Virus record (IMG/VR): IMGVR_UViG_3300036804_000195
Coordinates: 1-56,281 of that record
DNA length: 56,281 nucleotides
Strand: one strand, 5' to 3'
Source of the DNA: a virus
Taxonomy: Duplodnaviria > Caudoviricetes
Made by a program: the position numbers and the translations under genes. This document shows positions 1 through 56,281 of this stretch, in pieces. The number at the start of each line of letters is the position of its first letter. The stretch's first letter is position 1. The notes under the pieces are model-generated. The model had not been told where the DNA came from and did not search any database. It saw only the letters and a list, made by a program, of their open reading frames with translations.

Positions 1-243
1 GCCGACGCCAAGCCGGCCGCGCCGAGCGGCAGCGGATGCCCGCTGTGCAGCCGACAGCACGCCACGTGCCAGTTCGAGGCCGGCGCCACCGGCTGCGTCA
101 ACGCCGACTGCGCCAACCCCCACCACCACGCCGGCTTAGGAGCAGCGAGTGACCAGCAGCGGCGGCGGCATAACGATCCACCGCAGCCAGCACGCGCAGC
201 AGTACGTCGTGGTGCCCAACGGGATCGCCCGCAACACGCGGCT
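1..243. repeat. Terminal direct repeat, left copy (circular overlap)
   Basis: 1-243 matches 56039-56281 except at 4 positions (128, 130, 131, 144). Confidence 0.95.
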
Positions 244-745
244 GACCTTCCGGGCCCGCGGCCTGCTGGTGATGCTCCTGTCGCTGCCGCCGGAGTGGCA
301 CGTGACCGCTGACATGCTCGCCGAGGACAACCCCGACAGCCGGACCGCGATCCGCGCGGCCATGCTCGAGCTGCGCGAAGCCGGCTACGTCCTCGTCCAC
401 CGGATCCAGGGCGAACGGGGCCGGTGGACAACCCGCCTCGAGGTCTTCGACACCGCCTCCACCGAACGCGCACTGGCCGCGTCCGGTCCGACCAGCGGCG
501 ATGCCACGAATCCGCAGGTCGCACCGAACGCCGGTGGACCGGCGGCCGGTCAGACGGCGTTTATACCTAAGTACAGAGGTAGCGCGCGCACGCGATCGCG
601 GCCGCGCGCCGAACCCGAGCCGCGGCCCGAATGGTGCGGCCGCTGCGACCGGGTCACCCGCCACGTCGACGTCGGCGACGGCGCCGTCGCCCGCTGCCCC
701 GACTGCCACCCCATCGCCGTCGCCGCCCGAAGGCCCGCGCCATGA
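149..745 (+). CDS. Phage replication initiator-like protein (N-terminal HTH, C-terminal Cys cluster)
   Basis: YVVVPN...LTFRARGLLVMLLSLPPEW...AIRAAMLELREAGY is typical of actinophage replisome-organizer HTH proteins. C-terminal CGRC...CPDCHP. GGAG precedes the GTG start. Confidence 0.75.
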   Translation: MTSSGGGITIHRSQHAQQYVVVPNGIARNTRLTFRARGLLVMLLSLPPEWHVTADMLAEDNPDSRTAIRAAMLELREAGYVLVHRIQGERGRWTTRLEVFDTASTERALAASGPTSGDATNPQVAPNAGGPAAGQTAFIPKYRGSARTRSRPRAEPEPRPEWCGRCDRVTRHVDVGDGAVARCPDCHPIAVAARRPAP

Positions 746-978
746 GCCGCCTCAGCCCGGCAGCCGCCGCTGCGAAGGCCGCCCGCGACGTCGCCTACCA
801 CCGCGCCAGCCGCCGCGCCCTGGCGCAGCTCGCCCGCGAATACCCGCTCCGCTACGCCCAGCTTCTTGCCGCCTTCCGGTCGACGGGCACCGACAGCCCT
901 GAGCAGCAAGCCGCCCGCCGCGCCGTGCTCGAGCGCGACGCCACACTGCCCAGCCGAACGAAAGGAACCAGCACATGA
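742..978 (+). CDS. Hypothetical protein
   Basis: ATGA overlaps with both neighbours; GC3-rich codons. Confidence 0.6.
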   Translation: MSRLSPAAAAAKAARDVAYHRASRRALAQLAREYPLRYAQLLAAFRSTGTDSPEQQAARRAVLERDATLPSRTKGTST

Positions 979-1325
979 CCAGCCAGCCGACGTGGTCGCG
1001 CTCGGCGATCCGGGTCGTCATGACCGAATGCACGACCGGCCGGTGCGGGAGCTGCCCGGGCGGCATCTGCCAGCACCACTGCCACGCGACGCCAGCCAAC
1101 CCGATGCACGCGATCCGCGAAGCACTCGAGCTGGCCGAGCAACTGGTCGTCGCCGACGGTGAGAGGCTCGCCGCCGCCGCCCGGCTCGTCCGGGACTGGC
1201 GGACCGAAGCCGAGGTCGCCGAGCGCAATAACGGCACCCGCGGCCACATCACAGCCGAAGCGCTGCGCGGGTGCGCAGCCGAACTCCAGGAAGTTCTCAC
1301 CGAACAGGAAGGCCCAGCACAATGA
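975..1325 (+). CDS. Hypothetical protein with N-terminal Cys/His cluster
   Basis: AAGGAA RBS, coupled start, motif CTTGRCGSCPGGICQHHCH. Confidence 0.65.
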   Translation: MTSQPTWSRSAIRVVMTECTTGRCGSCPGGICQHHCHATPANPMHAIREALELAEQLVVADGERLAAAARLVRDWRTEAEVAERNNGTRGHITAEALRGCAAELQEVLTEQEGPAQ

Positions 1326-1612
1326 CCGTTCGCATGTGGGCGACTTTGCCCAAGGATTTCGAGCGCAACGCGCTGCCGAGCATCGAGAAAGCGCTGCTCG
1401 CCGACCCCGACGCCGAGCACGTGATCATCGCCCGGGTGAACCGGAAGCGGGTCACCACCGACGATGACACGCACGAGACGATCCCGACCGCGCGGATCGT
1501 CCACGTGGAAGTCGCCACCGGGGAGCTGCATGACGCGGCGCTCGAGCTGCTCACCGATCTTTTCAAGGCCAGGACGAACCTGGACACGCTGCCGTTCCCC
1601 GACGATGAGTGA
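1322..1612 (+). CDS. Hypothetical protein
   Basis: Coupled ATGA start (MTVRMWATLPKD...), normal codon bias. Confidence 0.65.
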   Translation: MTVRMWATLPKDFERNALPSIEKALLADPDAEHVIIARVNRKRVTTDDDTHETIPTARIVHVEVATGELHDAALELLTDLFKARTNLDTLPFPDDE

Positions 1613-2309
1613 CACCGCGCTGATCCACGACCCGTGCGGCATGCCGGCCAGCCTGTGCCGGTGCGAGGTCGAGCACGCCGCCGAGGCGGTCCGCGGCTCG
1701 CTGCACGACCTCGCCGCACGGGTCGAGCCGGCCATCGACGGCCTGGGCCGGATCCAGGCGCGGACCGCGCCGCTGACGATCACCGTGCACGGCGACCCGC
1801 AGCCGCAGGGAAACAAGACCGCCTACCTGACCAGCCTGATCAAGGTGAAGCCGGGCCCGCACATCCCGAAGTGCCCCGGCTGCGGCACGTCGCTGCGCGG
1901 CAGCATCTCCATGACCGAAGCCAGGCGGCCGAAGTCCCGCGCCGCATTCAAGGCGTGGCGGAACGCGGTGATCAACGCCGCGGCGCTCGCCAGGACCGGG
2001 CCGGCGATGACCGGGCCGCTCGGCCTGGCCCTCGTCGTCACGGTGGCGCGGCCAGCCGGGCATTACGGCACCGGCCGCAACGCCGGGCTGGTGAAGCCGG
2101 CGTACGCGAACGCGCAGCCGCACGTGCGGCCGGACGGCGGGAAGTACCAGCGGGCCGTCGAGGATGCGCTGACCCTCGCCGGGATCTGGGGCGACGACAG
2201 CCAGGTGGTCGCCTGGACCGGGCGGAAAAAGTACACCGGCCAGCCCGGCGCGCTCGCCGAGCCCGGCGCGCAGATCAGCGTCTGGCACATGCCGTGGGAC
2301 CAGCTATGA
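1605..2309 (+). CDS. rusA: RusA-family Holliday junction resolvase
   Basis: TITVHGDPQPQGNK...AWRNAV...RPDGGKYQRAVEDALTLAGIWGDDSQVV matches actinophage RusA. Confidence 0.85.
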   Translation: MSDTALIHDPCGMPASLCRCEVEHAAEAVRGSLHDLAARVEPAIDGLGRIQARTAPLTITVHGDPQPQGNKTAYLTSLIKVKPGPHIPKCPGCGTSLRGSISMTEARRPKSRAAFKAWRNAVINAAALARTGPAMTGPLGLALVVTVARPAGHYGTGRNAGLVKPAYANAQPHVRPDGGKYQRAVEDALTLAGIWGDDSQVVAWTGRKKYTGQPGALAEPGAQISVWHMPWDQL

Positions 2310-2668
2310 GCGGCCAGCAACCGCCCGCCGACCCGCGGCTGGCCGCGGCGGTCGCGCTGATCGGCCGGACGGGCGCCGACAGTTTCCAGCTCCGGTTTAA
2401 CGACGATGAGGCGCCGGTCGTGTGGATCGCCGTCGCCGAATACAGCAGCCTGGGCCACCACGAAACCGACGCGTCCCTGGACCCGGTGCGCGCGGTGCTG
2501 CGCCTGGCCGAGCGGCTCGTCGACGGCGGCCAGTGCATGCACTGCAGGCGGCCGTCCGGCCTCGACCCGGACTCGGTCGAGACCATGCCGCTCGACACGC
2601 TCGTCTGCTGGTACCAGTACGACCCGGAGCTGCGCACCTTCCGCCGCGGCTGCGAGGGCGACCAGTGA
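2306..2668 (+). CDS. Hypothetical protein with CxxC motif
   Basis: Coupled ATGA start; GGQCMHCRRP. Confidence 0.65.
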   Translation: MSGQQPPADPRLAAAVALIGRTGADSFQLRFNDDEAPVVWIAVAEYSSLGHHETDASLDPVRAVLRLAERLVDGGQCMHCRRPSGLDPDSVETMPLDTLVCWYQYDPELRTFRRGCEGDQ

Positions 2669-2955
2669 GCGGCGGCGAGGACGGCCTGATCTTCGTGCCG
2701 CCGCGGCGGCCGGGCCCGCGGCCGGTGACGTGCACGACCCTTCGGACCAGCGTCCGGATCCTCGGCGACGCGCAGGTCGACATGTTCCGCGCGATGTGCG
2801 CGGCCGCGGGCCGGCGGCCGCACGAGCTGGCGGCCGACATCGTGCTCGAGGCGATACGCGCCGCGCAGGAGGACCCGGATCACCAGGGGATGGTCAAGGC
2901 GATCCGGCTGGCCACGTCCGGGCTGCGGCTCGTCCGCGGCACCGGCCCGAATTAA
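2665..2955 (+). CDS. Hypothetical protein, possibly a small DNA-binding protein
   Basis: GTGA coupling; beta-helix-helix-like segment TSVRI...MFRAMCAAAGRRPHELAADIVLEAI. Confidence 0.5.
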   Translation: MSGGEDGLIFVPPRRPGPRPVTCTTLRTSVRILGDAQVDMFRAMCAAAGRRPHELAADIVLEAIRAAQEDPDHQGMVKAIRLATSGLRLVRGTGPN

Positions 2956-2991
2956 CGAAACAGGAATCCAGCCAACCGGAGGACACGCACG

Positions 2992-3774
2992 ATGGGCAAG
3001 CACAACTCAGCAACCGGAATGTACGTCGACGCCGACCCGGAGTACGGACTGGCGCAGGCATACCGCGAGGATCGCCAGTACCCGGGCGTCGACGAAACGG
3101 TGAGCTTCTCGCAGATCGGCGCCGACGCCGGCGCGGCCGAGCTGACCTTCGACGGCGCGGCCGCCGAGTCCGGTTACTACATCGAGCCGCTGCACGGCCT
3201 GGCCGGCGACATCCACTACGCGCCGTTCCACCCGGAGGCCGCGGTGTGCGGAGCGAGCGGCCCGCGCGGGATCCTCGGGACCCCGTACCCGGACCTGGTC
3301 GACTGCCCGGAATGCTTCGGGCACCTGACCGTCGTCACGCACCACCAGGAGCGGCAGATCCGGATCGCGCTGGTGTACCTGACCGAACACGGGAGCCACC
3401 CGAGCGCGGTCGCCCGCGCCGCGGTGATCCTGCGCGCCGGCCCGGGCGCGCCGCGAGCCGAGATGGGCGCCGGGCTGAAGATGGCCACCGGCCTCGAAGG
3501 CCAGAAAGTCCGCTGCTCGGGCTGCGGCACCAAATACGAGTGCAGGCCGGAGGACCCGCACTTCACCGACCCCGCCGACGACAAGGCCGGGCTGTGCCTG
3601 GCGTGCGTGATGACCGAGACCAGGCCGCCGGGGATGACTGAGGCGATCACGCCGAGCGCGGTCCACCCGCCACAGCGGCGCAAGCGGCCCGTCAAGGCCG
3701 CGGCGATCGACCAGGACCCGGCGCCCGCGGCCGAGCCCGACAACCCGCCAGCGGCCGACGGGGAGCCGCAGTGA
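2992..3774 (+). CDS. Hypothetical protein with Zn-binding Cys motifs
   Basis: GGAGGA RBS; VDCPEC, CSGC, CLAC. Confidence 0.7.
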   Translation: MGKHNSATGMYVDADPEYGLAQAYREDRQYPGVDETVSFSQIGADAGAAELTFDGAAAESGYYIEPLHGLAGDIHYAPFHPEAAVCGASGPRGILGTPYPDLVDCPECFGHLTVVTHHQERQIRIALVYLTEHGSHPSAVARAAVILRAGPGAPRAEMGAGLKMATGLEGQKVRCSGCGTKYECRPEDPHFTDPADDKAGLCLACVMTETRPPGMTEAITPSAVHPPQRRKRPVKAAAIDQDPAPAAEPDNPPAADGEPQ

Positions 3775-4124
3775 ACGCCTCCGACCTCGCGCAGAGCGAG
3801 CACCACGGCGCCGCGCTGGCCGCGCTGCTCATGGGAGCGGCCGTCAACGGCCCGGGCCTCGACGCCAACCCGGCCGAGACCGTGCACGCCATCGCCAACG
3901 TGCTCGGCGACCTGACCAAGGTGATCGCCGAGATACGGCGGCTGCAGGAGCAGCGGCAGGCGATACGCGACCGGCACATGCCGCTGCCCGGCCTGACCGG
4001 ACCGCCGATGTGCACCGAGTGCAGCCTGCACGGCGCCCACGCGCCCTGGCCATGCGGAACCTGGAAGCTAACCGAACAGCCCGTGTCGGCTCGTCCGCCC
4101 GCGGCCGGGACGGACACGCTATGA
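3771..4124 (+). CDS. Hypothetical protein (coiled coil plus CTEC...WPC motif)
   Basis: GTGA coupling; H...CxxC...WPCxT is common in small actinophage proteins. Confidence 0.65.
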   Translation: MNASDLAQSEHHGAALAALLMGAAVNGPGLDANPAETVHAIANVLGDLTKVIAEIRRLQEQRQAIRDRHMPLPGLTGPPMCTECSLHGAHAPWPCGTWKLTEQPVSARPPAAGTDTL

Positions 4125-4528
4125 CCAGCGCGGCTCCCGGCGCGCAGCCCGGCGGCAACCCTTCGTTGTCGCCGGGCAGGCGGGCGTGCGACCAGTGCGG
4201 CGGAGCGCTGCCAGGCAGGCGCCGGCGCTTCTGCAGCGACCTGTGCCGCCGCCGCGGCCACCGGGCCGAGCGGCGCACCGAGAACACCGAGTACCTCGAC
4301 GTGGTCGGACGGATGCTCCGCCACGCCGCCCGCCGCGGCAGCGTCGACCTCGAGGCGTTCGCCGCGCTCGGCGAGCTGGACGCCGAGCTGCACGACCTGA
4401 TGGCCACCGCGGCGCACGCGCTGCACGCCCGCGACTACACGTGGGGAGAGATCGGCCGCGCGTTCGGGGTGACCCGGCAGGGCGCCCGGCAGCGATGGGG
4501 AGGCGACCAGTTCGATGCCGCGCCGTAA
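4121..4528 (+). CDS. Zn-finger plus HTH DNA-binding protein
   Basis: CDQC...FCSDLC; C-terminal YTWGEIGRAFGVTRQGARQRWG HTH. Confidence 0.75.
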   Translation: MTSAAPGAQPGGNPSLSPGRRACDQCGGALPGRRRRFCSDLCRRRGHRAERRTENTEYLDVVGRMLRHAARRGSVDLEAFAALGELDAELHDLMATAAHALHARDYTWGEIGRAFGVTRQGARQRWGGDQFDAAP

Positions 4529-4784
4529 CCACCGGCCGCCCGTCGGCGAGCCGGTACCGCGCCGCCAGCCGACGGCAGAGGACGCCGGGCTGCAGCCCGC
4601 ACAGCTCACCGACCTCGCGCACCGGGTCGCCGCAGCGGCCGTCACGGCGCGCGGGATGGCCGAGTCCGAGCCCGGCGACTCGCGGTGGGCGTACCCGCTG
4701 CACGGCATCGCCGACAGCCTCGACAGCCAGGCCGCGGCGCTGCGGCAGATCGCCCGCGCGATCGGCCGCAGGCACGCGCCCTAA
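4515..4784 (+). CDS. Hypothetical protein
   Basis: GGAGG upstream; 89-aa ORF ending just before a hairpin. Confidence 0.55.
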   Translation: MPRRNHRPPVGEPVPRRQPTAEDAGLQPAQLTDLAHRVAAAAVTARGMAESEPGDSRWAYPLHGIADSLDSQAAALRQIARAIGRRHAP

Positions 4785-4790
4785 AACGTG

Positions 4791-4818
4791 CGGGGCCGCG
4801 CAGACCCGCGCGGCCCCG
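4791..4818 (+). promoter_or_regulatory. Perfect 11-bp hairpin upstream of the RAMP-like gene
   Basis: CGGGGCCGCGC-AGACCC-GCGCGGCCCCG. No U-tract, so it may be a terminator, processing site or stabiliser. Confidence 0.55.
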
Positions 4819-4843
4819 GCCTAACAAGGAAAGGGAATCACCC

Positions 4844-5452
4844 ATGTATCAGATCATGCGGATCGGCATCGAGGGCGTCGGACACGGCCTCCTGATGAAC
4901 AACCCGGCAGGCATGGCCGCACACACCGACGAACTGGTGCGCGCCGGCAAGAAAATACCGGTGCCCTATGACGAGGCCGTCTCCAAGCTGTACATCGTCC
5001 CCGGCGGCAACCAGCTCTACGGTGCGTCCGACTGGTTCCGCGAGGCCGCACTCGTCGGGGCCAAGGCAGTGAGGGATACGAGCCGCAGCGGCCGCGCCAG
5101 CATGGTCCAGAGTTTCGGCGCCAATGTATTCCTGTCCGAGCCGTACTGCCCGCTCGTCCGCGCCAGCACCGGCAAGCCCATCACCAGCGCCGACGACGAG
5201 TGGGAGATATTCCTCAAGCGAGCCGTCGTCCAGGGCAACGGAATCATGCGCTCCCGGCCGCTCGTCCACGACTGGGCCTGCACCGTCGAATTCGAATACG
5301 ACGACGAGGGAATAGCGCCGGCGATGGTCGCGGCAATTCTCCACATCGCCGGCAAGTTCCCAGGAGTCGGCGACTACCGGCCCGGTAAGAAGGGACCGTT
5401 CGGAAGGTTCCGCGTGATGGAGCTGGACGGGGAAGGATGGCAGCCGTCATGA
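4844..5452 (+). CDS. Stand-alone RAMP/Cas7-like RNA-binding protein (Vipr-like)
   Basis: 202 aa with AAGGAAAGGGA RBS. N-terminal strand MRIGIEGVGHGLLMNNP, helix SDWFREAALVGAK, MRSRPLVHDWACTVEFEY, and C-terminal Gly-rich loop GVGDYRPGKKGPFGRFRV typical of RAMPs. Lies next to a GGY-NN array. Confidence 0.75.
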   Translation: MYQIMRIGIEGVGHGLLMNNPAGMAAHTDELVRAGKKIPVPYDEAVSKLYIVPGGNQLYGASDWFREAALVGAKAVRDTSRSGRASMVQSFGANVFLSEPYCPLVRASTGKPITSADDEWEIFLKRAVVQGNGIMRSRPLVHDWACTVEFEYDDEGIAPAMVAAILHIAGKFPGVGDYRPGKKGPFGRFRVMELDGEGWQPS

Positions 5453-6147
5453 GCGAGCTTGTGCCGGTCGCGGAGCTGAATCTGGACATGGGCCTCTATC
5501 CGCGGAACAGCGTCAGCGAGGCGCACGTGACCGAGCTGGCGCGGGTCATGGAAGGTGGCCACGAGCTGCCGGCCATCGTCGCCTGCCGCGCCACGAAGCG
5601 CATCGCCGACGGCGCACACCGCTGGACCGCTGCGGTGCGGCGCGGCAGCGAGACGATCGCAGTCGACTGGCGCGACTACGCCGACGACAAGGCGTTCTTC
5701 CGCGACGCCGTCCTGCTCAACTCCGGGCAGGGCCTGAACTTCACCTCCTACGACCGGCTGAAGGTCATCACGGTCGGCCGCGAGTTCGGGCTGAAGGAAA
5801 TCGACCTGGCCGGGCTGCTGCGCACGTCGCCCAGCTACATCAAGGCACTGATGCCGAGGTATGCCGTGATGACCGAGGACCAGAAACGCGGGAAGGCCGA
5901 GCGAACCAGCAGAGTGCCGCTGAAGGCCTCGACCCGGCACCTGTCCGGGCAGACCATCACGCCGAAGCAGGCCGACGCGATCAGGGGAAACGCTCCCGGC
6001 ACGTCGTACCTGCTGACGGTGCGCCAGCTCGCCAGCGCGCTCGAAAACGATCTGCTGCCGCCGCCGGGCCAGCACCCAGCGCTGTGGCAGGAACTGGAGC
6101 AGCTCGGCGAGATGATCGCAGCCGCCGCAGCGGCGACAGCAGCATAA
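5449..6147 (+). CDS. ParB/Sulfiredoxin-like N-terminal domain protein coupled to the RAMP gene
   Basis: ATGA overlap. VPVAELNLD...YPR...HVTELA...LPAIVA...IADGAHRWTAA (DGxHR motif), followed by a helical region EIDLAGLLRTSPSYI. Confidence 0.75.
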   Translation: MSELVPVAELNLDMGLYPRNSVSEAHVTELARVMEGGHELPAIVACRATKRIADGAHRWTAAVRRGSETIAVDWRDYADDKAFFRDAVLLNSGQGLNFTSYDRLKVITVGREFGLKEIDLAGLLRTSPSYIKALMPRYAVMTEDQKRGKAERTSRVPLKASTRHLSGQTITPKQADAIRGNAPGTSYLLTVRQLASALENDLLPPPGQHPALWQELEQLGEMIAAAAAATAA

Positions 6148-6153
6148 AAAAGT

Positions 6154-6542
6154 GAGGATGTGGCGTCGCGAGGCGAGCCGCGGCATGGCGGGGCAACGCG
6201 CGGCATGGCGGGGCGAGGCGTGGTGAGGATCCGGCGCGGTTTGGCTGGGCCCGGCTTGGCATGGCTAGGTCAGGCGCGGCGAGGTGAGGCGAGGACGCGG
6301 CGGGGTGCGGCGAGGCATGGCATGGCCCGGCATGGCGAGTTGCGGCAAGGCGTGGCGTGGCCAGGCATGGCGAGGATTTGGCGTGGTGAGGTCGCGCTAG
6401 GCGCGGCGAGGCCTGGCGGGGCCAGGCGTGGTGAGGCGTGGTGAGGACGCGGTCAGGTCAGGCGAGGCGTGGTCAGGCCTGGCTGGGCGAGGCCAGGTGA
6501 GGTGAGGCAAGGGCGCGGCCCTGAGAGCCAATCTAAGCGCCC
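6154..6542 (+). ncRNA. GGY-NN pentamer array: five putative guide RNA units plus a 3' hairpin
   Basis: 65 pentamers, 60 with GGC/GGT. GAGGA+3 nt separators at 6154, 6225, 6291, 6372, 6443 (spacings 71, 66, 81, 71, all 5n+1). Terminal stem GGGCGC 6511-6516 / GCGCCC 6537-6542. Confidence 0.8.
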
Positions 6543-6650
6543 GGGATCTGCCCGCGGCCGATAGCCCGGACCGGGCCGAGTTCGCCAGTGTGGCGCACAG
6601 CGACGGCCAGCGCAGGCCACCTGGGCCAAGTTGCCCAGCCAGACGGGCCA

Positions 6651-6666
6651 TGTTTCACGTGAATCC
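6651..6666. promoter_or_regulatory. parS-like site
   Basis: TGTTTCACGTGAATCC versus bacterial parS consensus TGTTTCACGTGAAACA (14/16); intergenic. Confidence 0.6.
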
Positions 6667-6718
6667 ACCGGGCATGACAAAACCGCCCCCGGCAGGCAGC
6701 ACCGGAGGCGGTATAAGC

Positions 6719-6757
6719 GGCAGGGGCCGGCACGAATGCCAGCCCCTGCCTTTCCTT
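6719..6757 (+). terminator. Intrinsic terminator at the convergence of early and late operons
   Basis: GGCAGGGGC-C-GGCA-CGAA-TGCC-A-GCCCCTGCC followed by TTTCCTT. Confidence 0.6.
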
Positions 6758-6810
6758 GGGGTGGAACCGTAGCGCGCGCAATATGCGCGCAATTGAAGTG
6801 CCAGGCCAGC

Positions 6811-8013
6811 CTAGCCGCCGGCCTTCCGCCAGGCGAGGTAGGCGCGTTTCATCTGCTCGTTGTCGCCGATGTGGCGGAGCGCGGCCCACGGGTCGCCGAC
6901 GGCGGCCAGCGCCGCGTCCCGGTCCGACACCGGGGTGGGCGTCGGGGTCGGAGTCGGCGTCGGGGTGGGAGCGGGCGGCGCGCCCTGGAGGACGGCGAGC
7001 AGCCGGGCGCCGTCGGGGACACCGAACCCGGTGGCCTCGTCGCGGCCCGGGCCGGCGCGGAACGCGCCGTTGCTGCCGGAGGTCACGTCGAAGCACACGG
7101 TGGCGTTCGCGGCGACCTCGGAGGTGAAGTCGAACGATGCGCCGGCCAGCTCGAGCAGCCGCAGGTACAGGCCGAGGTGCAGCGGCGCGACCGCGCTGGT
7201 GCCGCCGAACACCGCCTGCTCGCCGTCGACGATGACCTGGTAGCCGGTCTCCGGGTCGGCGTTGCCGGCGATGTCGGGGACATCGCGGCCGGGGAACAGC
7301 ACCGACACGCCGCCGCCGCCAGCCGACGATGACGAGTCGTCCCAGACGACCTCGGCCGACCGCGCGCCGGCGGAGGTGAGCGTGAGGCGGGTGCCGCCGC
7401 AGCCGGTGACGTTCGGCGAGCTGGCCGGGTAGTCGACGTGCTTGCCCGACTCGCCGTCCCCGGACCCGGAGTCGCCGGACGCGGCGAAGATCTGGATCCC
7501 GGCTTTCTTCGCGGCCGCGAACGCCGCCTCCATCTTCGTGATCGTCGACGCCGACCACTCGTTTTCCGGGCCGCCCCAGGAGATGGAGATCGCGTCGACC
7601 TTGTCCGCGGTGGCGGCCTCGATCGCGGCGATGAAACCGGCGTCGGTGTTCGGAGCGAAGTACACGTTCAGGGTGGCGTCCGGAGCGAGCGCGCCGGCGA
7701 CCTCGATGTCCAGGAGGACCTCGCCGTCGGCGCCGTCCGGGCCGTCGCTGGTGTTCGAGCCGCCGGCGACCGGCTTCGACACCACGTGCGGCACGGGCAG
7801 GCCGAGCCCGCCGAAGTAGGCGTCCAGGTCCTCGGCGCCGAAGCCGCCGCCCAGCTCGATGATCCCGCCGGTGCGGCCCTTGCCGGTCGCAGCCGGGTAG
7901 TTGTAGGCCCCGGCGACCTGCAGCGGCGTGTACCCGCCGGCGGCCGCGAGAGGCTTGCGGAGGTAGGTGCTGGCGGCGATGAGCGGCGCGCCGCTCATGG
8001 TCGGTTCACTCAT
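6811..8013 (-). CDS. S53 family (sedolisin/kumamolisin-like) serine peptidase without prodomain
   Basis: IIELGGG, EVLLDIE (Glu/Asp), SISWG, AASGDSGS, DYPASSP, VPDIAGNADP, GGTSAVAP (catalytic Ser); PT linker and short C-terminal tail. Confidence 0.9.
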   Translation of the reverse strand: MSEPTMSGAPLIAASTYLRKPLAAAGGYTPLQVAGAYNYPAATGKGRTGGIIELGGGFGAEDLDAYFGGLGLPVPHVVSKPVAGGSNTSDGPDGADGEVLLDIEVAGALAPDATLNVYFAPNTDAGFIAAIEAATADKVDAISISWGGPENEWSASTITKMEAAFAAAKKAGIQIFAASGDSGSGDGESGKHVDYPASSPNVTGCGGTRLTLTSAGARSAEVVWDDSSSSAGGGGVSVLFPGRDVPDIAGNADPETGYQVIVDGEQAVFGGTSAVAPLHLGLYLRLLELAGASFDFTSEVAANATVCFDVTSGSNGAFRAGPGRDEATGFGVPDGARLLAVLQGAPPAPTPTPTPTPTPTPVSDRDAALAAVGDPWAALRHIGDNEQMKRAYLAWRKAGG

Positions 8014-8263
8014 GGTCTGGCGTCCTTTCGCCCGGCGCGGCGGCCGGGACAGTCCGGTTCTGGTGGGGAGCGAGGTAGCCGGCGAGCAGCGCCAGGCCGC
8101 CGTCGGCGATGACATGCGCCAGGTAACCCGCGATCGCGGGAGGCGCGGAATGCCAGATCAGGTGCAGGCCGAGCTGCACGAGCGCCGCGGCGGCCGCGGC
8201 AGCGGCGCCGGAGGCTTTCACCTTGGGCGCGACCGGCCAGCGGCCGCTGCGGCGACGGCACAT
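8006..8263 (-). CDS. Holin (actinophage type)
   Basis: VAPKVKASGAAA...two hydrophobic segments...AGYLAPHQNR; located in the lysis cassette. Confidence 0.7.
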   Translation of the reverse strand: MCRRRSGRWPVAPKVKASGAAAAAAAALVQLGLHLIWHSAPPAIAGYLAHVIADGGLALLAGYLAPHQNRTVPAAAPGERTPDHE

Positions 8264-8271
8264 GACCGGGG

Positions 8272-8469
8272 TTACTTGCCCTCGGCCGCGGCCACGAGCT
8301 GCGCGAACATCTGGTGCGCGGCCGCCTCGGCCTGCTCGGCGTCGGAGGCGATCATCGGCTCCAGGACCTCGATCCGCTGCTTCACCGTGTCCGCGAGCGC
8401 GGAGCCCTCGGCCTCGAGCTTGTCCTTGGCGGCCTGGAGGATGGCCAGGAACTGCTGAGCGAATGACAT
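8272..8469 (-). CDS. Small acidic helical hypothetical protein
   Basis: AAGGAG RBS, 65 aa. Confidence 0.65.
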   Translation of the reverse strand: MSFAQQFLAILQAAKDKLEAEGSALADTVKQRIEVLEPMIASDAEQAEAAAHQMFAQLVAAAEGK

Positions 8470-8479
8470 TGCTTCTCCT

Positions 8480-9058
8480 TCAGTTGGCGTCAGCGCGCGC
8501 GGCCTGCTGGCCGGAGCGCAGGATCACGTCCGCCAGTGCGGCGGGCGTGACGTATCCGGGCCACCGGCCGTCGGAGAACAGGTGCACGCCCGCGTCGGCG
8601 TAGCACTGGTCGACGAGCTGGGAGCAGATCATGTGGCCGGTGGATCCGATGAACGAGCGCAGCCCCGGCGCCGGGATCCGGAGCCGGCGCATCGCCAGCG
8701 CCACATAGTCCAGCGCGGAGTAGCCGACCGGCGCGCGGCCCTCGACGTGCGGCCAGTCGGCGTACCGGTTCGCGGCCGCGGCGATGAGGGTGCGCTCCCC
8801 CGGCTTGAGGCCGATGACGCCGGTCGACCACAGGTCGCCGGGCTGCACGAGCGGGTACCGGCGGACCCGCTGCGCGCCGTGCGGCATGGCCTGCACGATC
8901 CACCCGTCGCCGGCGTAGACCAGGGCGTGCTCGTAGTTGCCGAACCCGTCGCCGTTGAGCCATTCGCCGGCCCGGATCAGCGGGCCGCCCGGACCGTGCA
9001 TCACCACCGCGGCGAAGTCGCCCGGCTGCACGTCGCCGGGATCCGGCTGCCCGGTCAC
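8480..9058 (-). CDS. Circularly permuted NlpC/P60 (YiiX/YebB-like) papain-fold enzyme
   Basis: QPGD...YEHALVYAG...QAMPHG...GYS...ICSQLVDQCYADAGV...VTPAAL (His before Cys); GTGA-coupled to the endolysin. Confidence 0.8.
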   Translation of the reverse strand: MTGQPDPGDVQPGDFAAVVMHGPGGPLIRAGEWLNGDGFGNYEHALVYAGDGWIVQAMPHGAQRVRRYPLVQPGDLWSTGVIGLKPGERTLIAAAANRYADWPHVEGRAPVGYSALDYVALAMRRLRIPAPGLRSFIGSTGHMICSQLVDQCYADAGVHLFSDGRWPGYVTPAALADVILRSGQQAARADAN

Positions 9059-9915
9059 GGCGCGCTGGTGTAGTAGACCAGGCCGCCGGGCATCCGGTTG
9101 TCGAGGTAGGCGCGGAACGCGGCGGCCTCGGCCGGGGTGGCATGCGCCAGCGTCACCTCGGTCAGGTGCGCGACCGTGGTGGCGCGCCGCGCGGCCAGCG
9201 TTGCCAGGCTGACCGACCCGTCGGCGACGCGGCGGAACGGGCCGGTCGGGGTGATGATCGCGGCGAGCTGGCCGAGGGTGCCGTGGAACACGCTGGTGTC
9301 GCATTTCCCGGCGCCGGGCCAGGAGGTGATGTGCGGGCCGAGCTGCCCGTCGGTGCATTGCCACAGCGTGTGCCCGACCGACGGCTCGGCGCCCTGGTAG
9401 GCGGCGATCCAGGTGCGCCGCCCGGAGGCGAACAGCGGGCCGAGCCCGTGGCCGAGGACGAACGCGACGTAGGAGTACAGCCAGGACCGCTGCGGCAGCG
9501 GCCGCGACGCGAGCCCGTACTCGGCGTCGGCGGCGGCCAGCCACGCGGCCGCCCGGCCGGCCTGACTGCCGGTGCCTTCCTCGAGGTCGCACACCGGGAT
9601 CTCCCACGGGTGCAGCGGCCCGGTGATCGCCCGCATCGCCTGGACGGAGGCGACCGGGTCCTGGCCGGCGCGCAGGTACTGGTAGATGCCGAGGAACCGG
9701 TACCCGGCCGCGGCCGCGGCGGCGCGGAAGTGCGCGAAGCCGTTGTCGGCGCGTGTGCCGTAGGCGACGCGGATGATCGCCGCGCCGCCGTTCTGCTTCT
9801 TGATGCCGGCCATGTCTGCGGGCTGCGGGTGGTCGGGCGGGTACTGGAACTCGGACAGGTCGGGGAGCAGGAGCAGCGGCGGCGAGGCGGCCGCGGACAG
9901 ATCTGGCGTCGACAT
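9055..9915 (-). CDS. Endolysin, GH25 muramidase-like
   Basis: PDLSEFQ, AIIRVAYG, GIYQY, DLEE, WIAAY, LWQCTD, CDTS. Confidence 0.8.
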   Translation of the reverse strand: MSTPDLSAAASPPLLLLPDLSEFQYPPDHPQPADMAGIKKQNGGAAIIRVAYGTRADNGFAHFRAAAAAAGYRFLGIYQYLRAGQDPVASVQAMRAITGPLHPWEIPVCDLEEGTGSQAGRAAAWLAAADAEYGLASRPLPQRSWLYSYVAFVLGHGLGPLFASGRRTWIAAYQGAEPSVGHTLWQCTDGQLGPHITSWPGAGKCDTSVFHGTLGQLAAIITPTGPFRRVADGSVSLATLAARRATTVAHLTEVTLAHATPAEAAAFRAYLDNRMPGGLVYYTSAP

Positions 9916-9932
9916 GGGCGGGTGTCCTTTCG

Positions 9933-11099
9933 CTAGCGTTTCTTCTTACGGGCAGCAGCGCGGGCCTTGGCCTTGGCGGCCGCGGCGCGGGCCCTGGCGG
10001 CCGCGACTTTCTCGCCGCGGGCCGTGCCCGCGGATCCGGTCGGCGCGGAGATGATCGAGGCAACGGACAGGTTGAGGTACTGGAACGGGGTCACGGTCCC
10101 GGCGCTGGCCGAGTCGTCGAACTCGTACGCGCCGCCCAGGAACGTGACCGGGCCGGGCACGACCTCGCCGCCATAGCCGCCGTCGGTCATGATCACCTGA
10201 TAGACCTCGCCGGCCTGCTCGCAGCCGAGGTCGACGGCCTGCCCGCCGAGCGTCATCAGCTCGCCCGGCTGCACGGTGAACGCGCCGGAGAAACTGGCGT
10301 GCACAAACCGCTTGAAGATCGCGTTGCCGACGGCCTGCGCCGCGCCGGCGCTCATCGTCCCGGCCGACGACAAGTCCAGGTAGTCCTCCTGCCGGCCGTG
10401 CGCCGCGACCGACGCCGAGTTAGTCGCGGTGGTCAGCGAGTAGGACGCCGACCCCGACGCGGAGTCGGCCGAGGACTGGTAGCGGATGTGCAGCACGTTG
10501 ATGTCGCCGCCGAGCGTCCGCGGCTGCGGCTGCGTGCACGTCAGGATCCGGGTCGGCGTGACCGGCACCGACCTGACCGACAGCACCCCGGTCTTGGAGA
10601 CCTGCCAGACCAGGCCGCCGCCGGAGCACATGAGGTTCAGCAGATCGGTGATCTTCATCGACCCGGAGTCCTGCTGCTGGCCGAGCCACACGGTGCCCGG
10701 GACGGCAGTGCCGCCCGGGTTGATCCACGGCAGGCCGCGGGTGATCGCCTGATTCACCGCGTCGTTCTGATTGGTCCAGGTGGTGTAGACGGCGTCGTAG
10801 TCGGTGCCGGCGTTGCCGATGCCGATGCCGGTGACCGACCAGCCCGAGCCAGGCTGATAGACCGGCTCGATGACCTTGCCTGACCACTGCACCGACCCGC
10901 CGCGGTAGATCCGCATGATCCGGCCGGGGTTGAGCGCGTCGGTGCGCAGGTCCGCCGGAGCGGCCAGCGTGCACGACATCTGGTCGGCGCCGCCCGAGCA
11001 CGCGTAGGAGTACTTCAGTCCGCCGACACCGCCGAGCCTGCCCAGCCACCGCGGCTGGGAGCCGTCGGGCGCCAGCGTGACGACCTGCGACGTGCTCAC
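9933..11099 (-). CDS. Minor tail protein (hub/Tal-like)
   Basis: Position after the distal tail genes; beta-rich; GGADQMSCTL...VQWSGKVIEP. Confidence 0.7.
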   Translation of the reverse strand: MSTSQVVTLAPDGSQPRWLGRLGGVGGLKYSYACSGGADQMSCTLAAPADLRTDALNPGRIMRIYRGGSVQWSGKVIEPVYQPGSGWSVTGIGIGNAGTDYDAVYTTWTNQNDAVNQAITRGLPWINPGGTAVPGTVWLGQQQDSGSMKITDLLNLMCSGGGLVWQVSKTGVLSVRSVPVTPTRILTCTQPQPRTLGGDINVLHIRYQSSADSASGSASYSLTTATNSASVAAHGRQEDYLDLSSAGTMSAGAAQAVGNAIFKRFVHASFSGAFTVQPGELMTLGGQAVDLGCEQAGEVYQVIMTDGGYGGEVVPGPVTFLGGAYEFDDSASAGTVTPFQYLNLSVASIISAPTGSAGTARGEKVAAARARAAAAKAKARAAARKKKR

Positions 11100-11104
11100 C
11101 GGCT

Positions 11105-11395
11105 CTACTGCGGCCCGATGACCACGCGCTGGCTCGCACCGAACACGTACGGCAGCGTGTAGCTGTCCGGCAGCGACCCGGTCTCATACAGCGACGCCAG
11201 CGCGTTAGCGTCGGCGATCCCGGACAGCACCGCGGCGGTGTCCGCCGGGGTGAAGCCGAGCGCCTCGAGGTCGGCAGTCGGCACGCCGGAGGTGAACGCA
11301 TACAGGTCGGCGCACTGCTGCAGCGCGCGCCGCAGATTGAGCAGCGCATTCTGGGCCTGCTGCAGGATCTCGACCTCGGTGACGGAGCTGAGCAC
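11105..11395 (-). CDS. Hypothetical tail-region protein
   Basis: GAAGGGAG RBS, GTG start (VLSSVTEVEIL...). Confidence 0.6.
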   Translation of the reverse strand: MLSSVTEVEILQQAQNALLNLRRALQQCADLYAFTSGVPTADLEALGFTPADTAAVLSGIADANALASLYETGSLPDSYTLPYVFGASQRVVIGPQ

Positions 11396-11412
11396 GCGCG
11401 TCTCCCTTCGCT

Positions 11413-11784
11413 TCAGACGGTGTAGAACCCGGCGAGGTCCACGACGCTGACCGTGAGCGTCTGCGGGTGAGCTGACAGCACCCCGGCGTTGCTCAGGGCG
11501 ACGCCCGCGAACCCGGCGTCCGCGGACCGGTAGTACACCGACCCCGACGGCCAGACCGAGGACGGCAGCGGGTTGCTGGCGTTGATGTTGATGCTGCCGG
11601 AGAACGCCGCGTGGGTGATGTTGCCGCGGAGCTGCACCATGCCGGCCATGACCCGCCAGGCCGGGAGCTGCCCGGTCGCGCCGCCCGGCGCCGACCACCC
11701 GGAGTCCAGGACGATCGACGTCCAGGGCGCGTTCAGGATCGCGTTCAGCCGCTGTTCGGTGGTGTAGGACTTCTCCGAGCCCAC
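11413..11784 (-). CDS. Small tail fibre / receptor-binding-like protein
   Basis: WTSIVLDSGW...WRVMAGMVQLRG...LPSSVWP resembles fibre tip domains; TAGTG coupling. Confidence 0.6.
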   Translation of the reverse strand: MGSEKSYTTEQRLNAILNAPWTSIVLDSGWSAPGGATGQLPAWRVMAGMVQLRGNITHAAFSGSININASNPLPSSVWPSGSVYYRSADAGFAGVALSNAGVLSAHPQTLTVSVVDLAGFYTV

Positions 11785-14700
11785 TAGCTGATCCGGCCCT
11801 TCATCCACCGCGGCGAGTAGGTGAGCTGCACCGACGGCGCGCCCTCGGCGGCGTACACGAGCAGGCCCTGGTTTCCGCCGGGGTCGACGTCCAGGCCGGT
11901 GCCGGAGAACGCGGTGGCCTGGTCGAGGATCGACAGCGCGTCGGCGCGGTCGAACATGGAGCCGAGGACCAGGCCGACGTCGCGGCCGCCGGTCGGCTCG
12001 TCGACGTAGAAATTCTGGTAGTCGACCGACGACTGGATGATCACCGTCGAACCCTGGGTGTCCAGGAACAGGACGTCCAGGAACCGGTCGCCGGTCTGCG
12101 AGTCGCTGACCTTGACGGTGAAGTAGCCGTTCAGGTTCGCCTGCGGGAATTCCTTGCCGGGCAGCGTCAGCTCGCCGAGCACGACGAACGGGCCCGGCAG
12201 CGTGTTGGGCACGACCGACAGCGGCACCGTCGACTGCGCGTACGCGGCGCCGCCGGCCTGCTCGTACTGCGTGACCGTGACCGTCAGCGTGCTCGCCGAC
12301 GACGGCGCCGCCCATGTGTTGTTGACCAGGACGACGGTGTAGGTGCCGTCGAACCGGGCGTTCAGCCCGCCGATCAGCGACGGCACCTGGTACTCGATCG
12401 AGTTGTTCGGCAGGTCGTCGCCGCCGAATGACACGAACGGGCACAGCGTGACCGGCGCGTCGAACCGCGGCCGGTGCGCGATCAGCGTCGCGAAGCCGGG
12501 CTGCCCCTGGTACTGCAGCCGGACCTGGCCGCCAGCGCCAGCGCCGCCGGTCTTCACGTGCCCGGCCAGCGACGTGCCGCCGCCGCCGCCGCCGCCGGGG
12601 ATGGTGCCCGAGTCGGGGTTGGGCCGGACCGCCTGGTGGCCCTGGCCGCCTGCGCCGCCGCCGGTGACCGCTGCGCCGCCGGCGCCGCCGCTGCCGCCGC
12701 TCGCGCCGGCGTTGCCGTTCCCGGCCGTGCCCGCGGAGCTGCCGCCTCCGCCTCCGCCGGTGCCGGTGACGCCGAGACCGCCAGCGCCGCCGGAGTGGCC
12801 GCCGGAGCCGGCCGCGCCAGCGGTGCCGCCAGCCGTCGAGTTGGCCGCGGCGTTCGCGCCCGACGGCCCGGACACGGTCGCCGAGTCGCCGGTGAACGTC
12901 GACGGCGTGCCGGACCCGGATCCGCCGGGCGCGACGAACAGCGGGTACACGCCGCCCGGGGTGAGGCCGACCGCGGCGTTGTGCGCGTTGCCGCCGCCGC
13001 CTCCGCCGCCGCCGTCGACGGACGTGATGGTGGAGCCGTTGCCGCCCGAGCCCCACGCCCACACGTCCGCGGTCGTGACGGTGGCCGGGCACAGGAACTG
13101 CGCGCCGCCCGGGGTGGTGAACAGCCGCGTCGTCAGCACCGACACGCCGGCCTGCTGGAACTGCATCGACGCCGGAGCGCGCGCCGACCCGGCGATCCCG
13201 GCCAGGTCGAACACGGCGCCGCGCACCGGAGCTCCGGTCTGGGTGGCGACCGGAACCGCCTGCAGCGAGTCGAGGTAGAACGTCACATACCGCAGGTCGC
13301 CGGCGCCGCGGTTGGTGACCACGATCTGATACGAGGCGACGTCCGCGAAGTTGAAGCCAGGCGTCGGCGGCAGCGTGATGCGGATCCGCTGCCACACCGG
13401 GGACCCGGAATCGTTGGAGCCCTTGAGGTGCATGAGCGAGTGCGCCATGCACTGGACGCCGGCCCGGTCGGTGAGAGTGATGTTGAACAGGACGTCGCCG
13501 CCGGCGCGCAGGAAGCTGTGATAGTAGTTCGTCGACCCGAGCCCGGCCCAGAAGGTGATCGCGCCGAGCGCCGGCTTCGGCCCGGTCTGCAGGAGCACGT
13601 CGCCGACCTTGACCGGCGGGTTGTTCGACGGGGTGAAGCTGACGACCTCGGTGCCGAAGAAAGGCGCGCCGACACCGGTCACCGTGTACACCGGGGAAGC
13701 GCCGACAGCGAGCACGACGTCATCGATCAGGTGCGTCTCGCCGGCCGCTGACGTGGTGACGACGTTTCCGAACGCGACCGCCACCACAGCGCGAGCCGGC
13801 GCAGTGAACCGTGACGTCGCCTGCACCCAGCCGCCGGTCGAGTCCATCACCGTCGCGCCGTTGTCGAACGCGACCGAAGCACCGGCCGCGTCGTAGAAAC
13901 CGATCAGCGCGGTGCACTGCTGCGGCGTCGTCACTGCCCGGTACCACGCTGACATGAAAACCGTCTGGCCTGGCACGACGGGCATGCCGTTGAGGTGCGT
14001 CGGCTCGCTCGCCACAGCGAGCCGGCCGGCAGCGGTCGACGTGAACGCCAGCGAGGCAGAGCCGCCGTGCGCCGTCGCCGACAGCGCGATGCCGGAGCAG
14101 TTAGTGTCGGCGCCCCAGTTGCCGGTGGTGCCGCCTTCAAAGTCGCCGTTATGGACGTTGCCCGAGGCGACGGTGGCGAGCCAGTTGGGCGCGATCTGGA
14201 ACTGGTCCCCGGCTTTCACCCCGGCGGCGATCAGCTCGGACTGCGGGAACTCGGCCTGCCCGCCGAACAGGTTGTTCTGGTTCTGCATGTACAGGGCCCA
14301 GCCCTGCTGCAGGTTGAAGGCGTTGCCGCCGTCGGAGTACCGGGCAGCGATCCCGGCGCCGTCGGGCACGCCGAACAGCGACGGGTCCCACACCGCCGAC
14401 GACCCGGTGGGGCCGATACCGGAGATGTGCCAGTCAAAGGACAGCGCGACGTCGTCGACATAGTGGACCTCGGCGAGCACGGGCGCCGCGACCTGCACAT
14501 AGGGCACGGCGTAGCCGTCGGCCGGGGCCTTGGTGAAGTCCGCCCACAGCAGCGAGGTGAAGGCCGTGGTGTTGTCGCCGCCGGGCAGGCTGCCGATGGC
14601 CTGCAGGAAGTTGCCGCTGGTGTCGTAGAACCGGTGCCCGACGGTCACTGACCGGCCGGTGGCGGCGGCGCGGACCCATGCCTGCACCGATACGACGTTG

Positions 14701-15485
14701 CCCTTCTTGACCGGCATCCCGTTGACCAGCGGAGTGCCGAGCGCGGCGATCATGTCGGCGGTGCCGGTCGCGGTCAGCGCCAGCGACTGCGCGCCGGTGT
14801 GCGCCTGCGCGGCCGACGTCGCGACGGTGCACCCGGAAATCGCGACCCATCCGTGATTCGGGCCGTCGAACCCGGACTGCTGAGCGGTCAGCCAGTTCGC
14901 CGCCGAGTCGGCGGTGCCGGAGATCGCGGTGAAGTTGTCGAGCGTCAGCGCGCCCGGCGGCGCGGCGCGGCCGACCAGCGGCGACGGGAAGTCGACGGTG
15001 ACCGGCTCAGCGGACCGGCCGTACGGCGCGGCCGGGAACGACACCGTCAGGACCTTGACGCCCTGCCGCTCGATCCGGACGTCGTAGGTCGGCGCGGCCT
15101 GGCTTGCCCGGTAGCAGTCGAACACCAGCGGCAGCGCCGTCGCCGACGGGCCGTCGTCGCGGGTCCACCGCAGCGTGAACTCGGCCTGGTCGATGAGCCG
15201 GAGCAGGACCTCCTCGGCCGCGTCCAGGACCAGCCGCTGGTTAGCGATCGCGGGCGGGACGATGATCGTGACCGGCAGGCTGATGACACGGTTGGAGGCG
15301 CGGCGGCCGACGGGCCGCTCGCCGTCCATGATCAGCGACTCGACGTAGTCCGACGTCGGATCCGGGACGCCGAGGTCGTAGCCGTTGCCGAGGTGGAACA
15401 CCGCGCCGGCGCACGCGGCGATCGCCGACACCGCGCCGCCGCCGAGCAGCTCGATCTGGTCGCCGATGATCAGGCTGTCAGTCAC
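11784..15485 (-). CDS. Large distal tail protein with two carbohydrate-binding-like modules and a Gly-rich domain
   Basis: 1233 aa directly after the tape measure gene; duplicated AH(T/G)G..SLA..NGMPV...AW.RA...FYD modules; GGGGGG-rich segment. Confidence 0.75.
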   Translation of the reverse strand: MTDSLIIGDQIELLGGGAVSAIAACAGAVFHLGNGYDLGVPDPTSDYVESLIMDGERPVGRRASNRVISLPVTIIVPPAIANQRLVLDAAEEVLLRLIDQAEFTLRWTRDDGPSATALPLVFDCYRASQAAPTYDVRIERQGVKVLTVSFPAAPYGRSAEPVTVDFPSPLVGRAAPPGALTLDNFTAISGTADSAANWLTAQQSGFDGPNHGWVAISGCTVATSAAQAHTGAQSLALTATGTADMIAALGTPLVNGMPVKKGNVVSVQAWVRAAATGRSVTVGHRFYDTSGNFLQAIGSLPGGDNTTAFTSLLWADFTKAPADGYAVPYVQVAAPVLAEVHYVDDVALSFDWHISGIGPTGSSAVWDPSLFGVPDGAGIAARYSDGGNAFNLQQGWALYMQNQNNLFGGQAEFPQSELIAAGVKAGDQFQIAPNWLATVASGNVHNGDFEGGTTGNWGADTNCSGIALSATAHGGSASLAFTSTAAGRLAVASEPTHLNGMPVVPGQTVFMSAWYRAVTTPQQCTALIGFYDAAGASVAFDNGATVMDSTGGWVQATSRFTAPARAVVAVAFGNVVTTSAAGETHLIDDVVLAVGASPVYTVTGVGAPFFGTEVVSFTPSNNPPVKVGDVLLQTGPKPALGAITFWAGLGSTNYYHSFLRAGGDVLFNITLTDRAGVQCMAHSLMHLKGSNDSGSPVWQRIRITLPPTPGFNFADVASYQIVVTNRGAGDLRYVTFYLDSLQAVPVATQTGAPVRGAVFDLAGIAGSARAPASMQFQQAGVSVLTTRLFTTPGGAQFLCPATVTTADVWAWGSGGNGSTITSVDGGGGGGGGNAHNAAVGLTPGGVYPLFVAPGGSGSGTPSTFTGDSATVSGPSGANAAANSTAGGTAGAAGSGGHSGGAGGLGVTGTGGGGGGSSAGTAGNGNAGASGGSGGAGGAAVTGGGAGGQGHQAVRPNPDSGTIPGGGGGGGTSLAGHVKTGGAGAGGQVRLQYQGQPGFATLIAHRPRFDAPVTLCPFVSFGGDDLPNNSIEYQVPSLIGGLNARFDGTYTVVLVNNTWAAPSSASTLTVTVTQYEQAGGAAYAQSTVPLSVVPNTLPGPFVVLGELTLPGKEFPQANLNGYFTVKVSDSQTGDRFLDVLFLDTQGSTVIIQSSVDYQNFYVDEPTGGRDVGLVLGSMFDRADALSILDQATAFSGTGLDVDPGGNQGLLVYAAEGAPSVQLTYSPRWMKGRIS

Positions 15486-15489
15486 CCGG

Positions 15490-18030
15490 TCAGCCTCCGC
15501 TCGGGTAGATGGCCGAGTAGCCGGCGCCGCGCGACGCGCTGGACAGCGCGCCGGCCAGGCCCGCGGACGTCCGGGACGGCGCGGCCGCGGTGACGCCCAG
15601 GAGCTGCTCGAGCAAAGCGGCGATGTACTCCAGCGTGCCGCCGCCCGCGCCGTCCGGGATGACCGTCTCGCCCTTGCCGCCCTCGCCGAAGCTGTAGGCC
15701 TTGCCGGAGCGGCCGATGCCGAAGATCGGCTCGGTGATCCGGCCGCCGAGCGCGTAGCCGTGGCCGGAGCCGACGCCCATGCCGCCGGACATGAGGGTCG
15801 GCCCGTACCGGTTCCGCGCGTAGTTCAGCGCCGCGTAGATGTTGGCCAGCGGGTTGTAGATGTCGTTGGGCAGCATCCGCGACCGGAAGGCCTCGAACGT
15901 CGTCATGATCACCTGCATGAGCCCGCGCGACGGGTCGCCCTGCTGGGCGTTGATGTCGGTCAGGTTGATCGCGCCCTGGTTGCCGCCCGACTCGGTCTGC
16001 ATCTGGTACAGCACCCGGGGCGCGAGCGAGGCGGGCAGGCCGAGCATCGACAGCGCCTCGAGGACGTCCGGCTTCCACCGGGCGACGCCGCCGGAGACCG
16101 CGCCGCCGACCGCGGAGGCGACAGCGCCGACGCCGCGCAGGCCGCCGTGCATGCCGATGCTGATGCCGGACATGATGTGCCGGCCGGCGTCGATCGCCCA
16201 CTTGGGCGGCGAGGCGATCCCGAGCCAGCCGAGGATCTTTCCGGGGATGTCCTTAAACCACTTGGTGACCCCGTCGAACACCGACTTAATGCCGTTCCAC
16301 AGGCCGGTGATGATGTTCTTGCCGCCCTGGACCAGCCAGTTCTTCGCCCCGTCGAACAGCCGCCGCACGTCGGTGAGGACGTTCTTGGCCCCGTCGGTGA
16401 TCTTCGACCAGTTCCGCACGATCAGCAGCACGGCGACGCCGACCGGGCCGGTCAGGATGCCGAGCAGCAGCGGCCAGTTGGAGCGGATCCAGTGCCAGGC
16501 GTCCTCGGCCGCGTGGAGGACGTCGCCGAACGCCTCCTTCACGATCCGCCGGAACGTGCCGGAGGTCTTGTAGGCGATGATCAGCCCGGCGACCAGCGCG
16601 GCCACGGCGACCACGACGATGCCGATGGGGTTAGCGTCCAGCGCCGCATTCAGCAGCCACTGCGCCCCGGCCCACGCCTTCGACGCCCCGGCGGCGATCG
16701 CGCCCCACGCCGCCGACGCCAGCGCCTGGGCGCGTAGCGCGAGCAGCTCGAGGCGAGTGCCGATGCAGGCGCCCTTGATCGCGTCCATGCCCGCGGTGAA
16801 CGCCGCGCCGGCGGACTCGAAGCCGAGCAGCCCGGCCGCGGACGCGGCGATCGACGCCGTCCAGGAGATGAACGCGATGGTGGCAATGCCGATCAGCACC
16901 GGGATCCCGAGCGGCCCGGTCAGGAACGTGAGCAGCTTGGTGAACAGCGGCATGAGCTTCTCGCCGAGCGACGCCGTCAGGTCGGTGAACTTGGCGCGCA
17001 GCGCCGCCATCTTCCCCGCGGTGGTGTCGGCCGCGGTGGCGGCCTGCCCGCCGATCCGGGAATTGAGCAGGCTCTGCGTCTGGGCGAGCCGCTGCGCCGC
17101 CGTCGCGGTCTTCGGCAGGACCTCGACGCCCAGCTTGTTGAAGGCCGACACGTCGCCCTCGGATGCCTTCTGCACGTAGGCCTGGGCCTGCGCCAGCGTC
17201 AGGTGATGCTTGGCCAGGTCCTTGATCGCGGTGCCGTTGCCGGCCATCGCGTTGGAGACCAGCGTCTGCGCGGAGGCGAGAGTCAGGCCCCTCTTGGCCA
17301 GCTCGGTCTGGGAGAACGCCACCGACCCGGTCGCGGCGTTGAGCAGGTCGAGCGCCTTCTCCTCGGTCAGGTGATGCTGCGCGGCGAACTGCGCGACACC
17401 GCCAGCGGACTGCACCTGGTCGTTGAGGATCTTGTACCCGGCCGCCAGCGCCGTCGCCTGGGTGGCACCGGTCGCGACGGTGATGTTCAGGCCCTTGAGC
17501 GCGCGCTGGTTGCCCGACGCCGCGCCCGCCAGCGCGGTGACCGCGGAGTTGAGGTCCTCGTGCTTGAAGGCGGCGAGGTCGGCGGCGTTGCCGAGCAGCC
17601 CGAGCGCGGTCTTGGTCGACCCGGTCGCGGTGACCAGCTTGGCCAGCGCCTGGTTGGTCTGCGCGGATGAGAAACCGAAGTCGGCGAGCTTCTTCTGCGC
17701 GGCCGTGACCGGCGCGGCGTAGTCCTTCCACTTGCCGCCGGTCTTGTCGATCGCCTTGCCGAGCAGCGCCTGGGAGTCCTCGAGCTTCGAGCCGGCGTCG
17801 AGCGACCCGACGATCGCGCCGGCGAACGCGACCGTCCCCCACTTGGCGATCTTCGGGGTGAGCTTGGCCAGGCCGCCGGTCAGCCGGGACCCGAACGTCG
17901 TCGCAGCCTTCTCACCGGACGCGGCCGCGGCCGGTCCCACCGCGGCGTCGGTCTCGGCCTGGAAGGCGGCCCGGGTGCCAGGCGAGGGGCGGACGCGGAC
18001 GAACGCGGTGGCCAGCGGAGTACCCGGCAC
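15490..18030 (-). CDS. Tape measure protein with C-terminal lytic transglycosylase (SLT) domain
   Basis: Ala-rich helical 846 aa; ALDANPIGIVV; QTESGGNQGAINLTDINA...SRGLMQ...YNPLANIYAALNYARNRYG. Confidence 0.9.
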   Translation of the reverse strand: MPGTPLATAFVRVRPSPGTRAAFQAETDAAVGPAAAASGEKAATTFGSRLTGGLAKLTPKIAKWGTVAFAGAIVGSLDAGSKLEDSQALLGKAIDKTGGKWKDYAAPVTAAQKKLADFGFSSAQTNQALAKLVTATGSTKTALGLLGNAADLAAFKHEDLNSAVTALAGAASGNQRALKGLNITVATGATQATALAAGYKILNDQVQSAGGVAQFAAQHHLTEEKALDLLNAATGSVAFSQTELAKRGLTLASAQTLVSNAMAGNGTAIKDLAKHHLTLAQAQAYVQKASEGDVSAFNKLGVEVLPKTATAAQRLAQTQSLLNSRIGGQAATAADTTAGKMAALRAKFTDLTASLGEKLMPLFTKLLTFLTGPLGIPVLIGIATIAFISWTASIAASAAGLLGFESAGAAFTAGMDAIKGACIGTRLELLALRAQALASAAWGAIAAGASKAWAGAQWLLNAALDANPIGIVVVAVAALVAGLIIAYKTSGTFRRIVKEAFGDVLHAAEDAWHWIRSNWPLLLGILTGPVGVAVLLIVRNWSKITDGAKNVLTDVRRLFDGAKNWLVQGGKNIITGLWNGIKSVFDGVTKWFKDIPGKILGWLGIASPPKWAIDAGRHIMSGISIGMHGGLRGVGAVASAVGGAVSGGVARWKPDVLEALSMLGLPASLAPRVLYQMQTESGGNQGAINLTDINAQQGDPSRGLMQVIMTTFEAFRSRMLPNDIYNPLANIYAALNYARNRYGPTLMSGGMGVGSGHGYALGGRITEPIFGIGRSGKAYSFGEGGKGETVIPDGAGGGTLEYIAALLEQLLGVTAAAPSRTSAGLAGALSSASRGAGYSAIYPSGG

Positions 18031-18036
18031 GACGAC

Positions 18037-18342
18037 TCACCTCCCGTTCGTGGCTTGCTGGGCGCCGAGCTCGGACAGGCGGGCGAACGCGTTCCGCTCG
18101 GCGGTGTCCCAGCCTTCGAGCGGCGCGTCCAGCTCGCGGTCGAGCTTGGTGCGGGCCTCGTCGTCCAGGCCCCCGGCGAGCCGCGCGTAAACGATGTTGG
18201 CGAACAGGCGCGGCGATATCCCTGCTAGCGGAGTAGATCCCCGACCGGAACGAGGCCAGCCGCCTGCGCAGGCGAGCTGCCCTTCGATCTCGGCGATCCG
18301 GACCGCGCCGCACGCGAGGAGCCTGATCGCCGTTTGGTAGGG
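18037..18342 (-). CDS. Tail assembly chaperone, frameshifted (GT) C-terminal part
   Basis: The -1 frame after CGC CCT ACC reads PYQTAIRLL...PRLFANIVYARL...LDAPL and ends just before the tape measure gene. Confidence 0.65.
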   Translation of the reverse strand, partial: PYQTAIRLLACGAVRIAEIEGQLACAGGWPRSGRGSTPLAGISPRLFANIVYARLAGGLDDEARTKLDRELDAPLEGWDTAERNAFARLSELGAQQATNGR

Positions 18343-18848
18343 CGCGCCGTCACCATCTCGATCACGTCGCCGACCAGCTCGAACAGCTCGTCGCCGTCGG
18401 CGCGCTGGTCGATTGCGTGCCGTTCGAACTCGGCCCAGTCGCCCGGGTCGTAGCCGCAGCCCGAGCGGTGGAGCGCCTCGCGGATGGTCTGCCCGTCGGG
18501 GACCGGGGCGCCGCAGGTGCACGGCGAGCCCGGGTGGATGCAGTCGCGGATCATGGCGTACATCGCTGACATGCCCGCCAGGTCCTCCGAGCCGAGACCG
18601 CCGTCGGCGGCGTGCGCGAACTTCAGCAGCGGCATGAGGCCGACGTCCTCGGCGACCCGGAACGTGCGGCCGAGGAACTCGACCTTGCCTTCGTCGGGGA
18701 CCACGGCGCCCTCGACGGCGCGCTGCAGCCCGGCGACCTCGGCGTCGGCGCGCGGCTCGCCAGGCGGAGCAGGCGGCCCGGGGTAGGGGCGTGCGAGAGC
18801 CTCGGCGGCGCGGCCGCGGCCAGGTGCTGGCGTCTTCCTGGGTGGCAC
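18225..18848 (-). CDS. Tail assembly chaperone (G)
   Basis: Between tail tube and tape measure; VGLMPLLKFA...AMYAMIRDCI...WAEFERHA...ARPT followed by a Ser-rich tail. Confidence 0.75.
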   Translation of the reverse strand: MPPRKTPAPGRGRAAEALARPYPGPPAPPGEPRADAEVAGLQRAVEGAVVPDEGKVEFLGRTFRVAEDVGLMPLLKFAHAADGGLGSEDLAGMSAMYAMIRDCIHPGSPCTCGAPVPDGQTIREALHRSGCGYDPGDWAEFERHAIDQRADGDELFELVGDVIEMVTARPTKRRSGSSRAARSGSPRSKGSSPAQAAGLVPVGDLLR

Positions 18849-19039
18849 GGAATCTCCTAACGGGTGATGCGGGCGGCCGCGAAGCCGCCCGCACGACAAG
18901 CCGCTGACCTGGGGAAACGACGAACAGCAATGGGGTGGGACGACCACCGCTGGATGGGGGTCTGTCGCGCGTACGGCGCCCACAGGGCCTGCCAGGGGGT
19001 CATCGCTGTCCGCCGGCATGCCGGTCGCTGTCCGGGGTA

Positions 19040-19621
19040 TCAGCCCCGGATCGTGCCGGCAGTGAAGTACTGGAACGGGAACCCGGAGGCCGGGATCTCG
19101 GCGTGGAACTCGACCGGGATGGTGGCGATGTTGGCGCCCTTCTGGCGCATGATCGCCAGCGAGCCCTCCTGGAAGCACTGCTCCATGATCAGCCGCTCGG
19201 TGTTGTCCTGAGACTCCCAGCCGATCATGATCCGCACTTCGGAGCCGACCGCCGGAGGCGTCAGCTTGTTGAGCTGGGTCGCGCCGGAGCCGGTGACCGT
19301 GATCGTTCCGCCGTTGACCGCGCGGGACATGTTGGTCGCGTGGACCTGCATGAGCGCGAACTTGACCGACGCGGCCCGCTCGGTCGTGACGATCTGCAGC
19401 GGGTCGAAATACTCGGCCGCGAGGATCTCCGCGGTGGTGATCGTGTAGTCGAACTCCGACCCGTCGGAGGTGATGCCTAGCAGGTTCCACCCCGCCGGCC
19501 ATGCGTCGGTGAACACCGACCCGGCGACGGTGTTAGCGGGCAGAGACGTCAGGAGCGGCGCCTCATACAGATAGCCAGGCCCAGCGGCGATGGCATTCTT
19601 CGGGACGGTTGCGGCAGGCAC
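19040..19621 (-). CDS. Major tail tube protein
   Basis: GPGYLYEAP...WNLLGITSDGSEFDYT; 193 aa upstream of the chaperone. Confidence 0.85.
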   Translation of the reverse strand: MPAATVPKNAIAAGPGYLYEAPLLTSLPANTVAGSVFTDAWPAGWNLLGITSDGSEFDYTITTAEILAAEYFDPLQIVTTERAASVKFALMQVHATNMSRAVNGGTITVTGSGATQLNKLTPPAVGSEVRIMIGWESQDNTERLIMEQCFQEGSLAIMRQKGANIATIPVEFHAEIPASGFPFQYFTAGTIRG

Positions 19622-19780
19622 CGGTCAGCCTCCTACGGCGGGACGGGATGGTTTGGCGGCCCGCATCTTGTGCGGACCCTTCGACCGCCAGGGCGAGGGC
19701 GAGGCGGCCGGGCTAAAGGTGGCGTCAGGAAACCCGCTCCTGGAACTGCAACTTGCATGTCCAGGACCTACGGGCGGGAG

Positions 19781-20119
19781 CTAGCCCAGAATCTTCTTGA
19801 TGTCGGTCAGCGCCGGGCGCAGCGACCGGTGCGGCCGCCGGTCCCGGATCTTCTTGCCCTCGTGCACGATCGGGTACGGGAAGCCGGTCTTCGGCGCCCG
19901 CGCGGGCGAGTAGATGTCGACGTAGATCCCGGCCTCGTCTTCGAGGACGGCGTAGGCGATGTCGCGCTGCATCGTGCCGGTGCGCCGCTCGGCTCGCCGC
20001 TTGGCGCCGAGGACCACGACCTCGCCGATCGCCGTCATCAGGCCCTTGAGGACGCCCTCGCGGTCGTCGAACTCGGCGGCCAGCTCGGCTTCATCCCATT
20101 GCAGCGTGTAGCGGGCCAC
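19781..20119 (-). CDS. HK97 gp10-like neck/tail completion protein
   Basis: AKRRAERRTGTMQRDI...YPIVHEG...RPHRSLRPAL. Confidence 0.7.
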   Translation of the reverse strand: MARYTLQWDEAELAAEFDDREGVLKGLMTAIGEVVVLGAKRRAERRTGTMQRDIAYAVLEDEAGIYVDIYSPARAPKTGFPYPIVHEGKKIRDRRPHRSLRPALTDIKKILG

Positions 20120-20128
20120 GTCAGCCGC

Positions 20129-20677
20129 TCAGGCGTCCTGGATCTGGAGGCCGAGCGCGGCCAGCTCGGCCTGGCACAGCGGCGCCAGCGGCCCGGTGGG
20201 CGCGTTGTGCCACGAGTTGATGGCCTGCAGCGCGGAGATGAGCTGCTGCGGCGGGAGCGCGGCCAGGTAGGTCGAGGACTTCGCGCAGCGGCCGACCCCG
20301 TCGAGGGTGATCGCCGCGAACGCCTGCGCGGCCGGAGGCGTGGCCGCCGACCCGGCGAGCCCGGTGTCGGTGTAGGCGGCGGTGTTGCCGGGCAGCACCG
20401 CGATGAGCGCGTTCTCAGTGTTCGTCACGGTGCCCCGGTAAACCTTGACCGCCTCGACCCCGGCGGGCGGCGCCGTCCAGGTGAGGTTCGCTGAGCCGTT
20501 CGCCACGATCGCGGTCGTGCCCTCGTTCGAGCCGACCGTCTCGCCGAACTGCGTGAAGAATGTGATCTTCCAGAAGTAGGTCGCGGCGGCGAACGTGCCG
20601 CCGGTGCCGACAGGAGCAGCGGCGAGCCCGGCCGGAGCCGAGCCGCCGGCGGTGGGCTTGATCTGGGTAGCGGTCAC
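20129..20677 (-). CDS. Putative virion protein with internal Ig/FN3-like domain
   Basis: TYFWKITF...GET..SNE...LTWTAP..VKVYRGT...AYTDTG; paralog of 20681-20911. Confidence 0.65.
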   Translation of the reverse strand: MTATQIKPTAGGSAPAGLAAAPVGTGGTFAAATYFWKITFFTQFGETVGSNEGTTAIVANGSANLTWTAPPAGVEAVKVYRGTVTNTENALIAVLPGNTAAYTDTGLAGSAATPPAAQAFAAITLDGVGRCAKSSTYLAALPPQQLISALQAINSWHNAPTGPLAPLCQAELAALGLQIQDA

Positions 20678-20680
20678 GGC

Positions 20681-20911
20681 CTAGACCTCCTGGAGGATGA
20701 TGCCGGCGGCGTGGGCTGTCTTCTGCGCGGCGAGAGTGACGGCGCCCGCGGCGCCGGCGACGTCGAGCCACATGTTGATGGCGCGCAGGCATGCATGCTG
20801 GAGGCCGGGCGCGGCGGGCAGGCCGACAGCGTCTTTCTTGGCCCGCTTGTCGCCGGTCTGGCTGACGGTCGTGAACGAGCCGCTAGTCAGCGGCTTGATC
20901 TGGGTTGCCAT
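20681..20911 (-). CDS. Small putative virion protein
   Basis: GGAGG RBS; MATQIKP...AINMW...GIILQEV. Confidence 0.6.
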   Translation of the reverse strand: MATQIKPLTSGSFTTVSQTGDKRAKKDAVGLPAAPGLQHACLRAINMWLDVAGAAGAVTLAAQKTAHAAGIILQEV

Positions 20912-21248
20912 CGGAGCCTCCGTCCGGGGCAGCAGGCGCCGGGACGCCCTCGGGTGATGCGTCGAACGCCTCGAGCAGCTCGGCGCGGGAGCTGCCCTCG
21001 GCCTTGCCGGCGTCCATGCCGCGGCTCGTCATGAAAGCCGCCCACACCGACTGGCTGGCGTTGCGCGCAGGGATGTCCAGCGTCGCGCCCTCGACAGGCT
21101 CGACGTCGTCGCCGACAGCCAGCCACGCGCCGTCGCCTTCGACCGCGGACTCGTGCACGAGCTGCCCGGCCCGGTAGGCGAACGTGTACGGGTTTTCCGG
21201 CAGCGGGATGTCGCGGACCGCGCGGAAATGCATGCCCTCGGGGACCAT
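20883..21248 (-). CDS. Hypothetical head-tail region protein
   Basis: MVPEGMHFRAVRDIP...; C-terminal PARNASQSVWAAF...SRAELLE helix-extension-helix-like motif. Confidence 0.6.
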   Translation of the reverse strand: MVPEGMHFRAVRDIPLPENPYTFAYRAGQLVHESAVEGDGAWLAVGDDVEPVEGATLDIPARNASQSVWAAFMTSRGMDAGKAEGSSRAELLEAFDASPEGVPAPAAPDGGSDGNPDQAAD

Positions 21249-21250
21249 GA

Positions 21251-21577
21251 TCAGACTCCAATGCAGTAGAACGTGACCTCGGCCGCCGTGCCGTCGACGG
21301 ACACGATGCACCGGCCGTTGGCGTCGCCGTAGCTGGCCGGGATCCGGATCGCCTCCACCGCCCCGGCTGCGATCGACACGGCCCGCGAGGCGACCGCCAG
21401 GCCGTCCGGCTGGAAGTTCATCGCGATGGTGACCACGTGCGCGCCCGCGCCGGTGTTGCGGGCGACCAGCAGCGACCCGGCCGGATAGGTGTCGGCCGTG
21501 CCGATCACCACGCCGGTCAGCGGCGGGCAGACAACGCCAGCCGAGGTGACAGGCCCGGCGGCGACTTGAGCGGTCAT
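21251..21577 (-). CDS. Hypothetical structural protein
   Basis: GGAGGA RBS; beta-rich, LLVARNTGAGAHVVTI. Confidence 0.65.
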   Translation of the reverse strand: MTAQVAAGPVTSAGVVCPPLTGVVIGTADTYPAGSLLVARNTGAGAHVVTIAMNFQPDGLAVASRAVSIAAGAVEAIRIPASYGDANGRCIVSVDGTAAEVTFYCIGV

Positions 21578-21592
21578 GATTCCTCCACGGGG

Positions 21593-22417
21593 TTAGCCGA
21601 AGCCATGTCGGCGTTCGCCTTCCAGGTACTGCAGGGCCCGGCCCGGCGGCTGGTACGTCGGGCCGATCTCGAAGCTGGCGACCTCGGCGAGGTCGGGATC
21701 CTGCTGGTCGGTCAGCGTGCCGCGCTGCGTCGCCCACAGGTCCCAGAGGATCTCGTGGTAGCCGGTGACGATGTCCTCGGGGATCTCGGTCCGCCCGGCG
21801 GTGTAGATCACGTTCCACGGCCCGAACCAGAACGGCAGCCACGAGCGGAGCCGCAGCGTGGCCGCCTCGGGGTTGACGACCATGTCCGAGAGCTGCCAGG
21901 ACGGGCCGCCGTCCCACACCGAGGTGACGGAGGTGACCGACGTCGCCGATACCAGCGGCCCGTTGACCAGGCCGATGACGTCGCGCCACGACCCGCCGAT
22001 GAAGTCGGTGAACTGGCGGATGACGCACGTGCCGACGATCCGCTCGGTTGCGCGGGTCGCCGCGGCCATGCACGAGCGGATCGACTGGTCCTTGCCGGTG
22101 TCGACGATCGACAGGTAGGCGCGGGCGGCGGCGAGGCTGCCGAGCGCCCGGAAGTTCCGCGCCGACTCGTAGTCGGTCTGCGCCGCGCCGGGCCCGGTGG
22201 TCAGCCAGTCGAACCGGTGCAGCCCGGCCTGGGTCATCACATAGTCGAAGATGTACACGCCCTCCTGCGCCGGAGGATTCACCGGATTGACCACGTGCGC
22301 GACCTGGTCGGGCGTGGTGATCGTCAGCGTCACGGTGTTCGCGTTCGCGGGCAGTTGCGTGACCGGGTCGGAGACCAGCAGCGCGGCGCGGTAGGTGCCG
22401 CCGACGTCGATCGCCAC
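21593..22417 (-). CDS. Head-tail adaptor with N-terminal Ig-like domain
   Basis: TVTLTITTPD N-terminal domain; SLAAARAYL...AATRATERIVG...VIYTAGR..IPEDI...LWATQRG. Confidence 0.75.
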   Translation of the reverse strand: MAIDVGGTYRAALLVSDPVTQLPANANTVTLTITTPDQVAHVVNPVNPPAQEGVYIFDYVMTQAGLHRFDWLTTGPGAAQTDYESARNFRALGSLAAARAYLSIVDTGKDQSIRSCMAAATRATERIVGTCVIRQFTDFIGGSWRDVIGLVNGPLVSATSVTSVTSVWDGGPSWQLSDMVVNPEAATLRLRSWLPFWFGPWNVIYTAGRTEIPEDIVTGYHEILWDLWATQRGTLTDQQDPDLAEVASFEIGPTYQPPGRALQYLEGERRHGFG

Positions 22418-22429
22418 GAGCGTCCCTCC

Positions 22430-24256
22430 TTAGCGTGCGCTGGTGATTGCGGCCGGGCCGCCGCTGGCCCGCGGCACCACCGACCGGCTGTCGGGTGACA
22501 CGGGCGCCGGATCCACCGACGCACTGACGGTGCCGGTGATCGCCGCCGGCTGCATGCCGGAGGACGCCTCGACGGTGACCGCCTGCCGGGAGATGATCGC
22601 CGCCTGGCCGAGCATGACGGCGCCGGCGATCGCGGCGATCCCCGCCGCGGAGCTGATAGTCGACGCCGAGCCGGCCACGCGCAGCGCCGAGGTGAGCGTG
22701 CCCGCGGCCGCGGTGAGCTGCGACGCGCGGCCGACGGCGGCGAGGGTGGCGCGGATCGTCCCGGCGGCGAGGCTGACCTGCGACGCGGTCCCGGCCGCGG
22801 CCATCCCCTGCGCGAGCGACCCGGATCCGGTGCTGGCGTTCGCGGCCGTCGCGGCCGCGGCCATCGCCTGGGTCAGCGCCCCGGCGCCGCTGCTCGAGTT
22901 CGCGGCCGCGCCGGCCGCCGGCCACGTAACCGAGCCCGCGCCGGACGTAACCGACCCGGACGCCGCGTCCGAGCCGGTGCTGTCGGCAGTCCCGGCGATC
23001 GCCAGCACTGAGGTCAGCGTCCCGGTGGCCGCGCTCGAGCTGGCCGCGGTGCCGAGCACGGCGAGGCGCAGCGTCACGGCGCCGGAGGCGGCCGAGGTGC
23101 TCGAGGCGGACCCGGCGATAGCGATCGGGGTGAATGTCCCGGCGGCGTGGCTCGAGTTAGCCGCGGTGCCAGCGGCCGCCATCGCCTGGGTCAGCGCGCC
23201 GCTCGCCGAGGTGGAGCTCGCGGCCGTCCCGGCGGCGACCTCTGCAGAGGTCAGCGTCCCGACGGCTGAGCTGGTGTTCGCCGCGGTGCCGGCCGCGGCG
23301 AGGCCGAGCGCCAGCGTCCCGGACGCGGAGTCGGCGCCGGTGCTGTCCGCCGACCCGGCGACGCCTGTGGGGCCGGATGTGACCGATCCGGAGGCACTGT
23401 TCAGGCCGCCGCCGGAGCCGGGCAGCAGCTCGACGCCAAGGAACGCCCAGAAGTCGCTGGTGAAGTTGATAGCCGGAGTGACCGTGCCGCCGGTCGACGG
23501 CGAGTCCGCGGCGTAGCTGTTGTTCGCCGCGGTGGCGTTGTTGCCCTGCGCGTTGAAGCGCAGCGTCGCCGGCGAGGTCGCGGTCGCTCCAGCGGTGGTG
23601 GTGCCGGAGCACGCGCCGGCGACGACCAGGCCGCCCGGCGTCGTCGACGCGAACGGAGCGCTGGCGGTGCCGCTCGAGCCGAACGCCGACACCGCCGTGC
23701 CGTGGCTGGCCGCGCCGCCGTAGGACAGCGAGCCGCCGGTGGTGAAGAAACCCGAGCTGGTCGTGACCGACACGGTGTTAGACCCGGTCGGCGGCGACAT
23801 GAGCAGCCAGAAGTCGATGCCGCCGGTGCCGACGTTATCCGACAGCACCGAGCCCAGCTTCGTCGCGGCGACGCCACCGTAGCTGACAGCGCTGATCACC
23901 GACCCGGCCGTGCCCGTCGGGTAGGTCGCCCAGATCAGGATCGCGGTCGCCGAGCCGCCGGCGACGTGCGTCCAGGTGACCGTCGACCCCGCGGGCGAAA
24001 TGGCCTCGCCGGAACTGGACGGCCCGACCGCGTCGAACGTGACCGAGCCGGGAGCGGGCGCATTGGAGGCGGTGCCGGCGATCTGCCAGGTGACCGGCGC
24101 TGCCAGCGGGCCGATGAGCTGGCTCCGCAGATACTGGTTGGCGAGCCGCGCATTAGCGAGCGTGACCTGTGCGCTAGCCAGCGCGTCGTTAACCAGCGCG
24201 CCCGAGCTGCCGCCGGTGAAGGCATACCGGCCCGGAGTGACGACCGGGCCGGCCAT
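22430..24256 (-). CDS. Ala/Gly/Ser/Thr-rich fibrous structural protein
   Basis: 608 aa; N-terminal beta domain, then about 21-aa repeats of the type AAGTAASSSxAxGTLT. Confidence 0.7.
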   Translation of the reverse strand: MAGPVVTPGRYAFTGGSSGALVNDALASAQVTLANARLANQYLRSQLIGPLAAPVTWQIAGTASNAPAPGSVTFDAVGPSSSGEAISPAGSTVTWTHVAGGSATAILIWATYPTGTAGSVISAVSYGGVAATKLGSVLSDNVGTGGIDFWLLMSPPTGSNTVSVTTSSGFFTTGGSLSYGGAASHGTAVSAFGSSGTASAPFASTTPGGLVVAGACSGTTTAGATATSPATLRFNAQGNNATAANNSYAADSPSTGGTVTPAINFTSDFWAFLGVELLPGSGGGLNSASGSVTSGPTGVAGSADSTGADSASGTLALGLAAAGTAANTSSAVGTLTSAEVAAGTAASSTSASGALTQAMAAAGTAANSSHAAGTFTPIAIAGSASSTSAASGAVTLRLAVLGTAASSSAATGTLTSVLAIAGTADSTGSDAASGSVTSGAGSVTWPAAGAAANSSSGAGALTQAMAAAATAANASTGSGSLAQGMAAAGTASQVSLAAGTIRATLAAVGRASQLTAAAGTLTSALRVAGSASTISSAAGIAAIAGAVMLGQAAIISRQAVTVEASSGMQPAAITGTVSASVDPAPVSPDSRSVVPRASGGPAAITSAR

Positions 24257-24699
24257 TACTCAGCCCATTTGAAGTACACGTCCCACGTGACCGCCGCCGT
24301 GGAGAACTGCCAGACCACGAGGTCGGCCGAGATGGGGACGATGAACTCCTGCGGCTCGTAGGTGAAGATCACCCCGGCGCCGATCACGGCCGGGATCTGC
24401 ACCCGGCGCATCGGGTTGGTCGGCGCTGTCGGCGGCGACGTGCCAAACGAGGTCACGAGAGTCGTCAGAGCAGCAGTGTCGGCCGAGTCGAGCGCCTGGC
24501 CGAGCGTGCCGGTCAGCGTGCCAGACCCGGCAGCAGCCGGGCGGCCGATACCGACCTCGCCGGCGACACCGGACACGTTGAAGATGCCGATCTCCCGGAT
24601 GACTGCACGAGATCCCGACGCGGTTACGAGCGTGACGATCGGAGCGGCCGCCGAGCCGGGCGTCGCATGGCTGAGGCCGATCTCGTATCGGTTGCCCAT
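24256..24699 (-). CDS. Putative virion protein
   Basis: Coupled to the downstream gene; jelly-roll-like pattern VIREIGIF...WDVYFKWAE. Confidence 0.65.
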   Translation of the reverse strand: MGNRYEIGLSHATPGSAAAPIVTLVTASGSRAVIREIGIFNVSGVAGEVGIGRPAAAGSGTLTGTLGQALDSADTAALTTLVTSFGTSPPTAPTNPMRRVQIPAVIGAGVIFTYEPQEFIVPISADLVVWQFSTAAVTWDVYFKWAE

Positions 24700-24700
24700 G

Positions 24701-24997
24701 TCATCCGCTCCCTGCGTGGCCGAGCAGGATCAGGTCGACCGGCCGGATCAGTGCCGCAGCGGCCGCACCGCGCCGTGCGCACTCAGCACATGCGCCCTGG
24801 CACCGCAGCAGGATCACAGCGTGCGATCCACACAGCCGCACCCTGCGTGAGTGACCGTTAGCGCACGTGCGTTCCCACAGGGATGCCGGGGTCGTTCCGC
24901 AGAGCGCGTTACCTGCTCCGACGCCCGTCGCCTCGCACGGATGCGCGCGCGGCACCCGGAGATCGGGCAGCAGGGGTGACAACTGGTGGACAGTCAT
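24701..24997 (-). CDS. Cys-rich hypothetical protein
   Basis: MTVHQL...CEA...C...CANGH...CGSH...CAEC. Confidence 0.5.
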   Translation of the reverse strand: MTVHQLSPLLPDLRVPRAHPCEATGVGAGNALCGTTPASLWERTCANGHSRRVRLCGSHAVILLRCQGACAECARRGAAAAALIRPVDLILLGHAGSG

Positions 24998-25005
24998 GGC
25001 AAGAA

Positions 25006-25506
25006 TCAGGGATTCGTCTGCGCGCAGACCGCCTCGAGGAAAACGGCCTGGTCGGAGTCGGTCTGGTTGAATCCTGTGACCTGCCACGCGCCAGTCGGCC
25101 ATCGGCTATTGATAGCGGGGTAGCTGGACTGTATTTCCATGCCGCCGTTGTTCGCGTAATAGCCGCCCGAGACGAGGATGGAGCCTGCCGGGCAGAGAGC
25201 AATGTCATTGAATTCAGTGCCAGCCGGCACGTCGACGGCGGGCGGCAGGACGGTCGCGTATTGCGGCATGCTCTGGTACCAGTTCAGGCTGGTTGATCCA
25301 GCAGGACAGGACTGGCCGGCACCGGTGTCGACGACGGACAGAGCACCGTTCAGACCTGGCTTGTAGCAGCCGTGCACGACGCCGTTACCGTCGGGAATTG
25401 ATGCATAGGCGACGCCGCCAGCGAGCATGAGCACCAGTCCGGTGGCAGTCGCTATTACCGAGAGCCGCCGCCGCCAGCTAAGGGAACCAAACCACTTCCT
25501 GAGCAT
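25006..25506 (-). CDS. Secreted protein with signal peptide
   Basis: AAGGAG RBS; RRR plus hydrophobic stretch plus AYA-SIPDGNGVVHGCY; ALCPAG...SGGY...AVC; visibly lower GC. Confidence 0.7.
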   Translation of the reverse strand: MLRKWFGSLSWRRRLSVIATATGLVLMLAGGVAYASIPDGNGVVHGCYKPGLNGALSVVDTGAGQSCPAGSTSLNWYQSMPQYATVLPPAVDVPAGTEFNDIALCPAGSILVSGGYYANNGGMEIQSSYPAINSRWPTGAWQVTGFNQTDSDQAVFLEAVCAQTNP

Positions 25507-25517
25507 TCCGTTCTCCT

Positions 25518-25946
25518 TTACACCTGGCAAGTAAAGCTAGACGCTGCGGCCTGGACCGAGTCGCCGGTCAGCGGCGTGCGCGCCGCGGTCAGCAGGAACG
25601 CGATCTCGACGTTGCTGGTCGTGCCCGAGGACGCGTCCGTGAGCATTCCCCAGGTGATCGTGCCCGGGGCAGAGGTGAAGGCGCCGAAGGTCATCGCGTT
25701 GGAATTTGAGATGACCGACGGGGACGCCGAGCTGGGCGTGCCGACCGTGTAGCCCTGCCTCGCGTAGCCGGTCGCCGTGGCGACCTCTGTCTCGGCGGCC
25801 ATCGTCAGGTCTGTGCCGGCAGCCGGCGCCGCTGTCAGCAGCGCCAGAAACGGCGCCGTACCCGACGCGGTCACCAATGATCCGGCCGCAGCCTGCAGCG
25901 CCCGCTTCTCCGCGTACTCCATGATCTGACCGGCGCCCAGTGGCAT
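25518..25946 (-). CDS. Putative structural protein (fibre-associated type)
   Basis: FLALLTAAP...EV...GYARQ...ISNSNAMTFG...TITWGMLTDASSG. Confidence 0.7.
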   Translation of the reverse strand: MPLGAGQIMEYAEKRALQAAAGSLVTASGTAPFLALLTAAPAAGTDLTMAAETEVATATGYARQGYTVGTPSSASPSVISNSNAMTFGAFTSAPGTITWGMLTDASSGTTSNVEIAFLLTAARTPLTGDSVQAAASSFTCQV

Positions 25947-25949
25947 GGC

Positions 25950-26288
25950 TCAGGCCTCCGTGAAGTAGGACGAGAAGAATGACGGCTCGATCGACGTCGC
26001 GCGGGCATCGCACTGAGCGTCGACCCATTCGAGCACGACGTATCCGTCCGGCAGCGTCTCCCGGATCGTGCACTGCGTGCCGTGCGGCATGTCGAGGTCG
26101 GCCATCGTCAGGTCGCGCAGCCCGGCGAGCCGCGCCTCCTGCTCCGGGGTGAGGTCGCCGAGCACCGCGGCGAGCTGGCCGAGCGCGGCCGGAGCGTACA
26201 CGTCAGCCGGGCGCGCCTCGAGCGGACCGTCGGCGTGATGCTGGCCGAGCCCGGCCTGCTGCGGATGCTGGTACACGTACCGGGTCAT
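25950..26288 (-). CDS. Hypothetical protein
   Basis: GAGGAGG RBS, 112 aa. Confidence 0.7.
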   Translation of the reverse strand: MTRYVYQHPQQAGLGQHHADGPLEARPADVYAPAALGQLAAVLGDLTPEQEARLAGLRDLTMADLDMPHGTQCTIRETLPDGYVVLEWVDAQCDARATSIEPSFFSSYFTEA

Positions 26289-26386
26289 GGCCCTCCTCGA
26301 TTCGGTCGGCGCGGATTGGTGGGCGCCGCCGCGCCTGACGCCAGAAAGACGCGGCGGCGGAACGGGGAGGCGTCCAGCTCAGGGGG

Positions 26387-26701
26387 TCAGGTCTTGTCGC
26401 GCGGCGAGGACTGGCGGCCGGCCGGCGGGGTGCGGCGAGCCTTCTCCGCGGCGGCCTCGCGCTCGTCGGCGGCTTCCTTGTCGGCCTTGCGCGCCGCCGC
26501 GGCCTTCCGGTCGTCGGCCGCCTTGGCGCGGGAGGTGTAGCCGAACCCGGCCAGCGCCCGGTCGAAACCGGCCACGCGCTCTTCGGGCGCGCCCTCGTCG
26601 ACGGCGAGCTGCCGTTCGTTCAGCACCCGCTCGACGTGGTGGCCGACGCCCGGCCGGTCGGCGTAGGACTCGCGGATCTCGTCGCGTTCGCTTTTAGCCA
26701 T
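26387..26701 (-). CDS. Hypothetical protein following the capsid gene
   Basis: GGAGG RBS; MAKSERDEIRE...; charged tail ARRTPPAGRQSS. Confidence 0.65.
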   Translation of the reverse strand: MAKSERDEIRESYADRPGVGHHVERVLNERQLAVDEGAPEERVAGFDRALAGFGYTSRAKAADDRKAAAARKADKEAADEREAAAEKARRTPPAGRQSSPRDKT

Positions 26702-26790
26702 CGTGGCCTCCCGGATTTCGATGCGGTCGCGGGGATGCGGCGCGGGCGCGGCCGGGAGGTGCCCCGGTCGCGCCCGCGGAGAGCATCGGC

Positions 26791-28239
26791 TTAGAAGGTC
26801 GGCGTCGACAGGCCGGTGCCGCCGACGGACTGGACCGCGCCGGCGTACCGGCGCAGCGTGTAGGCGTAGTAGCCGTACAGGACCAGCAGCACGCCGAGCC
26901 GGGTGGCCTGCGGCTGCTCGGCGCGGATGAACACCGGGGCGTTGGGGTCCTCCCACAGGTGGCACTCGTCCTTGGCAACCACGTAGATCTCGTCCTGGTT
27001 GGTTCCGCCGCCCAGGTTGGAGACCACGTTGTTGTCGACCACGACGCCGAGCCCTGCTGGCAGTCGGCCGCGGATGCCGCCGTTGTAGCCGACGTTGGGG
27101 TTGAGCACGCCGCCGGCGTGCTCGGGGATGCCCTGGGAATTGATGAGCGGCCATGAGGTGACCAGCTCGGCGGACAGCCACCACCACCGCCGCGAGTGCA
27201 TGATCACGTGCGACGGGATGGCCTGGGCGAGCAGCGCCGCTTCGACCTGCGAGGTGGCCTGGAGGATCTTGGGGTACAGGCCGGTGACGGTGCCCGGAGC
27301 GGCGGTGTAGACGACCTGGGTGCCGGTCGCCAGCGCGGACAGGCCGGTGGTGGCCTGGTTGAGCAGGTTGCTGTCCAGGTTGGTGGCGTACCGGCGGAAC
27401 AGGTCCTGCATCGTGACCTCTTCGATGCCGGTCCCGCGGTCGATGGCCTGCCGGGACAGCAGCACCGAGCCCGCCGCCGTCTGCACGTTCTCGGTCAGCA
27501 GCGTGTCGTCGATCGTCTGCGTCGCCACCGCGGCGGGCAGCTCGGAGGGGGGGTTGTTGACCTGGGTCGGCGTGGTGATCTGCGAGATGTTGATCGTCAT
27601 GCCCGACTCGGGCAGGTCATGGTGGTTGCAGATGTCGGCGAACGGGCGCAGCGCCGCGACCGCCGGAGCGTACATGTCGGTCAGGTACTGCGGCACGGTC
27701 AGGCCGGCGAAGTTGCCGGTCGTGGTGTCGCCGGCGGCGCGCTGCAGATACTGCCCGCGCTCGACCCGCTCCTCGGCCATGTGCTGCGAGAGCCGGTGCT
27801 GCGATTCGGCGTCCTGGAACATGAACGCCCGGGCGACGTCGCGCAGGAACAGCGATCCCTTGCGGTCGGTGTCCGAGCGGTAGGTGCGCTCCTCGCGGCC
27901 GACGGTTACCGATGCGCGCTGCCGGTCGTGGCCAGGCCGCGGAACACCGGTCTCGCGGGACTCGCGCTGCAGCTCGGCGACCTCCAGCTCGTCAGCCTTG
28001 GCGCGGCGAGCCTGCTCGAGCTTGGCTTCGATGCCGGCGATGTCGGCCTTGGACTTGTCGCGGACCTTGAATAGGTCGTCGACCCGCTCGGAGTCCTCGC
28101 GGGACAGGTTGGCCTGCCCGTTCTGGCTGGCCTGGGCGAGGATGTACTTGATCTCGCCGATGGCCTTGTCGCGGGTCTTGACGGCCTGCTCGAGCTCGAC
28201 CTCAATCGAGTTGATCACGTTGTCGATCATGATGGGCAT
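26791..28239 (-). CDS. Major capsid protein (HK97 fold, N-terminal coiled-coil delta domain)
   Basis: Coiled-coil N-terminus; GLTVPQYL...RPFADIC...TAAGSVLLSRQAIDRG...VIMHSRRW...VLYGYYA. Confidence 0.9.
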   Translation of the reverse strand: MPIMIDNVINSIEVELEQAVKTRDKAIGEIKYILAQASQNGQANLSREDSERVDDLFKVRDKSKADIAGIEAKLEQARRAKADELEVAELQRESRETGVPRPGHDRQRASVTVGREERTYRSDTDRKGSLFLRDVARAFMFQDAESQHRLSQHMAEERVERGQYLQRAAGDTTTGNFAGLTVPQYLTDMYAPAVAALRPFADICNHHDLPESGMTINISQITTPTQVNNPPSELPAAVATQTIDDTLLTENVQTAAGSVLLSRQAIDRGTGIEEVTMQDLFRRYATNLDSNLLNQATTGLSALATGTQVVYTAAPGTVTGLYPKILQATSQVEAALLAQAIPSHVIMHSRRWWWLSAELVTSWPLINSQGIPEHAGGVLNPNVGYNGGIRGRLPAGLGVVVDNNVVSNLGGGTNQDEIYVVAKDECHLWEDPNAPVFIRAEQPQATRLGVLLVLYGYYAYTLRRYAGAVQSVGGTGLSTPTF

Positions 28240-28302
28240 GGCGGTACTCCAGCCAAGAGCGTCGGAATGACAGGGGATGGCCGCCAAGGCCCGCGAGCGG
28301 CA

Positions 28303-28437
28303 CCGGAGTGAACCCTCCGGCCGCCGGAGCGGTGCGCCGGGCTGAACCGCCAGGCGCCGCGTGCGGCTTACATCGACCCCGCGACGCCAGGCTGATCCGC
28401 CGGCGGGCGGGCACCGCCAGGCTGAACCGCCAGGCGG
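28303..28437 (-). promoter_or_regulatory. Four hairpins with GGWUCA loops in the capsid gene leader
   Basis: Loops at 28309-14, 28343-48, 28393-98 and 28423-28, each closed by a GC stem. Confidence 0.6.
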
Positions 28438-28455
28438 GCACTACAGCGAGTCATA

Positions 28456-29904
28456 TCACAAACGGCGCGGCGGGTCGTCGAGGCGCAGCATCTGCTCGTA
28501 GAAGTCGACCGACCGGCCGCCCTGGGCGACCCCGGCGCGGCGGGCGACGTCGGCGACCAGCGTGCCCTCCGGCACGGTGATCTCGTCGCCGGACACGTCG
28601 GCGTAGGTGGTGCCGGTGACGCGGCCGCGCCAGTTGTGCCGGCCAGGAGCGCCAGCGGCCGCGGCCTCGCCGGCGTCGGCCTCGTCGTCGGGGTCGAAGA
28701 TCCCCATGAGGTCCATGACGTTGTCGACGATCGACTCGGCGCCCGCGATCATCGACACGGCCTGAGCGACCGGCTCGGGCAGCCCGGTCAGGTCCGCGCC
28801 CGACACGAGCTGCGACATCTCGTCGAGAGTGCCGTCCAGCGACGCGATCAGGTCCTTGACGTCGGTGTCGCCGTCAGCGGCACGAGTCCCGGAGAACCGG
28901 CGCGACAGCAGCGTCAGCGCCTGCCGCTGCGCCCCGGCGGGCAGGTGCGCCATGTCGGCCATCACCTCGCGGGCCCGGGCCTCGATCGAGGTGTAGGGGT
29001 TGGCGCCATAGTTCACCGCCGACACGTCGCCGCGGTCGAGGTCGACCTCGTCGATCGAGAAGTGCATGTACTCCTCGTCCCAGCCGCCGTCGGTGATCAT
29101 GAACGCGAACGACATCTCGGTCACGTTCTGGTCGTCGATGCCGATGAGCAGGTCCGACACGTCGGTGCGCTCGGGGTTGAGGTAGGACACCATGTGCAGG
29201 CCGCGCGGGTCGGCGTCCAGGAGCAGCGTCGGGTCGTAGCCCTTGGCGGCGACGGTGCGGGCCATCGTGAGGCCGCGGTGGTTGACCAGGAACGCGACGT
29301 CGGGGTTGGCGGCCAGCGTCTTGTCGAACGCGGTCGGCGCGACCGTCTCGCCGTACGGGCCGAACATGTCCCACATCTCGTACTCGATGCCGGTGATGGA
29401 GGCGTACCCGTCGAGCTGCCGCATCTTCTTGCCGTTCAGCATCACCGGAGCGGCCGCGGCGCGGAACGTGGCGCGGAACGGCTGCAGCCGCGCTGCCTCG
29501 CCGGGCAGGCCGCGCCGCGAGCCGCCGAGCCGCTCGGCGCGCAGCGACCGGAGATCCGCCCTGGACGGCGCGCTCTTCGACGACGGCTCGTAGTCGGGGT
29601 TGATGACCTTCATGTGCGCCTCCAGGTGAGCCTGCGCGGCCGCCTTGTTGGTCAGCCCTTGCGTCTGCGGGAGCCGCGACAGCGAATTCTTGACCCCGGC
29701 AGCGTTGGGCGGATCCGACGGGTGGTAGTGGTGCGGCAGCGCGTGCGCGGCCTGGGTGGCCGGGTCGCCGGCCTTCTTGCCGGCGCAGATGCCGTCATAG
29801 AACGCGGCCGGGTCGTCGGAGCTGGCGCCGTTCGACCACGCCTGCCCGGCATCCCAGGCGGAGTTGTCGACGCTGCCGGCGCGCAGCGCTCGCGGAGCGT
29901 TCAT
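28456..29904 (-). CDS. HK97-family prohead protease with N- and C-terminal extensions
   Basis: LDGYAS...ETVAPTAF...FLVNH...MSFAF...DVSAVNYGANPYT; between portal and capsid. Confidence 0.85.
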   Translation of the reverse strand: MNAPRALRAGSVDNSAWDAGQAWSNGASSDDPAAFYDGICAGKKAGDPATQAAHALPHHYHPSDPPNAAGVKNSLSRLPQTQGLTNKAAAQAHLEAHMKVINPDYEPSSKSAPSRADLRSLRAERLGGSRRGLPGEAARLQPFRATFRAAAAPVMLNGKKMRQLDGYASITGIEYEMWDMFGPYGETVAPTAFDKTLAANPDVAFLVNHRGLTMARTVAAKGYDPTLLLDADPRGLHMVSYLNPERTDVSDLLIGIDDQNVTEMSFAFMITDGGWDEEYMHFSIDEVDLDRGDVSAVNYGANPYTSIEARAREVMADMAHLPAGAQRQALTLLSRRFSGTRAADGDTDVKDLIASLDGTLDEMSQLVSGADLTGLPEPVAQAVSMIAGAESIVDNVMDLMGIFDPDDEADAGEAAAAGAPGRHNWRGRVTGTTYADVSGDEITVPEGTLVADVARRAGVAQGGRSVDFYEQMLRLDDPPRRL

Positions 29905-29916
29905 GGACAGGGCCTC

Positions 29917-31224
29917 CTACGTGGGCGGGACGGTGTCGCCGGGTGTTTCGTCGCCCGGGTCGTTGCTGTCGCCTGGCGGCAGCGCCAGCGGCGGAGCAGG
30001 AGTGTCGTCGGCGGCCGCGCCGAGCGGCACCGCAGTGCCGACCGGCGGGAACAGCGTCAGGAACTGCTCGATCTGCGCCTGGGTGAGCGGCGGCCGGTTT
30101 TCGAGCTCGCGGGCCTCGTCGGGGCTGAGGGTCCGCGAGGCGATCTGCTGAGCGATGGCGGCTGCCCGGGTCATCGGGTCCAGGCGGAGCAGCGCGTCGG
30201 TGTTGAATTTCACGTACCGCGGCGACGGGGTGATGCCCGACAGCGCCGCCTCCCGGCGGATGATCGCCGGGCCGAGGTTCATGATCAGGAGCTGCAGGTT
30301 GCGCTGGCTGATGTTGGCGTACGTCATCGTCCGGGTGCCGCCGGTGGGCGTGCCGTCGATGAGGTCGACCGGCACGTCAAAGAAACGGGCGATATCGGGG
30401 ATCGACGACTTCATGGCCTCGATCCAGTCGTTGCTCGCCGACTGCGCCATGATCATCTCGTAATCCCAGTCCGAGCCGTGCACGAACGGCTCGCCGACGG
30501 TGATCGACGCCCGCCATGATTCCTTGACGATCGCCGCCTCCTTGGGGTTGATCGTCTTGGCGGTGTTCTTCAGCCGGGCCCGCGGCACCGCTCCCCCGGC
30601 GAACCAGTTCGTGGCGAAGTCCTGCACCGTCAGGTACTGCGAGATCTCGTAGGCGGCGTAGGCGACCGGCGACAGGCCGACGAAACAGCCCGCCGCGGTG
30701 TAAGCCTTCTCATGCCACACGACCTCGGGGTCGTACAGGGTGCCGCAGATCCGGTACTTCCACAGCGCGCCCTTGCGGACCAGGACGGCGCACTCGCCGA
30801 TCGGCGCCATCTCGATCCGGGCGGCGTTGCCGAGCCCGTCGACGGCGGTGATCAGCCCGATGGTGTTACCGGCCCGGTCGAGGTCCATCTGCGTGCCGTA
30901 CAGCCATTCCGGCATGCCGGTGTTCCCGCGGCCGAGCGGCGCGCCGGAAGGGTTGACCAGCACGGGCGGCTTCGGGCACTCGATCTGCACGCCGCCGACC
31001 CGGCGGAACAGGTCCAGCGGGAACGTCGAGATCAGCCCGGCGCGCAGCCGCAGCGCCGACCACACCGCCGAGTGCCGCAGCGCGCGGTCGTTGTCGACGT
31101 AGCGGCCGGGCCCGGGCGCGGAGCGGATCGGGATGAGGTCCATCGGCGAGGTGATGCCGAAGATCCGCTTATCGTGCGCGGCCGCAGCGGCGGCGGTCAT
31201 CGGCCGCCCGGCCAGCAGGCCCAC
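29917..31224 (-). CDS. Portal protein (HK97 type)
   Basis: ALRHSAVWS...GLSPV...IARFFDVP...TYANISQ...KFNTDALLRLD...DEARELENRPP. Confidence 0.92.
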   Translation of the reverse strand: MGLLAGRPMTAAAAAAHDKRIFGITSPMDLIPIRSAPGPGRYVDNDRALRHSAVWSALRLRAGLISTFPLDLFRRVGGVQIECPKPPVLVNPSGAPLGRGNTGMPEWLYGTQMDLDRAGNTIGLITAVDGLGNAARIEMAPIGECAVLVRKGALWKYRICGTLYDPEVVWHEKAYTAAGCFVGLSPVAYAAYEISQYLTVQDFATNWFAGGAVPRARLKNTAKTINPKEAAIVKESWRASITVGEPFVHGSDWDYEMIMAQSASNDWIEAMKSSIPDIARFFDVPVDLIDGTPTGGTRTMTYANISQRNLQLLIMNLGPAIIRREAALSGITPSPRYVKFNTDALLRLDPMTRAAAIAQQIASRTLSPDEARELENRPPLTQAQIEQFLTLFPPVGTAVPLGAAADDTPAPPLALPPGDSNDPGDETPGDTVPPT

Positions 31225-31512
31225 TTAGAGCCTCGAGTCGAGCCGCAGCAGGAACGCGCCGAGAACGCCGAACCCGGCGGCCAGGCCGAGCACGGCGCCG
31301 CCGTAGGAGGCGGCCAGGCCCGCAGCCGCCGACACCATGACCATGCCGGCGACGCCGGGGATCGCCGGGGTGGCCTTCCACGCGGCCGCGCCGCGCCAGG
31401 CCACGCCCGCGCGGCGGAGCAGCCTGGCGGCGAGCCGCTGCGCGCCGGCCCGGACGCGGGCGCGCACGTCGAGCTGCCCGGCCTCCAGCTCGTCCAGGAT
31501 CGTCGTCGTCAC
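31225..31512 (-). CDS. Small membrane protein
   Basis: AGGAAGG RBS; two hydrophobic segments; between terminase and portal. Confidence 0.6.
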   Translation of the reverse strand: MTTTILDELEAGQLDVRARVRAGAQRLAARLLRRAGVAWRGAAAWKATPAIPGVAGMVMVSAAAGLAASYGGAVLGLAAGFGVLGAFLLRLDSRL

Positions 31513-31538
31513 GGATCCGCCTTCCTACTGGTGAGTAA

Positions 31539-33317
31539 TCAGCTCAGCCCGGCGGGCACGGCGACGCCGCGGTGCGCCAGCTCGGTCAGGCCGGCGGCGT
31601 CGAGGATGCCCGACCGGTACAGCCGCTCGATGTCCATCGGCCCGTACGCGCCGAGGTCGCACAGCCGCACGACCTCGTCGAGGTCGAAATGCACCGACTC
31701 CGCGGCGTCGTAGTTGGCGGCCTCGGCGGTCTTCAGGAACAGCCAGTGCGCCAGCGTCTCGGCGCACAGCGGCGAGATGTCGACAGCCGAGTTGACCCGG
31801 TCCCACGCCCACTGGCCCGACAGGTTCCGCTTCGCCGCGCCGGCGAGAGCACGGAGCATGTCCTTGTCGTCGGCGTGCCACAGCAGCTCGTCCCGCGCGG
31901 CGTCGAAAAACTGGCCGCAGCCGTGCCCGAACTCGGTGGCGTTCGGCGTGATCACATTCAGGCCGGCTTCCTCGAGCTTGCCGATCAGCGCGCCCGCGGC
32001 CGACCGCGGGTCGATCGCCCAGCCGAGCGGCGACCACCGCTTGTCCATCGCCGCGGCCCGGGCGATCACCCAGGAGATGCCCGGGTCGTGGTCGGTGATC
32101 TCCACGTACCTGCGCTCGCCGTCCAGCGCGCCGCACACCGCGATCGACGTCATCGCCCGGTCGGGAGTCGAGTCGATGCCGAACGCGGGCCGGTCGGGCC
32201 ACGGCTTGTCGCGGAGCACGGTGCGATCCCACCAGCCCCTCGGTATGACGGCCCAGCCGTCGGTAGCGGCCGGGTAGGTGCCGACACCGAGCCGCTCGTT
32301 GGCGAACGCCTCCTCGTCCATCGCGGCCTCTTCGCGCTCGACCGCCTCGACGGTCAGCCCGATGCCGGCCTCGCGGACCAGGCCCTTGCACGGGACCAGG
32401 CGGCGGCCGCCGCACTTGCAGTCCGGGCCGTGGTCGACGCGGTAGCGCATCACGCCGAGCGCCGGATTGGAGCGGAACCAGGACGCCCGGTCGTGCGGCT
32501 CGTCGTGCAAGTTGCAATCCGGGTCGCAGTCGCGGGTATGCGGGTCGATCGAGTACTCGGCGAACATGAGCGACCGGTCGCCGCCAGCCAGCGCGCGGCG
32601 CCGGACCCGGGCGAGCTGGGTGGAGATCGGCACGCCCTTGACGGTCAGCCCGGCCGAGCCCATGTACCACACCTGCGGGCCGCCGACCGTGGCGTTGGTG
32701 CGGGCCGACAGGGTAGGCAGCGACGCGGCCACCGCCGAGGCCGCCAGGATCATCGCCTCGTCGTAGGCCAGGAAATCGCCGGTGAACCCGCGCCCGGATC
32801 CGCCGGAGCGGGCAATGAAGTCCAGGCGGCCGCCGCCCCACTTGCGGGTCAGCTCGATGCCTTCCTCGCCGTGCGACTCGGCGATCTTGCCGACCTTGCG
32901 GTCCAGCTCGGGCGTCGACTCGATGAGCCGCCGGATCCGGACGAACGCCTTCCGCGCGGTCTTGAATTCGTGCGCGGTGTGGATGAGCTGCTGCTCGCCG
33001 AACAGGAACAGGCCGGCCAGCTCGCGCGCCTCGAGGATCGACCCCTTGCCGTTCTGGCGCGAGACGATCAGCGCGACCTCGAATGCCGCCCACTTCTCCA
33101 GGTGGTCGCGGCAGGCGAGCCCGAACCCGGGCGCGCAGTGCGGGCACTGAGCGATGCCGAGCGCGTCGGTCAGGATGTCCCGTTCCCACGGGTCGAGGAT
33201 CAGCCCGGCGACCTCGGCCAGCGCGATGCACTCCGGGCCCGCGGAGGACACGCGCGGCGGCGACCACGCGATGCGCGGCGGAGCGCTAGCCTCGAGCAGC
33301 GCGGCGGCGGCGGTCAC
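31539..33317 (-). CDS. terL: Terminase large subunit
   Basis: LDPWE, Walker A VSRQNGKG, HTAHEFKTA, GRGFTGD, Walker B YDEA, SNPALG, ERLG, DISPL. Confidence 0.95.
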   Translation of the reverse strand: MTAAAALLEASAPPRIAWSPPRVSSAGPECIALAEVAGLILDPWERDILTDALGIAQCPHCAPGFGLACRDHLEKWAAFEVALIVSRQNGKGSILEARELAGLFLFGEQQLIHTAHEFKTARKAFVRIRRLIESTPELDRKVGKIAESHGEEGIELTRKWGGGRLDFIARSGGSGRGFTGDFLAYDEAMILAASAVAASLPTLSARTNATVGGPQVWYMGSAGLTVKGVPISTQLARVRRRALAGGDRSLMFAEYSIDPHTRDCDPDCNLHDEPHDRASWFRSNPALGVMRYRVDHGPDCKCGGRRLVPCKGLVREAGIGLTVEAVEREEAAMDEEAFANERLGVGTYPAATDGWAVIPRGWWDRTVLRDKPWPDRPAFGIDSTPDRAMTSIAVCGALDGERRYVEITDHDPGISWVIARAAAMDKRWSPLGWAIDPRSAAGALIGKLEEAGLNVITPNATEFGHGCGQFFDAARDELLWHADDKDMLRALAGAAKRNLSGQWAWDRVNSAVDISPLCAETLAHWLFLKTAEAANYDAAESVHFDLDEVVRLCDLGAYGPMDIERLYRSGILDAAGLTELAHRGVAVPAGLS

Positions 33318-33789
33318 GGGCGGCCTCCACCTCGTCGAACGGATCCTCCTCCTCGCGGTCGTCGCGGCCAGGCTGCGCAGGAACGGGCACGCCAGGCACG
33401 CCGAGCCCGGCCTGCTCGAACAGCGCCGACCGGCGCCAGGAGATCCGCAGCAGCCGGTCGATCGCGCGCAGCGACAGCGCCGGGTCGTGCCGGGCGCCGT
33501 CGGAGGACGCGGAGCGGAGCAGGTTCTGGGTCACGCGCTCGAGAGTGTCGAGCCGCTCCAGCTCGAGCAGCACGAGCTGGTCGACGCCAGCGGACACCAG
33601 CTCGGAGCGGCGAGCCTTCATGGCCCGGCCGAAGTCCTGCGCGGCCGCGCCCGGGGTCTTGTGCCCGGTCTCCTTGGCGATCGCCGCGAACGTCGCCCCG
33701 GCGGCGCGCATCTCGAGGACCTGCTTGCGCCGGGCGGCGACCTTGTCGCGGTCACGCGTCGACGGCGACACCAGCATCCTTATCGGCAC
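33286..33789 (-). CDS. terS: Terminase small subunit (HTH)
   Basis: RRKQVLEMRAAGATFAAIA...LELERLD...AIDRLLRI...DPFDEVEAARDRRR; upstream of terL. Confidence 0.75.
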   Translation of the reverse strand: MPIRMLVSPSTRDRDKVAARRKQVLEMRAAGATFAAIAKETGHKTPGAAAQDFGRAMKARRSELVSAGVDQLVLLELERLDTLERVTQNLLRSASSDGARHDPALSLRAIDRLLRISWRRSALFEQAGLGVPGVPVPAQPGRDDREEEDPFDEVEAARDRRRRAARG

Positions 33790-35005
33790 GTATCGGCTTT
33801 ATTCCGGTGAATGCCTCGAAGCGGGCGCAGATGACGTCGGCGAACCGCGGATCCAGCTCCACCATCACCGACCGGGCCCCGAGCTTGTGCGCCGCGATCA
33901 GCGTCGACCCCGACCCGGCGAACAGGTCCAGGACCAGGCCGCCAGGCGGGCACGAATTCTCCAGGCACCGCACGATCAGCTCAACCGGCTTCATCGTCGG
34001 GTGCGCCTCCGACCGGCGCGGCCGCGGGAACTCCAGCACCGACGTCTGCGTGTTGCCGCCGAACCAGCCATCCGCGCCGCGGCCGCGCTTGGACTCCGCT
34101 CCCCCGGTGAACCCGTACTCGAGCTGATCGTGCCGGTAGCCGAACGCGACCGGCTCGTGCCGGTAGTGGAAGTCCGAATGGCCGAGCACGAGCGAGTCCT
34201 TGACCCAGACAAGGCCCTGCCGGTAATCCCAGCCCGCGGCCTTCCACGCGGCCAGGAACGCCGCTGCGCCCGGACCGGCCGGGTGGCACACATACACCGC
34301 GGCGCCCGGCCGGAGCACCGCGGTGGCCGACGTGAACGCCGCGGCGAGCAGCCCGGGCACCTCGGCCTCCGTGTCGCCCTGGATCGACACCCCGGCGGCC
34401 GACTCGTACTCGACGCCATACGGCGGGTCGGTCCACATGCAGTCGGCCAGGTCGCCGCCCATCACCGCCTCGACGGCCGCCAGGTCGCCCGCGTCGCCGA
34501 CCAGGAGCCGGTGATCGCCGAGCAGCCACGTATCGCCGGGCTGGGCCACCGTATCGCCAGGATCGGGCGCGTCCGGCACGCCTTCGTCAGGTTCTCCGCG
34601 AGTTTCCGGCCCGCGTAGCGACTTCAGATCGACCTCAGACCAGCCCGTGGCCACGAAATCGCCGTCCCACGACTCGAGCTGCTCGAGCTGCAGCGCCTCG
34701 TCGTAGCCGCCCAGCTCCGCCAGCCGGTTGTCCGCGGCGTTGACGCGGGAGGCCTCGCCGTCGTCGGTGTAGGCGCCGACCTCGACGCGGACCTCGGTCA
34801 GGCCCTCCTCGCGCATCGCGAGGACCGTGTGGTTGCCCGCGACGATCTGCAGCCGCCCGGCCTCGACCTCGCGGACCAGGATCGACCGGAACTGGCCGAA
34901 CCGGCGAACCGACTCGCGGATCGCCGGGACGTCGCCGAGCCGCGCATTGCCCGGAAACGGGTCCAGGACGCCGATCGGCACCACATCGGTGCGCAGGTAC
35001 TCCAC
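33752..35005 (-). CDS. ParB-like domain fused to an N6A/N4C DNA methyltransferase
   Basis: N-terminal PFPGNAR...IVAGNHT...ADNR; TDPPYGV; HPTMKPVEL; LDLFAGSGST. Confidence 0.9.
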   Translation of the reverse strand: MEYLRTDVVPIGVLDPFPGNARLGDVPAIRESVRRFGQFRSILVREVEAGRLQIVAGNHTVLAMREEGLTEVRVEVGAYTDDGEASRVNAADNRLAELGGYDEALQLEQLESWDGDFVATGWSEVDLKSLRGPETRGEPDEGVPDAPDPGDTVAQPGDTWLLGDHRLLVGDAGDLAAVEAVMGGDLADCMWTDPPYGVEYESAAGVSIQGDTEAEVPGLLAAAFTSATAVLRPGAAVYVCHPAGPGAAAFLAAWKAAGWDYRQGLVWVKDSLVLGHSDFHYRHEPVAFGYRHDQLEYGFTGGAESKRGRGADGWFGGNTQTSVLEFPRPRRSEAHPTMKPVELIVRCLENSCPPGGLVLDLFAGSGSTLIAAHKLGARSVMVELDPRFADVICARFEAFTGIKPIRADKDAGVAVDA

Positions 35006-35006
35006 G

Positions 35007-35444
35007 TCAGACAGCCCGCGCGGCCGGGCACGGCCAGCCGCCGATCGCCGGAGAGCCCGCGGTCAGCCACGAGCTGTATGCCATCCGCGCCGCGACCTGC
35101 TCGTCCTTGGCGAACCGGCGCATCACCGCGAACTCCTCGACCCCGGCGCGCTCGACCAGGTACCGGATCAGCGAATGCTGCCGCCGGTGATGGTTCGGGC
35201 ACAGCACGAGCATCGTCGTCTGGTCCGCCGCGCCGCCGAGCGAGATCGGGAACTCGTGATGCTCGTCGAAGCCGCCCGCGCCGATCATGTGCGACGTGCA
35301 CTCCAGCGACGCCAGCGAGCACGCCGTGCCAGGCGCGTCGATCGCCGGAGCAGCCACCGCGGCCGCACAAGCCGCGCACACCTGGCCAGCCGGGAACTGG
35401 TTCCCGCACGTGGCGCACAGATCACGGTCTGGCGTCATGTCCAT
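35007..35444 (-). CDS. HNH-like endonuclease
   Basis: EHHEFPISLGG...LVLCPNHHRRQH; N-terminal CxxC pairs. Confidence 0.65.
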   Translation of the reverse strand: MDMTPDRDLCATCGNQFPAGQVCAACAAAVAAPAIDAPGTACSLASLECTSHMIGAGGFDEHHEFPISLGGAADQTTMLVLCPNHHRRQHSLIRYLVERAGVEEFAVMRRFAKDEQVAARMAYSSWLTAGSPAIGGWPCPAARAV

Positions 35445-35717
35445 GATCCTTTCTGCGTTCGAATTTCTGCGCGGCCGTTCGAATTTTCATCCCGAGTCAC
35501 AAAACGGGGAGAGAAAAGTGCGTTAAGCCGGCATCACGCGGCCTGGATGTGAAAAAAACGCTTCTTCTTCGGCCATTTCCGCAGGTCAGCGGCTTGATCG
35601 TTTGCGGTCGCGAACGAGCGGCGAGGCGGCGAGGACGACCGGATGGCGCGCCGATCTTGATTCGCGTGATCATTTAGCGATGTGACTGCGCCGATCGCAT
35701 CGACGTTCGAATGACGG
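35445..35717. other. Putative packaging (cos) / physical genome end region
   Basis: AT-richer non-coding gap between the HNH genes upstream of terS; minus strand TTTTTTT...TTTTCTCTCCCC resembles the end regions of HK97-like phages. Confidence 0.4.
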
Positions 35718-36323
35718 TCACCAGCGGGAGGTGCGGGTCGGTACGCGGACGACAGCGCCGCGCTTGCGGAGCATGTTGCCGAGCCGCGCGCCGTGGTGCC
35801 GGTTGCAGTCGGCGTGCTCGAGCCGCTTGTTCTCGGCTCCGTAGGCAGCGCCGCCGAGGACGCGAGGCACGATGTCGCCGAGGTCCAGGCCCTGCCACAG
35901 GTGCATGCCGATGTTGGGCCAGTGCAGGCAGCGGCGACCATACGGGCACGGGTCGCCGTCGACGAACTCGGCCAGCCGGATCTTGCGGGTCCGCTGGTGT
36001 TCGGAGCCGAGCCCGGACAGCGTCGTGATGCCGGGGGTCTTGCGGATGTGGCGCGTTCGACGGCGCCGCTTTGCGTTAGCCACGTTGGCCTTCCTCCGAA
36101 CGGCATCACACTGGCGCGAGCAGTACATCGGCTGCTCGCACACCGCGACCTGAGCATGCCGAGCCGGGATGAACTCGGTGGCGCACACCGGACAGGTAGC
36201 GCACGTGATCTGACGGATGCGCCGGACCTCGTTGCGGCACGGGCGGCAGGTCGGATCCGGGAGCGAACCGCGACCGCAGAGCACCGGGAGGCCACACCTG
36301 CTGCACACGCCGATCCTTGGCAC
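35718..36323 (-). CDS. Zn-finger plus HNH endonuclease (packaging-associated type)
   Basis: Several CxxC motifs; LDLGDIVPRVLGG...RLEHADCNRHHGARLGN...RTSRW. Confidence 0.7.
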   Translation of the reverse strand: MPRIGVCSRCGLPVLCGRGSLPDPTCRPCRNEVRRIRQITCATCPVCATEFIPARHAQVAVCEQPMYCSRQCDAVRRKANVANAKRRRRTRHIRKTPGITTLSGLGSEHQRTRKIRLAEFVDGDPCPYGRRCLHWPNIGMHLWQGLDLGDIVPRVLGGAAYGAENKRLEHADCNRHHGARLGNMLRKRGAVVRVPTRTSRW

Positions 36324-36355
36324 GAGCTGGATGCTAGCTCGGCGTCCCGACGGTC

Positions 36356-36625
36356 TTAGCGGCCATAGCGGAGCTTGCAATACCAGACCAGCGCGGCGGT
36401 GCGCAGCCGGGTGGTCTGCAGGCGCAGCCTGCACGTCCACGGCAGCGGCGTGAGCACGACAGGACGGCCGTCGCGGACAGCGGACTGCCACCGCACCGCG
36501 GCGGCCGCGAAGCCGCACCCGGCCGCATGCTCGACACGGCGCCCAGTGTTGCCGAGCGGCGCGCCAGGCCAGCGGCCGCACGACGGGCAGACACCAGCCG
36601 ACGTGATCGGGCCGAGTTCCATCAC
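36356..36625 (-). CDS. Hypothetical protein
   Basis: GTGA coupling; CPSC...HAAGC. Confidence 0.45.
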   Translation of the reverse strand: MMELGPITSAGVCPSCGRWPGAPLGNTGRRVEHAAGCGFAAAAVRWQSAVRDGRPVVLTPLPWTCRLRLQTTRLRTAALVWYCKLRYGR

Positions 36626-36738
36626 GCGGACCCGCGCGGCCTGATGTGCACCATCGACCCCGCTGGCCGGCCGCACCAGCACAGCACCTGGCCGTTCTCG
36701 TCGACGGCGTGCAAGCCGTTGGGCTGGTAGGCGTGCAT
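36622..36738 (-). CDS. Small Cys/His peptide (38 aa)
   Basis: MHAYQPNG...CWCGRP...VH; coupled on both sides. Confidence 0.45.
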   Translation of the reverse strand: MHAYQPNGLHAVDENGQVLCWCGRPAGSMVHIRPRGSA

Positions 36739-37250
36739 CACGGCCGCCCGCGGACTTCGATGTGCGCGAGCGGGTTAGGGCAGTGGTTCTCCGGGCCCGA
36801 CTCGATAGGGCGCGGCTGGTTGAAGCGCCACGCGGCGTCCTCGGCCGTGCCGATCTCGCGGACAATGTACGGGTCGTTGCCCGGGCCATGCGACGGCGCA
36901 TAGGGCTGCTCGCCGGCGATGGTGAACGCTTCGCACAGCTCGTGCAGGTCGACGTCGCGGCACCGCTCGAGCAGCCACCGCCGCCAGCCACGAGCGTCCC
37001 AGGTTGCGGGCGGCACCGGGAAGTAGTTCATGACGCGGGTCAGCAGCTCCGGGTGCTGCGTGTCCGGCGCGGTGACCAGGATGCACAGCGTCAGCCCGGA
37101 GGACTCGCCGCGGCCGTACTCGGCCGGGTCGCGCACGACATCGGCGAGCGTGACCTTCCAGTCGCGGCCGGGCAGGCTGAACTCGGCGAGCAGGTCGGCG
37201 AGCGGCTGCGGGTACGGCGCGGTCTGGCGCATCTCGCGCATGGCGTCCAT
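36738..37250 (-). CDS. Hypothetical protein
   Basis: 170 aa; FPVPPATW...WRRWL...HELCEAF...PYAPSHGPG. Confidence 0.7.
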   Translation of the reverse strand: MDAMREMRQTAPYPQPLADLLAEFSLPGRDWKVTLADVVRDPAEYGRGESSGLTLCILVTAPDTQHPELLTRVMNYFPVPPATWDARGWRRWLLERCRDVDLHELCEAFTIAGEQPYAPSHGPGNDPYIVREIGTAEDAAWRFNQPRPIESGPENHCPNPLAHIEVRGRP

Positions 37251-37253
37251 CGG

Positions 37254-37370
37254 CTACCGGGCCTTCCGTTTCCAGGCCAGCACGCACGCGAAGGCAAGAC
37301 CGCCGGACACGACGCCGACCACTAGGTCATTGAGCAACTGCGCCCACCACGGCGCCGCGAAGCTGGTCAC
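37254..37370 (-). CDS. Small single-pass membrane peptide
   Basis: VTSFAAPWW...hydrophobic...WKRKAR. Confidence 0.45.
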   Translation of the reverse strand: MTSFAAPWWAQLLNDLVVGVVSGGLAFACVLAWKRKAR

Positions 37371-37374
37371 GTTC

Positions 37375-37542
37375 TTAGAGCTGGCCGGAGCGGCGAGCCC
37401 ACGGCGTGGCGAGGTGAACCGCCAGGCAGAGCAGGCCGATCAGCGCGAACGTGGTCGCGGTCAGGAACACGCCGCGGCCGATCTGCGCGAGCTGCAGGAG
37501 CAGCGCGATGGCGAACGCCACGATGGCAGCGAATCCGAACAT
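37375..37542 (-). CDS. Small two-pass membrane protein
   Basis: GAGGAGG RBS; MFGFAAIVAFAIALLL...LIGLLCLAVHL. Confidence 0.65.
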   Translation of the reverse strand: MFGFAAIVAFAIALLLQLAQIGRGVFLTATTFALIGLLCLAVHLATPWARRSGQL

Positions 37543-37569
37543 GAGGGGTTGCCTCCTCTGGAAGCGGGT

Positions 37570-37608
37570 CGCGGGACCCGGCGGCGGGTCACAACGCCGG
37601 GTCCCGCG
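37570..37608. terminator. Perfect 14-bp hairpin
   Basis: CGCGGGACCCGGCG / CGCCGGGTCCCGCG with an 11-nt loop. Confidence 0.5.
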
Positions 37609-37743
37609 TCATTTCGCCAGGCCCAGCCAGAGCCGCGAAACGTAATGGAGGCATAGGCCTCCAACGCGCACAATAACTCATCCGAAACCCGCTGTGTGCC
37701 CTCGTGTCGGCCGGCGCGCCGGGTGCACGCGGTTACCAGCGGG

Positions 37744-38100
37744 CTAGTCCGGCAGGCCGCCTGTGGCCAGCGTGAGCCGCACGACCTGAGCGCGGAGCTT
37801 GAATACCTCGCCCTGCAGGTCAATGTTGGACTGCTGGAGGTCGGACGCGGACTTGCGGAGCGACGCGATCTCGGCGCGCGTCGACTCGAGCTCGGTGTGC
37901 AGGGTGTTGAGCGCGCCCTCGTAGATCTCCTTCGCGCGCTGGTAGGCGGCCGCGTCGACGGCGACGATCGCCGCGGTGGCCTGGACCTCCTGGGTGCGGG
38001 TCTGCTCGCGGTTGGCCGACCGGGACGACTGGATCGCCCACCACGTCATCGCCGCCGACAGGAGGCCGAGCAGGATCTCGACCACGAGCGAGTTACTCAC
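37744..38100 (-). CDS. Membrane-anchored coiled-coil protein
   Basis: N-terminal TM segment, then heptad-rich AYQRAKEIYE...LRAQV. Confidence 0.65.
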   Translation of the reverse strand: MSNSLVVEILLGLLSAAMTWWAIQSSRSANREQTRTQEVQATAAIVAVDAAAYQRAKEIYEGALNTLHTELESTRAEIASLRKSASDLQQSNIDLQGEVFKLRAQVVRLTLATGGLPD

Positions 38101-38567
38101 TGCAGCTTGCCCAGCCTGCCGAGGTCGCCGAGGTCGGGCAGCGTGGGCCGGATTTCGACGCGGGCATGCTCGGGCCAGGAGCCGACCAGGATGACGGTCA
38201 GCGAGAATGCCAGCCAGACGACCAGCGACACCCATCCGTCCGGCTCGTGCTGAACCAGCCACACGTCGGCGAACAGCGCCGCCCATGACGCCTTGAGCGC
38301 GGCCACGACGCCGAACTGGAGCCAGTCATGCTGGCGGGCTGGCACGCCCGTCAGCGCGACCAGGCCGACGCCAATCCACACCCATCCCCACACCGACTGG
38401 CTGAAGATCAGGTGCGGGCCGTGGTGCAGCGCCGCGACCGCCGTGTCCAGGAGCGCCTTGCCGTACGACACGTCCAGGACCGTCAGGAACAACAGGAACG
38501 CGCCGCGCCGCCCGACCCGGTGAATGACCCGGTGCGCGAACCGGCGCACAGCCTGACAGGCGATCAC
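38097..38567 (-). CDS. Multi-pass membrane protein
   Basis: GRRGAFLLFL...four hydrophobic segments...SWPE. Confidence 0.65.
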   Translation of the reverse strand: MIACQAVRRFAHRVIHRVGRRGAFLLFLTVLDVSYGKALLDTAVAALHHGPHLIFSQSVWGWVWIGVGLVALTGVPARQHDWLQFGVVAALKASWAALFADVWLVQHEPDGWVSLVVWLAFSLTVILVGSWPEHARVEIRPTLPDLGDLGRLGKLQ

Positions 38568-38848
38568 GGCCGGAGACTACCCGCGAGGCGCGCCGTCATG
38601 ACGGCAGAGTATCCGCATCAGCCCGGAATGCCGGAACGGCCCGCCGGGGGGGTCAGCGGACCGTTCCATGTGCAGCAACCTCGCTCGAGGACCGAGCCTA
38701 CCGGCTGCCGCCGTCATCGCGCGTATCCAGCGCGCGGCGCCGCTCCCGCGTCCGCGGCCGCGGAGGCGACCGGTGCGGCTTACGGCCGCGGCCGGTCTTG
38801 CGTTTCGACGCCTGCGGCTTGCGGCCGCGCTTGCCGGCCACGAACGCC

Positions 38849-39439
38849 CTACTCCGACTGCCAGTGCAGGCCGCTGGAGTCGGTCGGCGCGGCCTGCGCC
38901 GAGCACAAGCCACCGGAGTTGTCGCCCGCGCTGTCAGCCGAGCCGTGCGCGACGGTGAGCGGCTGGTCGCCGGGCCCGCCAGCGATGATCGCGCAGGACA
39001 CCGAGCCCGCGCTGGTGAAGTCGACGTTCAGCGAGTAGTACTCGGCTGACCCGTCGAACTTCATCCGGTACACGCGGCGGCCGTCCATCGCCGGGAGCGT
39101 CTTGTCGTGGGTAGCGGTGTTCGAGCCGAAGCTGATGTCGACCTGGCCGAACTCGCTGGCAGGCACGTGACCGGTCACGACGAACTCGACGTACGTGGGC
39201 GACGCCGGAGCAGGAGCAGCCGGAGTAGCCGGAGCGGACGTTGCCGGCGCGGCCGCTGGCGCGGCGGGAGCGGTTGTTCCCGCGGCCGCCGGGTGCTGCG
39301 ACGGCGAGCTGGCCAGCGTGGCGATCACGATGATCAGCACGATCAGCGTGGCGGAGCTGGTCAGGAACCAGCGCAGCAGGTGCCGCTTGCGAGGCGGCGG
39401 AGGCGGAGTCGGCTGGTACGGGCTGGGCGTCTGGTACAT
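38849..39439 (-). CDS. Membrane-anchored extracytoplasmic protein (MmpS-like domain)
   Basis: AAGGAAGG RBS; Pro-rich N-terminus, TM segment, Ala/Pro linker, then VEFVVTG...VSCAI...C. Confidence 0.65.
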   Translation of the reverse strand: MYQTPSPYQPTPPPPPRKRHLLRWFLTSSATLIVLIIVIATLASSPSQHPAAAGTTAPAAPAAAPATSAPATPAAPAPASPTYVEFVVTGHVPASEFGQVDISFGSNTATHDKTLPAMDGRRVYRMKFDGSAEYYSLNVDFTSAGSVSCAIIAGGPGDQPLTVAHGSADSAGDNSGGLCSAQAAPTDSSGLHWQSE

Positions 39440-39558
39440 GATCGGGCCTTCCTTGGACTTCGTGACGGGGATACGAACCGAACTGGTCGTACCGCGCCGC
39501 GCCCGGGATTGTGCCGAGGTCCCCGGGCGCGACGCCGCGCGGTCAGTTACCAGAGCGG

Positions 39559-40713
39559 CTAGGAGCCGCGCGAATACCCCTCGACGTCGACGTCGCCGGC
39601 GTCGGCCTTCCACATCCGGCCGAAGATCGGCAGGTCGTACAGGCCGCGCGGAGCCGGAGTCGGCGACGGCTGCGTGCAGGCTTTCTGGCCGACGTGATCG
39701 GCGACCGGTGCGCCGCACACCGCACAGTCCGCGCCGCCGACGTTCGGGGTTTCCAGCTCGTCCAGGTGCGCAGGCTCGACGATGACCCGGTACGCCGAGC
39801 CGGAGCAGGCGACCAGGAATCCGGCCATGCCGACGCCCAGCTCGCCGCCGGAGTCGACGACCTCGCCGACCACCTCGGCCTCGGCGGCGCCGCGGGCAGC
39901 GAGCCGCGCGGCGCGGTCGACGTGACCGGCGAGCACGCGCGCCAGGTCGAGGTAGGTCAGCGGATCCGGCGCGTCGTCGACGACAGCCGCGCAGACAGCC
40001 GGCGCCTCTTCGACGTCGACCTCGAAGCCGTCCGGCCCGTACAGCACGCCCGCGATCAGCGTGTTGCCGTCAGCGGCGGATTCCCTATCGTCCGGGAGGC
40101 TTGGGCAGCCCGGCTGGTGCGGAACCGGCATGCCAGGCCACGACTGCGCGCCGCACGTAAGGCACGACCGAGGCGGCCGGATCGGCGGGTGCGCGGACGG
40201 GCCGCGGCGGCAGACTGAGCATTCGGTCGAGGGCGCGTAGCCGGAGCGGAGCGTGAACTCGTGGTCGGCGTCGGCCTCGGGGTAGGGCAGGCCGAGTCGG
40301 CTGGCTTCGTAGCCGGCATCGATCGCGTCCGAGTCCGGATGCTCGGGCAGCGGACCGCGGGCGGCGAGGCTGCGCTCGGCGAGCGTGGACCCGAGGGCGT
40401 CGATCGCCGCGGTCTCGTCGTCGAACGCGGAGCACGCGGCGCAGCGGCCGCCCTGGTGCCAGGTCGGCGCCTTGGCTTCCGGCTCGCCGTGGGCGACGTG
40501 CTCGCACACCGGGCGCACCGACAGGAGGTACCAGCGGCCGAAGCCGTCGCGGACGGTGGTGCGGCCGCCGGTGGCGTCCAGGACGGCGACATCGCCGGAC
40601 GCTTCGAGGCCGCCGATCCGCGCCAAGCCGGGCTGGGCGCCGCGCCGGTCGATCGACTCGGCGATGATCTCGGTGATCGATTCGAGGTGCTCGGGCGAGG
40701 TGAGGCTGGGCAT
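39559..40713 (-). CDS. Hypothetical multi-domain protein with several Cys/His motifs
   Basis: 384 aa, TAATG coupling; CAAC, CSVC...H, CLTC...HQPGC, CAVC...H. Confidence 0.65.
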   Translation of the reverse strand: MPSLTSPEHLESITEIIAESIDRRGAQPGLARIGGLEASGDVAVLDATGGRTTVRDGFGRWYLLSVRPVCEHVAHGEPEAKAPTWHQGGRCAACSAFDDETAAIDALGSTLAERSLAARGPLPEHPDSDAIDAGYEASRLGLPYPEADADHEFTLRSGYAPSTECSVCRRGPSAHPPIRPPRSCLTCGAQSWPGMPVPHQPGCPSLPDDRESAADGNTLIAGVLYGPDGFEVDVEEAPAVCAAVVDDAPDPLTYLDLARVLAGHVDRAARLAARGAAEAEVVGEVVDSGGELGVGMAGFLVACSGSAYRVIVEPAHLDELETPNVGGADCAVCGAPVADHVGQKACTQPSPTPAPRGLYDLPIFGRMWKADAGDVDVEGYSRGS

Positions 40714-41558
40714 TAGAGGCTCCGATTCTGGCTGGGCTGGTCGATGGTGAGGCCGAGCACGTCGGCGGCGAGCAGGAGTAGCTGGCCGCGGAGGGCGTCG
40801 CGGCTGATGACCTGCCGCTCGGCGCCGGTGTTGATGAGGGCCAGCTCGCACTGCGCCTCCTGGACCAGCGCGCGGAACTGCGAGCGGAAGCTGTCGTACA
40901 GGACGCCCAGCTCCTCGAGGCCGGCGAACGCCTCGGCCTGCGCGGCGGCGAGGATCTCGTGTGCGCCGCACCGTTTACAGCCGACGTAGGCTCTGGCAGC
41001 CAGCGCCGCGGGAGTCGAGCCCGGGCCAACGCCGAGCGCGAGGTTCAGCGCGTGGTTCCGGCGGGTGACCGAGCAGCCGGCCGAAGTGTGGATCACCTGG
41101 GTCACGGCGGAGATGAACAGCGCCGGGGACGCAAGCAGCGCGACGGCGGCCGCGGCGGAGGCTGCGTACTTGCCGCCCTCGAAGGTCGCGAAGGTCGCGC
41201 CGTCGGTCAGCGTGTGGAACTCGCCGGCCTTGAGGGTGACAGCGACCGGCCAGGCGCCAGCCAGCACCGCAGCGGTGCTCTCGCTGGGAACGCTGAGGAT
41301 GTCGCCGTCGCGGATGGCCTCGTCGCACTGCGAGGCGTCATAGGCGTCGGCGGAGCTGGCGAACACGTGCACGGCCGGAGCGGCCGGGGTTGTTGCGCAG
41401 CAGCAGTCGAAGTCGCCGCGGGGCGCCTCGTCAAGAGCGTGGCACTCGGGGAACTGCGTGGCGTGCACGCGGACCGGGTCGAGGCTGGCGTACAGCAGGC
41501 CTGGCATGGCGTGGTCGGCGAGCAGGTGAGCGGCGGCTGGGGTCTGGCTGGCGTTCAT
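40713..41558 (-). CDS. Hypothetical protein
   Basis: AGGAGGAACC RBS downstream of a repeated promoter motif. Confidence 0.7.
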   Translation of the reverse strand: MNASQTPAAAHLLADHAMPGLLYASLDPVRVHATQFPECHALDEAPRGDFDCCCATTPAAPAVHVFASSADAYDASQCDEAIRDGDILSVPSESTAAVLAGAWPVAVTLKAGEFHTLTDGATFATFEGGKYAASAAAAVALLASPALFISAVTQVIHTSAGCSVTRRNHALNLALGVGPGSTPAALAARAYVGCKRCGAHEILAAAQAEAFAGLEELGVLYDSFRSQFRALVQEAQCELALINTGAERQVISRDALRGQLLLLAADVLGLTIDQPSQNRSL

Positions 41559-41583
41559 GGTTCCTCCTGGGGTCCTCGACACG

Positions 41584-41631
41584 CCTACAGCGTACCACAG
41601 TGTAAGCGTAGCGAGTAATCCGTTTCCGCAG
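41584..41631 (-). promoter_or_regulatory. Conserved leftward promoter/operator motif, copy A
   Basis: CCTACAGCGTACCACAGTGTAAGCG...GTAATCCGTTTCCGCAG; recurs at 43801, 45175 and 48971. Confidence 0.7.
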
Positions 41632-41632
41632 T

Positions 41633-42703
41633 TCAGGGCGCGACCTGAAGGAACGACAGGTGGTAGTCGGCGAAGCTGCCGCCGACCGCGTACGACAGGA
41701 GCACCTGCCCGGCCGGAGCCGGCTGCTCGGGGTGCAGGCTGACCGCATACGACACGTCGCCGGCGCCGACCGGAGCCGGCCAGGTCTTCGCCACCGTCCA
41801 CGGGCCGGTGATCGCCTTGGCGCGCAGCTCTTCGACCGAGTTGGAGCCGTAGGCGTCGCCGCGCTTGGTGAACGCCTGCCACGTGCCCGTCGAGGTGCGG
41901 CGGAGCGCGACAGCGGTGCCGGGCTGGTCAGCCTGCGGGATGACGCCGGCGTGGATCTGCCACTTCGATGGCACCATGAGGTCACCCGGCGGCACGAACG
42001 CGACGTCGCCCTGCTTGACCGAGGCGCCGTCGGATCCGCCGAGCCAGTAGCCGCCGCCGGCCAGGCGCACGGCCGAGGACCACACCTCGACGCCGAGCGC
42101 GCCAGTCTGAGCCGGAGTGTTGACGATGCCCTCGTAGGCCAGCGCCGGGCTGAACTCGACGACAGCCAAGCCGACCACGGTGAAGCTGCCGGACGCGGTC
42201 GCGGCGATGCGGCCGCAGATCACGTACACGTGCGAGGCGCCGGCGATCAGCGCGCCAGCCCACAGCCACGACCCGTCGCTGCCGTTGGGCAGGTACTGGT
42301 ACCCGGAGTAGCCGAACTGGCCGGCCGCGTAGCCGTCCTGGCCGGAGTGCAGCGGCGTCAGGTCCTGGGCGCCGGGCGCGGACTGGACGGCGAGGGTGTC
42401 GTGAGGGTAGCCGAACGGGCAGTTGCCCGGCAGGCAGATGGGCTGCGAGCCGGCCTGCAGCGTGTCGCCGAACACCCAGAGCACGCGGCCGTCGGGCAGG
42501 CGCGCGGAGGCGCCGCCGTCGGCGCGGATAGCGGTGAACTGCGCGTCGAGCTGCGCCGTGGTCTCGGGCGCGAGCGCGGCCGGGCTGGCCGAGCGGGCGG
42601 GCTGGGCGCGGGACGGGGTGGCGTCGGCGCAGCCGGCGGCGAGCACGCCGCCGGTGATGACGGCCAGGGCGAGGACGCGGCGCACCGCGGGGAACGTGTT
42701 CAT
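41633..42703 (-). CDS. Lipoprotein, DUF5005/DUF4185-like beta-propeller
   Basis: Lipobox LAAG-C; ADGGASARLPDGRVLWVFGDT; ITGPW; YAVSLHPE; LLSY. Confidence 0.65.
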   Translation of the reverse strand: MNTFPAVRRVLALAVITGGVLAAGCADATPSRAQPARSASPAALAPETTAQLDAQFTAIRADGGASARLPDGRVLWVFGDTLQAGSQPICLPGNCPFGYPHDTLAVQSAPGAQDLTPLHSGQDGYAAGQFGYSGYQYLPNGSDGSWLWAGALIAGASHVYVICGRIAATASGSFTVVGLAVVEFSPALAYEGIVNTPAQTGALGVEVWSSAVRLAGGGYWLGGSDGASVKQGDVAFVPPGDLMVPSKWQIHAGVIPQADQPGTAVALRRTSTGTWQAFTKRGDAYGSNSVEELRAKAITGPWTVAKTWPAPVGAGDVSYAVSLHPEQPAPAGQVLLSYAVGGSFADYHLSFLQVAP

Positions 42704-42948
42704 TCGGACCACCAGCTACGTCGGCCGTTCTCGGGATGGGGACCAATCTCGGCGACGGTCTGCGCGCCGAGCGGCGGCGGAACCGGGCCGCCGCGAGTGA
42801 CTCGGAGGTGGCGCCAGCCGCCGGCGAACATGCGCTGGACCTCGGCGGCCAGGTCGGACCACGGCGCCGAGCCCATGACGGGCGTGCCGTCCTTGCGGAC
42901 GCCCGAGTAGGAGTAGCTCGGCTGGGTGGCAGCGGCGGCGGCGCTCAT
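42700..42948 (-). CDS. Hypothetical protein
   Basis: ATGA coupling on both sides. Confidence 0.6.
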   Translation of the reverse strand: MSAAAAATQPSYSYSGVRKDGTPVMGSAPWSDLAAEVQRMFAGGWRHLRVTRGGPVPPPLGAQTVAEIGPHPENGRRSWWSE

Positions 42949-43322
42949 GCCCGCACCGCCCGGCGGGCCTCGGCCTCGGCGATGGCGAACAGGAGGTCCT
43001 CGGCCTCGCGGAACTCGCGGGCCGTGAACTTGGCGAACTTGCCGACCGGGGCGAGCCACGCGACGGCGGAGTTGAGCGCGGCGATCACGATGTCGCGCGG
43101 CATGGCGTCGGAGAGCTGGACCTGCCACAGCTCGACCATCCGGCGGTCGAAGCCGTAGACGTCGATCCGGTCGCCGTCGTCGGGGTGCACGACGATGCGC
43201 AGCGACGCGCCGGAGGCCAGCGAGTCGGTCAGGTCGTAGGCGCGCCACGGGTAGGGGTAGTCGCCGCCGGTGGGCTTGAGGCCGCGGCCGTTGAGGACGT
43301 AGGCGAGGGTTGCGGTGTTCAT
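42945..43322 (-). CDS. Hypothetical protein
   Basis: AAGGAA RBS; MNTATLAYVL... Confidence 0.65.
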   Translation of the reverse strand: MNTATLAYVLNGRGLKPTGGDYPYPWRAYDLTDSLASGASLRIVVHPDDGDRIDVYGFDRRMVELWQVQLSDAMPRDIVIAALNSAVAWLAPVGKFAKFTAREFREAEDLLFAIAEAEARRAVRA

Positions 43323-43549
43323 CGTGAGGTGTTCCTTTCGCGGACTACGCGCAGCGGGAGCAGCGCGAATTCTTGGGGGAAGTCGATGCCGGGGCAGGCG
43401 CCGTGGGAGCCGTGCGAGCCGGTGCGCCGGCAGACCGGGGCGGGCCGGCTGCCGACGTGGATCGGGTGGGTGCGCGGCTGGTAGCAGTCGGCGCACCGGT
43501 CGCGGCGGGTGCTGGGGACGTAGCCGTGGCGGCCAATGTCAGCGCTCAT
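43319..43549 (-). CDS. Small Cys/His-rich protein
   Basis: H...CADC...HPIH...C...H..H..C. Confidence 0.5.
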   Translation of the reverse strand: MSADIGRHGYVPSTRRDRCADCYQPRTHPIHVGSRPAPVCRRTGSHGSHGACPGIDFPQEFALLPLRVVRERNTSR

Positions 43550-43797
43550 CGGGAACTGAACCTCCGGATCCCGTAGCTGCCGCCGTCGTGGCGGGCGCCG
43601 ATCTGGTGGGCGCACATCCAGTCGAGGACCGGGCGGACGCGCCAGAGCGGCTGGCGCGCGAGGCGAGCGATCCGGCTGGGAACCAGCCACTGGCCCGGAC
43701 GCGCCTCGAGGACGGCCTCGACCTTGTCGGCGAGGTCGAACTCGGCGTCGGTGAGCAGCGCCGCGTGCGGGCTGCTGCAGGACCAGGTGCTCTCCAT
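43546..43797 (-). CDS. Small winged-helix-like protein, probably leaderless
   Basis: The ATG follows the TACGCT -10 element of motif copy B after a 7-nt gap; VPSRIARLARQPLWRVRPVLDWM. Confidence 0.55.
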   Translation of the reverse strand: MESTWSCSSPHAALLTDAEFDLADKVEAVLEARPGQWLVPSRIARLARQPLWRVRPVLDWMCAHQIGARHDGGSYGIRRFSSR

Positions 43798-43800
43798 ACC

Positions 43801-43836
43801 CCACAGCGTAGCACAGTGTAAGCACATCGGGTAATC
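43801..43836 (-). promoter_or_regulatory. Conserved leftward promoter/operator motif, copy B
   Basis: CCACAGCGTAGCACAGTGTAAGCA...GTAATC. Confidence 0.7.
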
Positions 43837-44043
43837 GTGGGAGCACATTCTAAGCGGCAGCGAGCAGGCGCGCGACAACGCGCTGACCTGCGGAAACGCC
43901 TAACAGCACCGGGTGAGGGTAACCACCGCTGGATGGGGGGTCCAGGCCGCGTGTGGCGATCACAGGGCCGCGCAGGCCCATGTGGCTTATGTCCGGATCA
44001 GCGCGCGGCCCGCCAGCGGCGAGACACCGCGGGAATCCGTAGC

Positions 44044-44283
44044 ATGCAAGACATGAGCACGGCCACCGACGCCGACACCACGATCACGCTGACGATCGAT
44101 GAGGCCGCGGCGTGGCTAGACCCGCCGATCGGCGCGGCACAACTGAAGGCGATCGTGATCGCGCTGCGGATCCGGCCGGCGGCCAGCCGCCACGCGGGCG
44201 CGCCGGGCAGGCCGGCGAACGCCTACGACGCGGCCGAGCTGATGCGGCTGCACGCGGCGATCGCGCCGTGGCTGAGCGGATGA
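44044..44283 (+). CDS. Small HTH-like protein
   Basis: LTIDEAAAWLDPPI...GRPANAYDAAELMRLH. Confidence 0.6.
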   Translation: MQDMSTATDADTTITLTIDEAAAWLDPPIGAAQLKAIVIALRIRPAASRHAGAPGRPANAYDAAELMRLHAAIAPWLSG

Positions 44284-44495
44284 GGACTGACGCCGAGCGC
44301 ATCATCGGCGCGGCCGAGACCGAGCTGGAGAACACCCGGCAGATCTGGCAGAAGCACCTCGGCGACTGCCCGCTGAAAGCCGCGGCCGGACATCACGGCT
44401 GCGCCGAGTGCGCATCGATCAGCCGTCACCTCGAGCGCTGCCAGGAGCAGGTCGAGCTGCTCGGCCAGCCAGCCGAAACCGGCGCCTTGTTCTGA
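44280..44495 (+). CDS. Hypothetical protein
   Basis: ATGA coupling; HLGDC...CAEC. Confidence 0.55.
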   Translation: MRTDAERIIGAAETELENTRQIWQKHLGDCPLKAAAGHHGCAECASISRHLERCQEQVELLGQPAETGALF

Positions 44496-44526
44496 CGCGG
44501 CGATCGCGCCGTGGCTCCGCGCGGAG

Positions 44527-44763
44527 TTACGAGAGGTCGCCGAGGATCCGGTAGGTGAACATCACGCCGGAGCCGTCCTCGGCGACGTCGGCCGACAGGA
44601 TCTCGCACTCGCCGAGGACGCGGCCCTCGGCCGACAGCGGGACGACCTTGCCGATCTCAGAGTCGAACGCGCCCGGCGCGAACCGCTCCTGAAACTCGCC
44701 CTTGCCGGGCACGTCGACAGTCCCGGCGCGCTGCCAGAAACTTACGACCGCGCCGGGAGTCAC
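44527..44763 (-). CDS. Hypothetical protein
   Basis: GTGA coupling; QERFAPGAFDSEIGKVVPL. Confidence 0.55.
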   Translation of the reverse strand: MTPGAVVSFWQRAGTVDVPGKGEFQERFAPGAFDSEIGKVVPLSAEGRVLGECEILSADVAEDGSGVMFTYRILGDLS

Positions 44764-45008
44764 TTCGCGGCCTCTTCGAGCAGAGCGGCTGGCTTGACCT
44801 TCAGCGCCGCGGCGAGGTCGCGGACCACCTTGGGTGAGGCGCCGTGCACTCCGCGCTCGAGGCCGCCGACGTGGCTGGGCGACATGCCCGCTGCCTCGGC
44901 CAGCTCGTCGATCGACATGACGGCCTGCTGCCGGGCGGCGCGGAGCCGCTCGGGTGACAGCGGGGCGCGGCGGCCGGGACGCTTGATGACGCCGTTCTGC
45001 TCGTTCAT
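44760..45008 (-). CDS. XRE-family HTH protein
   Basis: LRAARQQAVMSIDELAEAAGMSPSHVGGLERG. Confidence 0.85.
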   Translation of the reverse strand: MNEQNGVIKRPGRRAPLSPERLRAARQQAVMSIDELAEAAGMSPSHVGGLERGVHGASPKVVRDLAAALKVKPAALLEEAAK

Positions 45009-45174
45009 GCCGGGACTCCAATTCCAGGGCTGGGCCAGGTTGAGTCCCGGCCGCCCGGACGTTCATGAAACGGGCGCTTGCGCTGGCTGGCCATCGTGTC
45101 CGTGCTCGCGCCGTCCGAGCCGCTGCAGCGGGCACCGGGCGACCTCGCAGGCCAGACCGGGGAAACAACTAACA

Positions 45175-45189
45175 ACAGCGTAGCACAGT
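45175..45189 (-). promoter_or_regulatory. Partial copy D of the leftward promoter motif
   Basis: ACAGCGTAGCACAGT upstream of the XRE gene. Confidence 0.5.
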
Positions 45190-45222
45190 CAGCGCGAGTG
45201 AGAGCTGAGCGCGAGCAGGTGA

Positions 45223-45627
45223 TCAGCCATCGCCGACGCCAGCGCATGAGCGGCTGCACGAGCCGTCGCGGCTGAGCGCTGCGCCGCATAGCGGGCACGA
45301 CACATCGTCCTCGCGGCTCGCCGTCTGCGGCTCGGCCGGGCCGATCAGCCAGCGGTCCATGACGGCCCGGCTGACGATCTCGGCGAGCGCCTCAGCCATG
45401 ACGGGCGGGTCGGCGGTGTGCCAGGCCTCCCACGCTGCGACCTGCCGCGGGAACGCGAGCCGGAGCTGGTGGCGGTTGCCGGGGTCGGCCTTGGCGATCA
45501 GGCGGAGCAGGTCGCCGGTGAAGGACGTCTCATCGCCGCGGAGCGCGAGGCAGAGGTCCCGGAAGGTGACAACGGGATGGCCGGCGGGCAGCACGCCCAT
45601 GCCCGCCTCGAGGTTCTGACTGGTCAT
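45223..45627 (-). CDS. Hypothetical protein
   Basis: SFTGDLLRLIAKADPGNRHQLRLAFP. Confidence 0.6.
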   Translation of the reverse strand: MTSQNLEAGMGVLPAGHPVVTFRDLCLALRGDETSFTGDLLRLIAKADPGNRHQLRLAFPRQVAAWEAWHTADPPVMAEALAEIVSRAVMDRWLIGPAEPQTASREDDVSCPLCGAALSRDGSCSRSCAGVGDG

Positions 45628-45774
45628 GAGCCGCAATGGTACACCGGGTTACGTCGGCTTTACGCCGGGGTACACTGCTGCCACTGCCGCGTAATCCTGC
45701 GCGGCGAGCAGGGCGGGCCCGGACGGTGCTGAGCACACCGCGACCCGGGCCCTGACCGAGACGGAGCCTCGGCT

Positions 45775-46011
45775 ATGACAAATGATCCCAACCCCACGGC
45801 CGAAGCCTCGGCCGACCCCCGCGACCAGGCCGCCGAGTACAGCGAAGCGCTGACAGCAGCCGGGCAGAAACTCGACGGCGCGCTCGCCGACCTGCGGGCC
45901 GCGCAGGACGCCGGCGAGATCACGGTCGTCGAGGCCGCCGATCAGCGGGTCCTCATCCTGGAGATCCACCTCGCCGACCTGACCCGGCTGCGGGAGCAGT
46001 ACGGTAGCTGA
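45775..46011 (+). CDS. Hypothetical acidic protein
   Basis: GGAG RBS, 78 aa, followed by a terminator. Confidence 0.6.
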   Translation: MTNDPNPTAEASADPRDQAAEYSEALTAAGQKLDGALADLRAAQDAGEITVVEAADQRVLILEIHLADLTRLREQYGS

Positions 46012-46022
46012 CCGGGGAACGG

Positions 46023-46060
46023 CAAAGGCCCGCGCCAGCAAATGGCGCGGGCCTTTGTCT
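46023..46060. terminator. Bidirectional intrinsic terminator
   Basis: 15-bp perfect stem CAAAGGCCCGCGCCA / TGGCGCGGGCCTTTG between convergent genes. Confidence 0.8.
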
Positions 46061-46063
46061 TGC

Positions 46064-46216
46064 TCAGGCGCCCGCAGGCTTCCCGTTGGCCAGGAAGTCC
46101 CAGTGGTCATCGCCGGCCAGGAGCACGCCGGTGACGGTCGCGCCCGGGCCGCCGGTCAGGCTGCCGTTGGCGCTGGTCGAGCCCTGGTGGCTGCACGATC
46201 CTTCGAATAGTGACAT
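46064..46216 (-). CDS. Small hypothetical protein
   Basis: GGAGGAGGTG RBS; 50 aa. Confidence 0.4.
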   Translation of the reverse strand: MSLFEGSCSHQGSTSANGSLTGGPGATVTGVLLAGDDHWDFLANGKPAGA

Positions 46217-46242
46217 CTCGTTTTCACCTCCTCCCCTGGCGG

Positions 46243-46863
46243 TCACTCGCCCTGCACGAGCCCGTCGTTCCACGCGAGCACGGGCCGGCCGGTGACCTTG
46301 GAGTAGTCCGGGCGGCCGAGCGGCCGCGAGCCGTCGGAGTCGGCGCACCCGGGCAGGAAACACGCCACGACCCCGGACGGCCGGGCGACGCGCAGCGAGT
46401 AGGTGCCGCAGTACGGGCAGGCGGGCGGCAGGCCGGCCGGGCTGCCGCGGCGCAGCGGAGTCCACGTCGGCGCCTCGTCGATGCCCGGCAGGCGCGCCGC
46501 GGAGCTGGCCCATGACGCGAGCTTGCGCGCCGCCTCGGCCGCGACGCCGCGCGGAGCGGTGGCGCCGATGTCGGCGATCGACCGGATCGCGCGCAGCGTG
46601 TTCTCGCTCGACCCGCCGCGGGCCCGGACGGGCAGGCCCGCGTCGACGCGGAGCTGCCGCTCGAGGCGCCGCGCGCCGGCGTGGATGGTGGTGAGGACGT
46701 CGCCCGCGGCCGGATTCCACGGCGGCCGCGACTCCGTCGACCCGGACATGGTGACCGACGGCTGGCCCTCGGCGGCGTGCTCGGGCAGCAGCGCCTCGAG
46801 CAGCGGCAGGTAGTCGGCGAGGTCGGCGGCCGCGTCGCCGAGCGCCGAGCCGCCGTCGGTCAC
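46243..46863 (-). CDS. Hypothetical protein with C-terminal Zn ribbon
   Basis: ESRPPWN...CPYCGTYSLRV...VACFLPGC. Confidence 0.7.
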   Translation of the reverse strand: MTDGGSALGDAAADLADYLPLLEALLPEHAAEGQPSVTMSGSTESRPPWNPAAGDVLTTIHAGARRLERQLRVDAGLPVRARGGSSENTLRAIRSIADIGATAPRGVAAEAARKLASWASSAARLPGIDEAPTWTPLRRGSPAGLPPACPYCGTYSLRVARPSGVVACFLPGCADSDGSRPLGRPDYSKVTGRPVLAWNDGLVQGE

Positions 46864-47216
46864 GACAGGATCACCGCGAGCACGAACACGAGCAGGCAGA
46901 TCAGCAGCACCACGGCACCCGCGGCGACCGGGCCCAGCCACCACCGATCCGCGTCGCGGCGGCGGCGAGCCCGGTAGCCGGAGGCAAGGTTCTTCGAGCA
47001 CCACCCGTGGCCGCAGTCGAGCATCTCGGGGTCGTAGTACCGCTCGGCGACGCCGGCCAGCCGCTCCTCGAACTCGGCGTACGCGGCCGGGCGGACGCCG
47101 AGCGTGGCCTCGAGCACGGCGATATGCCACGCGCTCGGCCGGTCATGCATCTCGCACCGGCCCGCGAGCCGGCGGAGGATCGCCTCGGCGACGGTCGGCC
47201 GCTGCGGCAGGATCAC
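46860..47216 (-). CDS. Hypothetical protein with C-terminal TM segment
   Basis: GTGA coupling; hydrophobic C-terminus. Confidence 0.55.
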   Translation of the reverse strand: MILPQRPTVAEAILRRLAGRCEMHDRPSAWHIAVLEATLGVRPAAYAEFEERLAGVAERYYDPEMLDCGHGWCSKNLASGYRARRRRDADRWWLGPVAAGAVVLLICLLVFVLAVILS

Positions 47217-47455
47217 GGCACTTCCCTGAGACGTCGCTCGATGGCGACTGTCGCTGCTGCGTCACTGGCAGCCTGCTCGGCTGTGGCCGGCACTATGGCC
47301 GGCTCAATCCAGTCGCCGACGGCGACCACGCGGCGCTGCGCCTGGCAGCCGGGCGCCGGATCCATGAGAGCCCAGCACGAGATCCACGCGCCGACCACGA
47401 TCCCGTCTCGGTCGCCGACCTCGGCGGCGTGGCCGCAGGACAGGGTGATGATCAC
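47213..47455 (-). CDS. Hypothetical protein
   Basis: GTGA coupling; TLSCGH...C...C. Confidence 0.5.
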   Translation of the reverse strand: MIITLSCGHAAEVGDRDGIVVGAWISCWALMDPAPGCQAQRRVVAVGDWIEPAIVPATAEQAASDAAATVAIERRLREVP

Positions 47456-47835
47456 CGCAGGTCCAGGAGGCGGCGCTGCGGCGCGGTCAGGCCGCGGCGG
47501 CCGCCAGCCTTATGCAGGACGCGGCGGCGCTGCGCCGGAGTGAGCACGAGCCGGCCGCCAGCCTTGTAGCGGGTGATGCGCGCGTGCGCTGTCAGCCGCG
47601 GCGCCGACGCCGGGATGACGCGGCCGACGCCGCCCAGCTCGTCCTGGATCGCGGCGAGCCGTGCCGTCCTGCCGTTGCGGCGGCCGCCGATTGTCCAGTC
47701 ACGCGGGCCCGGCGCGGGATCCGGAGCGCCGTGCGGCAGCGTGGCAAGCCGGGCCTTAATCGCCTGGGCCATGCGCTCCTCGCTGGTGTGCTGCGCGGCG
47801 TCGAGGCGCGACTGGTCACGCGGGCGGCGAGCCAT
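47452..47835 (-). CDS. Basic hypothetical protein
   Basis: TGATG coupling; repeated LTPAQRRR / LTAPQRRL. Confidence 0.5.
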   Translation of the reverse strand: MARRPRDQSRLDAAQHTSEERMAQAIKARLATLPHGAPDPAPGPRDWTIGGRRNGRTARLAAIQDELGGVGRVIPASAPRLTAHARITRYKAGGRLVLTPAQRRRVLHKAGGRRGLTAPQRRLLDLR

Positions 47836-48425
47836 CACATCGCCAGGACGGCGCGCTCGAGTTCGGTCAGGTCCCACACCGACAGGACGGCCCACAGGTC
47901 GCCGCGGATGTGGCGGATCAGCGCCGGGTCCTTGGGCGGGATCAGCTCCCACGACTCGACCTCCCAGAGGAGGTGGCAGTGCCGGAGGCGGCGGAACTTC
48001 GGGCGGTGCCGCGGCGGGATCAGCGGCATGATCGTCCGCCCGGATCGCCAGTCCGCGCCGGCCGGCTTGTCGATGCCGGGGACGCGAATGCTGTGCGCGC
48101 CGACCAGCGCGCCGCGGTTGTCGAGGCTGTCGCCGTGGAAGTAGACCAGGCCGCGGTGATAATCCCAGTGCACGCGGCACTCGGTCTCGGTGGCCTGGCC
48201 GACGGCGATGCGCGGGAAGCCGGCGCCGCGGGCCTTGTCCTCGAAGAAACCGCCGGCGCGGATCGTCTCCGACAGGCGGATTACCTGCAGGCCGCGAGCG
48301 GCGGCGCGGTAGCCCATCGCGATCGCCTCGTCCTGGGCGTTGCGCTCGACGCGGACGGCGGCCTCGTACTCGGCGAGCCGGGCCTTCGCCTCGGCGGGCG
48401 GGATGTCGAGCGTTGCGAGATTCAC
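47835..48425 (-). CDS. Hypothetical phage protein
   Basis: AGGAGG RBS; PLIPP...HLLWEVESW...PPKDPALIRHIRGDLWAVLSVWDLTELER. Confidence 0.75.
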   Translation of the reverse strand: MNLATLDIPPAEAKARLAEYEAAVRVERNAQDEAIAMGYRAAARGLQVIRLSETIRAGGFFEDKARGAGFPRIAVGQATETECRVHWDYHRGLVYFHGDSLDNRGALVGAHSIRVPGIDKPAGADWRSGRTIMPLIPPRHRPKFRRLRHCHLLWEVESWELIPPKDPALIRHIRGDLWAVLSVWDLTELERAVLAM

Positions 48426-48592
48426 GGCTGCCTCCTGGCGTCGGGGCGCGCGAGCGCGGTGCGGATCATGCGGGCGGCCCATGCCAGGGCGGCGGGGTCG
48501 TCGAGGACCAGCTCGCCGGTTTCCGGGGCGCCAGCGGGCGCGGCCGCGCGCGGCGGGCGCGTGGCATCCCGGGTGGAGCTCTGGCTGGTCAT
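48422..48592 (-). CDS. Small hypothetical protein
   Basis: 56 aa, GTGA-coupled to the next gene. Confidence 0.4.
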   Translation of the reverse strand: MTSQSSTRDATRPPRAAAPAGAPETGELVLDDPAALAWAARMIRTALARPDARRQP

Positions 48593-48759
48593 GCCCGACA
48601 GATTGCACGGGTTTCGCGGCCGAACGCAAGACCGGGTTAAGCCGCTGGCCTGGGCTTTCGTGCGTTTCCGCGAGTTTCACGGCGCGAGTTGCGAAAGTTT
48701 CTCGCCAGGCAGCAAAGCGGCCCGGCCGGTAGATCCAGCCGGGCCAGCGTTGCGGGGAG

Positions 48760-48945
48760 TCAGGTGACCTTGAGCAGCTTCACGGCGGCGCCGCGCTCGA
48801 GGTACCAGTCGTAGGCCTCGTTCGCCTGCCGGAGCGCCTCGGCGTCGCCCAGCTCGGCAGCGGAGAACACGGCGCTGTCCTCCTCGAACGGCCGGCCCTT
48901 CGAGTCGTAGGTGTTCACGAAGTAGATCGCGGTGCTGGCGTTCAC
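48760..48945 (-). CDS. Small hypothetical protein
   Basis: AGGAGGAACC RBS after motif copy C; (M)NASTAIYFVNTY... Confidence 0.65.
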   Translation of the reverse strand: MNASTAIYFVNTYDSKGRPFEEDSAVFSAAELGDAEALRQANEAYDWYLERGAAVKLLKVT

Positions 48946-48970
48946 GGTTCCTCCTGCTTGGCTGGGCACA

Positions 48971-49018
48971 CCTACAGCGTAGCACAGTGTAAGCGAGCGG
49001 CGTAATCCGTTTCCGCAG
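48971..49018 (-). promoter_or_regulatory. Conserved leftward promoter/operator motif, copy C
   Basis: CCTACAGCGTAGCACAGTGTAAGCG...GTAATCCGTTTCCGCAG. Confidence 0.7.
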
Positions 49019-49028
49019 GTGAGCGGCT

Positions 49029-50498
49029 TTATTTCCGGCGCCAGGTGATGGCGACGCGGCCGAGGTCGACGGACGGCGACCGGCCGCCGACCTGGGTCGC
49101 CCGGGACACGGTCACCGCGGCGATGAACATGCGCAGGAACTCGCGCTGCTCCCCGAGCGTCATCTTCGGCCACGCGGCCCGGGCGGCGGCGATGCCGTCG
49201 CGGGCAGGCGGCGGCCGCTTGTCGGCCAGCTCGGCGCGGAGCGCGGCTTCCCGGTCGGCGAGAGCACCGCGGGCAGCCTGCCATTCAGCCGAGGACAGGC
49301 CGCCTTCGCCCCACGCGGCGGCGAGGCTGGCGCGGCGGCCGTCGACGGCGGACAGCGCCGTGGTGATCTCGTCGCGGCGGGCCGCGTGCGCGTCCTCGGC
49401 GATCGCGTCGAGGAACTCCGGCTTGTCCAGGCGGGCGAACAGCTCGCCGGTCACGTGCGCCTCCACCGGCTCGAGCGACACGCCGGTGCAGGAGCGGCCG
49501 CCCTGCGCGGGGTGGCACACGTAGTACGGGACGTCGCGGCCGCCGCGGCGGGCGCCGCCCTTGAGCTGCTTGATCGACCCGGCCATCGGCGCGTCGCAGA
49601 CACCGCAGCGGATGAGGCCGCCCGACAGGAGGTAGCGGCGGCCAGGCGACCCGGTGTGCTCGGCGCCGACGGGGTAGGCGCCGCCGCCGGAGCGGGTGAC
49701 GGTGCGGGGCCCGGACAGGCGGGCGCGGCAGGCCTGCCAGGTGTCCTCGTCGAGGATCGGCTCCCACGCGCCGCGGCCGGTGATGACGCCGCGGTGCACG
49801 CGCCACCCGGCGACGGTCGGCCGGGTCAGCCAGTTACGCACCGACCTCGGCTGCAGCGCAGCGCCGCGGACGCCGGCCAGGCCGCGGGCGCGCATCGCCG
49901 CGGCGACCGAGGTCAGCGACCAGCCGGCCAGGACCAGCACGGCGGCCTCGCGGATCGCGTCGGCCTCGGCGGGCACGACGGCGTAGGTGCTGCCGCCGCC
50001 CTCGGCCGGCACGTGCCGGTAGCCGAACAGCACCGAGCCCGGCGCCAGGCCGCGGGCGGCGTTGTCGTCCAGGCGGTCGTGCACGCGTTTCTTCATCCGG
50101 CGGACCTCGGCGGCGGCGAGAACGGCCTTGATGCCGGCGATCTCATCGCCGACCCGGACGATGCCGTCGCGGCGCGTGTGGACCTCGTCGATGCCGGCGG
50201 CGACCAGCTCGGCGGCCAGCTCGAACCAGCCGATCTCGCGGCGCTGCAGCCGGTACTGCTCGATGGCCCAGACCTGGCTGACGGCGCCGGCGGCCAGGTC
50301 CTCGCGGAGCTTCTCGTAGCCGGGGCGCCAGACGTCGTCCTCGGCGGCCGACAGATCGTTGTCGGAGTAGACCACGACGGGCAGGCCCGGCCACACCACG
50401 GCGGCGTAGGCGCGGCCGTACCGCTCCTGCACGGCGACGCCCTCGGCGCGGCCGCTGCGGTCCTTGCTGATCCGGACATACAGCGCGACATTGCTCAC
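49029..50498 (-). CDS. int: Large serine integrase
   Basis: VALYVRIS (catalytic Ser), YSDNDLSA, RPGYEKL, recombinase domain FGY...WEPILD, Zn ribbon CGVC...YYVC...C, coiled coil. Confidence 0.93.
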   Translation of the reverse strand: MSNVALYVRISKDRSGRAEGVAVQERYGRAYAAVVWPGLPVVVYSDNDLSAAEDDVWRPGYEKLREDLAAGAVSQVWAIEQYRLQRREIGWFELAAELVAAGIDEVHTRRDGIVRVGDEIAGIKAVLAAAEVRRMKKRVHDRLDDNAARGLAPGSVLFGYRHVPAEGGGSTYAVVPAEADAIREAAVLVLAGWSLTSVAAAMRARGLAGVRGAALQPRSVRNWLTRPTVAGWRVHRGVITGRGAWEPILDEDTWQACRARLSGPRTVTRSGGGAYPVGAEHTGSPGRRYLLSGGLIRCGVCDAPMAGSIKQLKGGARRGGRDVPYYVCHPAQGGRSCTGVSLEPVEAHVTGELFARLDKPEFLDAIAEDAHAARRDEITTALSAVDGRRASLAAAWGEGGLSSAEWQAARGALADREAALRAELADKRPPPARDGIAAARAAWPKMTLGEQREFLRMFIAAVTVSRATQVGGRSPSVDLGRVAITWRRK

Positions 50499-50575
50499 GG
50501 CTGGTTCCCTGGCTGGGCGGTTGCTGGTTCCAGTGTTACATCCGAGGTCAGGCGCCCCGAGCTAGCAACAGCCAC

Positions 50576-51247
50576 CTAGCCCGCCTGCCTCGGGGTCAGG
50601 CACACGCTGATCTTGACGACCGTCATGCACGGCGACGGCGACGGAGATGGCGGCGGCGAGCTGGCGGCCGGCGACGCGGGCGGCGGTGACTGCGAGACGC
50701 CAGTACCTCGCGCCGGGCGCGATGTGGCGGCGCTCGGATGCGCGGCAGGGCTGGGCAGCACCGCGGGGATCTCGTGCGGGCGGGGCGACGCCGGCGCCGG
50801 GCGCCTCGAGTGCGGCGGCGGCGAGCCCGACGATAAAGGCGAGTGCGGGAGGTGCAGCGGCGGCCGCGCGGCGGGCGGGCTTTCGTCCTCGACCCAGAGC
50901 ACGGCGCCGGTCCCGGCCGCGGCCGCGGACAGCAGCGCGGCCGACGCGCCGGTGGCGATGATCCCGGCCTTCCGCCGCCGCCGCGGCCCGGCAGGCCTGG
51001 GCGGGGAGCGGCGAGGCGCCCCGGTGGCCTCGCCGTCGCTGGCGACCAGGCGCAGCCGCCGCTCCGGGCCGCCGGGATCCTCCGGCTGCCGCGGTTCGAG
51101 GTGCCGCACCTGGCCGCCAGGCTGGTCCTCCTGGCCCGCGAGGTAGAACGCCTCGGCGACGTGCTCGATCTGGTCGCGTTCGCGGCGGAGGTCCTCGACC
51201 TCGCGCGAGAGATCGCCGACCCGGCTTCTCAGGAACCTGAGCCTCAT
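50576..51247 (-). CDS. Membrane-anchored Pro/Ser-rich protein in the immunity cassette
   Basis: N-terminal coiled coil, RRRRK plus TM segment, Pro-rich tail; between repressor and integrase. Confidence 0.55.
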   Translation of the reverse strand: MRLRFLRSRVGDLSREVEDLRRERDQIEHVAEAFYLAGQEDQPGGQVRHLEPRQPEDPGGPERRLRLVASDGEATGAPRRSPPRPAGPRRRRKAGIIATGASAALLSAAAAGTGAVLWVEDESPPAARPPLHLPHSPLSSGSPPPHSRRPAPASPRPHEIPAVLPSPAAHPSAATSRPARGTGVSQSPPPASPAASSPPPSPSPSPCMTVVKISVCLTPRQAG

Positions 51248-51315
51248 ACGCCCGTCGCTTTCCCGCGGCCCCCTGGCCGCTTCCCGCACAGCAGCACCCC
51301 GCACCGGGAGCCGCG

Positions 51316-51663
51316 CTAAACCGACCATCTGCCCTGGTCGTCGTTCTCGCGGATCAGCAGCCGGTAGCGGTCGACCAGGACGCGGACCGTCTCGGGCGGC
51401 AGGCCGGCCTCCGGATCGGACAGGCGGCGGCGCAGCCGCTCGACGGCCTCCTCCTCCGGCGAGCGGCCCGACGGCGACAGGCTCACGCCGAGCGCGACCT
51501 CGAACCGGCTGGTCGCGTTGCGGAGCTTCGCGGTCCGGCCGAGCTCGATGTTGGCCACGGTTTTGCGGTTGACGCCGGCCCGGCGGGCCAGCTCCTCCTG
51601 CGACCAGCCGCGGAGCTCACGGGCACGCCGGATCTGCGACCCGATTCCGGGCGGTTGATCCAC
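51316..51663 (-). CDS. XRE-family immunity repressor
   Basis: IGSQIRRARELRGWSQEELARRAGVNRKTVANIELG; divergent from the Cro/Xis-like gene. Confidence 0.85.
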   Translation of the reverse strand: MDQPPGIGSQIRRARELRGWSQEELARRAGVNRKTVANIELGRTAKLRNATSRFEVALGVSLSPSGRSPEEEAVERLRRRLSDPEAGLPPETVRVLVDRYRLLIRENDDQGRWSV

Positions 51664-51867
51664 ACGCGCATGCTGCCCGCCAAATACCCGGAAGTCAAGG
51701 GAAAGCAGGGAAGGGAAGGGAAACGTAGCGGTAAAGCAGGTCCCCGTAACTTGCCTACCATTCCCAAAGTTGGCCTTGAAACCTGGCCGTTCTTGCTTTA
51801 AGTTTCCCGTTACTTGCTCAACGATTCCCGCGCAAGATTGCAGACCCCCCGAACCCGGAGGACAGCG
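51664..51867. promoter_or_regulatory. Divergent lysis/lysogeny control region
   Basis: AT-rich gap; direct repeat CCCGTWACTTGC at 51743 and 51806; GGGAA runs at 51699-51723. Confidence 0.7.
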
Positions 51868-52137
51868 GTGCTCACGGTCACAGAGGTTTCTGAGCGGCTC
51901 CACCTGACAGGCGACACGGTCCGCGCGCTGATCGCCAGCGGCGAGCTGCGGGCGATCAGGACACGCACGAACGGCGGCCACTACCGGATCAGCGAGGCCG
52001 ACCTCGCCGACTACCTGGAGCGCAGCCGGGTCGTCCCGGCCGAGGCCGCGCCGGCCCGGTCCTTACAGCACGAAGGCCCGGCGCGTCATCCGCGGCGGGC
52101 CTCCTTCGCACGTTCCCGCACGCACGCAAACCCCTGA
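51868..52137 (+). CDS. Excisionase/Cro-like HTH (MerR-like HTH_17)
   Basis: GGAGGA RBS; LTVTEVSERLHLTGDTVRALIASGELRAIR...YRISEADLADYL. Confidence 0.85.
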   Translation: MLTVTEVSERLHLTGDTVRALIASGELRAIRTRTNGGHYRISEADLADYLERSRVVPAEAAPARSLQHEGPARHPRRASFARSRTHANP

Positions 52138-52147
52138 GCAGGCGACA

Positions 52148-52444
52148 GTGTACGCGAATCCCTACCCCAAGCCACCCGCCGGCGGCACACCCGCCGAGGT
52201 CACCCGCGCCGCCCGGCAGCTCGCACCGGGCCTCCTGGCCTTCATCGGCGAGCACGACGTCCCCGGCCACGGCCGTGCCCCGGCGCACGGCTGGGTGACG
52301 ATCACCAGCGTCCTCGGCGTCCACGGCTACCCCGGCCTGACGGCCGTCTGCTGGACCGCCGGAACCGCCAGTGGCGTCGCGTTCTACCCGAACCTGTGGC
52401 CGGTGCTGACCCGCGGCGCCGCGACCTTCTGGGCGACCGCATGA
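52148..52444 (+). CDS. Hypothetical protein
   Basis: 98 aa, coupled to the next gene. Confidence 0.55.
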   Translation: MYANPYPKPPAGGTPAEVTRAARQLAPGLLAFIGEHDVPGHGRAPAHGWVTITSVLGVHGYPGLTAVCWTAGTASGVAFYPNLWPVLTRGAATFWATA

Positions 52445-53244
52445 GCGCCGACCGGCAGGACTTCGTGCCCGTGGCGCTGCTGAGGCCGCACCCGGCCAAC
52501 CGGCGCGACCACGGCGACCTGAGCGAGCTGACCGAATCGGTCCGCCGCACCGGGCTGCTGCAGCCGGTCGTCGTCGAGCCCGACCCGCAGCACCCGGGCA
52601 GCTACCTCGTCACCGCCGGAGCCCGGCGCCTCGCCGCAGCGCGCGCCGCCGGGATGGCCGAGGTCCCCGTCACGATCCGCGAGCCCGTCACCCGCGGGCC
52701 GGCCGGGGCGATCGCCACCATGCTGACCGAGAACTGGCAGCGCCTCGACATGGGGCCCGTCGAGAAGGCCGAGAAGCTGGGCCAGCTCCGCGACCTCGGA
52801 TACACGCCCGCGCGGATCGCGGAGATGACCGGGCTGCGGACCTCGACGATCAGCCACTACCTGACGTTCCTCGAGCTGGACCAGCCGACCCGGCAGCGGG
52901 TCCGCGACGGCCTGGTCACCGCGGGCGACGCGGTCGAGGCCGTCCGGCAGGCCCGGGCGATCCGCCGGACCGGCAGCAAAGCCGCGCGGCCGAAAGGCGG
53001 GAAGCCGCGGCCGGTGTCGGTCGACGCGTTCTGGTTCAACTACAAGCACCCGCTCGCCGATGAGGTCCAGGTCATGTGCGAGCTGGCCGGCCACGACCAG
53101 CCGATCGCCCGCGGCCGGTCACACAACGAGAAGTTCGGATGCGGCCGCTGCTGGGAGAAAGCCATCCGCGCCGACGAACGCGAACGCGCCCGGCCGCGAC
53201 AGCCGCCAGCCACCGTCTCCTTCAACCCCGGCGGCCGCGCATGA
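52441..53244 (+). CDS. ParB/RepB/Spo0J family protein
   Basis: LRPHPANRR...ELTESV...GLLQPVVV...AGARRLAAA...ENWQRLDMGPVEKA, then HTH TPARIAEMTGLRTSTISHYL. Confidence 0.9.
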   Translation: MSADRQDFVPVALLRPHPANRRDHGDLSELTESVRRTGLLQPVVVEPDPQHPGSYLVTAGARRLAAARAAGMAEVPVTIREPVTRGPAGAIATMLTENWQRLDMGPVEKAEKLGQLRDLGYTPARIAEMTGLRTSTISHYLTFLELDQPTRQRVRDGLVTAGDAVEAVRQARAIRRTGSKAARPKGGKPRPVSVDAFWFNYKHPLADEVQVMCELAGHDQPIARGRSHNEKFGCGRCWEKAIRADERERARPRQPPATVSFNPGGRA

Positions 53245-53444
53245 GCGGCCAGCAGCGGGACGCGTGCGTGAACTGCGGCGAGCGGTGCGCCGACACCGAC
53301 CTCGGCTGGTGCCACGACAGCACCGGCCTCTACGAATGCCAGGCCCGCGGCGAGCGCGGGATCCTCGCCAACCCGGGCAGGCCGAGCCCGACCCTCAAGG
53401 CCGCGCTCAAGCGGCGCAAGCGCCAGGGAGGCGGAGCCCGGTGA
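53241..53444 (+). CDS. Small Cys-containing protein
   Basis: CVNC...WCH...C; coupled on both sides. Confidence 0.55.
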   Translation: MSGQQRDACVNCGERCADTDLGWCHDSTGLYECQARGERGILANPGRPSPTLKAALKRRKRQGGGAR

Positions 53445-54394
53445 AGCTGCTACTGGACGCCGGCCAGGTCGAGGCCGACCGCAGCCGCTGGCTCGAGGTC
53501 CGCCGCCGCGGCGTGACCGCCTCGGAGATCGCCGCGATCATGGGCGTCCCCGGCGCCTACGGCACCGCCTCGTCGGTCTACTACGAAAAGACCGCCGGGT
53601 ATGAGCAGGACGACAGCCTGTCGATGCGGATCGGCCGCCACTTCGAAGGCCTCGTCGGCGAGATCTTCGCCGAGCAGCACCGCGAACTCGCCGTCGCCGA
53701 CGGCGGCCTGTACGCCGCCGACGGGCAACCGTGGGCAATGGCGACCTTCGACCGGCTCGCCCGCCACCTCTGGCGGCCGCCGGTGCCGGTGCAGATCAAG
53801 ACCTCGGCGACCTACGACGGGTACGGGCCCGACGGCAGCGATGAGGTGCCGCCCCACTACCTCGCGCAGGACCTGTGGGAGATGCACGTCTCCGGCGCGG
53901 CCGAGGTCTGGATGCCGGTGCTGTTCACGAACGGCCGGTCGATCCGCACCTACCGGATCGCGCGCGACGCCGACGCCGACGCCGACATTGCCGTGATGCT
54001 CGCCGAGGCCGAAGCCTTCCTCGAGCGGGTCGCCCGCGCCGAGCCGCCGCCGGTCGACTGGCGGCCGCAGACCACCCGCGCGCTGAAACGCGTGTACGCC
54101 GACGCCGAGGACCGCGACACCGAGATCCCGGACGCGCTGCGCGATGAGCTGCGCGCAGCCAAGGCCGCGCAGAAAGCCGGCGACAAGCGGTGGGGCCAGG
54201 CGGAGAACGAGCTGCGCGCCGCGATGGGCAAAGCGCTGCGCGCCGTCGACAGCCACGGCGACCGGGTCGCCTTCCGGTCCCTTTTCAGCCAGCAGCGCAT
54301 CGACGTCAAGCGGCTGCGCGCCGACTGGCCGGCCGCCGCGGCCGCGTGCGCCAAGTCCAGCCCCGTCGACCGGATCAACCTCACCAGGGAGTGA
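53441..54394 (+). CDS. YqaJ-like viral recombinase exonuclease
   Basis: WLEVRRRGVTASEIAAIMG...GRHFE...ATFDR...QIKT...VPPHYLAQ. Confidence 0.9.
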   Translation: MKLLLDAGQVEADRSRWLEVRRRGVTASEIAAIMGVPGAYGTASSVYYEKTAGYEQDDSLSMRIGRHFEGLVGEIFAEQHRELAVADGGLYAADGQPWAMATFDRLARHLWRPPVPVQIKTSATYDGYGPDGSDEVPPHYLAQDLWEMHVSGAAEVWMPVLFTNGRSIRTYRIARDADADADIAVMLAEAEAFLERVARAEPPPVDWRPQTTRALKRVYADAEDRDTEIPDALRDELRAAKAAQKAGDKRWGQAENELRAAMGKALRAVDSHGDRVAFRSLFSQQRIDVKRLRADWPAAAAACAKSSPVDRINLTRE

Positions 54395-54398
54395 CGCC

Positions 54399-55787
54399 AT
54401 GCCACGACAGAACGTCCGCGACGCCGCCGCACAGCCTGACAAGCAGCCCGGTGCCGTTACCGGCAAGGAGGTCGAGCGCCGGGAACTGCGGGCAATGCTC
54501 CATGATATGCGGCCGGAGTTCGAGAAGCAGCTCCCCCGGCACATCCCCCCCGACTACTTCATGCGGGTCGTGCTGTCCGGGCTGCAGAACAGCGACCAGG
54601 CCGCCGCGCTCGCCAAATGCAACCGGGCGTCGCTGCTGGCTGCGCTGCTCGAGGCGGCCCGGTACGGGCTGATGCCCTTCACCGACGAGGCCACGATCGT
54701 CCCGTTCGGCGACACGGCGACGTTCATCGCCCAGTACCAGGGCCTGGTCCAGATGTTCTACCGGACCGGCCAGGTCGCCAAGGTGACCGCCAAGCTGATC
54801 CACCGCAACGACGAATGGGCCGAGGGATACGGCGACGGCCAGGGTTTCTACCACAAGCCTCGCCGCTTCGACGCGAACGGCGAGGCCGTCGACCGGGGCC
54901 CGGTCATCCTCGCCTACTGCTACGTGACGCTGAAAGACGGGTCGCGGACCGAGGTCGAGATCGTCACCCGCCAGGAAGCCATCGACGTCCGCGACAACCG
55001 GTCCAAGTCCTGGCAGCGGGCCGAGTCGAACGGGAAGCGCAACTCGGCGTGGCACACCGACTTCGACGCGATGTGGCTCAAGACCGCGGTGCGCCGCGAG
55101 GCCAAATGGGCGCCGAAGTCGCCGGAGCTGGTCGAGCTGCTCATGGCCGACGCCAAGGCCGACAGCGCCGACACCCCGAGCCGTGCCGGGGCGCCAGCGG
55201 CCGCGTGGGAAGCCGACATCAACTACGGCACCGTGGTCCAGGGCGAGGTCGTGCACGACGAACCTGAGACTTCCGCTGCACCGGGGATGGCCTCGCAGCG
55301 GACAGAAGCGGCGGCGGGGACGGAGGCCGGACCGGAACCCCCCGCCGCCGCGACCCAAGAGCCCGGAGCGGATGGCCGCGCAAGCGACACTGGGGTCCGC
55401 GCCGGGACGGGAGGTGCAGCCGCAGCAGCAGACCCCGAGGCGGCCGGCCTCGAGGCGGAGCGCGCGGCTGCACCTCCCGACCAGGCCACCGACATCCGCA
55501 ACCGCGACCGGATCGCCGCGGCGCTGACCCGCCGCCTCGAGCGGGCCGGCATGGCAGGCAAAGCAGGCGCGGAGAACAGGCTGCTCGCCCTCGGCGCCCT
55601 CGCCGCCGGCGACGCCGCGCCGCTGCGGCTGGCCGCAGCCGAGGACCTGACACTCAAGCAGGCCCGCGAGGCCACCGACGTGCTCGACCGCATCCAGGCG
55701 ATCGCCGGGCAGGACGGCAGCGACCTCGGCGCCATCCTGGCCGGCATCGCCGACGGCACCGCCCGCCAGCTCAAGGACACCGACTGA
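54399..55787 (+). CDS. recT: RecT-family single-strand annealing protein with long C-terminal extension
   Basis: QLPRHI...LAKCNRASLLAALLEAARYGL...IVPF...YQGLV...SAWHTDFDAMWLKTAVRREAKWAPKS. Confidence 0.9.
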   Translation: MPRQNVRDAAAQPDKQPGAVTGKEVERRELRAMLHDMRPEFEKQLPRHIPPDYFMRVVLSGLQNSDQAAALAKCNRASLLAALLEAARYGLMPFTDEATIVPFGDTATFIAQYQGLVQMFYRTGQVAKVTAKLIHRNDEWAEGYGDGQGFYHKPRRFDANGEAVDRGPVILAYCYVTLKDGSRTEVEIVTRQEAIDVRDNRSKSWQRAESNGKRNSAWHTDFDAMWLKTAVRREAKWAPKSPELVELLMADAKADSADTPSRAGAPAAAWEADINYGTVVQGEVVHDEPETSAAPGMASQRTEAAAGTEAGPEPPAAATQEPGADGRASDTGVRAGTGGAAAAADPEAAGLEAERAAAPPDQATDIRNRDRIAAALTRRLERAGMAGKAGAENRLLALGALAAGDAAPLRLAAAEDLTLKQAREATDVLDRIQAIAGQDGSDLGAILAGIADGTARQLKDTD

Positions 55788-56281
55788 TGCCCCCGGCCCA
55801 GCGGCCCGGCCGGGAGCAGCCCAAACTGTGCGCCTGCGGCGAGACCTTCGTGTTCGGCCGCACCGCCGCCGGAAAGGCCATGCCGCTCAACCCGCTGCCC
55901 GACCCGGCAGGCAACGTCGCCGTCTACCGGGACGCCCACGGCGTCCTGCGCGCCCGCGTCCTGGCGCAGGACGAGCAGCCGCGGCCGCACGAGAAACGCG
56001 CCATGCCGCATTTTGCGACGTGCACCGAGCGGAAGAAAGCCGACGCCAAGCCGGCCGCGCCGAGCGGCAGCGGATGCCCGCTGTGCAGCCGACAGCACGC
56101 CACGTGCCAGTTCGAGGCCGGCGCCACCGGCTGCGTCAACGCCGACTGCGCCAACCCCCACCACCGCAGCGGCTTAGGAGCGGCGAGTGACCAGCAGCGG
56201 CGGCGGCATAACGATCCACCGCAGCCAGCACGCGCAGCAGTACGTCGTGGTGCCCAACGGGATCGCCCGCAACACGCGGCT
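55787..56281 (+). CDS. Zn-binding hypothetical protein (continues through the circular junction; stop at 310-312)
   Basis: TGATG coupling; CACG...GKAMPLNP.PDPAGNV...PHFATC; CPLC...C...C. Confidence 0.7.
   Translation, partial: MPPAQRPGREQPKLCACGETFVFGRTAAGKAMPLNPLPDPAGNVAVYRDAHGVLRARVLAQDEQPRPHEKRAMPHFATCTERKKADAKPAAPSGSGCPLCSRQHATCQFEAGATGCVNADCANPHHRSGLGAASDQQRRRHNDPPQPARAAVRRGAQRDRPQHAA
56039..56281. repeat. Terminal direct repeat, right copy
   Basis: Matches 1-243 with 4 mismatches. Confidence 0.95.

Follow-up and report, generated by a model that had tools for sequence, protein, structure and literature searches.

A VIPR locus with a ParB-like accessory gene in a soil actinophage and the candidate capsid targets of its guides

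The genome of a soil phage (IMG/VR record IMGVR_UViG_3300036804_000195, of which the whole stretch of 56,281 bases, here called the window, was analyzed) carries a gene for a small Cas7-like protein, a ParB-like gene that overlaps it and a tract of GGY-NN pentamers. What does such a combination do in a phage, and against what is it directed? Our analysis indicates that the locus (4844-6513) is a VIPR (Viral Interference Programmable Repeat) system. VIPR was first published in 2026 as a CRISPR-like RNA-guided DNA silencer (bioRxiv 10.64898/2026.04.26.720920), and since the kind is already described, the locus adds a genuine new example to it and founds no new category. The initial annotation had pointed to VIPR-type systems, in agreement with what is now in print. 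We consider it very probable that this is the VIPR system of a temperate actinomycete siphovirus of 72% G+C, with guides 3 and 4 matching capsid genes and the silencing of rival capsid as its likely role. A PHROGs scan of 32 ORFs found integrase, terminase, portal, capsid and tape-measure genes in the phage, and its own capsid has relatives at 48-59% identity in genomes of Amycolatopsis, Lentzea, Streptomyces and Streptosporangium. Experiments on VIPR to date concern SUSP1 (E. coli), a Pseudomonas prophage and the small-RNA sequencing of loci from types III and V expressed in E. coli. The discovery paper (10.64898/2026.04.26.720920) gives seven VIPR types and 667 systems. The features of the locus are collected in Table 1.

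Table 1. Features of the VIPR locus; positions are those of the window.
Feature	Position	Strand	Description
G+C-rich inverted repeat	4792..4817	+	10-bp stem 4792-4801 / 4808-4817, 6-nt loop; read from sequence
vipr	4844..5452	+	202-aa minimal RAMP (Cas7-like) protein
vap	5449..6147	+	232 aa; ParB/Noc/KorB-like N-terminal domain, helix-turn-helix and helical C-terminal part
Leading boundary motif GTGAGGA + T	6152..6159	+	five bases past the vap stop
vrRNA 1	6160..6229	+	14 units, 10 canonical; NN = GT GT GA GA GC AT GG AA GC AT GG GA GT GA
vrRNA 2	6231..6295	+	13 units, 12 canonical; NN = CC GC TT TG CC TT AT TA CA GC GA GA GA
vrRNA 3	6297..6376	+	16 units, 14 canonical; NN = GC GG GC GA AT AT CC AT GA GC AA GT GT CA AT GA
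vrRNA 4	6378..6447	+	14 units, 12 canonical; NN = TT GT GA CG TA GC GA CT GG CA GT GA GT GA
vrRNA 5	6449..6513	+	13 units, 12 canonical; NN = GC CA CA GA GT CA CT TG GA CA GA GA AA

The product of the first gene matched the PDB chain 36pp_D, 'SUSP1 Vipr protein', in phmmer (E 4.5e-6, ungapped over residues 106-180), and phiSUSP1 in tblastn (5e-5), with a pairwise BLASTP value of 3e-12 to the phiSUSP1 gene. The motif GVGDYRPGKKGPFGRFRV starts at residue 174 and the G-loop motif GVGDYRPGKKGPFGRF takes up residues 174-189; in the alignment, GVGDYRP...FGRF of the protein studied here corresponds to GVGDWRP...FGRF of SUSP1 Vipr. According to the VIPR structure preprint, GGY is contacted in SUSP1 by R138, D177, W178 and R179, and these align here with R138, D177, Y178 and R179. 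Over 49 homologues the first two residues were invariant and the last two were conserved in at least 90%. The N-terminal half gave no sequence alignment with SUSP1 Vipr in phmmer or BLASTP, H17, K33, R39 and K82 were not alignable, and Pfam and PADLOC returned nothing for the protein.

Backbone subunits of the Csm3/Cas7 kind polymerise on guide RNA with a fixed step. The initial annotation had proposed a lone RAMP/Cas7-like gene and a test of its fold on 4844-5452. The AF2 model (pLDDT 91, pTM 0.86), compared with Foldseek, supports the proposal together with the SUSP1 sequence match: the top matches were Csm3/Cas7 chains (E 7e-6, TM 0.48-0.56), from a library that predates the Vipr entries, and among the 75 matches at E <= 1e-3 those listed were RAMP-bearing type III, type VII and Cas7-11 complexes with Csm chains on top. 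The likeness is in the RRM-based RAMP fold with its glycine-rich loop. However, identity with Csm3/Cas7 is 9-15%, and the step is of five nucleotides with three sequestered, instead of six with one flipped. CRISPR-Cas class 1 was considered and rejected, as repeat-spacer array, cas1/cas2 and multi-subunit effector were not found in the 56-kb genome. Also unlike type III CRISPR-Cas, no cas gene and no second RAMP appeared among the ORFs scanned against PHROGs (32 ORFs) and PADLOC (23 ORFs), nor did Tandem Repeats Finder detect a CRISPR-like array over the 56,281-base contig, in agreement with what had been noted from the sequence at the beginning. Scans of the window for Rfam families and for tRNAs gave none.

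The array (6160-6513) is non-coding and is made of five abutting GGY-NN blocks. Blocks 1-4 end with GA-GGA plus one base (T, C, T and C), so that each next block is shifted in phase by +1, and block 5 ends with AA-GGG, running into the palindrome GGGCGCGGCCC (6511-6521) and not into GA-GGA. Guide 1 probably has its 5' edge at the leading motif that precedes the first block, because the same GA-GGA-Y motif ends blocks 1-4. The canonical NN-GGY form is found in 60 of the 70 units; outside the terminal units, the exceptions read CGC in three cases and GCC and GTT in one each. The best in-phase run of GGY in the array was 12 of 13, against 6 of 13 elsewhere in the window on both strands, and the maxima in simulated DNA (50 first-order Markov sequences of 56 kb) were 7 with the composition of the window and 8 with that of the array. 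Reading the array as a coding ORF (94 aa, an Arg/Gly-rich protein) was discarded, as its G+C by codon position is flat (0.77/0.73/0.75) and the real genes of the window show 0.64-0.67/0.45-0.48/0.84-0.94. The pentamer tract described originally is therefore real, but it is not the strictly 5-periodic single run that had been claimed; it is five phase-shifted guide blocks. The legend of fig. S18 in 10.64898/2026.04.26.720920 speaks of 'staggered vrRNA arrays', an expression that would fit the five abutting blocks shifted by one base.

We have examined relatives of the locus to find out how constant this association is. A search with an alignment of 20 Vipr sequences gave seven viral loci in IMG/VR and none in genome_contigs; the single Vipr protein gave none in viral_contigs or genome_contigs. 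GGY-NN arrays of at least six units were present at six of the seven loci with a Vipr homologue (L004 has none by this criterion), and a Vap homologue was present at five. One locus, L007, has the array with vipr and lacks the ParB-like gene. In two others, L001 and L002, the order vipr-vap-array is the same and the delimiters are of the same kind (GA/AG/AA-GGA plus one base), a layout kept at 43-53% protein identity. Together with the window these two loci have 23 regular blocks of 9-17 units, in which 257 of 273 non-terminal units are canonical. The co-occurrence of tracts and homologues, suggested as a check by the initial annotation, thus holds at these six viral loci and also in Mycobacterium phage Saal. 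Cluster-F-type mycobacteriophages (Saal, Gorge, BobaPhett and others) have a gene of phrog_4652, the same family as Vipr here (3.8e-58 for Saal gp51, 6.1e-14 for the Vipr of the window), and in Saal a GGY-NN array adjoins it, as in our phage. The window array cross-matched 19 Mycobacterium phage records at 69-70% in blastn. In Saal-type loci, unlike here, the array is upstream of vipr and the downstream gene codes for a 151-aa protein (phrog_15946) with no Pfam ParB_N match. The coding sequence of Saal gp51 begins inside the array. In many sequenced actinophages, phrog_4652 genes and their adjoining repeats are annotated as hypothetical proteins.

To identify what the guides are directed to, we matched them by the published 1-nt-skip rule, in which the target reads NN-x-NN-x and the NN positions are scored. 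Searches were exact-seed or, for guides 3 and 4, over a sample of 381 actinomycete genomes. Guide 3 reads AGAEI(I/M)PMDAKVVQI(D/E), and the candidate for its target lies in HK97-type (PF05065) capsid genes of actinomycete prophages, in a conserved stretch. With up to 3 mismatches allowed in 30, guide 3 had one match in the 381 genomes, in frame within a PF05065 capsid gene; reversed-pattern controls had none. Over the 80 kb around the Nocardioides capsid gene it reached 28/32, with a shuffled-guide maximum of 23. The best value, 30/32, was in the capsid gene of an Actinoplanes liguriensis prophage (L034). Four relatives followed: Nocardioides sp. MH1 (L026/L032), the Actinomycetota MAG L035 and the IMG/VR contig L039, all at 28/32, and L033 at 26/32; the maxima of shuffled guides were 22-23. 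An exact 11-unit sub-pattern of this guide had 0 matches in viral_contigs because the known targets differ at unit 6.

Units 1-11 of guide 4 read LVERYAELGQV, and its candidate target in PF05065 capsid genes is the C-terminal motif. The core matched 22/22 (25/28 overall) in two IMG/VR contigs of 57% G+C, L008 and L009, and again 22/22 (24/28 overall) in a prophage of an Acidobacteriota MAG (L011), which differs at 7 of the 11 wobble bases. These carriers of the perfect core are unlikely to share a host with an actinophage of 72% G+C. In the guide-3 target loci, the best sites of guide 4 lie in the same capsid gene, at 19-21/28, within the range of the controls. The sole match of guide 4 in the 381 actinomycete genomes, 20/22 in the housekeeping gene panB, was discarded as chance level. 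The only database match of guide 1 was a seed of 20/20 in a PF05065 capsid gene of a viral contig of 38.5% G+C. Its flanks do not extend (22/28) and it is possibly due to chance; as PF05065 turns up here too, we retain it as a weak lead. Guide 2 had no exact 10-unit match in viral_contigs or metagenome_contigs, and guide 5 had no match in viral_contigs; two seed matches of guide 5 in metagenomes were rejected as chance, as they do not extend (21/26 and 20/26) and no long ORF shares their frame. The other guides did not converge on the guide-4 contigs, the 80 kb around the Nocardioides capsid gene or L033-L035.

By these comparisons at least one of the five guides, and probably two, match capsid genes of rival phages: guide 3 in five capsid genes (26-30/32) and guide 4 (24-25/28) reach the 80% of NN positions asked of a VIPR target, and guide 1, with 22/28, does not. 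The matches of guides 1, 3 and 4 are all sense-oriented, in frame and aligned so that the skipped base is the wobble, as published for natural VIPR targets in the VIPR preprints. A comparison of skip rules at these loci is not an independent test, since they had been found with the 1-nt rule. No self-targeting was detected at 80% or above, the best self-match being 21/28, and the phage's own capsid protein has no PF05065 match and no similarity to the target capsids. The idea that the GGY-NN array is a non-contiguous guide code against rival phages is supported by the matches of guides 3 and 4, and the proposed use against host genes is not, since no host-gene target was found beyond the chance-level panB. 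The word 'capsid' does not occur in the main text of the discovery preprint, and the competition preprint uses it only for other matters.

The orientation of the matches also bears on whether the filament could bind rival phage mRNA, like the type III Csm/Cmr backbones, and not DNA. Outside VIPR the closest solved folds are indeed Csm3 of RNA-targeting type III complexes, and the VIPR structure preprint reports in vitro pairing of the SUSP1 filament with single-stranded RNA. However, guides 1, 3 and 4 run in the sense of the coding strand; as they are identical to the mRNA in sense, the template strand of the DNA is all that they could pair with. Moreover, the preprints document binding to DNA and repression whichever strand is targeted, and the filaments that they describe on RNA are incomplete. 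We give very little credence to RNA as the target.

The nucleotide-binding box of ParB is G-E-R-R. In Vap its position is occupied by D58-G59-x-H61-R62, invariant among the homologues (numbering from the start at 5437 placed by the ORF caller). We take the ATG at 5449, which overlaps the vipr stop as ATGA, as the start, because the homologue consensus begins MxELVPV. Vap matched phrog_1033, 'ParB-like partition protein', with 1.3e-10. For Pfam ParB_N the Vap of the window scores 12.8 bits, below the threshold of 26.3; the homologues of L001 and L002, 43-44% identical, pass it with 26.9 and 32.5 bits, and a precomputed PF02195 assignment exists for 10 of 36 homologues. A Vap profile against the PDB gave ParB and Noc (E 1e-3). 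In the AF2 model (pLDDT 92), the N-terminal domain and helix-turn-helix superpose on the CTP-dependent clamps ParB, Noc and KorB over about 140 columns (Foldseek E 1e-7 to 1e-5). The differences from ParB are the D-G-x-H-R box, the missing ParA partner and a C-terminal half that is a different helical domain. The coupled ParB-like partner of the initial annotation is confirmed by these comparisons. From the modelled fold we infer that Vap may be a DNA-binding helper of the ParB/Noc/KorB kind. It has no similarity to SUSP1 Vap1 and nothing in PADLOC. A prediction of the Vipr-Vap complex gave a score of 0.05 (mark 0.32), which weighs neither way on binding.

Alternatively, the ParB-like protein could bind the GGY-NN tract as a centromere (parS-like iterons) in a plasmid-type cassette with Vipr as an unrelated partner. 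The gene does lie directly beside a long repeat tract, and the PHROGs scan found two further ParB_N-like genes in the phage. But no ParA-like ATPase appeared among the 32 ORFs scanned, and an integrase is present; the upstream protein is a homologue of one solved with GGY-NN RNA; and arrays accompany vipr where the ParB-like gene is absent, in L007 and in Mycobacterium phage Saal. A centromere would not explain either that NN pairs of the tract match foreign genes, those of guide 3 a foreign capsid gene at 30/32. ParABS partition was rejected on these grounds and we see hardly any chance for a cassette of this type.

The same fold raises another outcome for a VIPR system, namely that Vap, of ParB/sulfiredoxin fold, is a nuclease or nickase at Vipr-bound DNA and that the targets are cut, not silenced. 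The N-terminal domain has the ParB/Srx fold, one source names a homologue 'ParB-like nuclease domain', and the invariant D-G-x-H-R resembles the DGHHR-type motif of ParB-like nucleases. Besides, the discovery preprint (10.64898/2026.04.26.720920) reports predicted nucleases in some VIPR types, and for types III-V vaps coding for nucleases or helicases are published. However, that preprint ties nuclease-type vaps to cellular defence islands and the locus here is in a temperate phage, and the best structural matches are CTP-binding clamps and repressors (ParB, Noc and KorB, helix-turn-helix included), not nucleases. Cutting is accordingly unlikely, though less so than partition or RNA targeting.

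The closest described relative of the locus is the type II VIPR of SUSP1 (10.64898/2026.04.26.720920, 10.64898/2026.04.26.720927, 10.64898/2026.10.15.759431), a type also found in a Pseudomonas fulva prophage. The Vipr proteins of the two are homologous, equally long and alike in the residues that contact GGY; each is encoded in a two-gene vipr-vap operon beside GGY-NN guides of 9-16 units, and both systems are phage-borne. The natural targets are in rival mobile elements, in frame and with the wobble base skipped, and there is no self-targeting at 80% or above. On the other hand, the Vipr proteins are only about 30% identical, over the C-terminal half, and the ParB-like Vap is unrelated to the 146-aa SUSP1 Vap1. 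The guides here lack the invariant 3' tail with its pseudoknot; they abut, with GA-GGA plus one base between them. A further difference is in the candidate targets, capsid genes here and satellite recombinase, lysogeny regulators and vipr genes there, and the host here is an actinomycete. As its accessory gene is unrelated and its guides lack a structured tail, the system is not VIPR type II.

The DNA around the genes was analyzed for signs of expression. The inverted repeat follows the upstream ORF (stop 4782-4784), precedes vipr and, to judge from its sequence, is possibly a terminator or insulator. Between it and the vipr ATG there is a ribosome-binding-like stretch, AAGGAAAGGGA. A promoter scan of 4400-7000 gave no sigma-70-like site, with a consensus that suits actinomycetes poorly, and terminator-like sites near the array were only on the minus strand. 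In a search of sequencing runs, the DNA of the locus was found only in one soil DNA run, possibly its source, and no RNA run matched. This last result, together with three of the five guides having no convincing target, could suggest an inert remnant, intact in genes and array and no longer expressed or used. Against this, both ORFs are full length with their functional residues kept, 60 of 70 units are canonical, the layout is conserved in L001 and L002 at 43-53% protein identity, and guide 3 is within two positions of the capsid gene of a living prophage. A dead locus seems to us highly improbable.

Returning to a working VIPR system, we propose the following mechanism by homology with the characterized SUSP1 system. 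The vipr-vap operon and the array directly behind it would be transcribed together or in tandem, and the array would yield five vrRNAs of 13-16 GGY-NN units. Vipr protomers would polymerise along each vrRNA, with neighbours holding each GGY through R138, D177, Y178 and R179 and leaving NN displayed. Two neighbouring protomers together hold each GGY in the solved structure (VIPR structure preprint), which speaks against the grip of one protomer on one GGY that was first supposed. The filament would pair with double-stranded DNA reading NN-x-NN-x, skipping one base per unit, normally the codon wobble, and its binding would block transcription. We infer that the guides have no structured 3' tail and are set apart by GA-GGA plus one base alone. 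The SUSP1 pocket excludes a purine at the Y position, and here a purine at Y together with the one-base slip of the frame would probably mark either the point where one filament stops and the following one begins or a site of processing. As guides 3 and 4 match PF05065 capsids, the phage's own capsid is of another family and there is no self match, the likely role of the system is to shut down capsid production in resident or co-infecting rival phages.

The place of Vap in this mechanism allows a more speculative step. In SUSP1 the unrelated Vap1 is required for protection. It is conceivable, if rather improbable, that the Vipr-vrRNA filament is a programmable loading site, an RNA-specified 'parS', from which a Vap clamp loads and spreads or slides along the rival DNA. 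If true, a footprint of about 45 bp within the capsid gene would silence the whole late operon. As the guides take in no more than the first two positions of each codon, in highly conserved capsid motifs, one guide would then cover a whole rival family, regardless of the synonymous drift and G+C content of the rivals, and the GA-GGA-Y junction would serve as minimal punctuation with no tail, setting filament length. An RNA-guided filament that loads a ParB-like clamp would link ParB-CTP biology with RNA-guided DNA recognition.

The word 'ParB' has no occurrence in the main text of four VIPR-related preprints, and the locus adds a clear actinophage example of VIPR with a different accessory protein, of ParB/Noc/KorB fold. 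Its compact layout, with GA-GGA plus one base as sole punctuation, offers a simple route to the study of filament length and guide boundaries. It also offers a concrete and testable candidate for a natural target, the conserved HK97-type capsid motifs of actinomycete prophages, which are absent from the phage's own capsid gene.

The locus belongs to VIPR (Viral Interference Programmable Repeat), a kind of system already in print. The initial annotation had likened a lone RAMP/Cas7-like gene, a ParB-domain partner and a GGY-NN pentamer array to recently reported viral systems of this type, and the literature bears this out. The discovery preprint (10.64898/2026.04.26.720920) describes Vipr, a minimal RAMP protein, together with guide RNAs (vrRNAs) of 9-16 YNNGG repeats, a targeting rule that skips 1 nt and loci that include accessory genes (vap), and it defines seven types. 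VIPR arrays were also recovered in a language-model preprint. As judged from the DNA, our locus fits this description in every sequence-level criterion. An assignment to type II, the one characterised in the Escherichia phage SUSP1, was ruled out, since the guides carry no 3' tail and the vap is of another kind than in SUSP1.

The carrier is a virus contig from a soil metagenome, taken as the entire record (56,281 bases, 72% G+C). Positions 1-243 recur at 56039-56281 with 4 mismatches (98.4% identity). Such an imperfect overlap of the ends is what one would expect of a circular or concatemeric genome assembled from a slightly mixed population, and at about 56.0 kb the genome is probably complete. 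A PHROG scan of 32 ORFs indicated a temperate siphovirus, with a large serine integrase, large terminase, portal, protease, major capsid protein, tape measure and endolysin. Proteins 48-59% identical to its capsid protein are encoded in genomes of Amycolatopsis, Lentzea, Streptomyces and Streptosporangium, and the closest terminases belong to phages of Rhodococcus, Arthrobacter and Mycobacterium (at most 40% identity), which by sequence places the host among the actinomycetes. The VIPR locus closes a plus-strand run of early or regulatory genes, which the minus-strand lysis and structural genes face convergently. A Peptidase_S8 ORF on the minus strand converges on the array and adjoins the endolysin region.

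The vipr ORF, with its length and C-terminal motif, is as first annotated, and so is its RAMP/Cas7-like nature. Pfam gave no match for this ORF. A sequence search of PDB chains retrieved 36pp_D, the "SUSP1 Vipr protein" (E 4.5e-6), ungapped over residues 106-180, and tblastn with our Vipr recovered the phiSUSP1 gene itself (pairwise BLASTP 3e-12). In SUSP1 Vipr, according to the structure preprint, R138, D177, W178 and R179 grip both guanines and the pyrimidine. Our protein has R138, D177, Y178 and R179 at the equivalent positions, all of them invariant or nearly so among 49 homologues. In a Foldseek library that predates the deposited Vipr entries, its AlphaFold2 model (pLDDT 91) most resembled the Csm3/Cas7 subunits found in type III complexes (E 7e-6), with 75 matches in all at E <= 1e-3. 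The family comprises 107 cluster representatives by a word-indexed search, among which there was no Pfam domain and no source name beyond "hypothetical protein", and 1,219 at E <= 1e-3 by an exhaustive search whose library carries no protein names. In PHROGs it is phrog_4652, labelled "unknown function".

Five bases past the vap stop lies GTGAGGA-T, followed by five blocks of NN-GGY pentamers. The five-base periodicity noticed at first holds, with 60 of the 70 units canonical; the single strict run does not. Blocks 1-4 each close with GA-GGA and one further base, which advances the phase by one at every block junction. The best stretch of the array has in-phase GGY in 12/13 units, against 6/13 at the best place elsewhere in the window and maxima of 7 and 8 per 13 units in two sets of 50 simulated 56-kb sequences. 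The pentamer tract has no codon-position signature, and for this reason we rejected as spurious a 94-aa ORF that spans it. Within 6160-6447, five non-terminal units break GGY (CGC three times, GCC and GTT once each), and this VIPR clade may accept CGC as an alternative handle.

Coordinates of the VIPR locus, of other genes of the phage and of related arrays (positions of the window unless a locus is named)
Feature	Position	Strand	Remarks
vipr, 202 aa	4844-5452	+	GVGDYRPGKKGPFGRFRV from residue 174
vap, 232 aa	most likely start 5449	+	ATGA overlap with vipr stop; homologues begin MxELVPV
Guide block 1	6160-6229	+	14 units
Guide block 2	6231-6295	+	13 units
Guide block 3	6297-6376	+	16 units
Guide block 4	6378-6447	+	14 units
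Guide block 5	6449-6513	+	13 units
434-aa ORF	6811-8115	-	subtilase (Peptidase_S8) domain match, 1.9e-10; (Thr-Pro)n linker
ParB-like domain fused to DNA methyltransferase	33752-35005	-	phrog_498, 3.9e-101; PADLOC MTase_II
282-aa ParB-like protein	52396-53244	+	phrog_6218, 3.1e-35
Arrays of distant Vipr loci (IMG/VR)	L003:3373-3938; L005:4516-4970; L006:3889-5600		
GGY-NN array and gp51 of Mycobacterium phage Saal	L012:3000-3982 (record 36588-37569)		array between gp50 and gp51, just upstream of gp51

The ParB-like character of the partner gene was confirmed as well. Vap matched a ParB-like PHROG (1.3e-10). Its own Pfam ParB_N score was below threshold, while its homologues in two IMG/VR loci, L001 and L002 (43-44% identical), exceed it, and the precomputed annotation places PF02195 on 10 of 36 homologues. 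Besides, a profile of 24 homologues matches ParB and Noc in the PDB, and the model of Vap (pLDDT 92) can be superposed, in its N-terminal domain and helix-turn-helix, on Noc, ParB and KorB (E 1e-7 to 1e-5). The protein is unrelated to Vap1, the accessory protein of SUSP1, and the word "ParB" is absent from the main text of the VIPR-related preprints. As for its role, the more interesting option is a clamp or spreader that would widen silencing, and the main alternative is a nuclease. Apart from vap, the phage has two further ParB_N-like genes; no ParA was seen among the 32 ORFs scanned.

We found Vipr homologues in seven IMG/VR loci. Arrays of at least 6 GGY-NN units adjoin vipr in six of the seven, the co-occurrence that the initial annotation had proposed to look for, and a ParB-like gene is present in five. 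L001 and L002 share the layout of our phage: vipr, vap and abutting blocks that close in GA, AG or AA-GGA plus one base. Together the three loci hold 23 regular blocks of 9-17 units, in which the canonical form is kept by 257 of 273 non-terminal units, the final three units are mostly purine-purine and the base following GGA is C (20 times) or T (3 times). In the more distant L003, L005 and L006 (Vipr identity 36-42%), the arrays are placed otherwise, with gaps of 10-70 nt. That of L003 sits between vap and vipr, and the blocks of L005 and L006 lie 40-800 nt apart and not one base apart as in our phage, which suggests that in these sister clades the guides are tailed or spaced in some other way. 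By blastn, the array also cross-matches 19 Mycobacterium phage records, Saal included. Saal gp51 matches phrog_4652 (3.8e-58) and is therefore a Vipr. Its annotated start is probably too early, because the 248-aa CDS begins within the array and the profile match starts at residue 63. The Saal-type Vipr genes are all annotated as hypothetical proteins, and the 151-aa gene downstream of gp51 gave no Pfam ParB_N match.

In order to search for targets, the rule was applied as published, the non-target strand reading NN-x in guide sense. No guide exceeded 21/28 in the phage's own genome. When IMG/VR was scanned with exact seeds, guides 2, 3 and 5 had no match. Guide 1 had one match, which its flanks do not extend; it lies in a 38.5% G+C contig, within a capsid gene of the PF05065 family. 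Guide 4 matched two contigs over 11 units (22/22), where the units read the peptide LVERYAELGQV in the frame of a PF05065 capsid gene. One more match came from scanning 185,579 species genomes with all 22 bases required to be identical; it lies in the homologous capsid gene of a prophage in an Acidobacteriota MAG, with the same peptide and wobble bases differing at 7/11 codons. Between one of the contigs and this prophage (L008:1501-1542 and L011:1501-1542), elements 72% identical in DNA, codon positions 1 and 2 of the motif are identical (22/22). This is a natural example of why a wobble-skipping code tolerates synonymous drift.

Guide 3 was searched with at most 3 mismatches in 30 positions through 381 genomes from the same class as a Streptomyces genome. 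There was one match (reversed control 0). It follows the reading frame of the PF05065 capsid gene in a Nocardioides prophage and scores 28/32 against a shuffled-guide maximum of 23. Homologous capsid genes gave 30/32 in Actinoplanes liguriensis, 28/32 in an Actinomycetota MAG and 26/32 in an Actinomycetes MAG, and a relaxed pattern found one further viral contig (28/32). The skip-rule comparison for this guide gave 30/32 with the 1-nt skip against 19-20/32, although the loci were chosen under the 1-nt rule and the comparison is not independent. The two groups of target capsids are homologous to each other (E 9e-12), whereas the capsid protein of the phage itself gave no PF05065 match and shows no similarity to them. 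The matches of guides 1, 3 and 4 all run in coding-strand sense, so that pairing would be possible with the template strand of the DNA and not with the mRNA. The perfect matches of guide 4 lie in elements of 57% G+C whose host is unlikely to be that of our phage, and in the actinomycete targets of guide 3 this guide reaches 19-21/28. Seed matches of guide 4 in the housekeeping gene panB and of guide 5 at two metagenome sites were discarded as chance, and no target was found for guides 2 and 5. These data point to capsid genes as probable natural targets, which the available parts of the discovery and competition preprints do not mention as such.

Our observations cover VIPR membership, the anatomy and conservation of the array and the in-silico capsid matches; the mode of action would follow the SUSP1 work. 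Transcription of the array, followed by cutting or delimiting, would give five vrRNAs, each unit of which would be occupied by one Vipr protomer, and the Vipr-vrRNA complex would make a gapped R-loop on DNA and repress transcription. We further propose that GA-GGA-Y punctuates the array and that the filament should end there, because the Y pocket of SUSP1 Vipr excludes purines (structure preprint) and the additional base puts what follows out of the five-base register. What this phage adds to VIPR is a clade of actinophages whose helper is ParB/KorB-like, a minimal guide punctuation consisting of the junction only, and capsid genes as probable natural targets.

What the first reader, a model, noticed from the sequence alone, without database searches (positions are those of the whole stretch)
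6154..6542. Array grammar: five guide-sized units separated by GAGGA+3 nt phase shifts and closed by a hairpin
GAGGA occurs at 6154, 6225, 6291, 6372 and 6443. Each is followed by 3 nt (TGT, TCC, CGC, TTT, CGC), which shifts the 5-nt register by exactly one base. Units hold 13, 12, 15, 13 and 12 pentamers. Only 5 of 65 triplets deviate from GGY (CGC three times, GCC, GTT), and three of these are in the first unit. The array starts 7 nt after the ParB-like stop codon and ends in a GGGCGC/GCGCCC stem. A slippage microsatellite would homogenise the NN positions and would not carry regular delimiters. Inference: a multi-guide precursor in which GAGGA marks processing or filament boundaries.
Basis: partly seen in the sequence, partly recalled or inferred. 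Interest (0 to 1): 0.85.

Follow-up and report, generated by a model that had tools for sequence, protein, structure and literature searches.

The report
Phage VIPR guide-RNA array, five guides
This stretch is the guide-RNA array of a phage VIPR system, a CRISPR-related RNA-guided DNA silencer first described in 2026, and its GAGGA marks do split it into five guides, two of which spell a rival phage's capsid gene.

Summary
In window 6162-6511, GGY recurs every 5 nt. There are five rows of 13, 12, 15, 13 and 12 pentamers, and 60 of 65 in-phase triplets are GGY. Each row is set off by GAGGA plus 3 nt, which moves the register by +1.

It is not a new kind. The gene two places upstream (4844-5452) is a Vipr protein. 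Its family profile matches PDB 36pp, "SUSP1 Vipr protein", at E 5.9e-18, and the GGY-binding residues R138, D177, Y178 and R179 are kept. The "ParB-like" gene (5437-6147) is the accessory gene.

So the array is a VIPR vrRNA array (bioRxiv 10.64898/2026.04.26.720920), close to that paper's "staggered" arrays. This scan had already met such arrays on other DNA.

Three things are new here:
- The delimiter is best read as a hexamer, GGA-Y-NN. It is conserved in the four closest related arrays.
- Under the published 1-nt-skip code, guides 3 and 4 both match one HK97-type capsid gene family of actinomycete (pro)phages, in frame.
- The guide 3 match stops at both delimiters.

RNA processing at GAGGA is inferred, not shown. 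The closing hairpin folds no better than shuffled sequence.

The parts
4844..5452 (+). vipr gene (202 aa, RAMP/Cas7-like Vipr protein). The likely start is the ATG at 4844, inside the longer ORF 4685-5452.
   Evidence: The family profile A1 matches PDB 36pp_D 'SUSP1 Vipr protein' at E 5.9e-18 over residues 1-191. The single sequence matches at E 4.5e-6, with R138 and the G-loop GVGDYRP aligned to GVGDWRP. The AF2 model has pLDDT 92.2. Top Foldseek matches are Csm3/Cas7 chains of type III and VII CRISPR complexes, prob 1.00. tblastn hits phage phiSUSP1 at E 5e-5. It falls in phrog_4652, the same family as Saal gp51.
5437..6147 (+). Candidate vipr-accessory gene (vap), ParB N-terminal-domain-like, 236 aa. 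It overlaps the end of vipr.
   Evidence: It matches phrog_1033 'ParB-like partition protein' at E 1.3e-10. It is 43% identical (E 3e-67) to the gene in the same position in L126. The L126 and L127 orthologues pass Pfam's ParB_N threshold (26.9 and 32.5 bits against 26.3). The window's own copy scores only 12.8 bits.
6154..6161 (+). Delimiter 1: GA + hexamer GGATGT. It opens guide 1.
6162..6226 (+). Guide unit 1: 13 pentamers, 3 of them degenerate (CGC, GCC, CGC).
   Evidence: No target was found.
6227..6292 (+). Guide unit 2: hexamer GGATCC + 12 pentamers.
   Evidence: No target was found.
6293..6373 (+). Guide unit 3: hexamer GGACGC + 15 pentamers. It decodes to A-G-A-E/D-I/M-I/M-P-I/M-E/D-A-K/N-V-V-H/Q-I/M.
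   Evidence: It matches the HK97-type capsid gene site AGAE[IM]VPM[DE]AK[TQI]VQI at 13 of 15 dinucleotides, hexamer NN included. The match stops at both delimiters.
6374..6444 (+). Guide unit 4: hexamer GGATTT + 13 pentamers.
   Evidence: Nine consecutive dinucleotides match ERYAELGQV in the same capsid gene on L223, about 730 nt downstream of the guide 3 site and in the same frame.
6445..6510 (+). Guide unit 5: hexamer GGACGC + 12 pentamers. No GAGGA follows it.
   Evidence: No target was found.
6512..6543 (+). GGGCGC...GCGCCC stem after one more +1 shift. It is a weak feature and probably not functional.
   Evidence: z = +0.35; 116 of 200 shuffles fold at least as well.
6719..6757 (+). Strong hairpin followed by UUUCCUU. 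It is the likely intrinsic terminator of the vipr-vap-array transcript.
   Evidence: -31.3 kcal/mol, z = -3.11; 1 of 200 shuffles folds as well. No sigma-70-like promoter was found between 4300 and 7000.

Best explanation
The stretch is the vrRNA (guide RNA) array of a phage-borne VIPR system. The locus runs vipr (4844-5452), a ParB-like accessory gene (5437-6147), the array (6154-6521), and a terminator-like hairpin (6719-6757).

Shown by published work on SUSP1 and P. fulva VIPR:
- One Vipr protomer binds each pentamer. It holds GGY and presents the two variable bases.
- The NN dinucleotides pair with DNA that has one skipped base between pairs.
- The bound complex represses transcription.

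Shown here:
- The Vipr homology and the pentamer grammar.
- Conservation of the delimiter in the clade.
- In-frame matches of guides 3 and 4 to one capsid gene family of rival actinomycete (pro)phages.

Inferred:
- The array is co-transcribed with vipr and vap and is parsed into five guides.
- Each guide consists of a 5' hexamer GGA-Y-NN, then 8-16 variable pentamers, then a purine-rich 3' end (...GGYGA).
- The boundary works because the adenine sits where Vipr's narrow pocket admits only a pyrimidine. Together with the extra base, this breaks filament register.
- Whether the RNA is also cut there, and by what, is not known.
For: Vipr identity:
- PDB 36pp SUSP1 Vipr; R138, D177, Y178, R179 kept; Cas7/Csm3 fold; direct tblastn hit to phiSUSP1.

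Array grammar:
-.
- 65 NN of 13 kinds, entropy 3.24 bits, against near-invariant GGY.

Not coding:
- No ORF spans the array.
- Reading, TGA/TAG occur in all three plus frames.
- BobaPhett differs from Saal by a 5-nt insertion.

Same architecture and delimiter in relatives:
- L126, L127, L132 and L136 were found through the protein, not the repeat.
- 37 parsed units hold 8-16 pentamers (one has 20).
- The last NN is GA in 21 of 37, with entropy 2.1 bits against 3.8 for inner NN.

Targets:
- Guide 3 had one hit in 401 Actinomycetes-class genomes at up to 3 mismatches of 28. The reversed control had none.
- That hit lies in a PF05065 capsid gene.
- A pattern relaxed at two dinucleotides gave 1 IMG/VR and 4 metagenome contigs. 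All are at the same capsid site, in frame, with every skipped base at the wobble position.
- None of 100 shuffled guides reached the score.
- Guide 4 scored 19 of 20 in its best 10-dinucleotide window on the same capsid gene. The maximum over 34 shuffled units was 17.

Boundary:
- The guide 3 match runs from the hexamer's NN to the pentamer before the final GA. It fails on both sides.

Mechanism from papers:
- Results sections read, and passages. These include the purine-excluding Y3 pocket.
Against: - No RNA evidence: the one listed sequencing run is DNA.
- No exact target exists for any of the 5 guides in IMG/VR.
- Guides 1, 2 and 5 have no target above shuffled controls.
- The guide 3 targets all carry the same 2 mismatched dinucleotides. 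The extra hits came from a pattern relaxed after the first hit was seen, so they are homologues of one site, not independent hits.
- Guide 4 matches only 9 of 14 dinucleotides exactly (21 of 28 bases).
- The histidine that reads G1 in SUSP1 (H17) aligns with N19 in this protein, although most relatives have H.
- The published staggered arrays are described as overlapping by 1 nt. Here a base is added, not shared.
- The boundary evidence rests on one guide. The hexamer-NN match alone has roughly a 1 in 8 to 1 in 16 chance.
- The unit parser required Y at hexamer position 4, so the Y count is circular.
Confidence: 0.85

Rival explanations
1. It is a VIPR array, but it acts as one long RNA. The GGA-Y hexamers only interrupt the protein filament or set its register, and no cleavage into five separate guides occurs.
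For: No ribozyme, tail or processing enzyme is visible between units. The paper did not confirm processing of staggered arrays by small-RNA sequencing. The purine-excluding pocket explains a filament break without any cut.
Against: The SUSP1 vrRNAs characterised so far are discrete transcripts of about 100 nt. The legend of fig. S18 speaks of 'individual processed vrRNAs'.
Confidence: 0.25
2. It is a DNA-level element: a centromere-like or iteron-like repeat bound by the adjacent ParB-like protein.
For: A ParB N-domain-like gene ends 6 nt before the array. Partition sites are often repeat arrays next to parB (recalled, not from a call).
Against: The same grammar occurs in Cluster F mycobacteriophages next to a Vipr homologue and without a ParB-like neighbour. 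The repeat is exactly the GGY/NN unit that Vipr binds as RNA. The variable bases spell a foreign capsid gene in frame, which a protein-binding DNA repeat would not do.
Confidence: 0.03
3. It is a slippage-generated microsatellite, or a remnant without function.
For: TRF reports period-5 arrays with low match percentages (61-62%) and larger internal duplications of 35 and 66 nt.
Against: The NN positions are highly diverse while GGY is fixed. The delimiters are regular and conserved across relatives whose Vipr is only 30-53% identical. It is linked to vipr in relatives found through the protein alone.
Confidence: 0.02
4. It is a protein-coding region (ORF 6160-6444, 94 aa, or the small ORFs annotated over the array in BobaPhett and ByChance).
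For: An open frame of 94 aa exists. GenBank records annotate hypothetical proteins over the homologous arrays.
Against: No ORF spans the array. Reading, stops occur in all three plus frames. There is a 5-nt length difference between Saal and BobaPhett. The periodicity is 5, not 3.
Confidence: 0.01

Closest known systems
VIPR systems (Vipr + vap + vrRNA); reference system Escherichia phage SUSP1, type II (bioRxiv 10.64898/2026.04.26.720920 and 10.64898/2026.04.26.720927)
   Same: A 202-aa Vipr homologue with the GGY-binding residues. An accessory gene next to it. Guides of 9-16 GGY/NN pentamers. Phage-borne. Decoded guides match a competing phage's gene, with the skipped base at the wobble position.
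   Different: There is no conserved ~40-nt 3' tail or pseudoknot after each guide. The guides abut directly and are separated only by GA-GGA-Y. The accessory gene is ParB_N-like, and 'ParB' does not occur in the main text of any of the three VIPR papers (the structure paper was not searched for that word). The host is an actinomycete rather than an enterobacterium or Pseudomonas. H17 is replaced by N.
'Staggered vrRNA arrays' of the same paper (fig. S18; legend only seen)
   Same: Tail-less, head-to-tail guides in which a one-base register change marks the end of one guide and the start of the next.
   Different: The legend describes 1-nt overlapping positions. That is the GGCA|GGY junction (-1) seen here in Saal, L042, L060 and L103. 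In this window and its clade the junction adds a base instead (GGA-Y-NN hexamer, +1). The figure and the supplementary tables could not be seen, so the +1 form may already be shown there.
Class 1 CRISPR crRNA bound by a Cas7/Csm3 backbone
   Same: The protein fold is shared: Foldseek top matches are Csm3 chains, prob 1.00. One protomer binds per fixed RNA step, with flipped bases.
   Different: There are no repeat-spacer units, no cas genes and no adaptation module. The step is 5 nt, with 3 bases held and 2 read. The target is read 2 of every 3 bases.

Membership tests
VIPR system | A Vipr protein (minimal RAMP: RRM core, G-loop, thumb) encoded at the locus | tested here: met
   The profile matches PDB 36pp_D SUSP1 Vipr at E 5.9e-18. 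The single sequence matches at E 4.5e-6. AF2 pLDDT is 92.2. The fold matches Csm3/Cas7. tblastn hits phiSUSP1.
VIPR system | Residues that hold GGY: thumb R138, G-loop D177, an aromatic at 178, R179 | tested here: met
   The alignment to SUSP1 shows R138 and GVGDYRP against GVGDWRP. R138, D177, G170 and G174 are invariant in 43 relatives. P. fulva Vipr also has Y at the stacking position.
VIPR system | Histidine of the RRM sheet that reads G1 (H17 in SUSP1) | tested here: inconclusive
   The profile alignment puts SUSP1 H17 on the family's consensus H (LLMHNP). The window has N there (LLMNNP).
VIPR system | vrRNAs of 9-16 YNNGG repeats with conserved GGY and hypervariable NN | tested here: met
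   There are five units of 12-15 pentamers, and 60 of 65 triplets are GGY. The NN entropy is 3.24 bits over 13 kinds.
VIPR system | A vipr-accessory (vap) gene with a predicted DNA-related function | tested here: met
   The ParB-like gene is conserved in the same position in L126 and L127. Which of vap1-6 it is could not be told, because the supplements are closed.
VIPR system | Guides decode by the 1-nt-skip rule to genes of competing mobile elements, with the skipped base at the wobble position | tested here: met
   This holds for 2 of 5 guides (3 and 4). Both match one HK97-type capsid gene family, in frame. It does not hold for 3 of 5: no target was found.
VIPR system | No self-targeting by its own guides | tested here: met
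   The best matches in the window are within the range of shuffled guides.
VIPR system | The RNA is expressed and co-purifies with Vipr; the complex binds DNA and represses | not testable with these tools
   No RNA run holds the sequence.
VIPR type II array architecture | Each vrRNA ends in a conserved structured 3' tail (pseudoknot) | tested here: not met
   The units abut directly. The only conserved elements are the purine-rich last NN and GGA-Y. The terminal stem is no better than shuffles.
Staggered vrRNA arrays (fig. S18) | Adjacent vrRNAs derive from positions that overlap by 1 nt | tested here: not met
   The junction here adds one base (spacing 11 = 5 + 6) instead of sharing one (spacing 4). 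The general principle, a one-base register change as boundary, is met. The figure itself was not seen.
CRISPR array | Identical direct repeats of 25-40 nt alternating with unique spacers | tested here: not met
   The only repeats are period-5 units and partial duplications of 35 and 66 nt.
Rfam RNA families | A match at the gathering score | tested here: not met
   The best hit in 5800-7000 scores 21.8 bits against a threshold of 59.5.

The most novel reading that the evidence does not exclude
The GGA-Y-NN hexamer is a self-contained punctuation mark of a tail-less VIPR array class. The adenine cannot enter Vipr's pyrimidine-only pocket, so it ends one filament. The same hexamer's last two bases are already read as the first code positions of the next guide. 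On this reading a one-base insertion, with no ribozyme, handle or dedicated nuclease, parses a polycistronic guide RNA. That would explain how the experimentally unconfirmed 'staggered' arrays are read. It would also give the minimal rule for packing many programmable guides in a row.
Probability: 0.35. Interest if true: 0.55.

Novelty: new member of a known kind. Interest (0 to 1): 0.4.

Why it matters
VIPR is months old in the literature and has been characterised only in enterobacterial and Pseudomonas phages. This locus extends it to a temperate phage of filamentous actinomycetes.

The locus has a compact, tail-less array. Its punctuation (GGA-Y-NN, +1) is conserved in a clade and can be read directly from sequence.

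Two neighbouring guides converge on the major capsid gene of a different prophage family. This fits the proposed role in phage-against-phage competition, and it gives concrete target sites for a reporter assay.

The guide 3 footprint ends at both delimiters. This is sequence-level evidence on where such guides begin and end, which the published work left untested for staggered arrays.

The same system sits in the early operon of well-studied Cluster F mycobacteriophages. There it is annotated as hypothetical proteins and could be tested easily.

Tried and rejected
Readings considered before the VIPR lead:
- A TRAP-like ring protein reading triplets.
- An R-loop origin.
- Two-quartet G-quadruplexes.
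- A CsrA-type sponge.
- A Chi-like array.
All were dropped once the Vipr homology was shown.

Searches that gave nothing useful:
- Rfam: nothing near threshold.
- Pfam on the two upstream proteins at E 0.01: no hit.
- Exact 1-nt-skip patterns of all five guides in IMG/VR: 0 hits each.
- Self-targets and targets in 1.14 Mb of fetched loci: none above shuffled guides.
- Guides 1, 2, 4 and 5 against 80 kb around the G207 capsid gene and against L215: none above shuffles.
- Guide 3 in five genomes that carry prophages with a capsid like the window's: 0 of 5.
- Vipr relatives in one genome per species (GTDB): 27 pattern matches, none confirmed.
- Units of related arrays against all local DNA: only the window's guides 3 and 4 exceeded shuffles. 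One L136 unit at 18/20 was not followed up.
- RNA evidence: no RNA holder was listed. The only run is DNA and may be the source sample.
- The 85% match at 26399-26437 is ordinary G+C-rich sequence, not an array.
- The chain at 43455-43659 on the minus strand has 9/6/15 spacing, not period 5.

Literature:
- 'mycobacteriophage' + 'pentanucleotide' gave only microsatellite surveys (listing seen).
- 'Vipr' + 'mycobacteriophage' gave 21 papers, of which 10 were listed. All 10 were unrelated uses of the word.
- 'Mycobacter' is absent from the main text of all three VIPR papers.
- The supplements are closed. Their tables of loci, vap classes and the images of figs S17-S18 may already cover this clade, the ParB-like vap and the +1 junction.

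Full report
**What is there**

The window is an IMG/VR virus record of 56,281 nt with 72% G+C. From 6162 to 6511 on the plus strand, GGY recurs every five bases. The positions fall into five rows whose residues mod 5 are 2, 3, 4, 0 and 1. The rows hold 13, 12, 15, 13 and 12 pentamers.

Five of the 65 in-phase triplets are not GGY: CGC three times, GCC once and GTT once. Three of these are in the first row. Each row is preceded by GAGGA and three further bases. The motif GAGGAYNNGGY occurs 13 times in the window against 3.4 expected, and none of 100 shuffles reached 13. Five of the 13 lie in this stretch.

The stretch is not coding. No ORF spans it. Reading the sequence, TGA and TAG occur in all three plus-strand frames.

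**How the identity was found**

A blastn search of the phage collection matched the array, at about 70% identity, to Cheoctovirus (Cluster F) mycobacteriophages such as Saal, BobaPhett and ByChance. In those phages a similar array lies between gp50 and gp51 of the early rightward operon.

Many of them show the same two-level grammar.

A look-up in this scan's earlier notes pointed to VIPR systems, described in 2026 preprints. I read the results of bioRxiv 10.64898/2026.04.26.720920, its methods sections 20 and 26 and some figure legends. I also read part 1 of the results of the structure paper 10.64898/2026.04.26.720927 and passages from it. For the October paper I read only the outline, and a term search found none of my six terms. 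The supplements are closed and the figures are not held.

**Membership test**

The ORF two places upstream, read from the ATG at 4844 (202 aa), has 107 relatives in the large protein collection. None has a Pfam domain or a functional name. A profile of 43 of them matches PDB 36pp chain D, "SUSP1 Vipr protein", at E 5.9e-18 over nearly its whole length. The single sequence matches at E 4.5e-6.

In that alignment R138 and the G-loop GVGDYRP stand opposite SUSP1's R138 and GVGDWRP. These are the residues that the structure paper shows holding G1, G2 and Y3. The stacking residue is Y, as in the P. fulva protein. The histidine that reads G1 (H17) corresponds to the family consensus H but is N in this protein.

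The AlphaFold model is confident, with pLDDT 92.2. Its best PDB matches are Csm3/Cas7 chains of type III and VII CRISPR complexes. tblastn finds phiSUSP1 itself at E 5e-5.

The next gene (5437-6147) is ParB-like. It matches phrog_1033 at E 1.3e-10. It is 43% identical to the gene in the same place in L126, and the L126 and L127 orthologues pass Pfam's ParB_N threshold. The locus is thus vipr, then vap, then the array. A strong hairpin with a U-rich tract at 6719-6757 follows (z = -3.1). No sigma-70-like promoter was found between 4300 and 7000.

**The delimiter**

Relatives were fetched through the Vipr protein alone. The closest ones (L126, L127, L132, L136) all carry arrays on the vipr strand. 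In these arrays, rows of 8-16 pentamers are closed by an in-phase GGA followed by three bases. Of the 36 spacing-11 junctions printed there, which include the window's own four, 34 are GGA followed by a pyrimidine. The exceptions are GAACAC and GGGGGC.

The delimiter is therefore best described as a hexamer GGA-Y-NN, that is, a pentamer with an adenine inserted before the pyrimidine. The pentamers before it are purine-rich. Across 37 parsed units the last NN is GA in 21, and its entropy is 2.1 bits against 3.8 bits for inner positions. The parser for that count required a pyrimidine at hexamer position 4, so only one search is unbiased on that point.

Other clades use a four-base junction GGCA (-1), which fits the paper's "1 nt overlapping" staggered arrays, or a GGCTACCTCAG junction. 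The paper says staggered arrays were not among the architectures confirmed by small-RNA sequencing.

**Targets**

I replaced each GGY by one free base, following the published 1-nt-skip rule.
- No self-target and no local target exceeded shuffled guides.
- None of the five patterns had an exact match in IMG/VR.

The window's capsid has relatives of 48-59% identity in prophages of Streptomyces, Amycolatopsis, Streptosporangium and Lentzea, and in one Actinomycetota MAG. I therefore searched 401 genomes of that class with guide 3, allowing up to 3 mismatches.
- One genome matched. The reversed control gave none.
- The site lies in a PF05065 (HK97-type) capsid gene. That gene is unrelated to the window's own capsid.

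I then opened the two mismatched dinucleotides to N.
- This gave one IMG/VR contig and four metagenome contigs, one of which is the same contig as the IMG/VR hit.
- All are at the same site, AGAE[IM]VPM[DE]AK[TQI]VQIG, in frame, with every skipped base in the wobble position.
- These are homologues of one site, found with a pattern chosen after the fact, so they count as one target family.
- None of 100 shuffled guides reached the score on the 80-kb prophage region or on L215.

Independently, a scan of 34 units (10 or more dinucleotides each) from this clade against all local DNA gave two scores above every shuffle (19 of 20 against at most 17).
- One was guide 3 on this capsid.
- The other was guide 4 on the same capsid gene in L223. 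There, nine consecutive dinucleotides spell ERYAELGQV, about 730 nt downstream and in the same frame.
- Guides 1, 2 and 5 remain without a target.

**Boundaries**

I laid the extended array, including neighbouring units, on the five capsid sequences.
- The guide 3 match starts at the last two bases of its hexamer (GC, opposite an Ala codon).
- It runs through 14 pentamers with two mismatched dinucleotides.
- It fails at the final GA pentamer, at the next hexamer, and at the three pentamers upstream.

This is what one expects if the hexamers are guide boundaries, the hexamer's NN is read, and the terminal GA is handle rather than code. It rests on one guide, so I hold it as a lead.

The mechanistic inference is that an adenine cannot enter the pyrimidine-only pocket and so breaks the filament. 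This follows from the structure paper and is not tested here.

**Weak points**
- There are no RNA data.
- The terminal GGGCGC/GCGCCC stem is no better than shuffled sequence.

**Verdict**

It is a new member of a kind published in 2026, and this scan had already noted the kind on other DNA. The modest additions are the +1 hexamer punctuation of this clade, the ParB-like accessory gene, an actinomycete host range, and two guides aimed at a rival capsid gene.

Noticed in passing
L001 2997-3245 (Mycobacterium phage Saal); L002 and L003 likewise: Cluster F (Cheoctovirus) mycobacteriophages carry a VIPR-like locus in their early rightward operon. A GGC-NN array with GGCA (-1) junctions lies directly upstream of gp51. 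gp51 falls in the same PHROG (4652, E 3.8e-58) as the window's Vipr. GenBank annotates small hypothetical ORFs over the array in BobaPhett and ByChance. The word 'Mycobacter' does not occur in the main text of the three VIPR papers.
   Followed up: partly
L002 about 3196-3210 against L001: BobaPhett has one extra pentamer (GGCCC) relative to Saal in an otherwise near-identical array. This shows single-pentamer gain or loss between close relatives.
   Followed up: no
L132 3789-3910: The last two units of this related array are near-identical copies that differ in a few NN. This suggests arrays grow by whole-unit duplication followed by divergence. In the window, TRF also sees a 66-nt period across units 4 and 5 (75% matches).
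   Followed up: no
window 89-117 and 56127-56155: The same 15-nt tandem repeat stretch appears near both ends of the record, 56,038 nt apart. This suggests a terminal overlap of about 240 nt, that is, a circularly closed or terminally redundant genome, although the record is classed as linear and 71% complete.
   Followed up: no
window 6811-8115 (-) and 49029-50498 (-), 54144-55787 (+): A subtilase-family (Peptidase_S8) gene converges on the VIPR locus. The phage also encodes an integrase (phrog_95) and a RecT-like annealing protein, so it is probably temperate.
   Followed up: no
L086 468-955: Another array class uses an 11-nt junction GGCTA-CCTCA-G (+1), with rows of 13-22 pentamers. The CCTC core is complementary to the GAGG of this window's delimiter.
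   Followed up: no
L136 2462 unit against L077 about 712 (-): A guide of a related array scores 18 of 20 on another VIPR-array-bearing viral contig, just above the shuffled maximum of 17. It could be a guide aimed at a rival element.
   Followed up: no
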